NCBI RefSeq assembly: GCF_032191835.1
Contig: NC_083237.1
Span: 17,112,001 to 17,176,000, forward strand
DNA length: 64,000 nt
Source: Heteronotia binoei
Taxonomy: Eukaryota
Direction: 5' to 3'
Positions 1-64,000 of this stretch are shown piece by piece. Position numbers and translations under genes: made by a program. The notes below the pieces were generated by a model. That model searched no databases, was not told where the DNA came from, and saw only the letters and a list, made by a program, of their open reading frames with translations. Every line of letters starts with the position of its first letter. Position 1 is the first letter of the stretch.

Positions 1-500
1 GGGCCAGGAGCGTGGCGGGCCGCGAGTCTGGGTCCTTCTAGGACCCGGACTCGCGGCTCGCCGCGCTCCTGGCCTGCCTCCACCCTCTCCTTCTCTGGTT
101 TCACCTCGGAGGCAGAGCAGGGCGGGCGACGCCGCTGTGCTGACACCTTTTCTCCGCTTCACCGTGGCTGCTCCTCCGAGATGGGCTCAGGCTGGGTCCA
201 TCTCGGAAGAGCGGCTGCGGTGGGGCGGGGAAGAGGCGGAAGAAGCGTGGCAGCGTTGCCTGCTCCACTCCGCCTCTGGGGTTAGGGAATTGGAGAAGGG
301 GAGGGTGGAGGGAAGGAAGGGATTTAAAAAGTTGTGAGGACCCTTTAAGTGTGATGGACAGAACTCCCTTTGAAGTTCAATTGTGCTTGTCACACCCTTG
401 CTCCTAGCTCCACCCCAGTGTCTCCTGGCTCCATCCCAAAGTCTCCTGGCTCCACCCCCAAAGTCCCCAGATATTTCTGGAATTGGACTTGGCAACCCTA
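1..500. mobile_element. Non-autonomous hAT-like MITE with internal fold-back modules (5' end outside window)
   Basis: Ends TTGGCAACCCTA at 500, the same terminus as copies at 25889-26400 and 45866-46304. 34-bp hairpin arms at 2-35/41-74. Confidence 0.75.
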
Positions 501-624
501 CTGGAAAGCTTTCAAAACAGCCATGAAAAATATAGCCAAACATTTGACAGAATGATCAAAAACTTACTATGAAGCAGACCACACAAAAACATCAAACCAA
601 AACGCTATAAAGAGTGTCACAAAT

Positions 625-2107
625 CAAATTTCAGAATTTGTGTGGGCCGGGAAGAAACCAAGAATTAAAATGAAAATTTTGACAGATGCAAAAGAGAGAG
701 GTGGATTCCAACTACCAGATTTGAAATTGTATCATGAAGCAGTTTGTTTAGTATGGATGAAAGAATGGATAACGTTGTTAAATAAAAAACTCTTAGTGCT
801 GGAAGGCCATGGAAAAAAATTCGGCTGGCATGCATACTTGTATTACGGAAAAAAGAAGATGGATGGCCTTTTCTCTCACCATTATATAAGAAGTAGTCTA
901 CTAAATGTATGGATAAAGTATAAGAAATATGGTGATGAGAGGAGACCTTTGTGGATAGTGCCAGCTGAAGTGATAAAGTTAACGGCTAAAACAGCCAAAG
1001 AAAAACAGCTATCATACAACCAGTTACTAAAAATACAAAGTGGGAAAATAGAACTGAAAACTGCAGAAGAACTGAGTTACAAATATGATTGTTTTCAAAT
1101 GCAACAAATAAAAAGCTTGGTGGAGAATGATATTAAAACTGAAGGAATAAGGAAAGAGCAAACAGAAATGGAAAGAGTTCTGCTTGGAGATAATGAGAAA
1201 TTAATTTCAAAAGTATACAAATTACTTTTACAATGGTCTACAGAAGATGAAGTAGTGAAATCTCAAATGATAAAATGGGCAATTAATGTAAATAAAGAAA
1301 TAAAGATGGAATCTTGGGAATATCTGTGGAAGAACTCTATGAAACTCGCAACATGTCATAGTATTAAAGAAAACTGTTTTAAGATGATGTATAGATGGTA
1401 TATGACTCCAAAAAAATTAGCAAAGATGAACAACAAGATGCCAGATAGGTGTTGGAAATGTAAAAAGCATGAAGGCTCTTTCTACCATATGTGGTGGACT
1501 TGTGAAAGGGCTAAAATGTTTTGGCAGATGATTCAGCAAGAGATTTCTAAGATTTTGGGATACGAATTTAACAAAGTGGCAGAGATTTTTCTGCTGGGAC
1601 TACAAATGGAAAAATTTCCAAAAGAAGATAGAACTTTAATATGGTACTTGCTCTCAGCTGCTAGGACATTGTATGCGCAGCTGTGGAAGCAAGAAAAAAT
1701 ACCAGAGAAATGGGATTGGATTACAAAAGTTATGTCATGGAGTGAAATGGACAAATTAACAAGAAAATTAAGAGACGATGATTTGGAACTTTTTAAGTTG
1801 GAGTGGAAGAAATTCAGAAGATACGTAGAAAAAGAGTGGAAAATAAAAGGACATTGGACAATCTTTGATGATGATTAAGATTTTTAAAATAAGAATATAA
1901 CCTTTGGGTTTTTTTTTTCTTAATAGTTAAGGGTACCTTTAATACTTGCTTTTTAAAAGAAAATAACACTGGCGGGGGTCAAGTAACAGAGGGAGGGGTG
2001 GGGGGAAAGTAAGATATGGGGTAGAAAGATCTTTCTTTTACTTTAAGTTTTTTATAAGTTGTAGATTTAGTTCTGCTACCATATGTTACCAATAAAATTG
2101 TTTATTC
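625..2107 (+). mobile_element. 5'-truncated L1-clade LINE: ORF2 C-terminus (640-1878) plus 3' UTR
   Basis: WAGKKPRI...ERGGFQLPDLKLYHEA and the CCHC knuckle RCWKCKKHEGSFYHMWWTC are typical of L1 ORF2 C-termini. G-rich 3' UTR; AATAAA at 2091-2096. 5' boundary approximate. Confidence 0.85.
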
Positions 2108-2729
2108 AAGGGACAAATCAAATCCTTAGGCCACAGTCATAAAGAGCGGGTTCAGCAAAACAAAACACTAATATATATTTCCTCTGGAATATCTGGAACT
2201 TTTAAGTTCCGGGAAAACTTCTGTTGGATACCAGTTCTACAGCTGTGTGGTGCTACAAGCCAGAAATCTCTGCCTCTTATCCTTTTAGATTTTAGCTCAT
2301 GGAGAGATAAGAATCCTTATGCCGGGACTTTCAGGCAGGGTCAGCTCTGAGGTGAGAGCAGTGTCTTCAGACAGTGAAGTTGTGGGACAGGTGGTGACTT
2401 CTACCACCACCCTTTTGCTGCCATGACTTTCTCTGATCTGCACCTTTGCCTAGGATTGTCAGGCCTGTGTTGGGACATTCAAATCTCCAGGAATTTCCTT
2501 ACCCATCCCTCTTTACACACCAAGGAACAGTTTGTGAGTCCCACATCTTCCACTAGTGAGATGTGCTGACGGGCTTTCACTCCATGATAATGTGCTGCAT
2601 TCTCTTATCCTGCCATAGCCCCATCCTTTATGAGTGTAAATGCCAGGAGAGTGAATGCTCTTTTGGACAAAGTTATGCTAGAAAAATATAATCTATCCTT
2701 CTAGAAGTCATTAATAGTTCAATAACAGC

Positions 2730-2731
<2 letters not shown>

Positions 2732-2775
<44 letters not shown>
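2732..2775. repeat. (GA)n microsatellite
   Basis: Pure GA run. Confidence 0.95.
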
Positions 2776-2777
<2 letters not shown>

Positions 2778-3270
2778 TATGTAATTGAGCAGTCTGCTCC
2801 TTTCCTAATATTTGAGAGATTTTGTTTGGTCCGAATGACAGAGCTCTTGTTTCAGTTTCCAGTTTTGTATGTTAGCTGAGAATGTTGGTTGTTGGAGTTG
2901 CCTCCTTGCAAATGAGCAGCTGATGTTTTGAGCCAGCTTGTCTCTGCTGAATGGACTGGAGAATGGGTACTTGAGTGAGTACTCTGACCTGGGAACCCAC
3001 AGCCAAAGGGGGACATTATAGACTCTCTGTATGAAATGTGAGACTGAGAACTGCAGGTTGTTTAATGTTCATGCAAATGCATTGATGCCAGAAACCATGG
3101 ATCTCTCTCTCTCTCATGGAATCCTATGGAGGGTACTGAACCGTAAAGAATGACAACAGAAACAAACAAAACATTAACACAACACACTCAAAAGGCAAAA
3201 ATAAGGGCTGTTTCTGGTTCCTTTTCATGGTCCAGTACCTTATTGTTTGCCACTTGACTTTATGTATTTG

Positions 3271-3377
3271 CAGGGCCTTTTTTGTAGAAAAAGCCCAGTA
3301 GGGACTCATTTGCATATTAGGCCACACCCGTGATGCTAAGCCAGCCAGAACTGCATTCCGGCTCAAAAAAAGCCCTG
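3271..3377. mobile_element. 107-bp hAT-like MITE (CAGGGC-T-run termini)
   Basis: TIRs CAGGGCCTTTTTTG / CAAAAAAAGCCCTG; perfect 8-bp TSD TGTATTTG (3263-3270, 3378-3385). Related copies near 10711, 36557, 39300, 42280, 45361. Confidence 0.85.
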
Positions 3378-4094
3378 TGTATTTGACATGTTGAATTAAA
3401 GTTTTGACAGAAGTTTAGTATTTTTAAAGACTTGTGTGCATTTAATTATTTTTACAACCACACACCCACATGGGACAGATGAAGCTCCCCTATTCTAAAT
3501 CAGATCTCTCGGTCGCTATCGTTTCCTCAGACTGGTAGCAACATTGCAGGGACTTGGGCAGGAGTCTTTCACATCTCCTACTACCTGCTTCATTTAGACT
3601 AGAGATTCTGGTGACTGAACCTAGGACCTTCTGCACACCAAGCAGGTGCTCTACTACAGAGCCACGGTTCCCACTCCCAATTTCAAAATGAGTGCAAACA
3701 AAACACTGAGGCTTAGTTATTGGTATAATCAAACAAGGCAGGTGACACTGTTTAAAAGAAAGGCGCAGCTACCTCATACCTGCACTTACGTAAAGCTGAG
3801 ATTCCATTTCTGAATTTGCTACAAATTATTTTGGAAGCAAAGTACAATTATTCCCAGGGATGTTATTGCACCTTTAAATTATAAGGATTCAGTTACCTTT
3901 TATATATTTCTGTAAAGATCCAAACAATGCAGACAGCAAGGAACAAAGAAGCCTGTTATTTGAGGTTACCATATTTCTTCTTTTGAGAGGACATAGATTT
4001 CTCAATCTATGGCGCCCATGGTAGAAGCTGCAGCTCTCTGGCATGCAATACCCTTAGGTGCCTTCTGTCTTAATCTGTTATGAAATCTGTCAAG

Positions 4095-4315
4095 TAACTT
4101 GAAGGGAAAGTCCTGGCAAAATGCCCAGTCCTGTCATGCCAGACACTTCATCCACGTGTTCAGCCACCCTCTGCTCCCTCTCACAATCAGATACACCCAA
4201 TCTGTTCCAAAGGCCCTGCGCAAACCAGCAAAGGTTTCAGGAAGCAAACCAGGAAGCCAGAGCAAGAAAAAATAAAGTAAGGAACTGTGACTTGCTTGAC
4301 AGGGGAGTAAAATCG
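4095..4315 (+). promoter_or_regulatory. Putative promoter / 5' non-coding exon of SULT-A
   Basis: Block conserved with 17515-17718 upstream of the paralog. CACGTG at 4153-4158; ends at donor GTAAGT (4316). First coding exon has an acceptor at 5453-5460. Confidence 0.55.
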
Positions 4316-4463
4316 GTAAGTGGATGTGCTTTTTTTTTTACAGTAGTGCCCTCTGGGGTTGCCAACTTTGGGTGGGGAAATTCCAGGATATTTTGGGAGT
4401 GAAGTCTGGGGAAGGGAGGGTTTAGGAAGGAGAGGGACCTCAACAGGCTATGATGCCATAGGG

Positions 4464-4780
4464 CAGGGGGGGCCAAACTGTGACTCGGGAGCCGCATGTG
4501 GTTCGTTCACACATATTGTGTGGGTCTTGAAGCCCCCACTGCCCTGTTGGCTGGCTTGGAGAAGGCATTTGTCTCTTTAAATCACTTCTCCAAGCCATAC
4601 CAGCTGGTGGCTTGGAGAACATATTTTAAAGTTAGTTGCTTTCTTTCTACCTCTCCCTCCCTCCCCTCCCCATCTATTTCCTTCCTTCCTTCTCACAAGC
4701 ATCTGATATTCATGTCTTGTGGCTCTTGAATAGAATTTATTCTATGTGGCTCTTACATTAAACAAATTTGGCCACCCCTG
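4464..4780. mobile_element. hAT-like MITE (CAGGGGTGGCCAAA termini)
   Basis: TIRs CAGGGGGGGCCAAAC / ATTTGGCCACCCCTG; TSD CCATAGGG / CCATAGAG once the adjacent insert is removed. Confidence 0.7.
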
Positions 4781-4784
4781 CCAT

Positions 4785-5253
4785 TAGGGTTGCCAAGTCC
4801 AATTCAAGAAATATCTGGGGACTTTGGGGGTGGATCCAGGAGACATTGGGGTGGAGCCAAGAGCAAGGGTGTGACAAGCATAATTGAACTCCAAGGGAGT
4901 TCTGGCCATCACATTTAAAGGGACTGCACATCTTTTTAAATGCCTTCCTTTCATAGGAAATAATGAAGGATTGGGGCACCTTCCTTTGGGGCTCATAGAA
5001 TTGGACCCCCTGGTCCAATCTTTTTGAAACTTGGGAGGTATTTTGGGGAGAGGCCCTAGATGCTATACTGAAAATTTGGAGCATCTATCTCAAAAAACAG
5101 CCCCCCCCAGAGCCCCCGATACCAGCAGCTCAATTCCCCATCATTCCCTATGGGAATCGTTCATGGTGGTGCATGATGGCTGTGGGGTGGGGGAGGGGAG
5201 AAGCCTGTAAAACCGGGGGATCCCCCTCTGGGACCTGGAGATTGGGAAGCCTA
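4785..5253. mobile_element. hAT-like MITE (TAGGGTTGCCAA / TTGGGAAGCCTA)
   Basis: Perfect 8-bp TSD CCTGCCAT (4777-4784, 5254-5261). Confidence 0.85.
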
Positions 5254-5469
5254 CCTGCCATAGAGTCTACCCTCCAAAGCAGCCCTTTTCTCAATGGGAA
5301 CTGATCTCTGTAGTCTGGAGATCAGTTGTGATTCCATGAGATCTCCAGGCCCCATCTGGAGATTGGCAAACAGGTGGCATCGAGTATTGAAGGAGTGGCA
5401 CTATTTATTTAGGAGAGGGGAGGGGAGATACTTTCAGCATTCATACTGTTTCTTTTGTAGGGTCTCTAG

Positions 5470-9980
<4,511 letters not shown>

Positions 9981-10043
9981 GCCCACCTTTATGTTATTCC
10001 GTGAAACTTACACCAAAATGTGCCTGGATTGTTTCCTGTGCTA

Positions 10044-10049
10044 AATAAA
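10044..10049 (+). terminator. Candidate polyadenylation signal of SULT-A
   Basis: AATAAA 64 nt after the stop codon. Confidence 0.45.
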
Positions 10050-12286
10050 ATGAACCTCAAACTAAGGCCGACCAAGCTAAATTTTGTGTACAGGGTTTTG
10101 TTGTGTTTTCAAGTGTGATTTCTCTCGGTTATGGGTTTCCTTTCATTTGTAAATGAATTTTTGATAGTATCTATTACTGTTAAATTCTATGCAATTGTTG
10201 CATTATTATCGCTTTCAGAATTCAGTGAACTGAAGTGCAGGACATAAATATTTGAACTAAATACAATGGGACAGAGCCCCAATCAATATTTTCAGAGGGT
10301 TTTTTTTCAAAATACCGAAAAACTTTCTCAGGAAGCAATCTTCAACTTTTCCAGACACAGGACTCACTGAGCATAGGATCCACACCTGCAAGCATGGGAT
10401 CCACACCTGACATCAGAGTCAAGTGGCAGGAAGAGGAGGAGCCAGATTTGTGATGTTGTCATTCTCATGGCCCAGGCCATGGGCAGCCAACCAAAGGTGC
10501 TGGGTTCAGGAACCTCAAACCAAACACCAGAAGGAGTACAATAGTGTACAAGCCAAGGATCAGAGTCTGAAAGGAACTTTCTCCACCACAGAGTGACTTC
10601 ACCTCCCCCTCCTGCCTATGGATTAGAGAAGATTTATATTAATGGAGAATAGCCTTGATAACAACATCTCTCAACGGACTTGCCTAATGTATTTTGATAT
10701 ATTATGCATAAGCAGGGCTTTTTTTGAGCAGGAACACACAGGAACGCAGTTCCAGCTGGCTTGGCATCAGGGTGTGTGGCCTAATATTCAAATGAGTTCC
10801 TGCTGAGCTTTTTCTACAACAAAGTCACATGTCATTTTCAGTATTTTAAAAAAGTTTGTAGGGAAATGTATGCTGAACCTTCCCTTTGGCTACCACTTTG
10901 ATCCCCAAAGTCCTGCTCTCCACAATGGTCTGAAAAACCCTTTAGCTTCCAGCTAGTAGAAAAGTGGTTAGAGAAGTGTCTAAAGGGCTGGAGCACTTTC
11001 CCTATGAAGAAAGGTTGAAACGCTTGGGACTCTTTAGCTTGGAGAAACGTCGACTGCGGGGTGACATGATAGAGGTTTACAAGATAATGCATGGGATGGA
11101 GAAAGTAGAGAAAGAAGTACTTTTCTCCCTTGCCCCCCCAGTCGGAATGAAGAGGCAGACACAATTGTTGGGATTTAAACCGGGCCGCTTTATTAGAATT
11201 AACAAACATAACTGGCAGGGAAGGGAAAACCAGACCAGACAAGCCCTGGGGTCAACACCTGGACCCCGCCTTGTCCAAAGGGCGAGCCACCCTGCCCCCA
11301 GCACAAACCCGCCGTAATCGGGTTGTACTGAGCGGCCAGGCCCGCAGCCATCACCAACCGGGCTGGCATCAATCCCCATGGAAAGATCCAACCAGGTGAG
11401 GCTCTCTGTGATCTGCATCACCGTACTGAGCCATTTAGCCCATCTACGGTTCCTGCATACCACCGCACCAACGGTGCTAGGCCATAGGTGCTCCCCTGGA
11501 AAACCCAATGGCCAAACCTAATCCAGCCTGCGACCGAACTAATACTCAACAAAACCTAACCTACTAGGCAGTACAAGGTAGGCGAAAAACACCCCCACAT
11601 AGGCCAATTGTGTGGGAGTGAAAAAATTCCTACCTGGCCCCAAAAGGCGACCGGCATGTACCTGTACTGCCAATGGGAAGGGCGGGCGGGCAGAGAGCCG
11701 AAACAAAACTGCGCAATAAGGCGGGAGCCGGGCTTATATAGCCCCAACTCCGCGCCTTGCAAAACACCCGTATGTCGGGTGATATTGGTGCCCCTCCCTC
11801 CTTCCGGGGGTGCAAAGACGGCCCCCAGCCTATAGCTTGCCAGCTGGCTCGGCTGGGAAGGGGCCGGACCTTGCCCCCCCAGTCGGAATGAAGAGGCAGA
11901 CACAATTGTTGGGATTTAAACCGGGCCGCTTTATTAGAATTAACAAACATAACTGGCAGGGAAGGGAAAACCAGACCAGACAAGCCCTGGGGTCAACACC
12001 TGGACCCCGCCTTGTCCAAAGGGCGAGCCACCCTGCCCCCAGCACAAACCCGCCGTAATCGGGTTGTACTGAGCGGCCAGGCCCGCAGCCATCACCAACC
12101 GGGCTGGCATCAATCCCCATGGAAAGATCCAACCAGGTGAGGCTCTCTGTGATCTGCATCACCGTACTGAGCCGTTTAGCCCATCTACGGTTCCTGCATA
12201 CCACCGCACCAACGGTGCTAGGCCATAGGTGCTCCCCTGGAAAACCCAATGGCCAAACCTAATCCAGCCACCGCCAATGCCAAGCC

Positions 12287-12616
12287 TCTGCTTAGGCATT
12301 AGCGCCCCAACGGGTGGCCCAGAGCCAACCGCACCCCCTGCCAAACTTCCTCTACAAAGGCCCGGTTACCCAAATCCAATAATTAAACACCATCCGGCCG
12401 GTACAGGTCGACTTAAATGACCCGAATGGCCGGATGAGGGGGAAAAACCTAATCCCTCCTCCAAGACCCTGGAAGGGCCCAATTGGCCTTACGTCTGCCC
12501 TTGCACTGAGACCGGGCTGGGTGCCCCAGGAGCCGTCCGGCGAAATGGGCAGCCCCAACGGACCATGCTGCGCCCGCGGATGAGAACCCGCCTTCTCTCA
12601 CCCCGAGCCACAGCAC
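12287..12616 (-). pseudogene. Decayed SGNH hydrolase of Ngaro element 1
   Basis: VLIRGRSMVRW, GTQPGLSARADV and DLYRPDGV* relics align to the element 2 SGNH ORF; frameshifts, stops and a large internal deletion. Confidence 0.75.
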
Positions 12617-12796
12617 CTGAAAAACAAACCACAATCAGCAACGTGCACAAAATTGGTAAACATTAGGCCGACCCCCTAACCCTCCACGGAGGACTGCCTA
12701 CCTTGGATCTTTTATCCCCGACAACCTGTTCACCTCAGAGCAAAACCATCCCAGAAATAACTAGCATCAGCCCAGCACGGGTATGTGGCCAACAAC

Positions 12797-14326
12797 CTAC
12801 TGGGAGCCGGCCGGCGGATGGGGCTGTGGCCCTTTTCCAGGTGGCTGCGAACTGCCGCCTCCGCCTCCGGGGCGCTTACCGCCCGCTCCGGGCTTTGCTC
12901 TACTGCAGGCCGACAGTGCGTGGGGCCCACTGCACAGCGGGCACTCGTGACGAAATTTACAGGGCTCCTTGGGGCAGACCCCCTTGGAAGCGAACTCCCA
13001 GCACAACAACCGGGAATGATCCGGCTGGCCCGCGGAGACGCGGGCACCTGGGGTAGTCTGTTGTTGCTGTGCTCCCTGCACCAAATGACCGCTGTCGGAC
13101 CTATCCCCGGAGTTTGGTTTTGCCGGGGCCATCAGCTGCAACCACAGCTGTTGATTTATTTGGTCCCACGGCATTCCGGGATTGACAGCGGCCCGCATCC
13201 GGAAGGCTTCGTCGTATTGCAGCCATGCTGCCCCGGCGAAGTCCGTATAAGCCCTATAAACTATGTCTATATATTGAAAGAGGGCGGCCGCCCTGGCCGG
13301 CTGTGCCCTTGCGATGACCCCGGCATAGATCAGAAAGCCGGGCAACCAATTCGCCCAGGCCCTGTCAACCTTCCTGCGCTTTATCTTTTCCTTGTCCCTG
13401 TCGTCGAGCTCCTCCTTACTTTTTTTTTCGAGCTCCCTGAACAGGAGACCGAAAACATCGACGTACTCCCCACGGAGGATTCTCTCCCGTGTGGCCGCCG
13501 TCAGATGATCCCCCAACGGCAAAGAAGTGTCGCCGTAGGGGAGAGCGTGGAAGGGGATACTCGCATAGGGGTTCGGGGGGTAGAACCACCCACCCACTTG
13601 AGTTGAAGGCCATGCACCCCGCAACTGGGCCCCCTGCTGACCACCACCTGGCCAAATGCCCGGTGTGGGCAGCGAAGGAGGGGCTGCAGGGGGCGCCCCA
13701 GCGCCTACCAGCTGACCAACAGGGGCAGGAACTGCACTGGACAGCAAACTGGGTGTATGAAAACCCAAAGCCCACGGCTGAGCGGGGCCCAACTGTTCGC
13801 TGGCACCTGACCACCCGGGCCCCCATCCCACCCCGCCCACCCCCAGCAAATGGGGGGTTGGCTGGGCTGGACCCCAAGGCCAACCTTGAATGGGCAAAGT
13901 CATGGGCTTACCACCATCACCCGGAAAGACGCCCGAGCCTCCAGGGGGCCGCGGGCCACCGCTTCCAGATGCCCCTTCGCCCGATGGCACGCCCGAAGGA
14001 CCTTCCCCTGGATCTTCCACCTGGTCAGTTTCCGGCAGCGCTTCCGGCTCCGACTGCCCGCCCTGTAAAGCAGACAACCTTGCCAACAATTCAGTTTCAA
14101 AGGTCAGCCGGGCCGACCGGCTGGTGGCACGGCGACGGCCCTCCCAAATGGGTGAACCTCTGGCCACACGTTCCTGCTCGAGGGCGTCCAATTGGCTAAT
14201 AATAGCGAGGCGAACCCGCTCACTCTGGCCCTGATCTTCAGTTGGGGCTCCTTGCTGGCCCCGCCCCCGGGGTGGGCGAGCAGGCTGCTTGCCCTTAGAC
14301 TTACCCTGTCCCTTCTTAGGTGCCAT
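12797..14326 (-). CDS. Ngaro Gag-like ORF1, 509 aa, open
   Basis: Basic N-terminus; conserved LPLGDHL...ILRGEYVDVF...W..GFLIY...YDEAFR block shared with element 2; C-terminal CCCH plus CCHC zinc fingers (CWEFASKGVCPKEPCKFRHECPLCSGPHALSAC). Confidence 0.85.
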   Translation of the reverse strand: MAPKKGQGKSKGKQPARPPRGRGQQGAPTEDQGQSERVRLAIISQLDALEQERVARGSPIWEGRRRATSRSARLTFETELLARLSALQGGQSEPEALPETDQVEDPGEGPSGVPSGEGASGSGGPRPPGGSGVFPGDGGKPMTLPIQGWPWGPAQPTPHLLGVGGVGWGPGWSGASEQLGPAQPWALGFHTPSLLSSAVPAPVGQLVGAGAPPAAPPSLPTPGIWPGGGQQGAQLRGAWPSTQVGGWFYPPNPYASIPFHALPYGDTSLPLGDHLTAATRERILRGEYVDVFGLLFRELEKKSKEELDDRDKEKIKRRKVDRAWANWLPGFLIYAGVIARAQPARAAALFQYIDIVYRAYTDFAGAAWLQYDEAFRMRAAVNPGMPWDQINQQLWLQLMAPAKPNSGDRSDSGHLVQGAQQQQTTPGARVSAGQPDHSRLLCWEFASKGVCPKEPCKFRHECPLCSGPHALSACSRAKPGAGGKRPGGGGGSSQPPGKGPQPHPPAGSQ

Positions 14327-15203
14327 CCTCTAATGGTACCAATGCCCCTAACGGAGACTTACCGGCCACCCAAGGCCCCTTTTCAGCCCCCACCTCCTCC
14401 CAGAATAGGAAGAGCAGCAAACACCCCTGTTAATGGGGTGGCCCACACCACAGCTCCAGACACAGAAAGACACCACCCCAGAAACTACCAGCCCCACAAG
14501 TAGGGAATGGATGAAGAGAGGGGGAAGGTTGCCAAAGGCACCAGCCCAGGCACCCGGCCCTCAAGCAAAAGAAACCAGGGGGGGGGGGCTGGGGAGGACA
14601 GGATGCTCGCCGCGCCACTCAATCCAAGGAAAACAGTGGCCTAATCCCCTCCAAATTATGATGAGAGCGGGCTAGGCTGGGCTATCCAGGTCAGGGCCAG
14701 GGGAGGAAAAAACGCCGCACTGTGGTGGCCTGAGACCCCCAGGAGAAGGCTGCTGCCTAATAATGGCCAGTCGCCTGCGCACGCTTGGACCAGGGGCCAC
14801 TTCGCGCAGCCCTGATTCGGGCTAAGCAATGGGAATAAAATGCCCTTGGGCTGGGAAGCCTTAAGCAGGGAGCGCCGCGCCGACCCGATCCGTCCCGGCC
14901 ACCCCCGAGCCTCCCCCCCACTGGGCCTTGGCCCCCACGCCTGACTCAGCCTCTGAAGCGCCTCGCCGCGCGAAGCCCCGCCGCGCCGAACAGCTGTTTC
15001 TCCGAGGCCGCTGCTACGCCGGCGCGTGTTTCGGCCTTCGCAAGCGCCTCGCAGCGCGAAGCCAACGCCGCGCTGAACAGCTGATCCCCGGAAGGCAAGT
15101 TGCTAGGACGACCCTCGTTGCTCAGGCCTAACCCTGAGCTCGGACCAACGTGGCTCTCTCCAGAGAGCCGAAACAAAACTGCGCAATAAGGCGGGAGCCG
15201 GGC

Positions 15204-15210
15204 TTATATA
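15204..15210 (-). promoter_or_regulatory. TATA box in Ngaro repeat A1 (copy in A2)
   Basis: TATATAA on the minus strand about 45 nt before the 3' end of A. Confidence 0.55.
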
Positions 15211-15789
15211 GCCCCAACTCCGCGCCTTGCAAAACACCCGTATGTCGGGTGATATTGGTGCCCCTCCCTCCTTCCGGGGGTGCAAAGACGGCCCCCAGCC
15301 TATAGCTTGCCAGCTGGCTCGGCTGGGAAGGGGCCGGACCTTTCTCACAATACAAGAACTCGTGGGCATTCGATGAAATTGCTGAGCAGACAGGTTAAAA
15401 CGGATAAAAGGAAGTACTTCTTCACCCAAAGGGTGATTAACATGTGGAATTCACTGCCACAGGAGGTGGTGGCGGCCACAAGTATAGCCACCTTCAAGAG
15501 GGGTTTAGATAAAAATATGGAGCACAGGTCCATCAGTGGCTATTAGCCACAGTGTATGTGTGTATATAAAATTTTTTGCCACTGTGTGACACAGAGTGTT
15601 GGACTTGATGGGCCATTGGCCTGATCCAACACGGCTTCTCTTATGTTCTTATGTTCTTAAAGAGGGAAAGGGCTTTTCACTTCCTATCCATATGCACAGG
15701 CTTTTGAAGAGTTACTCTAGTTTAAACACACTGATGGGTCTTGGTAATAAGTCAGAGCTGACTTATGGCAATTCCATAGGGATTTCAAG

Positions 15790-16150
15790 ACAAGAATCCA
15801 AAAGAGCTTTTTGCCATTGCCTCTGCATAGCAGCCCTGGACTTCATTAGGGTTTGTAGAATCTTTCGGGATCAAGTGCCGTGTTCTACTGGAGAAAGTTT
15901 TCCTTCCAGACGTTTCATTGAGAACGTTGAAACGCTGAGAACGAAACGTCTGGAAGGAAAACTTTCTCCAGTAGAACACGGCACCTGATCCCGAAAGATT
16001 CTACAAACCCTAATGATGTTACCAGCCATGAAAACCTGAAATCTTTGATAGCCCTGGACTTCTTTGGTGATCTCTCATCCAAGTACTCACCAGGGCCAGT
16101 CCCACTTACCTTCCAAGATCTGATCACATCCGGCTAACTTGTGCCATCCA
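15790..16150 (-). mobile_element. 5S rRNA-derived SINE interrupted by the 15845-16049 insertion
   Basis: Reverse complement resembles the 5S segment GATCT..GAAG.TAAG...TACTTGGATG.GAGA. Boundaries approximate. Confidence 0.55.
15845..16049. mobile_element. Short retroposed insertion with inverted 5' part, Penelope-like terminal sequence
   Basis: 74-bp arms 15843-15916 / 15943-16016 (73/74 complementary); 13-bp TSD AGCCCTGGACTTC (15832-15844, 16050-16062). Penelope assignment from recalled GAAACGTC..GAAAAC motif. Confidence 0.6.
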
Positions 16151-17938
16151 GGTTGTGGGCTTAGCCTGGCGTAGGGATGACAGCCTCCAGGTGAAACCTG
16201 GGGGGTCCCCTGAATTATAGCTCATCTCCAGACCAAAGAGATCGATTCTCCTGAAGAAAATGAATGCTTTGGAGGGTGGACTCTATGGCATTGTACACCA
16301 CTGATGTCTCTCTGCCTTCCCCAGTCTCCAGGAGTTCCCCAGCCTGGATCTGGCAACCCTGCCTCTCACCCCATCCCTACTGGTGGCCAAGGGGAACTGG
16401 GCAATCCTAGCCTGGAGTAATTCTGCAGAGGATTTCTTTCAGTGGACTTATCATACTGATTTGATCTAGGGGAAGACTAGATTTTGAAGGCACAGATGCG
16501 TGCCATTGTAACAGGTACCTTGGGCCTGACAGACTCAGACCTCTTCCGCACCTCAGTGTTGCCGCTGTTTACAAGGGACGTTGCATGGCGACACTCTAGT
16601 TTTTGGGCTAAGCTCTATGGTTTGATGCCGATTTTACCATAGAATTTTGCCGAAAAACCACAGGGTCACCCCCAGTGTCACTGATGCAATGATGTCACTT
16701 CTGGGTGATGTCAGCACATTGGACAATATCATTGCTCACTCCCAGAGTGCCCCTCAATCCCCCTACGGGCCCAATGATCCCACCTGGCAACCTTACTTAA
16801 AATAGACAAGGTAATGACTTAATGATCTTCACTTGGTTCACTCAAAACAAGGTTCACTCAAAACAAATTAACTCTCTTCTGCAAAATGCTTTCCCCACCT
16901 CCTTTCACACAGACAAGGTCAAATTGCTCCAAATGGCCCTTAAGGATTTTCTCTTGACATCAGTGCCACTTTCCTAATCTGAAGCAGCCCTGGTGAACCA
17001 CCATTTGCCCCACTGAGGAAACATTAACGGTATCCATAGCAAGACCTCATCACGCCCTTTATGTTTGCCCCGGGAAGGCTATTTCCATTTGGTAAATAGC
17101 ACAGACAGGAAGACTCAACACACCTCAACCCCAGTCCTTCCTTGCCATTATCTCAATCTAAATGAGAGGCCTATGTTTTTAAAAGAAAAAAAAGGGGAAA
17201 GGAGAAAAAATCACTTGGGAGCTCGGTCAAGGAACCCCCTCCATTTTCAGGTATGGTTTGGACTTAAGGCCACACAGTAGGTCCGTGGCAGTCTCCGTGT
17301 GCTGTTCCAGCTCCTGTATGTTTGTTTTCCAGAGCTAATCAGGGACCTTTGTGAACATAGCACAAGAGAGGACAAAGTGCAGATTAGCTTCCAGGTCACA
17401 TACACTCTGAAAGTGTATGTGTGTGTGGTGCCTGTGGGAGAAGCCGCAGCTCCCCTGGACATACAATACCCTTAGCTGCCTATTGGTTTATAAAATCACA
17501 AAATCTATCAAGTGACCTGAAGGGAAGGTCCTGGCAAAGTGCTTGGCCCTATCATGCCAGATACTTTAGCCACGTGTGTGCCCCCTCTGCTCCCTCTCCT
17601 ACAGATACACCCAACCGGTTTCATAGGCCCTGCGCAAACCAGAAAAGGTTTCAGGAAGCCAGAGCAAAAAAAGGCTGAAGTACAGAACTCTGACTTGCCT
17701 GAAAGGGGAGTAAAATCAGTAAGTAGCCGTTGCTTTTCTGCAGTAGTGCTTTTGAGCGGCAGTGGCAGCAGGCAGTGGAGGGGCAGCATGGTTTTCTTAG
17801 ATAAGGGGGGAGGGCAGAATATTCCCATATTTAATAGTATCTCTTTTGTAGGCTTTCTAGAAAATGGATTTCAAATCTGACCTTGAAGAGTTCGACATCA
17901 GCCCCATCAAACGGGCAAAACTAGTGGAAGCTGCACAT

Positions 17939-18466
17939 TAGGGTTGCCAAGTCCAATTTAAGAAATATCTGGGGACTTTGGGGGTGGAGCCAGGAGACTT
18001 TGGGGTGGAGCCAGGAGACGTTAGGGGTGGAGCCAAGATCAAGGCTGTGACAAGCATAATTGAACTCCAAAGGGAGTTCTGGCCATCACATTTAAAGGGA
18101 AAGCACACCTTTTCAATGCCTTCCTTCCATAGGAAATAATGAAGGATAGGGGCACCTTCTTTTGGGGCTCATAGAATTGGACCCCCTAGTCCAATCGTTT
18201 TGAAACTTGGGGGATATTTTGGGGAGAGACACTAGATGCTGTACGGAAAATTTGGTGCCTCTACCTCAAAAAACAGCCCCCCTCCAGAGCCCCAGATACC
18301 CGCTGATCAATTCTCCATGATTTTCTAAGGGAATAAATCGCCATAGGGAATAAGAGTTCCCCACAGACATTTCCCTCCCCTCCCCCCGCTTTCTGACGAC
18401 CCTGAAGTGGGGGGAGGGCCTCCAAACCAGGGGATCCCCTGCCCCACCTGGGGATTGGCAACCCTA
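17939..18466. mobile_element. hAT-like MITE inserted in SULT-B coding exon 1
   Basis: TIRs TAGGGTTGCCAA / TTGGCAACCCTA; 8-bp TSD CTGCACAT / TTGCACAT. Confidence 0.88.
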
Positions 18467-19684
18467 TTGCACATCAATACGGCAGAGCATTGGGGTCTCT
18501 TGTGGGCCTTTGCAGCCCAGCCAAAATCTTCTGATCTCCACTTATCCCAAAGCAGGTAGCAGAGCTAGAAGGAGGTTGGGAAATACCTGGAGATTTTGGG
18601 GGTGGGGCCTGAGGAGAACAGGGTTGAAGAGGGGAGGGACCTCAGCAGAATACAGTGCCATATAATCCACCTTCCAAAGCAGCCATTTTATCCAGGAGAA
18701 CTGCTCTTGGTCATCTGGAGCTCAATTGTGGCAACCCTAGCTTGATATGGAACCAGAACCCTGGCAAAACAAAAGGTGGTTGACTATGGAACTGTGGGGA
18801 TTGGAGGCCAGTGGCTGAATTACCACTTCATTTATCTTCCTCCCTCCCTCAGGGACCACCTGGATCCAGGAAATTGTGGACATGGTCCAACAGGGAGGGG
18901 ACCCACAGAAATGTGCTCGGGCCCCAACACACAAGCGTATGCCCTACATAGATTTGTTCCTTCCCAGACCCATGACTTCAGGTGAGTAGGAGGTACTGTT
19001 TCAGGAAATAGCTGTCTAGTTCTGGGGAAGGTGTTCTCAGCATGAACCCCTCCTGGACTTGCCACCTGGTGTTTCAGGCCTGGAAGATGCAGAGGCTTTA
19101 CCTTCTCCAAGGACCATCAAAACTCACCTCCCCATTCAACTGGTGCCTCCTTCCTTCTGGGCACAGAACTGCAAGGTCAGGACAACTTGGGGGAGGGGAC
19201 TGGGGGTAAGGCGGGATTGAATATAATTAATCTCTGGGACTTCTTCACTTCTGGGTTCCCTCTTGTTTCTGCTGTATTTCCACAGGTCATTTATGTGGCT
19301 AGGAATGCCAAACACAATGCAGTGGTGTGGCGGGGAAGAGCCCTTGTGTGAGGGTGCAGCGCCTTGCCGCCCCATCCCCACCCTCCCCCATTTTGGGGGG
19401 TCTTTTAGGGTACCTTTTACGCCGATCATAGTGGTAAGAGGGCAGCAGGTGCACAGCTGGTGCAAGGTCCGCGGTGCGAGCCGGGCCTCGCCCCCCCCCC
19501 CGCTTCACGCACTCTGCGGCGTGACTGAGGTCAAGTGGGGCCCCTAGGGCAGTCAGTGCTCTCGAGTGTGGGCACCCCCTCCCCAATCAGTGCGGCTAGC
19601 CCATCCTCGGCATTTGAGCGGGCAAACAAGGCCCATGCGGGCGGCGCGCAGGCCTTCGCCAGCAGTAGCCGGGTGGCAAAAGGC

Positions 19685-21100
19685 ATGGCTCCCAAGAAGG
19701 GCCAGGGCACTTCCAAAGGGAAGCAACCCGCTAAGAAACGTACCCAGCGGCCTGCTTCCCCCGTGGACCTGGGTGAGGAGGCCCAGTTGAGGCAAGCCAT
19801 TATTGGGCAGTTGGAAACCCACGAGCAGCAGAGGGGAGCGGCCGGGGCCCCTACTTGGGAGGGACGACACCGGGCGTCGGCACGTTCCTCTAAAATGACA
19901 TTTGAGAAGGAAGTTCTTGCTCGCCTTTCTGCCTTACAGGGTGCATCGGCGGATAAGCAGCAGGGGTCAGACCAAGAGGATGAGGCTGATTTGGAGGCAG
20001 CAGGCAGTGGAGAACAGCCTACGCCGGGACCTGAAGGGGAAATTCCACATCCAGATCCGGCTGTGGTGGTATCCCCTCCTGTGGTTCCGGGTAAATCACA
20101 GACACTGCCCCAGTTGCTGTGCTGGCCGTGGGGTCCGGTGCAGCCGGCCCCCTCCCCACAAGGCTGGGGGGGCTCGGTGACGGCGGCGGCGGGACAGCCT
20201 GGGCCTATGGGGTACCTCTTGGGCCTGGGGCCCACCCTGTGCGGCGCCTCAATACCAGGGGGCGATTGGGCCTGTTTCTCACCCCCCCGGGCAGGGGACA
20301 GCCACACCCTCAACACAAGGCAGTCCTGCGTCTGTGACGACAGCGAGCATACTGCCCTGGGGGAGTCAGCAGCAGACGCCTCAGCTGGGAGGGTGGCCTG
20401 GGTGCCAGTGGGGGACATGGCATTATCCCCCCAATCTGTACGGGTCTATTCCCTTCTATGCCTTGCCATATGGGGATACCACCCTACCGCTAGGCGATCA
20501 TTTAACGGCAGCGACTAGGGATAAAATATTGAGGGGTGAATACATGGACGTGTTCAGTCTTCTCTTCAGGGAGCTCGAGAAAAAGGACAAAGATGAGCTC
20601 GATGATAAGGAGAAAGAGAAGCTGAAGCGCCGTAAGGTGGATAGGACCTGGGCCAACTGGTTGCCGGGTTTCCTGATTTACGTGGGTGTTATTGCCAGGG
20701 CACAGCCTACACGGGCTGCAGCGTTGTTTCAATATTGTGACATCGTGCGTATACAGATTTCGTAGGTGCAGCGTGGTTACAATATGACCAGGCCTTCCGG
20801 ATGCGTGCTGCTGTCAATCCAGGGCTTCCATGGGATCAGATCAACCAGCAGCTCTGGCTCCAGTTGATGTCCCCTGCGAAGCCCAATACGGGGGACAGGG
20901 CTGATAGCGGGCACTTAGTACAGAGACAGCAGAGCAGGGCAGGGGCCCGCAGTGTCGCGGGCCAGTCGGTTCAACCCCGGCTGCTTTGCTGGGAATTTAC
21001 GTCCAAGGGCGTCTGTTCCAGGAATTCCTGCAGATTCAGACACGAATGTCCATTGTGTGGCGGGTCTCACGCCTTCTCAGCCTGCAGTAAATCGAAGGGA
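19685..21100 (+). pseudogene. Element 2 gag (frameshifted)
   Basis: MAPKKGQG...; frames switch near 20340-20400 and 20750; zinc fingers CWEFTSKGVCSRNSCRFRHECPLCGGSHAFSAC. Confidence 0.85.
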
Positions 21101-22705
21101 GCCAGCAGCCACCTGGAAAAGGGGCCCAGCCCCATTCATCTGAGGGTACTTAGGCGGCTGCTGGCCGGTTACCCCCTGACAGTCGATAAGGAATATTTAC
21201 TGGCGGGTTTTACTTATGGATTCAGGATTCCTTACCAGGGACCTGGGGTCCCTGGTTCGGCTCCTAATTTGCCCTCTGTAAAGGGGATGAAAAAGATGGT
21301 AAGGGATAAGATAGCGAAAGAATGTAGGGAAGGCAGGGTTATTGGCCCATTTGATGCCCCCCCCCCTTGTCCACATTATGGATATCCCCCTTAGGAGTTG
21401 TGCTAAGAAGGCGCCGGGGGAATACCGTTTGATACATCATCTATCTTACGCCAAGGGAGGATCGGTGAATGACACCATCCCTGAAGTTTTTTGCTCCGTC
21501 AGGTACACCTCCTTTGATCAAGAGATCAAGGTGGTGCGCGCTTGCGGCGTAGGGGCCGAAATGGCAAAATGCGACATTAAGTCTGCATTTCGTCTTCTGC
21601 CAGTTCACCCAAAGGATTTTGATTTGTTGGGTTTTGCATTTGAAGGAAAATATTATATGGACAGGGCCTGCCCATGGGTTGTTCTGTGTCCTGTGTGGCT
21701 TTTGAAAGATTTAGTTCTTTTATGGAATGGGCAGTCAGGGCCAGGTCAGGGTTGAATGACACCATTCACTACCTGGATGACATCTTTTCGTGGGCCCCGC
21801 TGGGTCCGGTCAATGTGCCAGATTACTGCATGCATTTGAGGATCTCGCGCAAGAACTTGGTGTGCCATTGGCACACGAGAAGACAGAGGGCCCCAAGGCA
21901 GTCCTTACGTTTTTAGGCATCGAATTGGGCACCGTGCAGCAAACTTCTAGGCTGCCAGCTGACAAGGTTGAGGGCCTTAGGGCCAGGTTGGCCACCCTTA
22001 AACAGCAACGCAAGATGTCGCTTTTGGAGCTGCAGCAGTTGGTGGGGCATCTCAACTTTGCATGCAAAGTGGTTGCCCCGGGCAGGGCATTCCTGCGGCG
22101 TCTATGCAACGCAATGTTGGCCTTGAAGTCCCCCCACCACAGATTACGGGTGAATGCTGGCATGCGGGGAGACCTGGAAGTGTGGGAGGAATTTTTGAAT
22201 TCCTTCAATGGAACTTCGTTCTGGCGGGATGATTTGAAGATAGAGGCGGAACTCCAGATCTCCTCCGACGCTTCCGGGGCTACTGGTTTTGGAGTATACT
22301 TCAGGGGGCACTGGTGCGCGGAGCAGTGGCCTGATGCGTGGTCGGACAGCGGGTTATGTCGTGACCTAACCTTCTTGGAGTTTTTTCCCATCTTGGTAGC
22401 CGTTTGGCTCTGGGGTGATCAGTTGTCCAACCATACAGTGCACTTCTGGTGTGATAACATGGCGGTTGTACATGTTATCAACTCCTTGTCTTCAAAATCA
22501 GTCGTGGTGATGAACTTGGTCCGAGCTTTTACTTTACGTTGCTGTGGTTGAATATATTGTTTCTCGCCCGGCACGTCCCAGGAGTTTGTAATGGGGTGGC
22601 GGACGCACTATCTCGTCAACAGATGGAGCGTTTTTGCCTACTTGCTCTGGAGGCGGACCAACGACCAGCACGAATGCCACCAGAGCTTTGGCACCTTGAG
22701 AGGTG
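21100..22705 (+). pseudogene. Element 2 reverse transcriptase / RNase H (frameshifted)
   Basis: YRLIHHLS, KCDIKSAFRLLP, PMGCSVSC, HYLDD; RNase H SDAS...LEFFPI...WCDNMAVV. Confidence 0.9.
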
Positions 22706-23775
22706 AAAGCCGGTAGGGCAATTCAACTGGCTCTAACGCCTAGCACCAGAAAAGCCTATGGGAGGGCAGAATTACAATTTCGGCGCTTCAGGACAGACGT
22801 GGGGCTCTTAGACAGCTGGCCGGTCCCGGTTAGTCAGTCAGTCAGTCAGTCACTTTTTATTTGTATCCCGCCCTCCCCGCCAAAGCGGCTCAGGGCGGCT
22901 AACAACAAGAACTTAATGCATACATTGTACAATAATAACAATAAATAACATTTTAACTACAATTGATTAAAATCTATTAAAATTCTAAAAAGACATGATT
23001 ACCCACATGATTCAGTTTTGTGTGCATCAAAAGGAGAAGGGGTTAAGCCTGAAATCCATTAAGGGGCAATTGGCAGCATTAGCATTCCTTAGTAAAGCCC
23101 AGGGTTTCCCCGATTTTACCAGCGATTTCAGGATTAGGAAGATGTTGGAGGGCTGGTTAAGGGAACGGGGGCCCAGGGTCGACCCGCGGCAGCCAATTTC
23201 TCCTTTAGTGCTTCAGGGGCTTCACAGGGTATGGCCGGAGGTCTGTTCCTCTTCGTTTGAGGCCTCCCTGTTCCATGCGGCCTCCTTGGTCGCCTTTTTC
23301 GGGGCATTATGGATCAGCGAGCTAGTGGTGCAGTCAAAGGGAGACCAGTCCGGCCGGGCCCTAGGGTTTGCTGATGTGAAGTTTGCAGGAGCACAGGTCA
23401 AACTGACTGTGTGCCGGTCAAAAACCGATCAATATTAGAGGGGGACAGTACTCGTTATTGGCCAATGCGTTACAGCGGAGCTATGCCCAGTCAGAGCTTT
23501 AGAGCAATATATTGCCCATAGGGGAGAGGGCGAGGGACCCTTTTTTAGGCATGCCAATGGCCCTCCCCTCACGAAGTACCAATTTTGGGCAATAACTGGG
23601 AGAGCCCTGGCCCAGCTGGGTTTGGGTGGGGTCAAGTTCGGGACCCATTCATTCCGTATAGGGGCCGCATTTACAGCGGCAGCTATGGGATATGCCCCCC
23701 CTCCCCGCTATTCAGCAGATGGGCCAGTGGCGTTCCGCTGCTTATAGGTCTTATGTCCGCCCATTGGTCGGTTAA
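22703..23775 (+). pseudogene. Element 2 tyrosine recombinase (disrupted)
   Basis: GALWISELV (catalytic R mutated to W), RSKTDQ, CPVRAL, THSFRIGAA, GQWRSAAYRSY. TAG at 23436, frameshift near 23700, retroposon insert at about 22829-22997. Confidence 0.88.
22829..22997 (-). mobile_element. Short SINE/LINE 3' fragment with (TCAG)n inserted in the recombinase
   Basis: Interrupts WPVPV|THMIQF; similar sequence near 38630-38700. Confidence 0.65.
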
Positions 23776-23848
23776 GTTTTCGTATGGTTAGCAAATGTTG
23801 CGCGTTGGCATGTTGTTTTCGGTGTCTGACTTCTTTTCTGTTTTTCAG

Positions 23849-24453
23849 GTGCTGTGGCTCGTAGTGGGAGGCATCGCATCCTCATCTGCGGGCACAGCAT
23901 GGTGTTTTGGGCGGCCCACCATGCAAGGAGATCCCCGATTGGTACTCAGCTGGGTCTCAGCAAGTGGGCGACAGTGGAGTGGCTTGGGCGCCGTGGCCTG
24001 CGTTGGCCAGGCATTATGCCGCTTCTTTTCCAGGAAAGGAAGGCGCCCCCCCCCCCAGATATCCTGGTCATTCACCTGGGTGGGAATGACCTGGGCTTTA
24101 TGAAGGGCAAGGCCCTGTCCCTGCAAGCACAGGAGGACATGGAAGCCATCAAGTGGAGGTGGCTGGGGGTCCTTTTGATTTGGTCGGCAATTTTGCCGCT
24201 CAGGGTCTGGCGGCCCGCCCTACATCCTGGGGCAATCGAGTGGGCCAGATGCAAGGCCAACCGGGCCTTGCAAAAGGCCATGGAAGGGGGCATGGGCATA
24301 TTCCTCCCCAATCCGGCTATACGGGTCGGGAATCCGGACCTGTACAGACCGGATGGAGTTCATTTATCTGAATTCAGAAACCGGGCCTTTTTGGACAAGC
24401 TTAAGAGGGGGTTGCAGGCAGCTCTGGGCTGCCCGGTGGGCGCAAATGCCTAA
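23849..24453 (+). CDS. SGNH/GDSL-like hydrolase of Ngaro element 2 (open reading frame, no ATG before the catalytic Ser; probable spliced exon)
   Basis: Blocks ILICGHS, WLGRRG, HLGGND, DGVH. In-frame TGA at 23827-23829 upstream; CTGAC branch point, pyrimidine tract and CAG acceptor at 23826-23848. Confidence 0.8.
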
Positions 24454-25158
24454 GCAGAAGCTTGGAATTGGCGGTGGCAGGATGAGGTATTGGCTACAGC
24501 ATTTGTTTGGGGAGCACCTATGGCTCGGCACCATAGGTGCCCGTGGTCTGTACGAACTGCAGATGGGCTCCATGGCTCAGTGCGGGGAGTGCAGATCACG
24601 ACAAAACCTCACAGCGGTGGATTCTTCCATTGGGTTGGATATAGGCCTACGTGGAGGTGGCGTTTGAGCCTGGCTGCTCAGCACCAGCCGGATGATATTC
24701 GGCTTGGGCTGGGGGCAGGGTGGCTCGCCCTCCTAGGACAAGGCGGGGTCCAGGGTTTGACCCCAGGGCTTATCCTGTTAGGCTTTTGACCTCTTGCCAT
24801 CCCTGCTCATTCAAGCTGTGTTTAATAAAGCAGCCCTTTTTCATCCAACTTTGTGTCTGCCTCTTTTTCCGATTGGGGGGGCAAATAGTATGGATATACG
24901 TTTTATCACAGGAACTAGCTGGGGTTAGTTAGCAGAACATGCTAGGAAATGGGTTAGTTCCTGAAGAAATGGCTACTAAATTTTTCTTCCTTTTTAGAAT
25001 ATAGAAGGTTGAGACTTTTGCTAAGCAGTTGGTGTCACAATTGTATAATAGATGTGGCATATTTTTGTTATACTGTCTTTTTAAATGTTTAAAACCTTTT
25101 AAAGTCCACTATTTTCTTTTCAACCCTACAAAAAGTTGTAAATATCAAGTGGTGATGA

Positions 25159-25362
<204 letters not shown>

Positions 25363-25888
25363 TGAGGTAGTTATTTTACCTATGAAGGAGTGCTGCTGCT
25401 AGAAGTACCCTAAGGAATTACTTTGTTATGTTGGGTTCTCACAGCAGTGCTTCCGTTAAACAATAAACAACAGCTTAATAGCAGCCCAAAATCCCATCAG
25501 CAGTCTTGTCTCTCCCTAGGACCCAGCCCGGGAAATCCAGAAAGTAGCCCAGTTCCTTGGTATAGAGCTCACAGAACCAGTTCTGAAAAGGATCATACAC
25601 CACACAATGTTTGAGAACATGAAAACCAACCCGATGGCTAATTACAGCACTTTGCCTTCTTCCGTCTTGGACCAAGCTGTGTCGCCTTTCATGAGAAAAA
25701 GTGGGTGTTGCAGGCTGACCTGATCTCAGTTCTGAGAGGGGAGGAAAGACCTTTGTGGGAATCATTAGATTTGGGTGCAGAAAGTGACATAACATTCTGG
25801 CAGTCATCCTAAAGTAACAAAAGTCAGCTGTAGAAATGTAAACAGTAATTTTGGACTCAGAACATTGTTAAAGGAGGTGGGGTTGATG

Positions 25889-26400
25889 TAGGCTTCCCAA
25901 CCCTCCCACCCTGGCGGGGGACCCCAAAATTTCCAGCCTCTTCCCCCGCTACCCAAAAAAACGGAAGCGGGGGGAGGGCGGAAACGGCGCCAAGGAGTAT
26001 GGCGAGCCGCCCCATCTCGGAGCGGGCAACACCACTGCCAGCTGCCGCCTCTTCTCCGCTTCACCATGGCTGCTCCTCCGAGATGGGCTCAGGCTGGGCC
26101 CATCTCGGAGGAGCGGCTGCGGTGGGGCGGGGAAGAGGCGGCAGCAGTGCGGCAGCATCGCCTGCTCTGCTCCGCCTCTGGGGTGGAATCGGAGAAGGGG
26201 AAGGTGGAGGGAAGGAAGGCATTTAAAAAGTTGTGAGGTCCCTTTAAGTGTGATGGACAGAACTCCCTTTGGAGTTCAATTGTGCTTGTCACACCCTTGC
26301 TCCTAGCTCCACCCCAGTGTCTCCTGGCTCCACCCCCAAAGTCTCCTGGCTCCACCCCCAAAGTCCCCAGATATTTCTGGAATTGGACTTGGCAACCCTA
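25889..26400. mobile_element. hAT-like fold-back MITE at the SULT-B/OR1 junction
   Basis: TAGGCTTCCCAA...TTGGCAACCCTA termini; flanks GGTTGATG / GTTAAAAC do not form a TSD. Confidence 0.82.
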
Positions 26401-26459
26401 GTTAAAACAAATGTAGTATTATAGAAGCTCCATTTTCTTCCAGCTCAGAATGTCAATGT

Positions 26460-27401
26460 TCATTTTGGTTCAAACCCACCTCTTCGCAGCACTTTGGCCA
26501 CAGCCTCATGGACATCTTTGTTCCTGAGGGTGTAAATGATAGGATTGAGGAAAGGGGTGACCACCACATAAAATAAGGCAATGTTTTTGTCACGGTCTGA
26601 GGAAGTCTCTGATCGGGGAACCACATATGTAAAAATGACAATTCCATAGAACACTGTAACTACAATGAGGTGGGAAGCACACGTGGAGAAGGCTTTGCGC
26701 AATCCAGTGACTGACCGCATTTTCAGCACAGAGAGGACAATGACGACATAGGAGGTCAGAACAACAATAACAGCAATCAGGATGCCAAACCCAGCCAGCA
26801 CTAAAACAATTGTCTGAGTGATGTGGGTGTCATCACAGGCGAGTTTCAAAACTAACGGCATCTCACACAGGAAGTGGTCGATACAGTTGGGACCACAGTA
26901 CGCATGGCAAAACGTGCACCCCACATATATTGCACCAAAAATGAAGCCTGCTGCCCAGCAACTGGATGCAAGTTGCATCTGATGCCACCTGTCCATGGCA
27001 ATTGGATACAGCAAAGGTTGGCAAATGGCCAGGTAACGATCATAGGCCATGATGGCCAGCAGAAGGCACTCAGCAGCACCAAAAGACAAGTAGCCAAACA
27101 ACTGGGCAGCACAGCGGCTGTAGGAGATGACTCCATTCCCAGCCAAGAGGTGAGCCAGCATTTGGGGCTCTGTGCTGGTGACGTAGCAGATCTCTAGGCC
27201 TGAGAGGTGCATCAGGAAGTAGTACATGGGGGTTTGGAGGCAGGAGTCAAACTGTACCAGCAGGATGACCACCATGTTTCCCATAATGGTAAGTAAGTAG
27301 ATGAGAAGGAGCACTACAAAGAGTAGAAGCTGAGTCTTTCGTTGACTGGAGAATCCCACCAAGATGAATTCTGTGATTGAAGTGAGGTTCTCAGCAATCA
27401 T
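26460..27401 (-). CDS. Olfactory receptor OR1 (class II/gamma), intact, 313 aa
   Basis: Single coding exon; GN, LQTPMYYFL, MAYDRYLAICQPLLY, KAFSTCASHL, PFLNPIIYTLRNKDV; acceptor just upstream of the ATG. Confidence 0.96.
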   Translation of the reverse strand: MIAENLTSITEFILVGFSSQRKTQLLLFVVLLLIYLLTIMGNMVVILLVQFDSCLQTPMYYFLMHLSGLEICYVTSTEPQMLAHLLAGNGVISYSRCAAQLFGYLSFGAAECLLLAIMAYDRYLAICQPLLYPIAMDRWHQMQLASSCWAAGFIFGAIYVGCTFCHAYCGPNCIDHFLCEMPLVLKLACDDTHITQTIVLVLAGFGILIAVIVVLTSYVVIVLSVLKMRSVTGLRKAFSTCASHLIVVTVFYGIVIFTYVVPRSETSSDRDKNIALFYVVVTPFLNPIIYTLRNKDVHEAVAKVLRRGGFEPK

Positions 27402-28979
27402 TGTGGTCTCCTGCCTGTGGAAATAAGGACATAAGAGAGGGAAAGTGGCATTTCTTGAGATTAGGTAATATATATATTTTTAAAGACATACTTTTGTCCC
27501 TGCCAGACTCAAGGAAGCACAGAAGAAGCTCAACAAATTCAGTATTGTGATATGTCCCCATAGAACTAATACCCTCTACTCAAATCTGACAGGCAACATA
27601 GTGTAGTAGTTTGGGTGTCAGACTGGGAACTTTTAGACACAGGTTCAGGTCTCCCCTCTGATACGGAAGTTTGGTGGGTGACATGGAGCCAATCACACCC
27701 TCTAGTGTAAGCTATCTCATAGGGTCCTCAAACAGTGGGCAGAAGAACAATGAAGGGCAGATTTCAGTACCCATAAACAAACAAAGTTCTCAAAACCCAT
27801 GTTTCTATGTTTTAACCATGGTCAACTGTGATGAACAGCAGAAATATGCATGCTAAGGACCATTGAGTAACAGCTAATAGAACTCACTCTCATTGGTAGG
27901 CTGCTTCGAACTGTCAAAGAAGAGTGGTAGTTAGGCAGTTGGAAAAGTCAGTTATGGAGCTGAGAGGAATTGAAGACTGGCTGGAGAAGAGAGCAGAGGT
28001 CTTTTGGAGATGCTCTCTAGACTGTGATAAAATTCACAAGGCAGAGTCTGATGCCAAGCCCATGAAGCGGGGTTTTAAATATTAGAGACTCTTGTGAGAG
28101 ACTGCTCTCAAAAGTGAAGACCAGTCTCTGTATTTGTTAATCAAATAAACACCTAAAGGGGAAAACAGCCCCTTTGGAAGCTAAATGTCCAAAGGGGGGG
28201 AAAGACTGAAAGGCTGGCAGATCAGGCTTTGTAAGAGGCATTTTGAGGGGACTGTATAAGGTCCTCAAAAGGTGTCCACAAGCCCAGGTTACTAGTTTGA
28301 AGGGGCAGATAGTATTGATCGTGCCAAGAGGACAAGGTCTAGTGCGGAGACCTTGGTCTTCTACCCATAGGGACAAAGCTTAGCGCACTCAAGTTTGTGG
28401 GAAACTGTGAAAGGAAAACCTTAACCAGAAATATAGTCCAGTCATAAAAAGTTAAACCAGTGACATTTGTGAAACCCTGAGAGAAAGTTAAACAACTTTA
28501 AGGGAAACACTGTATCAGGTAAAGCCAGTTACCTCAGCAGATGTTTTGTGTGCAAGTTTACTTCTGTTCAATCCTAAACACCTGTGTATATACCAATACC
28601 CTTCCCTGCCAGTTTGTTTTAGTAAACCAATTTTTGTTTAATCCATCCCTATGCCTACTGAGTCATTTCCTGGGACATAAATTTTGAATACAGAAGCAAC
28701 GACAGGGGGATCGACTTTAGTGGAGTGCTGGTTATATCAGCCATGCCCCTTGACATCAACTTTCAATGGTTTCCCTTAGCCCTCTTGCTCCCAGGGTGAT
28801 CAGTTCTTGCTAAACTGAATTTCTTTCTTCCAGCATGCATGACAATATTACAAAGCAGAGATATGGGCAAGACGGATATGGGCAAGACAATATTACAAAG
28901 CAGAGATATGGGCAAGACGGAGGAATTATCTTAACTATACCTCCAAATCTTTTTTTTTTTAAATCTCTAAGGTGCTACT

Positions 28980-29150
28980 GCCCTGACCTGAATGGCCCAG
29001 ATTACTTTTTTTTTTTTTCAGATCTCAAAAGGTAAGTAGGATCAGCCCTGGTCAGCATTTAAAGGGAGACCACTGAGAAAGTTCAGGGTCGCTACACAGA
29101 GGTAGGCAATGGCAAACCACCTCTAAACGTCTCTTGCCTTCAGAACCCTT
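28980..29150 (+). mobile_element. 5S rRNA-derived SINE in the OR 5' UTR intron (related copies about 35866-36030, 36131-36300, 50400-50560, 62024-62185)
   Basis: 5S-like head (CAGATCTC.GAAG.TAAG...GGGAGACC) plus GCAATGGCAAACCACCTCT tail. Boundaries approximate. Confidence 0.55.
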
Positions 29151-29249
29151 GGTCGGCTGCGACTTTAAGGCATTTTCTACCACTAAATGGGCTTTAATCT
29201 GGATAGTCCACTTACTTTAATCCAGACGATCTACTGCAGATCAACACAC

Positions 29250-30800
29250 CTCCCCTCTTGACGTGCCTTAACTAACATTTAATTAATTCATCTGTAACAT
29301 TTTCGATAGATTAACATTAGCTTCACACAGCACTTCCAACACCACTTCAAATCATGCATTCACACAGACATCAGGGAGTGTCCCAGCCTCCTCCATCCTG
29401 TGCAAATCAATTTCCCTCAGGTTGGGTATAACCTTACCTTTGTGCTTTCCCCAGGTTTTCCATGATATCGAAGAAAGAGATTTTCATGTCACTGGTTTCA
29501 GTAATATGCAACCATGGCCAGATGGAATAAAGAAAGCTTTTTGATGCAAAGTGTTTAAAGGAAACTTGTTTGAATAACAATGATTTCTGAACTCATAGGC
29601 ATACCCATAAAAACTAGCCACATTCCGATTCAGTTTCCTCTCCGTTTTCTTAATTCTGAGTGACAACATAAATCAAAGTAGAGTTTTTTTCCCAGTATCT
29701 ACCTCCTGAGGTCCCTTAACTGGAGATGCCACTGATGAAACTTGGGGTCTTCTTGATGCAAAACTGATACCCTATCATAGAAATGTCTCCTTACTTGGAC
29801 CATCCATGCAAAATCCATGTCATCTTTCCTATGAGGTCCTTGCTGGTTTGAAAGACCTGTCTGTGGTATCCAAAATATTATCTGGTTTGTTCCTCTACTA
29901 TGAGAATGGTGTTTCCATGTGTTAAGACAGCAATAATGACCTAGAATTAATTACCCACTCGTATCCCCAAAACAGAGAGAAACTATTATGTTACAGACCC
30001 AGAGCACGTTGCTTTATTTCCCACTGCTGGAGATCAGAGTCTCTGTAAGGAGAGACGGAAGTCATGATGGCCAATTTTGCCAAGGAGATTCTGTCCTCTC
30101 AGGATGAGAGAGCTAGAAACCTAACCGAATCCTAACCGGAACCCTAACCCTAAAGCAGACCAACACAGCTATCCATGAAAGTAAGGGCTTTATGTCTGAA
30201 GAAGTGTGCATGCACACGAAAGCTTACGTTCTGAATAAAACTAAGTTGGTGTTAAAGGTGCAATCGACTCCTATTTTATTCTACTGCTTCAGACCAACAC
30301 GGCTGCCTATTTGGATCTATCTTAAAAGTAAGGCTGAGAGAAAAGCAGAACCAGGCAAGTATTCTATAGTTTGACTGGCAGCCGCTTCCCAATACTACAA
30401 GGGGATGAGCTTCCTTGTACTAAAAACACTCAAGGTCCTTTGAGAGTCATACAAAGCCTATTCATCAAATGCTAAGTTGTACGCTACTTTAGTGTCTGTT
30501 CCCGTCAGTAATGTCGAATGCCTTCTGAGACGAGGGTCAACACAGGCTAGCTACTTGCTAACTACCCTCTGGATTAGAAGACCAACAGCATGGTGAGTGT
30601 TTTTTTTTTCACCATCTGATCACAGAGGTTTGAAGACTCAGGAAGATAATAAAGACTTCAGCTGTATTCCACAGGGACTGCTGTGCTCCCTTTGGGCCTA
30701 TTAATAATTTGCTATTTGTTTCTTTGTTCCAGAAGCCCCTAATGGAACAAAAACAAGAAAGGAGCGATGCTGTCGGTGCAATCCTGCCAAGTTACAGAGT
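29250..30800 (-). promoter_or_regulatory. Conserved OR upstream cassette with 5' UTR exon donor (paralogs about 36380-38500, 51470-52900, 63110-64000)
   Basis: Same non-coding blocks upstream of all four OR units. Minus-strand AAAG|GTAAG donor at 29437, 36747, 51626, 63260. Confidence 0.55.
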
Positions 30801-33291
30801 CTAATGCCATTTATGTCACTTGGGCTAGTTTGGGTGACTCTGCACAGGATTGAGATGAAAATTGCCCAGGTTGTTTTGGGGGGTTATATAGCAATTGGCT
30901 TCTTGGGTCATGAAATACATTGCAATGAGTTTTTGATCCACTGCTCATGGAAAGAGAAACACTACAGACGAATCGCATTGAATGATTGTATTTATGAGGA
31001 GGAAGCTGAGATCTGAGCATTACCCAGCTCAGGTCCCCAGTAGCTGTTTAAAGGGCACTTGGTGTAATTAGTAGACTGATGAAAGCCACCAAGCAATACA
31101 CCGTCTTTCAATTTGCAAAAATATATCTTACAAGAGTTGTGTACAACACAAATTAAACGATACAATAATGATAAAGGTCGGCGGTGCTAAGACCTTTTAA
31201 AGTGACAGAAACCCCAAAGGGGTAAAAAAAACCCCCTTTTCTCCATATGAATAGATATAAGTCCAAACTTGGAAACAGTCCAACTGGAATTCACAAAATG
31301 GGCGCTCCTGAGGAACGTAGCTTCAACTTAGCCGCTTTCTTAAAAGATGTCTCTCTAGATTTTGATGACCTTTCAATTCTTTCTTCAGTTTAACGGCTCA
31401 ATTATTCAAGAACCCCATGCTACATTCTCTAATCACAGCATCAAGCTTCTCATTTCAGTGTGAACATCAGGGACGTGTGGCCTAATATGCAAAGGAGTTC
31501 CTGCTACAAAAAAAGACCTGCTTGGGAGAATGTTCCACCAGGCTGGAAGCAGAGTCAAAAAAGGCTCTGGCTCTGGTTGAGGCTAAGATGTCTTTTGGGA
31601 CCATCAACAGATGCTGATCTCCTAAGCGTAAGGCTCTCTGGGGGACATATTGGGAGAGACAGGGACATCTCTGCATACGGGGCCCTCTATTAGAGTTCCC
31701 CCCTCATATAACCATTCTTGCCACCATACAAAGTTAGCCTTCTGAAGTCTGCCCGCCTCCAAAGACTTGCTTGAGAGTGAATCCAATTGAATGTAGAAAG
31801 AGCTGCTTCTGATTAAATTTGCCTAAGATTGCACAATTAACAGCAAAATTCCAGCACTCTGCACCTGTCGCCAATCATTTTGTTTCGAGAAAAGTGTCCC
31901 CTGCTGAAAGCAACGGCATGGGGACTTCTGAAAGTTAGTCTTGGGTGTAGGGCCGGTGCGTGGGAGTAGGCAAAGCAGGCAGTTGCCTAGGGCGCCACCT
32001 GGCCTAGGGGGCATCACTGGGCGCCCCCTCTCTGACACATGACTCTGGCTCCTGACCACTGTCACTGTCACCGTCTCCTCACCCATCACCAAGCTGCCTT
32101 CAACAAAACCAAGCCACCTGCCTCTCCCCAATGTGTGAATTGGCCTCCTACCTCATCCTATCCCACCACCCTCCTTCCTGGTGTGGTTGGCGAGCACTTA
32201 TTCTCACAATTTTTTTATAACTTAACACATTTAAAAAATAATAATAAAATTAAAAATCACTAAATTAAAAAAGTGAAAAGTTTGGCTCTCTTCACCTAGG
32301 GTGATTCACCTAGGGTGCCAGAAAGCCTAGCACCGTCCCTGCTTGGGTGGGTTGTATGTAGTGCTTTACCCAGGGGTGTGGAAATGCCTTCAATATAGCC
32401 AAAGAGCTCCTTGCTTTGCATTGCTTCAGGTGGTAGAAACTGCTGTAAAGTCTCAGCTGACTTGCAGCGACCGCTTGGGGGTTTCAAGGAAAGAGCCACT
32501 CGTGTGTGATTTACTGTCACCTGTCTCTGTGTTGAAATCAGGGTGCTTTTTTTTTTTTAGCAGGAACTCCTTTGCATATTAGGCCACACCCAGGGCTCTT
32601 TTTCTAGCAGGAACTCCTCTGCGTATTAGGCCACACACCCCTAATGTAGCCAATCACCCTGAAGCTTACAGCAGGCCCTGTACTAAGAACCCTCTAAGCT
32701 CTTGGAGGATTGGCTACATCGGGGAGGCATGGCCTAATATTCAGAGGAGCTCCTGCAAAAAAAAGAGCCCTGGCCACACCCCTCTCATGTAGCCAGTCTC
32801 CTAAGAGCTTGCAGGGCTCTTCTTACAGGACCTGGTCAGGGCTTATATTACATGACCACATGGAAAATGACCCAGGTGGGCAGCCGTGTTGATCTGAAGC
32901 AATGGGACAAAGTTGGAGTCCAGGAGCACCTTTAAGACCAACAAAGTTTTATTGACAATGGAAGCTTTTGTATGCTAGAAGCACAGTCCATCAGAAAATA
33001 GGATGGAATGGAAAGGAGGCCTACATAATAGAGAGAGTGGGCAGTGAATGAGTATGCAAAGTAGTGGAAATGTTTTTAGCAGGTTAAGAGACTCACAAGT
33101 TGGAGTCTGATGATTGCTAGATTGTGTTGACTGTGTAGAAACAACAGCAAAGGCAACAAACATCAGAAATGGAGATTTTATTTATTTTTATTCTGTTTGA
33201 TTTATAGCCCACCCTTTCCCGAATGGGCTCTAAGCGGGTAACAACAAACAATAATGCAAAGTTGAAATCAGATTCTTATGAAAAAATAATT

Positions 33292-33554
33292 ACCGTTTTT
33301 GCACACAGCTTACCTCGCAGTCACAATCCTGTTCCTTCCGCAGCGTCTGTCGGATTTCCCACCATCTGTGCCGGAGTTACAGGAAGTGCCGCGGCTTTTG
33401 CGTAGCAAACGTAAACTGGGTTTTAGCAGTTTACGTTTGCTACGCAAAAGACACAGCACCTCCTGTAACTTCGGCACAGAGGGTGGGAAATCCGACCGGA
33501 CGCTGCGGTGGGAACAGGATTGTGACTGCGAGGTTATCTGTGTGAGAAAACGGT
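33292..33554. mobile_element. 263-bp palindromic MITE-like element
   Basis: Arms of about 127 bp, about 89% complementary, around an 8-nt loop (33419-33426); termini ACCGTTTT / AAAACGGT. Confidence 0.7.
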
Positions 33555-34295
33555 CAATGTAACAGTCTAAAAACAAAGCCAGAATCCATCCCTCTGCCGA
33601 CTGTTGTTGCTGGTTCTGCCTGCCATGGACCACATTGGTGGTCTCTCCACCAGCCGCAATAGGTAGGGGGAAATAGCCCTGGAATAAGCTAAGCAGAATG
33701 GCTTCTGAAGCATGACCATTGACAATCAAGGGTCTTGGCCAAGCTGCACTGACAGAGGAGCAGTGCTGGGCATGCCTTGGTTCTGGCCACTTGCGGCCCA
33801 CAAGGAAATCTCCCTAAAATGTAAATTCCCTGTCCGCATGGAGGCCAGATGCCACTGGACCCATGTGGAGATTGCTTTTCCACAAGCATAATCAGTTCAA
33901 ACTCTGAATGCACAAAACAGTTTGATAAGAAACTAAAATCCTCTGAAAACAGCCACTACCACATCTAACTCACACCTCTTCCTATAAGGCTTGTATTTTT
34001 AAAAAGTTATTTGATGTAAAATTCTGAAATCTATTTAATTATTTCCGCAGGGCTTTTTTTCCCCCTGGGATAACACAGTGGAAAGGAGTTCTGGAACCTC
34101 TTCGTGGAGACAAAATGCTAAAAAAAAAAAGTTTAAAAATTCATGAGGGGCACCCATATTTTTCTCCTTTGTTTCCCTCTTAAGAGTTCCGGCATCTCTT
34201 TTTCCAGAAAAAAAGCCCTACATTTCAATATTCTGTCTCCTTCCTACCTCGTTCTACTATATGTGTGGAAGCTGATCTTGTCTTACAGTCAACAC

Positions 34296-35237
34296 TCATT
34301 TTGATTCAAATCTACCTCTTCTAAGTGCTCTGGCGACGGCCTCATGGACATCCTTGTTCCTGAGGGTGTAAATGATAGGGTTGAGGAAAGGGGTGATCAC
34401 CACATAAAACAAGGCAATATTTTTGTCACGGTCTGAGAAAGTCTCTGATCGTGGAATCACATATGTAACAATATCAGTTCCATAGAACACGGTAACTACG
34501 ATGAGGTGGGAAGCACATGTGGAAAGGGCTTTGTGCAATCCAGTGACTGACCGCATTTGTAACACGGAGAACAGAATGACCACGTAGGAGGTCAGAACAA
34601 TAACGATAGTAATCAAGATGCCTACCCCAGCCAATACAAAAATAATTGTCTGAGTGACGTGGGTATCATCACAGGCAAGTTTCAGAACTGATGGCATCTC
34701 ACAGATGAAGTGGTTGATACGGTTGGGACCACAGTAGGAGTGGCGAAAGGTGCACCCCACATATATTGCACCCCCAAGGAAGCCTCCTGCCCAGCAACTG
34801 GAGGCAAGGTACATCTGACGCCACCTGTCCATGACAACAGGATACAGCAGAGGTTGACAGATGGCCAGGTAACGGTCATAGGCCATGACGGCCAGCAGAA
34901 AGCACTCAGCAGCACCAAAACACAAGTAGCCAAACAGCTGGGCAGCACAACAAGTGTAGGAGATGACTCCATTCCCAGCCAAGAGGTGAGCCAGCATCTG
35001 GGGCTCTGTGCTGGTGACATAGCAGATCTCTAGGCTAGAGAGGTGCATGAGGAAGTAGTACATGGGTGATTGGAGGTGGGTATCAAACCATACCAGCAGG
35101 ATGACCACCAGGTTTCCCAGGATGGTGAGTGAGTAGGTGAGAAGGACCGCTACAAAGAGTAGAAGCTGAGTCTTTCGTTGACTAGAAAGTCCCACCAAGA
35201 TAAATTCTGTGATTGAGGTGAGGTTCTTAATATCCAT
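34296..35237 (-). CDS. Olfactory receptor OR2, intact, 313 aa
   Basis: All OR motifs present (MAYDRYLAIC, KALSTCASHL, PFLNPIIYTLRNKDV). Confidence 0.96.
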   Translation of the reverse strand: MDIKNLTSITEFILVGLSSQRKTQLLLFVAVLLTYSLTILGNLVVILLVWFDTHLQSPMYYFLMHLSSLEICYVTSTEPQMLAHLLAGNGVISYTCCAAQLFGYLCFGAAECFLLAVMAYDRYLAICQPLLYPVVMDRWRQMYLASSCWAGGFLGGAIYVGCTFRHSYCGPNRINHFICEMPSVLKLACDDTHVTQTIIFVLAGVGILITIVIVLTSYVVILFSVLQMRSVTGLHKALSTCASHLIVVTVFYGTDIVTYVIPRSETFSDRDKNIALFYVVITPFLNPIIYTLRNKDVHEAVARALRRGRFESK

Positions 35238-38200
35238 TGTGGCCTTCTACCTGTGGAAATAAGAACACCAGAGAGTGAATGTGGCATTTCTTGAGATTAG
35301 GTCTGTTTTTTTTTTTCAAAGGGACACTGTTTTGTCCCTGCCAAACTCAAGGAAGCACATAAGAAGCTCAACAAATTCAGCATTGTTATATAAGTCCCCA
35401 AAGTAGTCATACTCTCTACATAAATCTCCATGATTCTAACAGGCAACGTTTTATAGTCATTTGATTGTCAGGCTGGGATCTTTGAGACCCATGTTAGGGT
35501 CTCCCCACTGCCATAGAAGCTTGCTGGGTGACCTTGTGCCAAATGACACACTCACTCCATTTAAGTTGCCTCACAGGGTCCTTAAATGGTGGGCAGAAGA
35601 ACAATGAAGGGCAGATTTCAGCCCCCATAAACAAACAAACAGATTTCTCAAAAGCCTGCTCTAACCATGGTTGACTTTCCAAATATACAAAGAAACCATA
35701 GTTTCCCTCAGCTCTGTTGCTCCCAGGGCAATCAATTCTTGCTAAATTCAATCTGTCTTTTGGTATGCATGATAATGTTACAAAGACAGAGGAACGGCGG
35801 GGGTTGACACAGGAATTCCCCTCCCCCAAAAATCTTCTTGGGGTCTAAGGTGCTTCTGCCCTGACCTGGATGACCCAGACTAGTAAAATCTTGTCAGATC
35901 TCAGAAGTTAAGCAGAGTCAGCCATGCCTAGTATTTGGGTGGGAGACCATGAAGAAGGTTCAGGGTTGCTACGCAGAGTCAGACAATGGAAAACCACCTC
36001 TATACATCCCACGCATTTAGAACACTCAGTTGGCTGCAACTGGGAAGACAGAGAAGTGGGGAAAACACAGGAATTACCTCAACTAAACCCCACCCACTGA
36101 CCCCCAAATCTTTTTCATCTCTAAGGTGCTTCTGCCTTGACCTGGATGACTGAGACTAGCATGATCTTCTCAGATCTCAGAAGTTAAGCAGAGACAGCCA
36201 TGCCTAGTATTTGGATGAGAGACCATGCAGAAAGTGGAAGGCAATGGGAAACCACCTCTGAACATCCCTTGCCTTCAGAAACTTTGGTTGGCTGTGACTT
36301 GGAAGGACTTTCCACCGCAAAGGTCCAACTGGAACTGAATCCAGATGTCCTACTGCAGACCAACACAGCTGCCCTCTGAAGCTGCCTTAACCAATATTCA
36401 ATTAATTTACTTGAAACACTGCCATCAGATTAACACAAACTGTGCCTTCAAACAGCACTTCAGATCATGCATTCACACAGACATCACGGAGTGAGTTGTC
36501 CCAGCTTCCCCCTTACTGTGCAAATCAGTTTCCCTCAGGTTGAGCATAATCTTACCCAGGACTTTTTTGGAGCAGGAACGCAGTTCTGGCTGGCTTGGCA
36601 TCAGGGGGTGTGACTTAATATGCAAATTAATTTCTGCTGGGCTTTCTCTACAAAAAAGCCCCATGTGAAACAATGGTAACATCAGGGAGTGTGGCCTAAA
36701 ATGCAAATGAGTTCATGCTGGGCTTTTTCTACCAAAAAAAATCTTACCTTTGTGCTTTCCCCAGGTTTTCCTTGACATCCAAGATGGAGATTTCCATGTA
36801 AGTGGTTTGAGTAACCTGCGACAATGGCCGGATGGGATTAAGAAAGCTTTTTGATACAAGGGTGTTTTAATGCTCAGGGGGGAACTCACTAGATTGTCAA
36901 ACATAAAAAAATTAGTTATATTCTGAACCAGTTTCCTCCAGTGTTCCCTCTAAGCTGAGTTAGTGTGAGCTAGCTCACAGATTTTTAGCCTCCAGTTCAC
37001 ACATTTTTGTCCTAGCTCAGGAAAAATGGTCCCAGAGCAAAATGATTTTTGCAGCAACTCAAACTTTCATGCCAGTAGTTCACAAAGTAGAATTTTTGCT
37101 CACAAGACTCTGCAGCTTAGAGGGAACATTGGTTTCCTCTCACTTCTCTCAATTCTGAGTGACATCAAAGTAGGGATTTTTCCCAGGACCTGCTTCCTGA
37201 GGTCCCTTAGCTGGATGGAATTTGGGGTGATACTCTGCCATCTGGATCTCTCCTTCCCTGGATCTTCTAGCCAAAACCTATGTCATCTCTCCTATGAGGT
37301 CCCTGCTTCTTAGTAAGACCCGTCTGTGGTAAACTTGCTTCTTGATGCAAGGTGTTTAATGGTAAGGAGGAAACTCATTTGATTGATAATGTTTTCCAAA
37401 CACAGATGCACAAACATAAAAAAATTGCCATATTCCAAATCACTTTTCTCTCACTGTTCTCAATTTTTGAGTGACAACAGAAATCGAAGTAGAGGTTTCT
37501 GCCAGTACCTACTTCCTGAGATTCTGTAACTGGTAATGCCACTCATGGAACTTGGGATATCCTCGATGTAAAAAAGATACTCAATCACCAAGATATCTCC
37601 TTACCTGGATCATCCAGGCAAAACCTATGCCATCTTTCCTATGAGGTCCTTGCTTCTTTGAAAGTCCTCTCTGAATATCAACTGGTTTGTTCCTCTGCTA
37701 TGAGAACTCTGTTTCCTTGTCTTACAACAGCGCAAATGACCTGAAGACCCTCTGGAATTGATTACCACTAAACCCCCAAAATAGGCAGAAACTGTCCGTG
37801 TTACTGAACTGGAGCACGCTGCTTCATTTCTCACTGCTGGAGATCCAAGTCTTTGTAAGGAGCGATGGAAGCCAAGATGGCCAATTTTGCCAAAGAGCTT
37901 CTGTTCCCCTAGGACTGAGAGAACTAGAAACCTAACCCTAACCGGAACACAAACCCTGCAGCAGATTAATATGGCTACCCTCAGAAGTAAAGTTGAGAGA
38001 AAAGCGGCTTTAGGTGAAATCAGGCAAATACTCCCAAATTTGACTGGTAGCAGTTTCCCAGCACTTTAAGGGGAAGCACTTTAAGCTTCCCAGCACTTTA
38101 AAGGACTTTAAAATCCATACAAAGCATATTAGTTGAACTCTAATTTGCATGCTACTTTGGTATCTCTTTCTGTCAGGAATGCTGAATGCCTTCAGAAAGG

Positions 38201-40582
38201 AGAGTCAACACAGACCGGCTACGAGCCAACTGCTCTCCGGATTAGAAGACTGGCAGCAAGGTGAGTGCTTTTTTTTCACCGTTAAATTCCAAAGGTTTGA
38301 AGATTCACACAGATAATAAAACCTCAGCTGTATTCCGCAGGGGCTGCTGCGCTCCCTTAAGGTCTATTAGTAATTTGTTGTTTGTTTCCTCAATTTCTTT
38401 GCCTCAGAAGCCCTTAACGGAAGAAAAACAAGAAAGGATGGACATTTTCATTGCTGCATTGCAGAGTCCAGTGCCGCTGATTTCCATAGGGCTGGTTTGG
38501 GAGACTGTAGAGGATCATGCTGCAAATGGCACAAGTTGGTTTCTTGGGGTCATGTAGCAATTGGCTTCTTGGGTCATGAAATCCATAGCCATGAATTTTT
38601 GATCCGCTGCTCCTGTGAAGGGAAATACTATTTATTTTTTTAAATTTCTACCCCACCCTCCCGGCCAGCACGCTCAGGGCGGTTTACAACATAAGAATTT
38701 ATAACAATAACCACGTTCCCATTTTTAAAACATCAGTTAAAACCCCAATAAACAATAAGAAGATGGCATTCTGAAAAAGAAAAAGAAGGAATTAAGAACC
38801 TAAAAGGTTAATATGCAGTAAGGGCCAAAAATTAAAAGCAGGATCTAAAGTAAAATCATAACCAAGAATACATGTATTTATTACAGCAAGTTAAAAACAT
38901 TTAGGGGCCCATCGTTAGCCTCTTTCCTTAGTAAAATCGTACAACCACAATGGGAAACCATTTGACCTGTCTCGTTTCGACCTGAAATGGTCTTCTTCAG
39001 AGGTCAAACAAATATACACACATAGAGGCTCCTATCACAAAATACAACAAATCGATAAATCAATGCTGGATCAAAAATAAAATAGTTTAATAAAGTGACA
39101 AAGGCTAAACAGGGGTGGCTAACGGTAGCTCTCCAGATGTTTTTGGCCTACAACTCCCATCAGCCCCAGCCATCAGCCATGCTGGCTGGGAATGATGGGA
39201 GTTGTAGGCAAAAACATCAGGAGAGCTACTGTTGGCCACCCCTGGGCAAAGAGATGTAATTGAGGCCTCTTATAATACAGCCTTATGTCCTGGTCAAGGG
39301 CATACACAGGGATTTTTATGTAGAAAAAGCCCAGCAGGAACTAATTTGCATATTAGGGCACACTTCTGACCTCACCATTATTTCACAAAGGGGTTTTTTT
39401 GTAGAAATAGCCCAGCAGGAACTCATTGGCATACTAGGCCACCCCCCCTGACACCAAGCCAGCCAGAAGTGCGTTCCTGTGCGTTCTTGCTTTTTTAAAA
39501 GCCCTAGGCATACCTGTTGCATCATTTATCTTATTTTATGCCAAAATGGTCCAGAATTGATCAAAGTCAATTTCCTATTAGTCTGAAGAAGTTGGTTGAA
39601 ATACAGCAGGTGATTATGCTCAGTAATGAGAGTAAATTGCCCCAGCGAGATCACAAAAGTGTGCGCTTGCTGTGTTTATTTTGGTTGCTTTGTGAGAGTG
39701 TTTGTTCACTTTCATTTAGTGGAAACGTAGCTGCTGGGGGTGAGAAAATGAAGACTGTATTCAGGGGAACTGCACTGCTGTATTTTTAAATTTATTTTAG
39801 GGCATGGTAAAGTCTCCTGGCTCTACCCCCAAAGTCCATGGATATTTTCTGAGTTAGACATGGCAACCCTACATAGACCCCCACTGTCTTCGACATCTAT
39901 TTTAAAAAAAAACTGACAGGGGGAAGGCCAGCAGTTGGAAGAAGCAATTCCTCCAGGAGTGCACAAGGCAGTAAACTTTCCCTGTGGTGACCAAGCACTG
40001 GGCAGTGAGAGACAGAGTCAAGGCCACAGAACTTGAAAGGGAAGCTGAGAGTACTGACCATCCTGGCAGGCAGTCCCTTACAAAGGTCAAGTGGTGGTGG
40101 TGGTGAGCTACCCAAGAGGGAAAGAAAATCCTCTCCAGATGTTGAGAAAAATCTTGGAAGGCAGGGCAGAATACGGCCTGCAGGGCATTGCAGCCCGTTT
40201 CACCACAAGCCCTATAGAAATCAATGTCAGAGAAACCCTAAAACCTTACTAGGGCAAGAGCACCACCTAGAGCATGGCTGTCAAACCTTCCGCCCATGGG
40301 ACAGAACTGGCCCACCCAGGGCTTCAATCTGGCTCAAGGCTCTCTTCTACAGCACCCTCCACCCTCTCCCCTGCCTGTCATCATCTTTCTGAGCTCAGGG
40401 CTGCCAGACTTCCCAGTTTCCTCAGCCTCGTCTTCACTTGCTTCTCCTCCAGCCCGAAGCTTCACTGGACTCCACTGATTTACGCTGCAGCACAAAAAAA
40501 GTTGCAAAGAAAATGTGGAATGGCTGGAAGGAGAGTCTTGCAATGCCCACCAATTTCATGTTTTAACCTCCATGTTTTAACC

Positions 40583-41717
40583 TCCCACCTCCTGTGGCAG
40601 TGAATTCCGCATGTTAATCACCCTTTGGGTGAAGAAGTACCTCCTTTTATCTGTTCTAACCCGACTGCTCAGCTATTTCATTGAATGCCCACGAGTTCTT
40701 GTATTGTGAGAAAGGGAGAAAAGTACTTCTTGCTCTACCTTCTCCATCCCATGCATAATCTTCTAAACCTCTACCATGTCACCCAGCAGTCGATGTTTCT
40801 CCAAGCTAAAGAGCCCCAAGCGTATTAACCTTTCTTCATAGGGAAAGTGTTCCAAACCTTTAATCATTCTAGTTGCCCTTTTCTGGACTTTTTCCAATGC
40901 TATAATATCCTTTTTGAGGTGCGGTGACCAGAATTGTACACAGTATTCTGAGACCGCACCATCGATTTATACAGGGGCATTATGATACTGGCTGATTTGT
41001 TTTCAATTCCCTTTCTAATAATTCCCAGCATGGCATTGGCCTTTTTTATTGCAATCGCACACTGTCTTGACATTTTCAGTGAGTTATCCACCAGGACACC
41101 AAGATCTCTCTCTTGATCAGTCTCTGCCAGTTCACGCCCCATCAACTTGTATTTGTAGCTGGGATTCTTGGCCCCAATGTGCATTACTTTGCACTTGGCC
41201 ACACTGAACATCATCTGCCACGTTGACGCCCACTCACCCAGCCTCAACATATCCCTTTGGAGTCCCTCACAATCCTCTCTGGTTCTTACCACCCTGAACA
41301 ATTTTTTTTTCACATTTAAACATTTTATTGAGGCATAAAAGTAGCTTACTGCCTACTCTCAACTCCAAAATTTATGAACAAGTTAAAGAGCATGGGACCC
41401 AGTACTGAGCCCTGCGGCACTCCACTGCTTACCATCCTCCACTGTGAAGACTGCCCATTTATACTCACTCTCTGCTTCTTATTAATTAGACAGTTTTTGA
41501 TCTACAAGAGGGCCTGTCCTTTTACTCCATGACTCTCCAGCTTACTAAGGAGCCTTTGATGAGGAACTTTATCAAAAGCTTTCTAGAAGTCAAGGTAAAC
41601 AATATCTATCGGGTCTCCTTTGTCCACATGTTTGTTCACCCCCTCAAAGAAATGTAACAGGTTAGTGAGGCAAGATCTTCCCTTACAGAACCCATGCTGA
41701 GACTTCCTCAATAACTC
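40583..41717 (-). mobile_element. CR1 LINE ORF2 fragment
   Basis: Reverse strand KLFRVVRTREDCEGLQRD...KCKVMHIG...; upstream RT part GVPQGSVLG-like. Confidence 0.88.
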
Positions 41718-43299
41718 GTGTAACTCATGTTTTCCTAGGCTCAGAGCATTTTATATTTTTATTTTATGGTTTTAGTGTCTGCTGTGACACGTGTGATTTT
41801 TCTTGAGGTTTTATTTTAAAAACTGCATTGCCAAATCCCACTATTCCCCCAACTTTCCATGTTAGGCAGGCATCTTTTAAGGGTTGGGGTGGGAGGAGGT
41901 TTGGGAGATATCTGTAATCAAAAACTGTTAAATAAAGAAAATATCGCAAAAATGTTAGTGTTTTAAGAATGTTTGTAACTTGCATTGGAGTTCAGAGTGC
42001 CATCTGCTAAATCAGCTTGTCACTCTGGAAAGGAGGCGGGCTTTGGTCCAACTCCATTGACCTGTCATAGGGGACTCTTCCCTGACTACAGTTTTCAGTC
42101 TTCAGTGGAAACTGGATCCACAGGAGGTTTCATAGAATCATAGAGTTGGAGGGGGGCATACAGGCTCAGTGCCAGATCAGCCTAGTGCAACCCTGACAAA
42201 CCGGACAGACTTTACAAAGGGACGGTTTGAAATGTTTAAACATCTCAGATTTCTGTAACCATAATAGAAAATCCTGGTACAGGGCTTTTTTGTAGCAGGA
42301 TGTCCTTTCCATATTAGGCCACACCCTTCTGATGTAGCCAATCCTCTTGGAGCTTACAGTAGGCCCTGTACCAAAAGCCCTGTAAGCTCCTGGAGGATTG
42401 GCTACATCAGTGGTGTGTGGCCTAATATGCAAAGGAGTTCCTGCTACAAAAACAAGCCCTGCTACAAAAACAACCACAAGGATTTTTGTGCTCACTTTCA
42501 CAAGAATTTTCACACAAACACAGACGTAGTCCCCAATAAAGCTACTGGGTGGGGGGATATAAAAAATAAATGTTTATATTATGTATAGTTTATTGAATAA
42601 ATAATATAATATTTATATTATTTATAGTTCAACTTTCTTGCGGAGACTGAAGCTGCATTGCATGATGGAAGTCAAAACAATCAATAGGATGAGAAGACCT
42701 CAAATAAAGCAATGTAAGGCCATCAGGATTACGGAATTCAGAAAGGATAAAGTCTGAGCCCCGTGGTGCCTTTAAGACCAGCAAAATTGCATTCAGGGTG
42801 TAAACTTTCATGTGCGAGCACACTCTTTCAAACAGTCTTTGTATGCAATGGCCAGGGCTTGGAATTGAACCCTGTTAAATCATGGGCCCCCAATGGAATG
42901 ACTGCAGAGCAGAGGTAATGCGCACATGCTGATCACAACAGAACTGCATAGGGTTGCCAATCCCCAGATGGGGGCAGGGGATCCCCTGGTTTAGACGCCT
43001 TCCCCCTGCTTCACAGTCACCAGAAAGTGTGTGGGGGGGGCACTCCATTATTTCCTTTGGAGATCAATTGCCATAGGGAATAATGAAGAATTGATCTACG
43101 GGTAACTGATGCTTTGAGGGGGGCTGGCTTTTTTTAGATGGAAGCACCAGATTTGCTGCATAGCATCTAGTGCCTCTCCTCAAAACTCCCTCCAAGTTTC
43201 AAAGCAATTGGACCAGGCAGTCCAATACTATGAGCCCCAAAATAAGGTGCCCCTATCCTTCATTATTTCCAATGGAGGGAAGGCATTAAAAGGTGTGCG

Positions 43300-44386
43300 T
43301 GTCAGCGTATGAAGTAGAAATGCTTTAACAAGATAGGAACTTGTAGACAGATCATGTTGATCCATAGCTCTGGCAGAGGTTGTCCTTGAAAGGGCAGCTG
43401 CTGTGAGAGTCCTCTCCAGCCACACCCACCTCACAGGGTGTCTGTTGTGGGAGAGAAAGAGAAAGGAGATTGTGAGCCGCTCTGAGACTCTTCGGAGTGG
43501 AGGGCAGGATATAAATCCAATATCTTCAACTACCTCACAGGGAGTCTGTTGTGGGGGAGGAAGGCAAAGGAGATTGTGAGCCATTCTGAGACTCTTCGGA
43601 GTGGAGGGCGGGATATAAATCCAATATCTTCATCTACCTCACAGGGTGTCTGTTGTGGGGGGCGGGGAAGGTAAAGGAGATTGTGAGCCGCTCTGAGACT
43701 CTTCGGAGTGGAGGGCGGGATACAAATCCAATATCTTCATCTACCTCACAGGGTGTCTGTTGTGGGGGAGGAAGGTAAAGGAGATTGTGAGCCGCTCTGA
43801 GACTCTTCAGAGTGGAGGGCGGGATATAAATCCAATATCTTCATCTACCACACAGGGTGTCTGTTGCGGGGGAGGAAGGGAAAGGAGATTGTGAGCCGCT
43901 CTGAGACCCTTCGGAGTGGAGGGCGGGATATAAATCCAATATCTTCATCTACCTCACAGGGTGACTGTTGTGGGGGAAGAAGGTAAAGGAGATTGTCAGC
44001 CGCTCTGAGACTCTTCAGAGTGGAGGGCGGGATATAAATTCAATATCTTCTTCTTCATCATCATATTCTTCTATCTGACAGGTAAAGATCACATGACTGG
44101 ACAAATTGCATCAGCCTGCAGGTGGTGCTTCAGTGACTCAGCATGTCTGTACTGATTGCGCAAAAGGACACATAACTCTGTATATAAGTCTGTCCTATAC
44201 TTGCCAGTGTGTGCCATTGTGGTATCTGGTGTCTGGCGAAGCAGTTTGTCAGTAAGAACTATGACTGACTATAAGGATTATGTATATATATTGTAAATCA
44301 AAATTGTAAATAGAATCATCCTCTGCTGGTGTGTGCATACACTACTTTGAAGCTGCAACATCTACCCTGCTATAAAACTTCCGTCA
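43300..44386 (+). mobile_element. Probable solo LTR containing a SINE with tandemly amplified tail
   Basis: TG...CA termini; 5-bp TSD GTGCG / GTGTG; TATATAAG inside; absent from the duplicate. Confidence 0.55.
43428..44054 (+). repeat. SINE-derived minisatellite, 6 units of about 104 bp
   Basis: Unit starts 43428, 43532, 43636, 43743, 43847, 43951; unit equals the 3' body of the SINE at 8861-9127. Confidence 0.92.
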
Positions 44387-45842
44387 GTGTGGTCCCTTTA
44401 AATGTGATGGCCAGAACTATGCTTGTCACAACATTGCTCCTGGCTCCACCCCAATGTCTCCTGGCTCCATCCCCAAAGTCCTCAGATATTTCTTGAATTG
44501 GACTTCACAACCCTAGAACTGCAGCATTCTGCACAAACCGAAGTTTCTGAGGGAAGTCCTGTAGAAAGTTCATTAAAGAAGAATCCTCTCTACATTACTG
44601 TGGCTTCTGGATTCTGATGTTAACAGGCTTCATTTGGGGCAGGAGCTCAGAGGAGCAAATCTCTGGAACCTCAACATTTTATTGCCCTCTTTCTTTCTGC
44701 CCCACCCCCACCCCCACAAATACTTATCCTACACAATACTTGCTTCTGGGCTCCATTATTCAACTCCCCTGTGAGAATTTTGCTGAACTCTACGATCTGA
44801 CAAACTTTCTAATATCCCCGACCCAAAAAAAAAAAATGGGAAAAGAACCAAAACATATCAAGCAGACAGATGGAAATCTTTTTCCTGCCACTGTGGCCAC
44901 AGAGGAGAAAGTCATTTGAAATGTATGATGGGAGTAAGTTTTATTATGACATTTCTAATTCCAGAAGCATTTTAAGGTAGATGCTGAGCTGATATAACTG
45001 AGTACACCTTCCGGTGATGTCACGGGTGTGTGGCATATGCAAGCCAGATATGCAAGTGAGCTGTGCTAATGAACTCCAGCACCTCTTTTTCTACGAAATG
45101 ATCCCTGGATGTTAATACAGGCAGGAGGAAAGGGTCCTTGTAAAGCTTTTCCAAACTGGACGACAGCCTTTCTTCTGCCTCTTTCTGCCAAACTCGGCAT
45201 CCACTTCTGGAAACCCTGGCTGGAGGGGGGGAAATGGAGGGAGTAGGGTTGCTTGCCAACCTCCAGCTTTGAACACAAGGCACAGAAAGCAGTCACAAAA
45301 AGGTCAAAATACAAGATACCTGTAACAAAATTACTAAATATGTATAATAATAGCTTATAATCAGGGCTTTTTTTGTAGCAGGAACTCCTTTGCATATTAC
45401 GCTACATGAGGATGAATATGTGAGATGTCCTCTTTTCTGCACTCCATTGTATCAATACAGATTTGGACTGCACATGGTTATCATTTGAGTTTTAAAAGAA
45501 CGCACAGTGTTCCAGCATCTCTCTTTTCCTCCCGTATAATAATCCAAAATGCAGTTCAACAAACAGCAGAACTTTTACTTCTCCAGCAGGGGGCAGCAAA
45601 TGAATGCAAAATACAAATGTCTTGCCACCACCCCATACACAGCTTGCATTGATACCTTTCTTCCCTATGGGGACACAATTCTGAAGGAAAGAATAAAGAA
45701 TAAAGTTCGGAATAACTCCTGAAGGAATTCTGGATGAATTAAGGAAGTACAGCTACATGGGTTACTCTTCTAAAAATTACTTTAGTGAGGAGAAATCACA
45801 GCTCCTCAAACACTCTCAGAGCAAAATATCTGTGGCCTATAG

Positions 45843-46425
45843 CAGGGGTGGCCAACAGTAGCGCTTAGGCTTCCCAACCTTCCCGCCCTGGCGGGGGACC
45901 CCAGGATTTACAGCCTCTTACCCCGCTCTCCAAAAAAACAGAAGTGGGGGGAACGGCGCCAAGGAGCGTGGCGAGCTGCCCCATCTCGGAGGAGCAGCTA
46001 AGGTGAACCGGAGAAGAGGCTGCATCAGCGCAGCGGCGTCGCCCGCTCCGCTCTGCCTCTGAGGTGAAATCAGAGAAGGGGAGGGTGGAGGCAGCCCAGG
46101 AGCATTGCGAGCCGCGAGTCTGGGTCCTTCTAGGACCCAGATTCACGGCTCGCCATGCTCCTGGCCTGCCTCCACCCTCCCCTTCTCTGATTTCACCTCA
46201 GAGGCGGTGCGGAGTGGACAACGCCGCTACCGACTCTTCTCCGCTTCACCTAGCTCCACCCCCAAAGTCCCCAGAGATTTGTTGATTTGGATTTGGCAAC
46301 ACTAGTAGCGCTCCAGATTTTTCTTGCCTACAACTCCCATCAGTCCCAACCAGCATGGCTGATGGCTGGGGCTGATGGGAGTTGTAGGCAAAAAACATCC
46401 GGAGAGCTACCGTTGGCCACCCCTG
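45843..46425. mobile_element. CAGGGGTGGCCAAC hAT-like MITE (with nested insert); uninterrupted paralog 58916-59051
   Basis: TIRs present; 8-bp TSD GCCTATAG in both copies. Confidence 0.85.
45866..46304. mobile_element. hAT-like fold-back MITE
   Basis: TAGGCTTCCCAA...TTGGCAACACTA; perfect TSD GTAGCGCT; hairpin of about 250 bp centred at 46130; empty site in the duplicate. Confidence 0.88.
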
Positions 46426-46789
46426 GCCTATAGAATATTTCTGCATATAAGGGTTGCCTCAGTGCTTAGTTCTCATGGCCCTTTCTGACACGCCCAGGGA
46501 AATGCTGATTGCCACTTTGGGGTGGGTCAGAAAGCAATTTTTCTCCAGGCCAGTAGGCCCGGGATCCTGGAGGGTTTTTTTGGTTTTGTTTTTTGGTGTT
46601 AGACAAGATGACCCTGGAAGTCCCTCCCACCTCTATGATTCTATGATTTTAAAAAGGAAATCTCACTGATATGTGAAATGTCACAATCATTTAATCGCAT
46701 CAGGATTCCACCTCATTATCCCCTTATTCTTCAATATATACGGACACCGATGTAGTCTTGTCGAAGCTCCCTTTTCCTCCAGCTAATAC

Positions 46790-47731
46790 TCATTTTTGTT
46801 TAAGCCTACCTCTTCGCAGTGCTCTGGCCACTGCCGCATGGACATCCTTGTTCCTCAGGGTATATATGATAGGGTTGAGGAAAGGGGTGAACACCACATA
46901 AAATACGGCAATTTTCTTGTCACGGTCTGAAGAAGTCTCTGATTGGGGAATCACATACATAACATAGAGTGTTCCATAGAACAAAGTGACTACTATGAGG
47001 TGGGAACCGCATGTGGAGAAGGCTTTTTGCCATCCAGTGGCTGAGCGTATTTGTAACACTGAATAAAGAATAAACCCATAGGAGGTCAGAACAATACAAA
47101 CTAGCACCAGAAGGCCTAATCCTATAGTTCCAGCAACAATGGCGTGACTGATGTGGGTGTCATCACAGGCGAGTTTCAAGACTAAGGGCAACTCACACAT
47201 GAAGTGATCCATTTGGTTGGGACCACAATAGAAGTGACAAAAGGTGCACCCCACATGTATTGAGGAACAAAAGAAGCCTCCTACCCAGCAACCAGATGCA
47301 AATTTCATCTGGCGCCACCTGTCCATGGCAACAGGATACAGCAGAGGCCGGCAAATGGCCAGGAAACGGTCATAGGCCATGATGCCCAACAGAAAGCATT
47401 CAGTACCACCGACAAATAAGGCGACAAATATCTGGGCTGCACAGCGGTTGTAGGAGATGACGCCATTCCCAGCCAGGAGGTGAGCCATCATCTGAGGCTC
47501 TGTGCTGGTGACGTAGCAGATTTCTAGGCCTGAGAGGTGTGTGAGGAAGTAGTACATGGGGGTTTGGAGGTGGGAGTCAAAGTGTACCAGCAAGATGACC
47601 ATTAGTTTCACCAGGATGGTAAGTGTTTAGGCAAAAAGGATCGCTACAAAGAGTAGAAGCTGAGTCTTTCGTTGATTGGAGAATCCCACTAAGATAAATT
47701 CTGTGATTGAGGTGAGGTTCTCAGCATCCAT
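46790..47731 (-). pseudogene. Olfactory receptor OR3, nonsense pseudogene (Y35*)
   Basis: ATG 47731; TAA at 47627-47629 where OR4 has TAC; remainder open. Confidence 0.92.
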
Positions 47732-48140
47732 TGTGGCCTCCTGCCTTCAGAAATAAGGGCAGCAGAGAGAGAAAACCCCATTTCTTGAGAATAGGTCAGT
47801 TCTGGTTTTCAGACAGAATCATCCCCACCAAACTCCAGCAAGCACAAAAGAACCTGAACAAAATCAGCATCGTTAGATTAATTCCCAAAGTAGTAAATCT
47901 CTCTACGTGAATGTCCATGACTCTGACTGGCAGCGTGGGATAGTAGCTTGAGTGTTAGGCTGGGATCTTTGAGACCCAGGGGCAGCTCTCCTCTCTGCCA
48001 TGGAAACTTGCTAGATGAACTTGTACTAGTCATGCCCCCTCAGTCTAAATTACTTCACAGAGTCAGTCAAGATTTATTGTGGCATTGAGCCATTTACAGA
48101 AATGTAAAATATTGGGAGCATATTAAGTACTATACATCTG

Positions 48141-48214
<74 letters not shown>
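48141..48214. repeat. (TATC)n microsatellite (paralog about 60797-60868)
   Basis: Tetranucleotide run. Confidence 0.95.
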
Positions 48215-48215
<1 letters not shown>

Positions 48216-48221
48216 TTTCCA

Positions 48222-48647
48222 TCGACAAAGATGGTGAGGGGCGTGGAGACTAAGTCCTGTGAGGAAAGATTGACGGAGCTGGCCACGTTTAGCCTGGAGA
48301 GGAGGCTGCTGAGAGGTGATATGCTCACCATCTTCAAGTATTTGAAGGGCTGTCATATAGAGGATGGTGTGGAATTCTTTTCTGTGGCCCCAGAAGGTAG
48401 GACCAAAACCAATGGGTTGAAATTAAATCAAAACAGTTTCCAGCTCAACATTAGGAAGAACTTCCTGGTCGTTAGAGCCATTCCTCAGTGGAACAGGCTT
48501 CCTCGGGAGGTGGTGGGCTCTCCTTCCTTGGAGGTTTTTAAACTGAGGCTAGATGGCCATCTAACAGCAATGAGGATCCTGTGAATTTAGGGGGAGGTGT
48601 TTCTGAGTTTCCTTCATTATGCAGGGGGTTGGACTAGATGACCTTGG
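48222..48647 (+). mobile_element. CR1 3' fragment, second subfamily (paralog about 60874-61313)
   Basis: EERLTELATFSLERRLLRGDM...FQLNIRKNFL...WNRLP. Confidence 0.85.
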
Positions 48648-48867
48648 NNNNNNNNNNNNNNNNNNNNNNNNNNNNNNNNNNNNNNNNNNNNNNNNNNNNN
48701 NNNNNNNNNNNNNNNNNNNNNNNNNNNNNNNNNNNNNNNNNNNNNNNNNNNNNNNNNNNNNNNNNNNNNNNNNNNNNNNNNNNNNNNNNNNNNNNNNNNN
48801 NNNNNNNNNNNNNNNNNNNNNNNNNNNNNNNNNNNNNNNNNNNNNNNNNNNNNNNNNNNNNNNNNNN
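48648..48867. other. Assembly gap (220 N)
   Basis: Run of N. Confidence 0.99.
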
Positions 48868-49136
48868 TCTTTTAAGGCTATCAATTACATTAAAACTATA
48901 TTAAAAATCCAATTGAATAGGAGAGAAAAGTTAAAAGAATAACCTTAGTTATTATTACAGAATTAACCGACTTTTCATGATGCTGTAACAGGCTACCCAG
49001 AATTTTGCCACAGATCCAGTAGTAGACCAGTTTTCATCAGCCAATCATCGATCACAGCATTTCGAATCTAACCTACCTACCATATCTCCTACAAGGGGTG
49101 TTATATATTTATCTCACAATATTTTATATCAGTTAG

Positions 49137-50044
49137 AACCAGGGTGGTGAGAACCAGAGAGGATTGTGAGGAACTCCAAAGGGATCTGTTGAGGCTGGGT
49201 GAGTGGGCGTCAACGTGGCAGATGCGGTTGAATGTGGCCAAGTGCAAAGTAATGCACATTGGGGCCAAGAATCCCAGCTACAAATACAAGTTCATGGTGT
49301 GTGAACTGGAAGAGACTGACCAAGAGAGAGATCTTGGGGTCATGGTAGATAACTCACTGAAAATGTCAAGACAGTGTGCGTTTGCAATAAAAAAGGCCAA
49401 CGCCATGCTGGGAATTAATAGGAAGGGAATTGGAAACAAATCAGCCAGTATCATAATGCCCCTGTATAAATCGATGGTGCTGTCTCATTTGGAGTACTGT
49501 GTGCAATTCTGGTTGCCGCACCTCAAAAAGGGTATTATAGCATTGGAGAAAGTCCAGAAAAGGGCAACTAGAATGATTAAAGGGCAGCAACACTTTCCCT
49601 ATGAAGAAAGGTTGAAACGCTTGGGACTCTTTAGCTTGGAGAAATGTCGACTGCAGGGTGACATGATAGAGGTTTACAAGATAATGCATGGGATGGAGAA
49701 AGTAGAGAAAGAAGTACTTTTCTCCCTTTCTCACAATACAAGAACTCGTGGACATTTGATGAAATTGCTGAGCAGACAGGTTAAAACGGATAAAAGGAAG
49801 TACTTCTTCACCCAAAGGGTGATTAACATGTGGAATTCACTGCCACAGGAGGTGGCGGCGTCCACAACCATAGCCACCTTCAAGAGTGGTTTAGATAAAA
49901 ATATGGAGCAGAGGTCCATCAGTGGCTATTAGCCACAGTGTGTGTGTGTGTATACATATAATTTTTTTTGGCCACTGTGTGACACAGAGTGTTGGACTGG
50001 ATGGGCCATTGGCCTGATCTAACATGGCTTCTCTTATGTTCTTA
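49137..50044 (+). mobile_element. 5'-truncated CR1 LINE, present only in copy X
   Basis: 262-aa ORF2 C-terminus, TTCTTATG tail; empty site near 61660. Confidence 0.92.
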
Positions 50045-53000
50045 CTGAAACCTATGTGCAATGGTTTCTAGTTCCCCAGAGTTACCCTGACACCTCACCG
50101 GGTCTTTCAATGCTGAGCAGAAGAGCAATGAAAGGCAGCCTTCAGTCCCCGTAAGTGAAGTGAATAAATACATTTATCAAATGCTATGGTAAATTACCTT
50201 CACTATGGCTGACTTTCCAAATAGATCAAGAAACCATGGTTTCCTTCAGCTCTGTTGCTCCCAAGGCCTCCCATCCTTTCTAAACCACATCTCTGTCTTC
50301 TGGCGTGTGTGACAATATTAGGAAGCAAAGAGAGGAGAAAGGCAGAGGAATTGCCTTCACCATATCCACCAAAACCTTTTTTAGTTTCTTAGGTGCTAGT
50401 GCCCTGATGTGGATAGCCCAGACCAGCTTGAACTCATCAGATCTCAAAAGCTGAGGGGCCAGCCTTGATTAGTATATTGGTGGGAGACCACAAAGAAAGC
50501 CTTGAGTCACCACAGAGAGAAGTCAAGGGCAAACTGCCTCTAAATGTCTCTTGCTTTGAAAACCCTGCAACAAAGGTGGCCAAACTATGGCTCTTTCACA
50601 CATATTGTGCGGCTCAAGGAGGAACTTTATTTAGGCTTACTCTGAAGTAAGCATGCTTAGTATTGGGACCTCAGTCAGCTTCTGAGTGCTGACCCATAGA
50701 TAGGCAACTGTTTCAGCCTTGTTTGAAATGGGGAAGGAGGGGGGAAATAGGCAGGCTTGCAAGCTCTTCTCCTCCATCACAGAGGTTGGCCAGAGACCTA
50801 AAGCAGGGACAGAGAACGCAAGAGCTCAGGGAACCACTACAAGGAGGGATGAGATTAAACAGGGAGGTGCAGGGTTCCCCCTTAGTTTCATAGTTCTAGT
50901 AGGAGTTGTGTTTGCTAGCCTTGGTATCAAGACAAAGAGAGATGCATAATGATGCAAACAGTGGTGTGATTTATACGAACAAAATAGGAGTCGATTGCAC
51001 CTTTAAGACCAACGTAGTTTTATTCAGAACGTAAGCTTTCGTGTGCTCTCTAAGCACAATTTATTGGATGAGGAATATGGTGAGTGTCTGTTTCCTTCTT
51101 TCTCTGCTGCCAAAAAATAATCCCCTAACTTTTCCCTGTGTTGGTTTTATGGGGACTGTTATTCCCAGCATTTGTTTTTTTTAAAGTTTCCTTCTAGCAT
51201 GGTCATGTTGTAAAGTGCATATATACATTTTTGTGCAAAGAAAGTATCAAGAGTTCTAATAAAGAGGTGTGTAATATTTGTTCAAGTCTTGCGGCTCTCA
51301 GACATCTGATGTTTATTCTATGTGACTCTTACGTTAAGCAAGCTTGGCCACCCCTGTCCTACAGGGTCACCACGAGACAGCTACAAGGTCCTACTGTACT
51401 CAGACTTGGATATTCTACTGCAGAGCAATACAACTGGCCTCTGGACCCGCCTTAACCAGGGTTTACTTAGTTCATCTGTAATGCTGTCATCAGATTAACA
51501 TACACCACAACTTCAAAAATCGCTCCAGAGCATCCATTCACATTCACACAGATAGCATGGTGTGAACACTCCTGACTTCCCCCATCCCATGCAAATCAAT
51601 ATCCCATGGGTTGAGTATAATCTTACCTTTGTGCTCTTCCCAGGTGTTCTCTGCTTTCAGTAATATGCTACGACTGTCGGATGGGGTCAAGAAAGCTTTT
51701 TGATGCAAGATGTCTTAAGGTCGGGAGAAGGATCACTGATCACCCTCAGTAATTTCCAAACTCAGAGGCACAAATGTAAGAATTAGCCATATCCCGAATC
51801 AGGTACCTTTCACCTTCCACAATTTTGAATGACAGCAGAACTCAAGCTGGAACTCAAGCTCAACCCAGTACTTACTTCCTGACGTCCCTCAAGTGGGGAT
51901 GCCACGGACTGAATTCATGATGTTCTCAATGCAAAACTGATACTCTACTTCTGAGGCATCTCTTTAGCTGCAATCACCAGACAATACCTATGCTGTCTAT
52001 CCTACGAGGTCTAAGGAGGTTGTTGCTGCTTGGAAAGACCTGTCTGTGGCAGCCTAAATATTAAGAGGTTGATTCCTCTGCTATAACAGCATTTCCTAGT
52101 TTTAAGACACCGAGGATGACCTGAAGACCCTCTGGAATTAAATACACACCCCAAAATTGATAGAAACTCTCTGACTTATTGATCTAGAGCGTGCTGCTTT
52201 CTTTCCCATGATTGGCGATCAGAGTCACTGCAAGGAGAGAGGGAAGCCACGAGGGCCTTTACCAAGGAGAACTTGACCTCTAGGGCTCAAAAAGCTAGAA
52301 ACCTAACCCGGACTCTAACCTAATCCTAACCCTACAGCAGACCAACAAAGCTATCCTTAAAACGGAGAGAAGAGCTGCTTTAGACTGAATCAGGAAAGTA
52401 TTTTCCAGTTTGACGGGCACCAGCCTCGCAGTAATTTAAGTGCATGACTGTTCTTATATTAAACATGCCCAGTGACCTTTGAGATATGTACAAAGCACAT
52501 ACATTGAATTCTAGCTTGCTTGCTACTTTAGTGTCTGTTTCTGCCAAATATGTTTCAAGCCTTCAGAGATGAGGGCCGGCACAGCCCGGCTATCTGCTAA
52601 GCTAACCACTCTCCACATTGGAAGACCAACAGCATGGTGAGTGGGTTTTTTTCACCATCTGATCACAAAAGGTTTGAAGATTCTAGAAGATAATAAAGAC
52701 TTCAGCTGTATTCCACAGGGACTGCTGTGCTCTCTTTGGATCTATTAAAAATTGTTGTTTGCTTCCTTCATGTCTTTGCATCTGAGGCATGTCATGGAAG
52801 GAAAACAAGAAAGGGATGGACACGGCTGATGAAATCCTGCAAAGTGACAGCAGTCTAACTTTGATTAGGGTGACTTGGCATAGGGTTGTGATGAAAATGG
52901 CACACAAGTTTGCTTTTCAGGTTATAAAACGATTTGCTTTTGGGGTCTTGAAATACATAAAGGTGGAGAAAGGCAGTCCCCTGTGCAAGCACCACTTGTT

Positions 53001-53275
53001 TCCGACTCTGAGGTGACGTCACATCAGACTTTTTGTGGGGTGATTTTGCCATTGTCTTCCCCAGTCATCTATATTTTACCCCCAGGAAGCTGGGTACTCA
53101 TTTTACCGACCTCAGAAGGATGGAAGGCTGAGTCAACCTTGAGCCGGCTACCTGAGCCCAGCTTCCGCCAGGATCGAACTCATGTTGTGAGCAGAGCTTG
53201 GACTGCAGTACAGCAGCTTACCACTCTGCACCATGAGGCTCCTCTTGAAATACATAGCAATGAATTTTTCATCCA

Positions 53276-56200
53276 ATGGTCATAGAAAGAGAGGTGACTG
53301 ACCTGGAGAAGCAGAGACGGTCAGCAAGGCACTCGCAGAAGACTCTCGGGGACGTGTTAGTTGAGCCCCGCTCTGAACATGGCAGCCCCGTTGCTGCCAG
53401 GGAGCGTGAGGGTCGAGAGGGAACAGGGCACCGGGCTGAGGATAAGGGAAATGCGCCCTCAGAAGGGACCTCTTCTTCGGTTGGTGAGCGGGAATCCTTT
53501 CACACCAAGGAACCATCCCTGGGCGGGGAGAGAGGGAGGGTCTTGGTAGTTGGTGATTCGATCCTTAGGCAAGTAGACAGCTTGGTGGCAAAACCACATA
53601 CTGACCGTATGGTGACTTGCCTGCCTGGTGCGACGGTAGTGGGCATTACGCGTGTAGTAGATAGGCTGATAGACAGTGCTGGGGAGGAGCCTGTGGTCGT
53701 GGTGCATGTTAGCACCAATGATGTGGGGAAATGCAGTCGTGAGGTCCTGGAGGAAAAATTTAGGCTGCTAGGTGGGAGACTTAAGGCCAGGACCTCCAAG
53801 GTAGCCTTCTCGGAAGTGCTACCTGTTCCACGTGCAGCGCTGGAGAGACAGGCACAAATTAGAAGTCGCAATGTGTGGGTGAGACGATGGTGCAAGGAGG
53901 AAGGGTTTAAGTTTGTTAGGCACTGGGATGTTTTCTGGAACAAGTGGGAGCTGTACAAAAAAGAGGGTCTCCACTTGTCCCTGGATGGAAGCAGGCTGCT
54001 GGTACTTAAAATCAAAAAGGTGGCAGAGCAGTTTTTAAACTAAATCTAGGGGGAAAGCCGACAGGAGATGAAATGTCTCTGGTTCTGGAAGACTCATCTC
54101 AAAGAGATAAACGGTTAGCTCTTACTTTTCTACCGGGTAATGGAACAGAGTTGTCCACTGAGATGATGACAAACAGAATGGACTGCCTGCCAGAGTCTCA
54201 AGGCGGCAGGAGGAAGGTGGCGGGCCTAGCTTGCCAAAAAATTATAGATGTTTGTACACAAATGCTAGAAGTCTTCAAAGTAAAATTGGTGAGTTGGAAT
54301 GTTTAGTGTTGAGAGAAAACATAGACATTGTGGGAATTTCAGAAACTTGATGGAATGAGGAGAATCAGTGGGACACGGTGATTCCTGGATATAAGTTATA
54401 CCAGAAGGATAGGGAGGGAAGGGTTGGAGGTGGGGTGGCTCTGTATGTCAGAGAGGGCATACGGTCCAGTAAGACTGAGTTCAGAGAATTGGACTCTCTT
54501 ATTAAAATGCTTTGGGTTGAAATAGAGGGCCCAAAAGGCAATTTAACTATGGGAGTTTGTTATCGCCCACCAAATCAAAAGACAGAGGACGACTATAATA
54601 TGATGGAAGGCTTAAAGATGGTGGCTAGATGAAAAAACTTTTAACTATCTGCAGATTGATTGGGTCAATATGTGTTCTGGTCGAGAGAAAGAGACTGAGT
54701 TTCTAGATGCTCTCAATGACTGTGCTATGGAGCAGATGGTCACAGAACCTACCAGGGGTGGGGCAATCCTGGATTTGGTCCTTAGTAATGCCCAAGACCT
54801 GGTGAGAGAAGTGAAAGTGATCACACCACTTGGGAGCAGTGACCATAACGTTATTGATTTCACTATTTGTATAAATAGGGAGTTGCCTCAAAAGACCAGC
54901 ACAACCACGTTTAACTTTAAAAGGGGTAAATTATCTGACATTAGGAGGCATATGAAGAGGAAACTGAAAGGAAAGGTAAATACAGTCAAAAACCTTGGGG
55001 AAGCTTGGAGGCTATTTAAAACTACAATCCTAGAAGCTCAGATAAAATATATACCACAAGTTAGGAAAGGTACAAACAGGTATAAGAGAAGGCCTGCATG
55101 GTTAACAAGCAAAGAAATGGAAGCTGTAAAAGGTAAGAAGGACTCCTTTAAGCGGTGGAAAGCTAGTCCAAATGAAATTAATAAAAGGGAACACAGGCAA
55201 TGGCAAATCAAATGCAAGACTGTGATCAGGCAGGCAGAAAGGGACTATGAGGAGCATATTGCAAAAAACATAAAGACCAACAATAAAAATTTCTTCAAAT
55301 GTATTAGTAGCAGGAAACCAGCCAGGGAGGCAGTGGGGCCCTTGGATAACTGAGCGGTCAAAGGATTACTGAAGGAGGATAGGGAAATGGCTGAGAAGCT
55401 AAATGAATTTTTTGCCTCCATCTTCACTGTGGAAGATGAGAAGTGTTTGCCCGCCCCAGCACCACTTCTATTGGAAGGGGTGTTGAAAGACCTGAGCCAG
55501 ATTGAGGTGACCAAGAGGAGGTCCTACAACTGATAGACAAATTAAAAACTAATAAGTCACCAGGTCCGGATGGCATACATCCGAGAGTTCTGAAAGAACT
55601 CAAAGTTGAACTTGTGGATCTTCTGACAAAAATACGTAATCTTTCACTGAAATCTGCCTCCGTTCCTGAGGACTGGAAGGTAGCAAATGTCACCCTCATC
55701 TTTAAAAAGGGTTCCAGAGGAGATGCGGGTAACTACAGGCCAGTCAGTCTGACTTCAATACCGGGAAAGTTGGTAGAAACCATTATCAAGGACAGAATGA
55801 GTAGGCACATTGATGAACACGACTTATTGAGGAAGACTCAGCATGGGTTCTGTAAGGAAGATCTTGCCTCACTAACCTGTTACATTACTTTGAGGGGGTG
55901 AACAAACATGTGGACAAAGGAGACCCGATAGATATTGTTTACCTTGACTTCCAGAAAGCTTTTGATAAAGTTCCTCATCAAAGGCTCCTTAGTAAGCTCG
56001 AGAGTCATAGAGTAAAAGGATAGGTCCTCTTGTAGATCAAAAACCGGCTAATTAATAGGAAGCAGAGAGTGAGTATAAATGGGCAGTCTTCACAGTGGAG
56101 GATGGTAAGCAGTGGAGTGCCGCAGGGCTCAGTACTGGGTCCCATGCTCTTTAACTTGTTCATAAATAATTTGGAGTTGAGAGTGAGCAGTGAAATGGCC

Positions 56201-56281
56201 AAGTTTGCGGATGACACTAAATTGTTCAGGGTGGTAAGAACCAGAGAGGATTGTGAGGAACTCCAAAGGGATCTGTTGATC
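53276..56281 (+). mobile_element. Large CR1 LINE: ORF1 with SGNH esterase, ORF2 endonuclease and RT (stops/frameshifts), 3'-truncated
   Basis: ORF1 VLVVGDS...HVSTND...EGLHL. APE motifs [49 protein letters not shown]. Confidence 0.92.
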
Positions 56282-56302
56282 CCTTTTAAACTCAAATGAT
56301 AA

Positions 56303-56788
56303 CCACATATATTGCACCCCCAAGGAAGCCTCCTGCCCAGCAACTGGAGGCAAGGTACATCTGACGCCACCTGTCCATGACAACAGGATACAGCAGAGGT
56401 TGACAGATGGCCAGGTAATGGTCATAGGCCATGATGGCCAGCAGAAAGCACTCAGCAGCACCAAAACACAAGTAGCCAAACAGCTGGGCAGCACAACGGG
56501 TGTAGGAGATGACTCCAATCCCAGCCAAGAGGTGAGCCAGCATCTGGGGCTCTGTGCTGGTGACGTAGCAGATCTCTAGGCTAGAGAGGTGCATGAGGAA
56601 GTAGTACATGGGTGATTGGAGGTATTGCTGGTATCAAACCATACTAGCAGGATGACCACCAGGTTTCCCATGATGGTGAGTGAGTAGGTGAGAAGGACCA
56701 CTACAAAGAGTAGAAGCTGAGTCTTTCGTTGACTAGAAAGTCCCACCAAGATGAATTCTGTGATTGCGGTGAGGTTCTTAATATCCAT
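56303..56788 (-). pseudogene. Truncated duplicate of OR2 (OR2')
   Basis: Near-identical to 34757-35237; net +5 frameshift near 56625-56632; 3' half missing at the CR1 junction. Confidence 0.92.
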
Positions 56789-59447
56789 TGTGGCCTTCTA
56801 CCTGTGGAAATAAGAACACCAGAGAGTGAATGTGGCATTTCTTGAGATTAGGTCTGGGTTTTTTTCAAAGGGACACTGTTTTGTCCCTGCCAAACTCAAG
56901 GAAGCACATAAGAAGCTCAACAAATTCAGCATTGTGATATCAGTCCCCAAAGTAGTCATACTCTATACATAAATCTCCATGAATCTAACAGGCAACGTTT
57001 TATAGTCATTTGATTGTCAGGCTGGGATCTTTGAGACCCAGGTTAGGGTCTCCCGACTGCCACAGAAGCTTGCTGGGTGACCTTGTGCCAAATCACTCAC
57101 TCACTCCATTTAAGTTGCCTCACAGGGTCCTTAAATGGTGGGCAGAAGAACAATGAAGGGCAGATTTCAGCCCCCATAAACAAACAAACAAAGATTTCTC
57201 AAAAGCCTGTCTAACCATCATTGACTTTCCAAATATACAAAGAAACCATAGTTTCCCTCAGCTCTGTTGCTCCCAGGGCAATCAATTCTTGCTAAATTCA
57301 ATCTGTCTTTTGGTATGCATCTAGTGCCTCTCCTCAAAACACCCTCCAAGTTTCAAAGCAATTGGTCCAGGCAGTCCAATACTATGAGCCCCAAAATAAG
57401 ATGCCCATATCCTTCATTATTTCTAGTGGAGGGAAGGCATTTAAACGGTGTGGGGTCCCATTAAATGTGATTGCCAGAACTCCCTTTGGAGTTCATTTAT
57501 GCTTGTCAGAACCTTGCTCCTGGCTCCACCCCCAATGTCTCCTGGCTCCACCCCCAAAGTCCTCAGATATTTCTTAAATTGGCAACCCTAGAACTGCAGC
57601 ATTCTGCACAAACTGAAGTTTCTGAGGGAAGTCCTGTAGAAAGTTCATTAAAGAAAAATCATCTCTACATTACTGTGGCTTCTGGATTCTGATATTATTT
57701 GGGGCTTCATCTGGGGCAGGAGCTCAGAGGAGCAGAGCTCTAGAACCTCTACATTTTATTGCACTCTTTCTTTCTGCCCCCCCCACCCCCACAAATACTT
57801 ATCCTACACAAATACTTGCTTCTGGGCTCCATTATTCAGCCCCCTGTGAGAATTTTGCTGAACTCTAAGATCTGACAAACTTTCTAATATCCCCCCCCCC
57901 CAAAAAAAAAAAATGGGAAAAGAACCAAAACACATCAAGCAGACAGATGGAAATCTTCCTCCTGCCACTGTGGCCACATAGGAGAAAGTCATTTGAAATG
58001 TATGATGGGAGTAAGTTTTATTATGACAATTCTAATTCCAGAAGCATTTTAAGGTAGATGTTGAGCTGATATAATTGAGTACACCTTCCAGTGATGTCAG
58101 GTGTGTGGCATGTGCAAGCCAGTTATGCAAGTGAGCTGTGCTAATGAACTCCAGCACCCCTTTTTCTACGAAATGATCCCTGGATGTTAATATAGGCAGG
58201 AGGAAAGGGTCCTTGTAAAGCTTTTCCAAACAGGACGACAGCCTTTCTTCTGCCTCTTTCTGCCAAACTCGGCATCTACTTCTGGAAACCCTGGCTGGAG
58301 GGGGGGGGGGGGGTGGAGGGAGTATGGTTGCTTGCCAACCTCCAGCTTTGAACACAAGGCACAGAAAGCAGTCACAAAAAGGTGAAAATACAAGATACCT
58401 GTGACAAAATTACTAAATATGTATAATAATAGCTTATAATCAGGGCTTTTTTTGTAGCAGGAACTCCTTTGCATATTAGGTTACATGAGATGAATATGTG
58501 AAATGTCCTTTTTTTTCTGCACTCCATTGTATCAATACAGATTTGGACAACACATGGTTATCATTTGAGTTTTAAAAGAATGCACAGTGTTCCAGCATCT
58601 CTCTTTTCCTCCCGTATATTATTCCAAAATGCAGTTCAACAAACAGCAGAACTTTTCCTTCTCCAGCAGGGGGCAGCAAATGAATGCAAAATACAAATGT
58701 CTTGCCACCACCCCAAACACTGCTTGCAATGTACCTTTCTTCCCTGTGGGGACACGATTCTGAAGGAAAGAATAAAGTTCGGAATAACTCCTGAATGAAT
58801 TCTGGATGAATTAAGGAAGTACAGCTGCATGATTTTTCTCTTCTAAAAATTACTTGAATGAGGAGAAATCACAGCTCCTCAAACACTCTCAGAGCAAAAT
58901 ATCTGTGGCCTATAGCAGGGGTGGCCAACAGTAGCTCTCCAGAAGTTTTTTGCCTACAACTCCCATCAGTCCCAGCCAGCATGGCTAATGGCTGGGGCTG
59001 ATGGGAGCTGTAGGCAAAAAGCATCCGGAGAGCTACCGTTGGCCACCCCTGGCCTATAGAATATTTCTTCATATAAGGGTTGCCTCAGTGAAGGGTTTCA
59101 TCAGGCAGGGTTGCCTCAGTGCTTAGTTCTCATGGCCCTTTCTGACACGCCCAGGGAAATGCTGATTGCCACTTTGGGGTGGGTCAGAAAGCAATTTTTC
59201 TCCAGGCCAGTAGGCCCGGGATCCTGGAGGGTTTTTTTTGTTTTTGTTTTTTGGTGTTGGACAAGATGACCCTGGAAGTCCCTCCCACCTCTATGATTCT
59301 ATGATTTTAAAAAGGAAATCTCACTGATATGTGAAATGTCACAATCATTTAATCGCTTCAGGATTCCACCTCATGATCCCCTTATTCTTCAATATATACG
59401 GACACCGATGTAGTCTTGTCGAAGCTCCCTTTTCCTCCAGCTAATAC

Positions 59448-60389
59448 TCATTTTTGTTTAAGCCTACCTCTTCGCAGTGCTCTGGCCACTGCCGCATGGA
59501 CATCCTTGTTCCTCAGGGTATATATGATAGGGTTGAGGAAAGGGGTGAACACCACATAAAACACGGCAATTTTCCTGTCACGGTCTGAAGAAGTCTCTGA
59601 TCGGGGAATCACGTACGTAGCAAAGAGTGTTCCATAGAATGAAGTGACTACTATGAGGTGGGAACCGCATGTGGAGAAGGCTTTGCGCAATCCAGTGGCT
59701 GAGCGTATTTGTAACACTGAATAAAGAATAAACCCATAGGAGGTCAGAACAATGCAAACTGGCACCAGAAGAACTGACCCTGCAACTACAGAAATAATGG
59801 CCTGACTGATGTGGGTGTCATCACAGGCAAGTTTCAAGACAAAGGGCATCTCACACATGAAGTGATCCATTTGGTTGGGACCACAATAGAAGTGACAAAA
59901 GGTGCACCCCACATATATTGAGGCACAAAAGAAGCCTGCTGCCCATGAACTGGATGCAAGTTGCGTCTGTTGCCACCTGTCCATGGCAACAGGATACAGC
60001 AGAGGCTGGCAAATGGCCAGGAAACGGTCATAGGCCATGATGCCCAACAGAAAGCATTCAGTAGCACCAACAGATAAGGCGACAAATATCTGGGCTGCAC
60101 AGCGGTTGTAGGAGATGACGCCATTCCCAGCCAGGAGGTGAGCCATCATCTGAGGCTCTGTGCTGGTGACGTAGAAGATCTCTAGGCCTGAGAGGTGTGT
60201 GAGGAAGTAGTACATGGGGGTTTGGAGGTGGGAGTCAAACTGTACCAGCAAGATGACCATTAGGTTCACCAGGATGGTAAGTGTGTAGGCAAGAAGGATC
60301 GCTACAAAGAATAGAAGCCGAGTCTTTCGTTGATTGGAGAAACCCACTAAGATGAATTCTGTGATTGAGGTGAGGTTCTCAGCATCCAT
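59448..60389 (-). CDS. Olfactory receptor OR4, intact, 313 aa
   Basis: MAYDRFLAIC, KAFSTCGSHL, PFLNPIIYTLRNKDV; paralog of OR3. Confidence 0.96.
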   Translation of the reverse strand: MDAENLTSITEFILVGFSNQRKTRLLFFVAILLAYTLTILVNLMVILLVQFDSHLQTPMYYFLTHLSGLEIFYVTSTEPQMMAHLLAGNGVISYNRCAAQIFVALSVGATECFLLGIMAYDRFLAICQPLLYPVAMDRWQQTQLASSSWAAGFFCASIYVGCTFCHFYCGPNQMDHFMCEMPFVLKLACDDTHISQAIISVVAGSVLLVPVCIVLTSYGFILYSVLQIRSATGLRKAFSTCGSHLIVVTSFYGTLFATYVIPRSETSSDRDRKIAVFYVVFTPFLNPIIYTLRNKDVHAAVARALRRGRLKQK

Positions 60390-60795
60390 CGTGGCCTCCT
60401 GCCTGCAGAAATAAGGGCAGCAGAGAGAGAAAGCCCCATTTCTTGAGATTAGGTCAGTTCTGGTTTTCAGACAGAATCATCCCCACCAAACTCCAGCAAG
60501 CACAAAAGAACCTGAACAAGATCAGCAGCGTTAGATTACTTCCCAAAGTAGTAAATCTCTCTACATGAATGTCCATGATTCTGAGAGGCAGCGTGGGATA
60601 GTAGCTTGAGTGTTAGGCTGGGATCTTTGAGACCCAGGGGCAGGTCTCCCCTCTGCCATGGAAGCTTGCTAGGTGAACTTGTACTAGTCATGCCCCCTCA
60701 GTCTGAATTACCTCACAGAGTCAGTCAGTCAGTCAAGGTTTATTGTGGCATTGAGCCATTTACAGAAATGTAAAATAATGGGAGCATATTAAGTA

Positions 60796-60848
<53 letters not shown>

Positions 60849-63800
60849 ATCTATCATCATCATCTATTTTCCATCGACAAAGATGGTGAGCGGTCTGGAG
60901 ACCAAGTCCTGTGAGGAAAGATTGACGGAGCTGGGCATGTTTAGCCTGGAGAGGAGGCTGCTGAGAGGTGATATGATCACCATCATCAAGTATTTGAAGG
61001 GCTGTCATATAGAGGATGGTGTGGAATTCTTTTCTGTGGCCCCAGAAGGTAGGACCAAAACCAGTGGGTTGAAATTAAATCAAAAGAGTTTCCAGCTCAA
61101 CATTAGGAAGAACTTCCTGATCGTTACAGCGATTCCTCAGCGGAACAGGCTTCCTCGGAAGGTGGTGGGCTCTCCTTCCTTGGAGGTTTTTAAACCGAGG
61201 CTAGATGGCCATCTGACAGCAATGAGGATCCTGTGAATTTAGGGGGAGGTATTTGTGAGTTTCCTTCATTGTGCAGGGGGTTGGACTAGATGACCCTGGA
61301 GGTCCCTTCTGACTCGATCTATCTGTCTGTCTGTCTGTCTATCTATCTATACACAAACACACACACATACATACATACGTACGTACGTACATGGGTCTCT
61401 TTTAAGGCTATCAATTACATTAAAACTATATTAAAAATCCAATTGAATAGGAGAGAAAAGATAAAACAATAACCCTAGTTATTATTACAGAATTAACCGA
61501 CTTTTCCTGATGCTGTAACAGGCTACCCAAAATTTTGCAACAGATCCAGTAGTAGACCAGTTTTCATCAGCCAATCATCGATCACAGCATTCCGAATCTA
61601 ACCTACCTACCATATCTCCTACAAGGGGTGTAATATATTTATCTCACACTATTTTGTATCAGTGACACCTATGTGCAATGGTTTCTAGTTCCCCAGAGTT
61701 ACCCTGACACCTCACCGGGTCTTTCAATGCTGAGCAGAAGAGCAATGAAAGGCAGCCTTCAGTCCCCGTAAGTGAAGTGAATAAATACATTTATCAAATG
61801 CTATGGTAAATTACCTTCACCATGGCTGACTTTCCAAATAGACCAAGAAACCATGGTTTCCTTCAGCTCTGTTGCTCCCAAGGCCTCCCATCCTTTCTAA
61901 ACCACATCTCTGTCTTCTGGCGTGTGTGACAATATTAGGAAGCAAAGGGAGGAGAAAGGCAGAGGAATTGCCTTAACCATATCCACCAAAACCTTTTTTA
62001 GTTTCTTAGGTGCTAGTGCCCTGATGTGGATAGCCCAGACCAGCTTGAACTCATCAGATCTCAAAAGCTGAGGGGCCAGCCTTGATTAGTATATTGGTGG
62101 GAGACCACAAAGAAAGCCTTGAGTCACCACAGAGAGAAGTCAAGGGCAAACTGCCTCTAAATGTCTCTTGCTTTGAAAACCCTGCAACAAAGGTGGCCAA
62201 ACTATGGCTCTTTCACACATATTGTGTGGCTCAAGGAGGAACTTAATTCAGGCTTACTCTGAAGTAAGCATGCTTAGTATTGGGACCTCAGTCAGCCTCT
62301 GAGTGCTGACCCATAGATAGGCAACTGTTTCAGCCTTGTTTGAAATGGGTAAGGAGGGGGGAAATAGGCAGGCTTGCAAGCTCTTCTCCTCCATCACAGA
62401 GGTTGGCCAGAGACCTAAAGCAGGGAAAGAGAACGCAAGAGCTGAGGGAGCCACTACAAGGAGGGATGAGATTAAAGAGGGAGGTGCAGGGTTCCCCCTT
62501 AGTTTCATAGTTCTAGTAGGAGTTGTGTTTGCTAGCCTTGGTATCAAGACAAAGAGAGATGCATAATGATGCAAACAGTGGTGTGATTTATACGAACAAA
62601 ATAGGAGTCGATTGCACTTTTAAGACCAACATAGTTTGATTCAGAACGTTAGCTTTCGTGTGCTCTCTAAGCACACTTCATCGGATGAGGAATATGGTGA
62701 GTGTGTGTTTCCTTCTTCCTCTGGTGCCAAAAAATAATCCCCTAACTTTTCCCTGTGTTGGTTTTATGGGGACTGTTATTCCCAGCATTTGTGTTTGTTT
62801 GTTTGTTTTTTTAAAAAAAGTTTCCTTCTAGCATGGTCATGTTGTAAAGTGCATATATATATTTTTGTGCAAAGAAAGTATCAAGAGTTCTAATAAAGAG
62901 GTGTGTTATATTTGTTCAAGTCTTGCGGCTCTCAGACATCTGATGTTTATTCTATATGACTCTTACGTTAAGCAAGTTTGTCCACCCCTGTCCTAAAGGG
63001 TCACCACAAGACAGCTACAAGGTCTTACTGTACTCAGACTTGGATATTCTACTGCAGAGCAATACAACTGGACTCTGGACCTGCCTTAACCAGGGTTTAC
63101 TTAGTTCATCTGTAATGCTGTCATCAGATTAACATACACCACAACTTCAAAAATCGCTCCAGAGCATCCATTCACATTCACACAGATAGCATGGTGTGAG
63201 CTCTCCCGACTTCCCCCATCCCATGCAAATCAATATCCCATGGGTTGAGCATAATCTTACCTTTGTGCTCTTCCCAGGTGTTCTCTGCTTTCAGTAATAT
63301 GCTACGGCTGTCGGATGGGATCAAGAAAGCATTTTGATGCAAGATGTCTTAAGGTCGGGAGAAGGATCACTGATCACCCTCAGTAATTTCCAAACTCAGA
63401 GGCACAAATGTAAGAATTAGCCATATCCCGAATCAGGTACCTCTCACCTTCCACAATTTTGAATGACAGCAGAACTCAAGCTCAACCCAGTACTTACTTC
63501 CTGACGTCCCTCAAGTGGGGATGCCACGGACTGAATTCAGGATGTTCTCAATGCAAAACTGATACTCTACCACTGAGGCATCTCTTTAGCTGCAATCGCC
63601 AGACAATACCTATGCTGTCTATCTTACAAGGTCTAAGGAGGTCGTTGCTGCTTGGAAAGACCTGTCTGTGGCAGCCTAAATATTAAGAGGTTGATTCCTC
63701 TGCTATAACAGCATTTCCTAGTTTTAAGACACCGAGCATGACCTGAAGACGCTCTGGAATTAAATACGCACCCCAAAATTGATAGAAACTCTCTGACTTA

Positions 63801-64000
63801 TTGATCTAAAGCGTGCTGCTTTCCTTCCCATGACTGGTGATCAGAGTCACTGCAAGGAGAGATGGAAGCCACGAGGGCCTTTACCAAGGAGAACTTGAAC
63901 TCTAGGGCTCAAAAAGCTAGAAACCTAACCCGGACTCTAACCTAATCCTAACCCTACAGCAGACCAACAAAGCTATCCTTAAAACGGAGAGAAGAGCTGC

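Follow-up and report, generated by a model that had tools for sequence, protein, structure and literature searches.

Reading frame and predicted message in the window

The window (the whole 64,000-nucleotide stretch of Heteronotia binoei DNA analysed here) contains two Ngaro retrotransposon remnants, and the SGNH esterase frame of one of them has no ATG ahead of its catalytic Ser, which raises the question of how such an esterase is expressed. The first-pass annotation had proposed splicing from within gag. With a probability of roughly 0.87, we conclude that the Ngaro family splices a gag-internal donor to an acceptor just before the esterase, and that the subgenomic message is predicted to encode a ~336-aa Gag-N/SGNH protein, which would likely associate with Gag assemblies and anchor them at membranes. 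The relevant features are:

19685..20090, + strand: element 2 Gag-N coding exon (135 codons + 1 nt), with a basic N-terminus, two predicted helices and an acidic/Pro linker
20091..20096, + strand: phase-1 splice donor in the gag of element 2, GTAAAT (the remaining 53 copies examined have GTAAG)
20091..23848, + strand: element 2 intron of the Gag-N/SGNH message, holding Gag-C, RT/RNase H and tyrosine recombinase (YR), all broken in element 2; the homologous intron is exactly lost in copies L072, L108 and L112
23826..23848, + strand: element 2 branch-like CTGAC (containing an in-frame TGA), pyrimidine tract and acceptor CAG
23849..24453, + strand: element 2 SGNH esterase exon (motifs GHS, LGRRG, GGND, DGVH), without an ATG ahead of the catalytic Ser
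24476..24884, + strand: B repeat closing the element 2 remnant on its 3' side
15161..15342, - strand: element 1 A1 repeat
12797..14326, - strand: element 1 gag ORF, 509 aa, open
13906..13911, - strand: element 1 gag donor GTAAGC, phase 1, codon 139
12617..12640, - strand: element 1 branch-like CTGAT, pyrimidine tract and acceptor CAG
12290..12616, - strand: element 1 SGNH remnant, with an internal deletion and frameshifts
11128..12269, - strand: element 1 B1-A2-B2 split direct repeats

Every position proposed for element 2 was reproduced: the ATG at 19685, the donor G|GTAAAT at 20091 (after 406 coding nt, phase 1, codon 136), the TGA at 23827-29 within CTGAC, the pyrimidine tract and the CAG|GT that opens the exon at 23849. 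The first Met of the SGNH frame does lie after GHS, and the exon lengths add up to 336 aa. The 23-mer noted at the acceptor is identical in element 1, with identity extending over exactly 10 nt on the upstream side and 13 nt on the downstream side, and the element 1 donor G|GTAAGC at 13911 is in phase 1 at codon 139 as described. The coincidence of donor and acceptor in both elements is far beyond chance.

Both elements are decayed. In element 1, which has no RT and YR, the SGNH frame is broken (~270 nt missing, frameshifts), and in element 2 gag is frameshifted (first stop at codon 278), pol and YR are broken, A1 is undetectable, A2/B2 are absent and a single B is retained. The splice is therefore a trait of the family, and the window copies are probably not present sources of active product. 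Membership in Ngaro is seen in the gag, RT/RNase H and tyrosine recombinase ORFs of the family copy L064 (RVT_1 above cut-off; Phage_integrase below it, E 3.7e-4), in the split direct repeats A1...B1-A2-B2 of element 1, L064 and L108, and in an SGNH hydrolase ORF (Pfam PF13472) that follows YR, with no methyltransferase family match in the ORFs scanned.

Genomic copies that have lost exactly the predicted intron

Three separate genomic copies (L072, L108 and L112) join the gag donor exactly to the SGNH acceptor, so that the predicted sites are the exact ends of the segment missing from them, which supports the splice. One exact-join copy is a complete element, 98.6-99.5% identical to its intron-bearing siblings and with an open 336-aa fusion frame. 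L108 was compared with five siblings, whose intron measures 1323-1329 nt (GTAAG...CAG); its leader and gag codon 8 are intact and it is cut solely at codon 139, settling the doubt that had been left over the donor, for which gag codon 8 and the leader had been the alternatives. A leader intron (suggested by a CAG 5 nt ahead of the gag ATG in L064) is unsupported, because L108 retains the leader. Since genomic copies lack exactly the predicted intron, splicing of Ngaro RNA is very likely. The exact intron-loss copies retain the split repeats; they probably arose through reverse transcription and integration of spliced RNA, in which both element ends are retained, with the enzymes coming from elsewhere in trans.

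The joins could in principle be mimicked by DNA-level or template-switch deletions at the GGT that both donor and acceptor carry, the splice-like signals being by-products of other constraints, and internal deletions are indeed common in the family (element 1, L067, L070, L109-type, L117-type). However, L064 contains 120 GGT sites, and the filter of the join search lets 51 of them through (22 in L109); when the genome was searched with the left side nearly free, the only two copies without the acceptor both had the gag donor at the join (vs 793 intact acceptors), an outcome expected by chance about 1-2 times in 1000. Moreover, a control site ~30 nt inside the SGNH exon gave no matches for joins, the remaining deletions examined break elsewhere and retain the acceptor, and gene models join both sites to host exons. 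We thus regard a deletion origin as very improbable. One join search returned 13 matches, namely 3 joins, 8 unspliced acceptor variants (7 of which were judged from matched letters alone) and 2 unrelated sequences. In the single RNA run checked (share 0.05), which was aligned to an intact natural copy and looks like a different organism (196 of 348 records less than 90% alike), no joint at the donor or at the acceptor was among the 15 of 25 joints listed.

Splice signals across the family

Of 54 copies, 53 have G|GTAAG at the gag donor, element 2 being the sole exception, and 793 copies have an intact acceptor ahead of the esterase exon; the sites, whose absence from the family would have spoken against the proposal, are thus kept family-wide. 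The third base of Gly139 is invariant in 29/29 representatives, and only 1 of 39 other four-fold sites is equally fixed, so that the donor stands out from synonymous sites in the comparison suggested by the first-pass annotation. By a weight matrix, it is not the top-scoring GT, ranking 3rd of 303 in L064, 6th of 249 in element 2 and 7th of 147 in L109. A second, divergent Ngaro family in this genome also has a phase-1 acceptor before SGNH (at least 8 loci). In the single match of the join search in that family (L150), the SGNH exon begins exactly at the acceptor, behind an unrelated high-copy repeat; the locus was not counted as a Gag join.

Alternatively, unspliced RNA might serve for translation of the esterase, through frameshift, readthrough or reinitiation downstream of YR. 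YR elements typically have overlapping frames (PMC9210276), and in some older copies the region ahead of SGNH is open over a long stretch. In the 204-codon set, however, the YR frame closes upstream of the start of the SGNH frame, the exon is preceded at a distance of 7 codons by an in-frame TGA (20/20 copies), and non-autonomous subfamilies without YR keep the acceptor together with an open, selected SGNH frame. The 20 loci with long open frames arose mostly from lost stop codons or small deletions, and none has a Gag-N join. These loci also qualify the earlier claim that the first ATG of the esterase frame comes after GHS: it holds in all 20 copies of the 204-codon set and fails in 9 of the 20 copies selected for long open frames, which do have an upstream Met. 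Altogether, we consider expression from unspliced RNA very improbable as well.

Gag-N/SGNH models in other species

Fusions of Gag-N to SGNH are present in RefSeq models of Eublepharis, Anolis, Elgaria, Hemicordylus, Rhineura and Pogona (XP_054830619.1, XP_062972037.1 and XP_053154958.1 among the models used), which are predictions whose introns are deduced from protein isoform pairs only. The isoform series leave Gag-N at one common exit point, and a gecko TRIM42 model exits at the same residue. Lizard families that are only 29-52% identical still place the donor directly after both Gag-N helices, and a pair of [RK]hxxhE helix motifs, which we take to be coiled-coil motifs, is retained in 27 of 29 models.

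The fusion protein

The esterase is under purifying selection (dN/dS = 0.127 over 209 pairs) and the catalytic triad is kept: across blocks I, II, III and V of 53 open exons, Ser is found in 51, Gly in 52, Asn in 53, Asp in 52 and His in 51. Among solved structures, the ZfL2-1 esterase (PDB 4C1B, E 1.7e-07) is the closest in sequence, and by Foldseek the domain of the fusion model matches SGNH hydrolases with PAF-AH/TesA-type folds (E about 1e-7 to 1e-5). In a natural fusion model, the SGNH domain is predicted with a pLDDT of 76-96, the linker from Gag-N is disordered, and the Gag-N helices (29-55 and 71-89) are of low confidence (pLDDT about 50-68). Prediction of a three-copy Gag-N complex (residues 25-95, run without an alignment) scored 0.02 against a mark of 0.32.

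The fusion resembles the esterase ORF1p of ZfL2-1/CR1, which also combines a basic N-terminus, a helical region and an SGNH domain with a Ser-Asp-His triad (PMC3905857, in part); in the model of the present fusion, the basic end is followed by two helices predicted at low confidence. In contrast, that ORF1p is a single unspliced ORF of a non-LTR element, whereas the present family is a YR retrotransposon, and activity, dimerisation and liposome binding were measured for ZfL2-1 ORF1p (PMC3905857), whereas the Gag-N/SGNH protein is predicted from sequence and model. By analogy, the Gag-N helices may form oligomers with full-length Gag, and the esterase part may bind acidic lipids and cleave esters, a proposal to which we give even odds. 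Two unrelated retrotransposon classes thus converge on a basic end, helices and an SGNH esterase, a convergence that adds weight to a role of lipids and membranes in retrotransposition.

The splice could also be real and Gag-N merely lend a start codon, the esterase then acting as a free enzyme without Gag co-assembly. Consistent with this, the esterase frame lacks a start codon, the SGNH acceptor is also joined to another donor close to the beginning of YR (L079), the linker is disordered, and the N-terminal part of frog models has no visible resemblance to lizard Gag-N. Yet the earlier, stronger-scoring donors at gag codon 8 and in the leader could equally provide a start and are unused in L108, and the donor position just past the helices, like the helix motifs themselves, is kept between divergent lizard families. 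A start-codon role alone therefore seems unlikely, though clearly less so than deletion or unspliced expression, and a Gag-N/SGNH protein that co-assembles with Gag is preferred.

Relation to known splicing programmes and other candidate acceptors

In retroviruses, env and accessory genes are expressed from one genomic RNA through a major 5' donor and downstream acceptors, which give later genes their own mRNA. The first-pass annotation had called the Ngaro splice env-like, which stands for the spliced subgenomic RNA (here shown by exact intron-loss copies, not by RNA) but not for the rest: the env donor lies upstream of gag, whereas the Ngaro donor is inside gag (codon 136-139), so that its product is Gag-N-tagged; that product is an esterase rather than a fusogen or envelope glycoprotein; and the recombinase is probably expressed from this donor too. 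In addition, unlike in the retroviral comparison, the spliced Ngaro RNA can act as the template for new genomic copies. Further candidate sites lie within the element 2 intron:

21086..21087, + strand: weak candidate phase-1 acceptor for the Pol frame, inferred only (YAG in 48/50 copies located)
22620..22622, + strand: candidate phase-1 acceptor for the YR frame, CAG|ATGG (28/28 copies located; the homologous residue is where the YR part of RefSeq isoforms begins)
22713..22718, + strand: second donor in the YR N-terminus, CCG|GTAGGG (joined to the SGNH acceptor in genomic copy L079)

Gene models suggest that the gag donor probably also reaches the acceptor before YR, giving a Gag-N/YR product. 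Searches run without a positive control gave no matches for intron-loss copies at the YR acceptor, or for copies joining the gag donor to any non-G exon start (the Pol acceptor included).

The Xenopus Ngaro elements DIRS-53_XT and DIRS-54_XT share with this family the A1...B1-A2-B2 split repeats, the gag, RT/RH and YR ORFs and an SGNH ORF after YR (PMC9210276). In the available part of that account, SGNH is a fourth ORF 'with no proven function', 'splic' and 'intron' do not occur, and the translation mode of the hydrolase or of the overlapping recombinase ORF is not stated; here, by contrast, SGNH is an ATG-less exon reached by splicing from inside gag. The splice thus provides a concrete hydrolase product with an exact junction, making hydrolase function and ORF translation directly testable. 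No description of the Gag-N/SGNH splice was found in the literature searched; the primary Ngaro papers (Goodwin & Poulter 2004; Poulter & Butler 2015), Repbase and supplements lay outside this coverage, so an earlier remark is possible.

A related esterase exon in squamate TSG101

TSG101, a gene that acts in membrane budding, carries in squamates (lizards and snakes) a conserved, related esterase exon without the catalytic His, likely captured long ago. More tentatively, and with less than even confidence, we propose for vertebrate Ngaro elements a programme like that of complex retroviruses, in which one gag donor would serve several phase-1 acceptors, so that esterase, recombinase and perhaps Pol would acquire a Gag-N oligomerisation tag and be loaded into a membrane-associated particle. 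As part of the same proposal, squamates would have co-opted the esterase, its catalysis disabled, to serve as an alternative last exon in TSG101, and the resulting UEV-SGNH protein, without ESCRT-I assembly helices, could be a dominant-negative trap for late-domain proteins. A comparable case is Lyosin, an L1 ORF1 exon in reptile MYL4, in which a retroelement domain is likewise retained as an alternative host exon in reptiles; the element, the domain and the gene all differ, and the available part of that paper mentions neither TSG101, Ngaro, SGNH nor esterase (PMC12129022). The squamate TSG101 exon connects the esterase module to ESCRT, which is reported to aid LINE retrotransposition (PMC5478143, in part).

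Probable spliced Gag-N/esterase expression in Ngaro elements

The element is of a known kind, and there is good support for its expressing a Gag-N/esterase by splicing; we put the probability of the splice itself at about 0.95. Both window copies are decayed. The gag frame of element 2 meets a stop at codon 278, its pol and tyrosine recombinase (YR) frames are broken, and a search of this copy for A1, A2 and B2 repeats found none. Element 1 retains A1, an open gag and B1-A2-B2, has no RT or YR, and carries a deletion and frameshifts in its SGNH exon. The coordinates given for both elements in the first-pass annotation were all re-checked and are all correct.

Features of the predicted splice in element 2, from the window sequence (slash, exon boundary)
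19685, +, gag ATG
20091, +, gag donor G/GTAAAT, phase 1
23826-30, +, branch-like CTGAC holding an in-frame TGA
23849, +, acceptor CAG/GT with a pyrimidine tract upstream

As that annotation had proposed, the SGNH exon of element 2 has no start of its own, with no Met ahead of GHS in the window sequence, and the lengths of the two exons sum to the 336 aa of the fusion. The 23-mer at the acceptor is an exact match between the two elements, and the element 1 gag donor G/GTAAGC is present at 13911.

Element 2 lies immediately upstream of, and in the same orientation as, the second of two exons (7427-7656 and 25107-25335) that we take, by their motif, to be paralogous sulfotransferase-like exons of a duplicated segment; given this position, its acceptor could trap host transcripts. 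Window 26460-60476 presumably holds a tandem olfactory-receptor-like gene cluster on both strands (likewise labelled by motif).

Donor and acceptor are conserved across the family

A genome search with the SGNH exon returned 11,269 candidates, 150 of which were scored; the named proteins closest to the exon are of gecko origin. The analysis took in longer loci for 40 copies, 20 chosen for their long open frames and 20 belonging to the 204-codon set, and later for 20 more. A young subfamily is intact, with stop-to-stop frames of 509 (Gag), 638 (Pol), 336 (YR) and 204 (SGNH) codons and RVT_1 and integrase-like matches.

CAG precedes the SGNH exon in 29/30 loci (element 2 included) and in 40/40 of a second, slightly overlapping set, and the acceptor plus 22 exon letters is matched exactly in 793 copies. 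In the 204-codon set, every one of the 20 copies shows a TGA 7 codons 5' of the exon and no Met, and an upstream Met occurs in 9/20 of the long-frame set. On the donor side, gag could be placed in 54 of 59 copies, and 53 of these carry G/GTAAG, element 2 being the sole exception. At Gly139 the synonymous third position holds T in 29/29 representatives less than 90% alike, a fixation equalled at 1 of 39 other four-fold sites (remainder 0.37 to 0.81); the Lys140 codon is AAG in 97%, as against 58-83% for four other AA- codons. By a weight matrix the donor ranked 3rd, 6th and 7th in three copies, hence strength alone would not pick it out.

Intron-loss copies reproduce the predicted junction

Probe searches recovered genomic copies in which the donor side continues directly into the SGNH exon. 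One (L071/L072) has the exact donor-acceptor join and decayed afterwards. Another, L077/L108, is complete (A1...B1-A2-B2) and shares 98.6-99.5% identity with three siblings. These three and two further siblings contain a GTAAG...CAG intron of 1323-1329 nt; exactly this stretch, to the nucleotide, is missing from L108, whose fusion frame is open over 336 aa. L086/L112, from a different subfamily, carries the join in that register too and has an open frame. L079 (G000:C6:95974113) has kept pol, and in it a second donor, located where YR starts, runs exactly into the SGNH acceptor.

The early join probes were biased to donor-like left sides. A probe with an almost free left side found two copies, both joined at the gag donor, and a probe at a control site gave 0 matches. 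Allowing for GGT microhomology, 51 sites qualify in L064 (a natural copy) and 22 in L109 (a non-autonomous type), so the chance of both joins falling at the donor is ~1-2 in 1000 by our own arithmetic. Intron-loss copies would arise if spliced RNA, keeping both element ends, were copied back, and the in-trans action of the DIRS-1 RT (PMC7192593) fits this. In the one RNA run covered, whose reads look to come from a different organism, none of the 15 joints listed, out of 25, fell at the donor or the acceptor. Separately, in a second Ngaro family one SGNH exon (L150, G000:C5:87229416) begins exactly at that family's acceptor and has an unrelated high-copy repeat in front of it.

Candidate YR and Pol acceptors

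The YR frame lacks a fixed ATG, and a phase-1 CAG precedes it in 28/28 copies, of 59, whose site was located by pattern; since this site is dual-coding, its conservation does not count as independent evidence. An Elgaria 50-aa cassette and models from Hemicordylus, Rhineura and Xenopus can be aligned with the N-terminus of YR, starting near the acceptor residue, and two predicted Hemicordylus models have a Gag-N + YR layout. A genome search for intron-loss copies at the YR acceptor found none. A candidate Pol acceptor, a phase-1 YAG, occurs in 48/50 located copies, a count that is weak as evidence because the Cys-Ser codons are constrained in any case.

Gene models and the fusion protein

Predicted RefSeq models of ~320-420 aa with Gag-N followed by SGNH exist in Eublepharis, two Anolis species, Elgaria, Hemicordylus, Rhineura and Pogona, and in predicted frog models longer basic N-termini precede SGNH. 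The predicted isoforms of a single locus have their exit point in common and are set apart by cassettes of 17, 34 or 50 aa; in a predicted gecko TRIM42 model the Gag-N part ends at the donor residue. With an E-value of 1e-30 or lower, 605 representatives match the profile. Ngaro Gag-N or SGNH parts occur in host models named TRIM42, keratin, V2R, DUSP12 and VGLL4 (P0054, P0001, P0003, P0088, P0164), so Ngaro splice sites appear to produce host chimeras readily. A 394-aa Gag-N-like/SGNH protein (P0156) comes from a 1677-nt Logan contig, hence intronless, which may be DNA or RNA.

SGNH exons are open in 53/59 copies, gathered by SGNH similarity and thus favouring open frames; their dN/dS is 0.127 (209 pairs, 21 representatives), with almost no variation at the catalytic residues. 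Structure prediction of the fusion gave a confident SGNH domain, low-confidence helices at 29-55 and 71-89 and a disordered linker, and the model matches SGNH hydrolase folds. By sequence, the ZfL2-1 esterase is the closest relative with a solved structure; hydrolysis, coiled-coil dimerisation and liposome binding have been demonstrated for it (PMC3905857), properties that the Ngaro fusion would share by analogy.

Non-autonomous, independently deleted subfamilies (L109-L111, L114-L116, L119; also L067, L070, L117, L120, L125 and window element 1) have lost RT and YR and keep gag, donor, acceptor and usually an open SGNH. SGNH of L064 and L109 differ by dN 0.03 and dS 0.32. This retention suggests that the Gag and SGNH products both act in cis. 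We give a targeting function of the Gag-N/esterase even odds. Earlier work credits the Ngaro hydrolase with 'no proven function' (PMC9210276) or gives its function as unknown (PMC6681497). Spliced Gag-N/esterase expression appears to be undescribed so far: no paper on Ngaro splicing or TSG101-SGNH was found in the literature searched, which includes passages of PMC9210276, PMC7192593, PMC3905857, PMC5478143, PMC9004415, PMC13343379, PMC8547959, PMC12129022, PMC6681497, PMC3783388 and PMC9341512, the two primary Ngaro papers lying outside coverage.

SGNH exons in TSG101 and other host proteins

A single diverged, open SGNH exon lies inside TSG101 (L128, G000:C21:152569810-152570391, minus strand), after exon 7 and ahead of the canonical exon that follows, behind a phase-1 tandem TAG-CAG acceptor, and is 88% identical to a Sphaerodactylus model. 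Its use would cost the protein the C-terminal part of canonical TSG101, where the coiled coil and the ESCRT-I assembly box lie, and put SGNH in its place. RefSeq isoforms of 407-410 aa with UEV + SGNH, in pairs one Ala apart, are annotated in geckos, lacertids, Varanus, Elgaria, Pogona, Sceloporus, Rhineura, Python and Candoia; squamate isoforms are mostly 81-92% identical and ungapped, and the catalytic His is Leu in 32/33 sequences (duplicates counted).

The SGNH tree, which leaves out 5 Logan/ENA rows lacking the anchor motif, was rooted on a CR1-type ORF1 esterase also found in the window (53264-54043, +; PF13472, E 1.1e-08). Seven TSG101-SGNH rows form one clade (100/98), whose neighbours in the tree (94/82, unstarred; root unsure) are frog Ngaro and fish host proteins rather than gecko Ngaro. 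An old capture, in either direction, likely lies behind the exon. A processed pseudogene of the canonical TSG101 isoform is present at G000:C21:191992016-191992677 (L149). Large teleost proteins (P0018, P0019, P0187 and other representatives) combine cold-shock-like and ZNF318-like parts with a C-terminal SGNH whose DGVH is intact, and a snake ZNF318-like model also ends in SGNH, placed elsewhere in the tree; these proteins could represent additional captures by hosts or, conversely, the host genes from which the Ngaro domain came.
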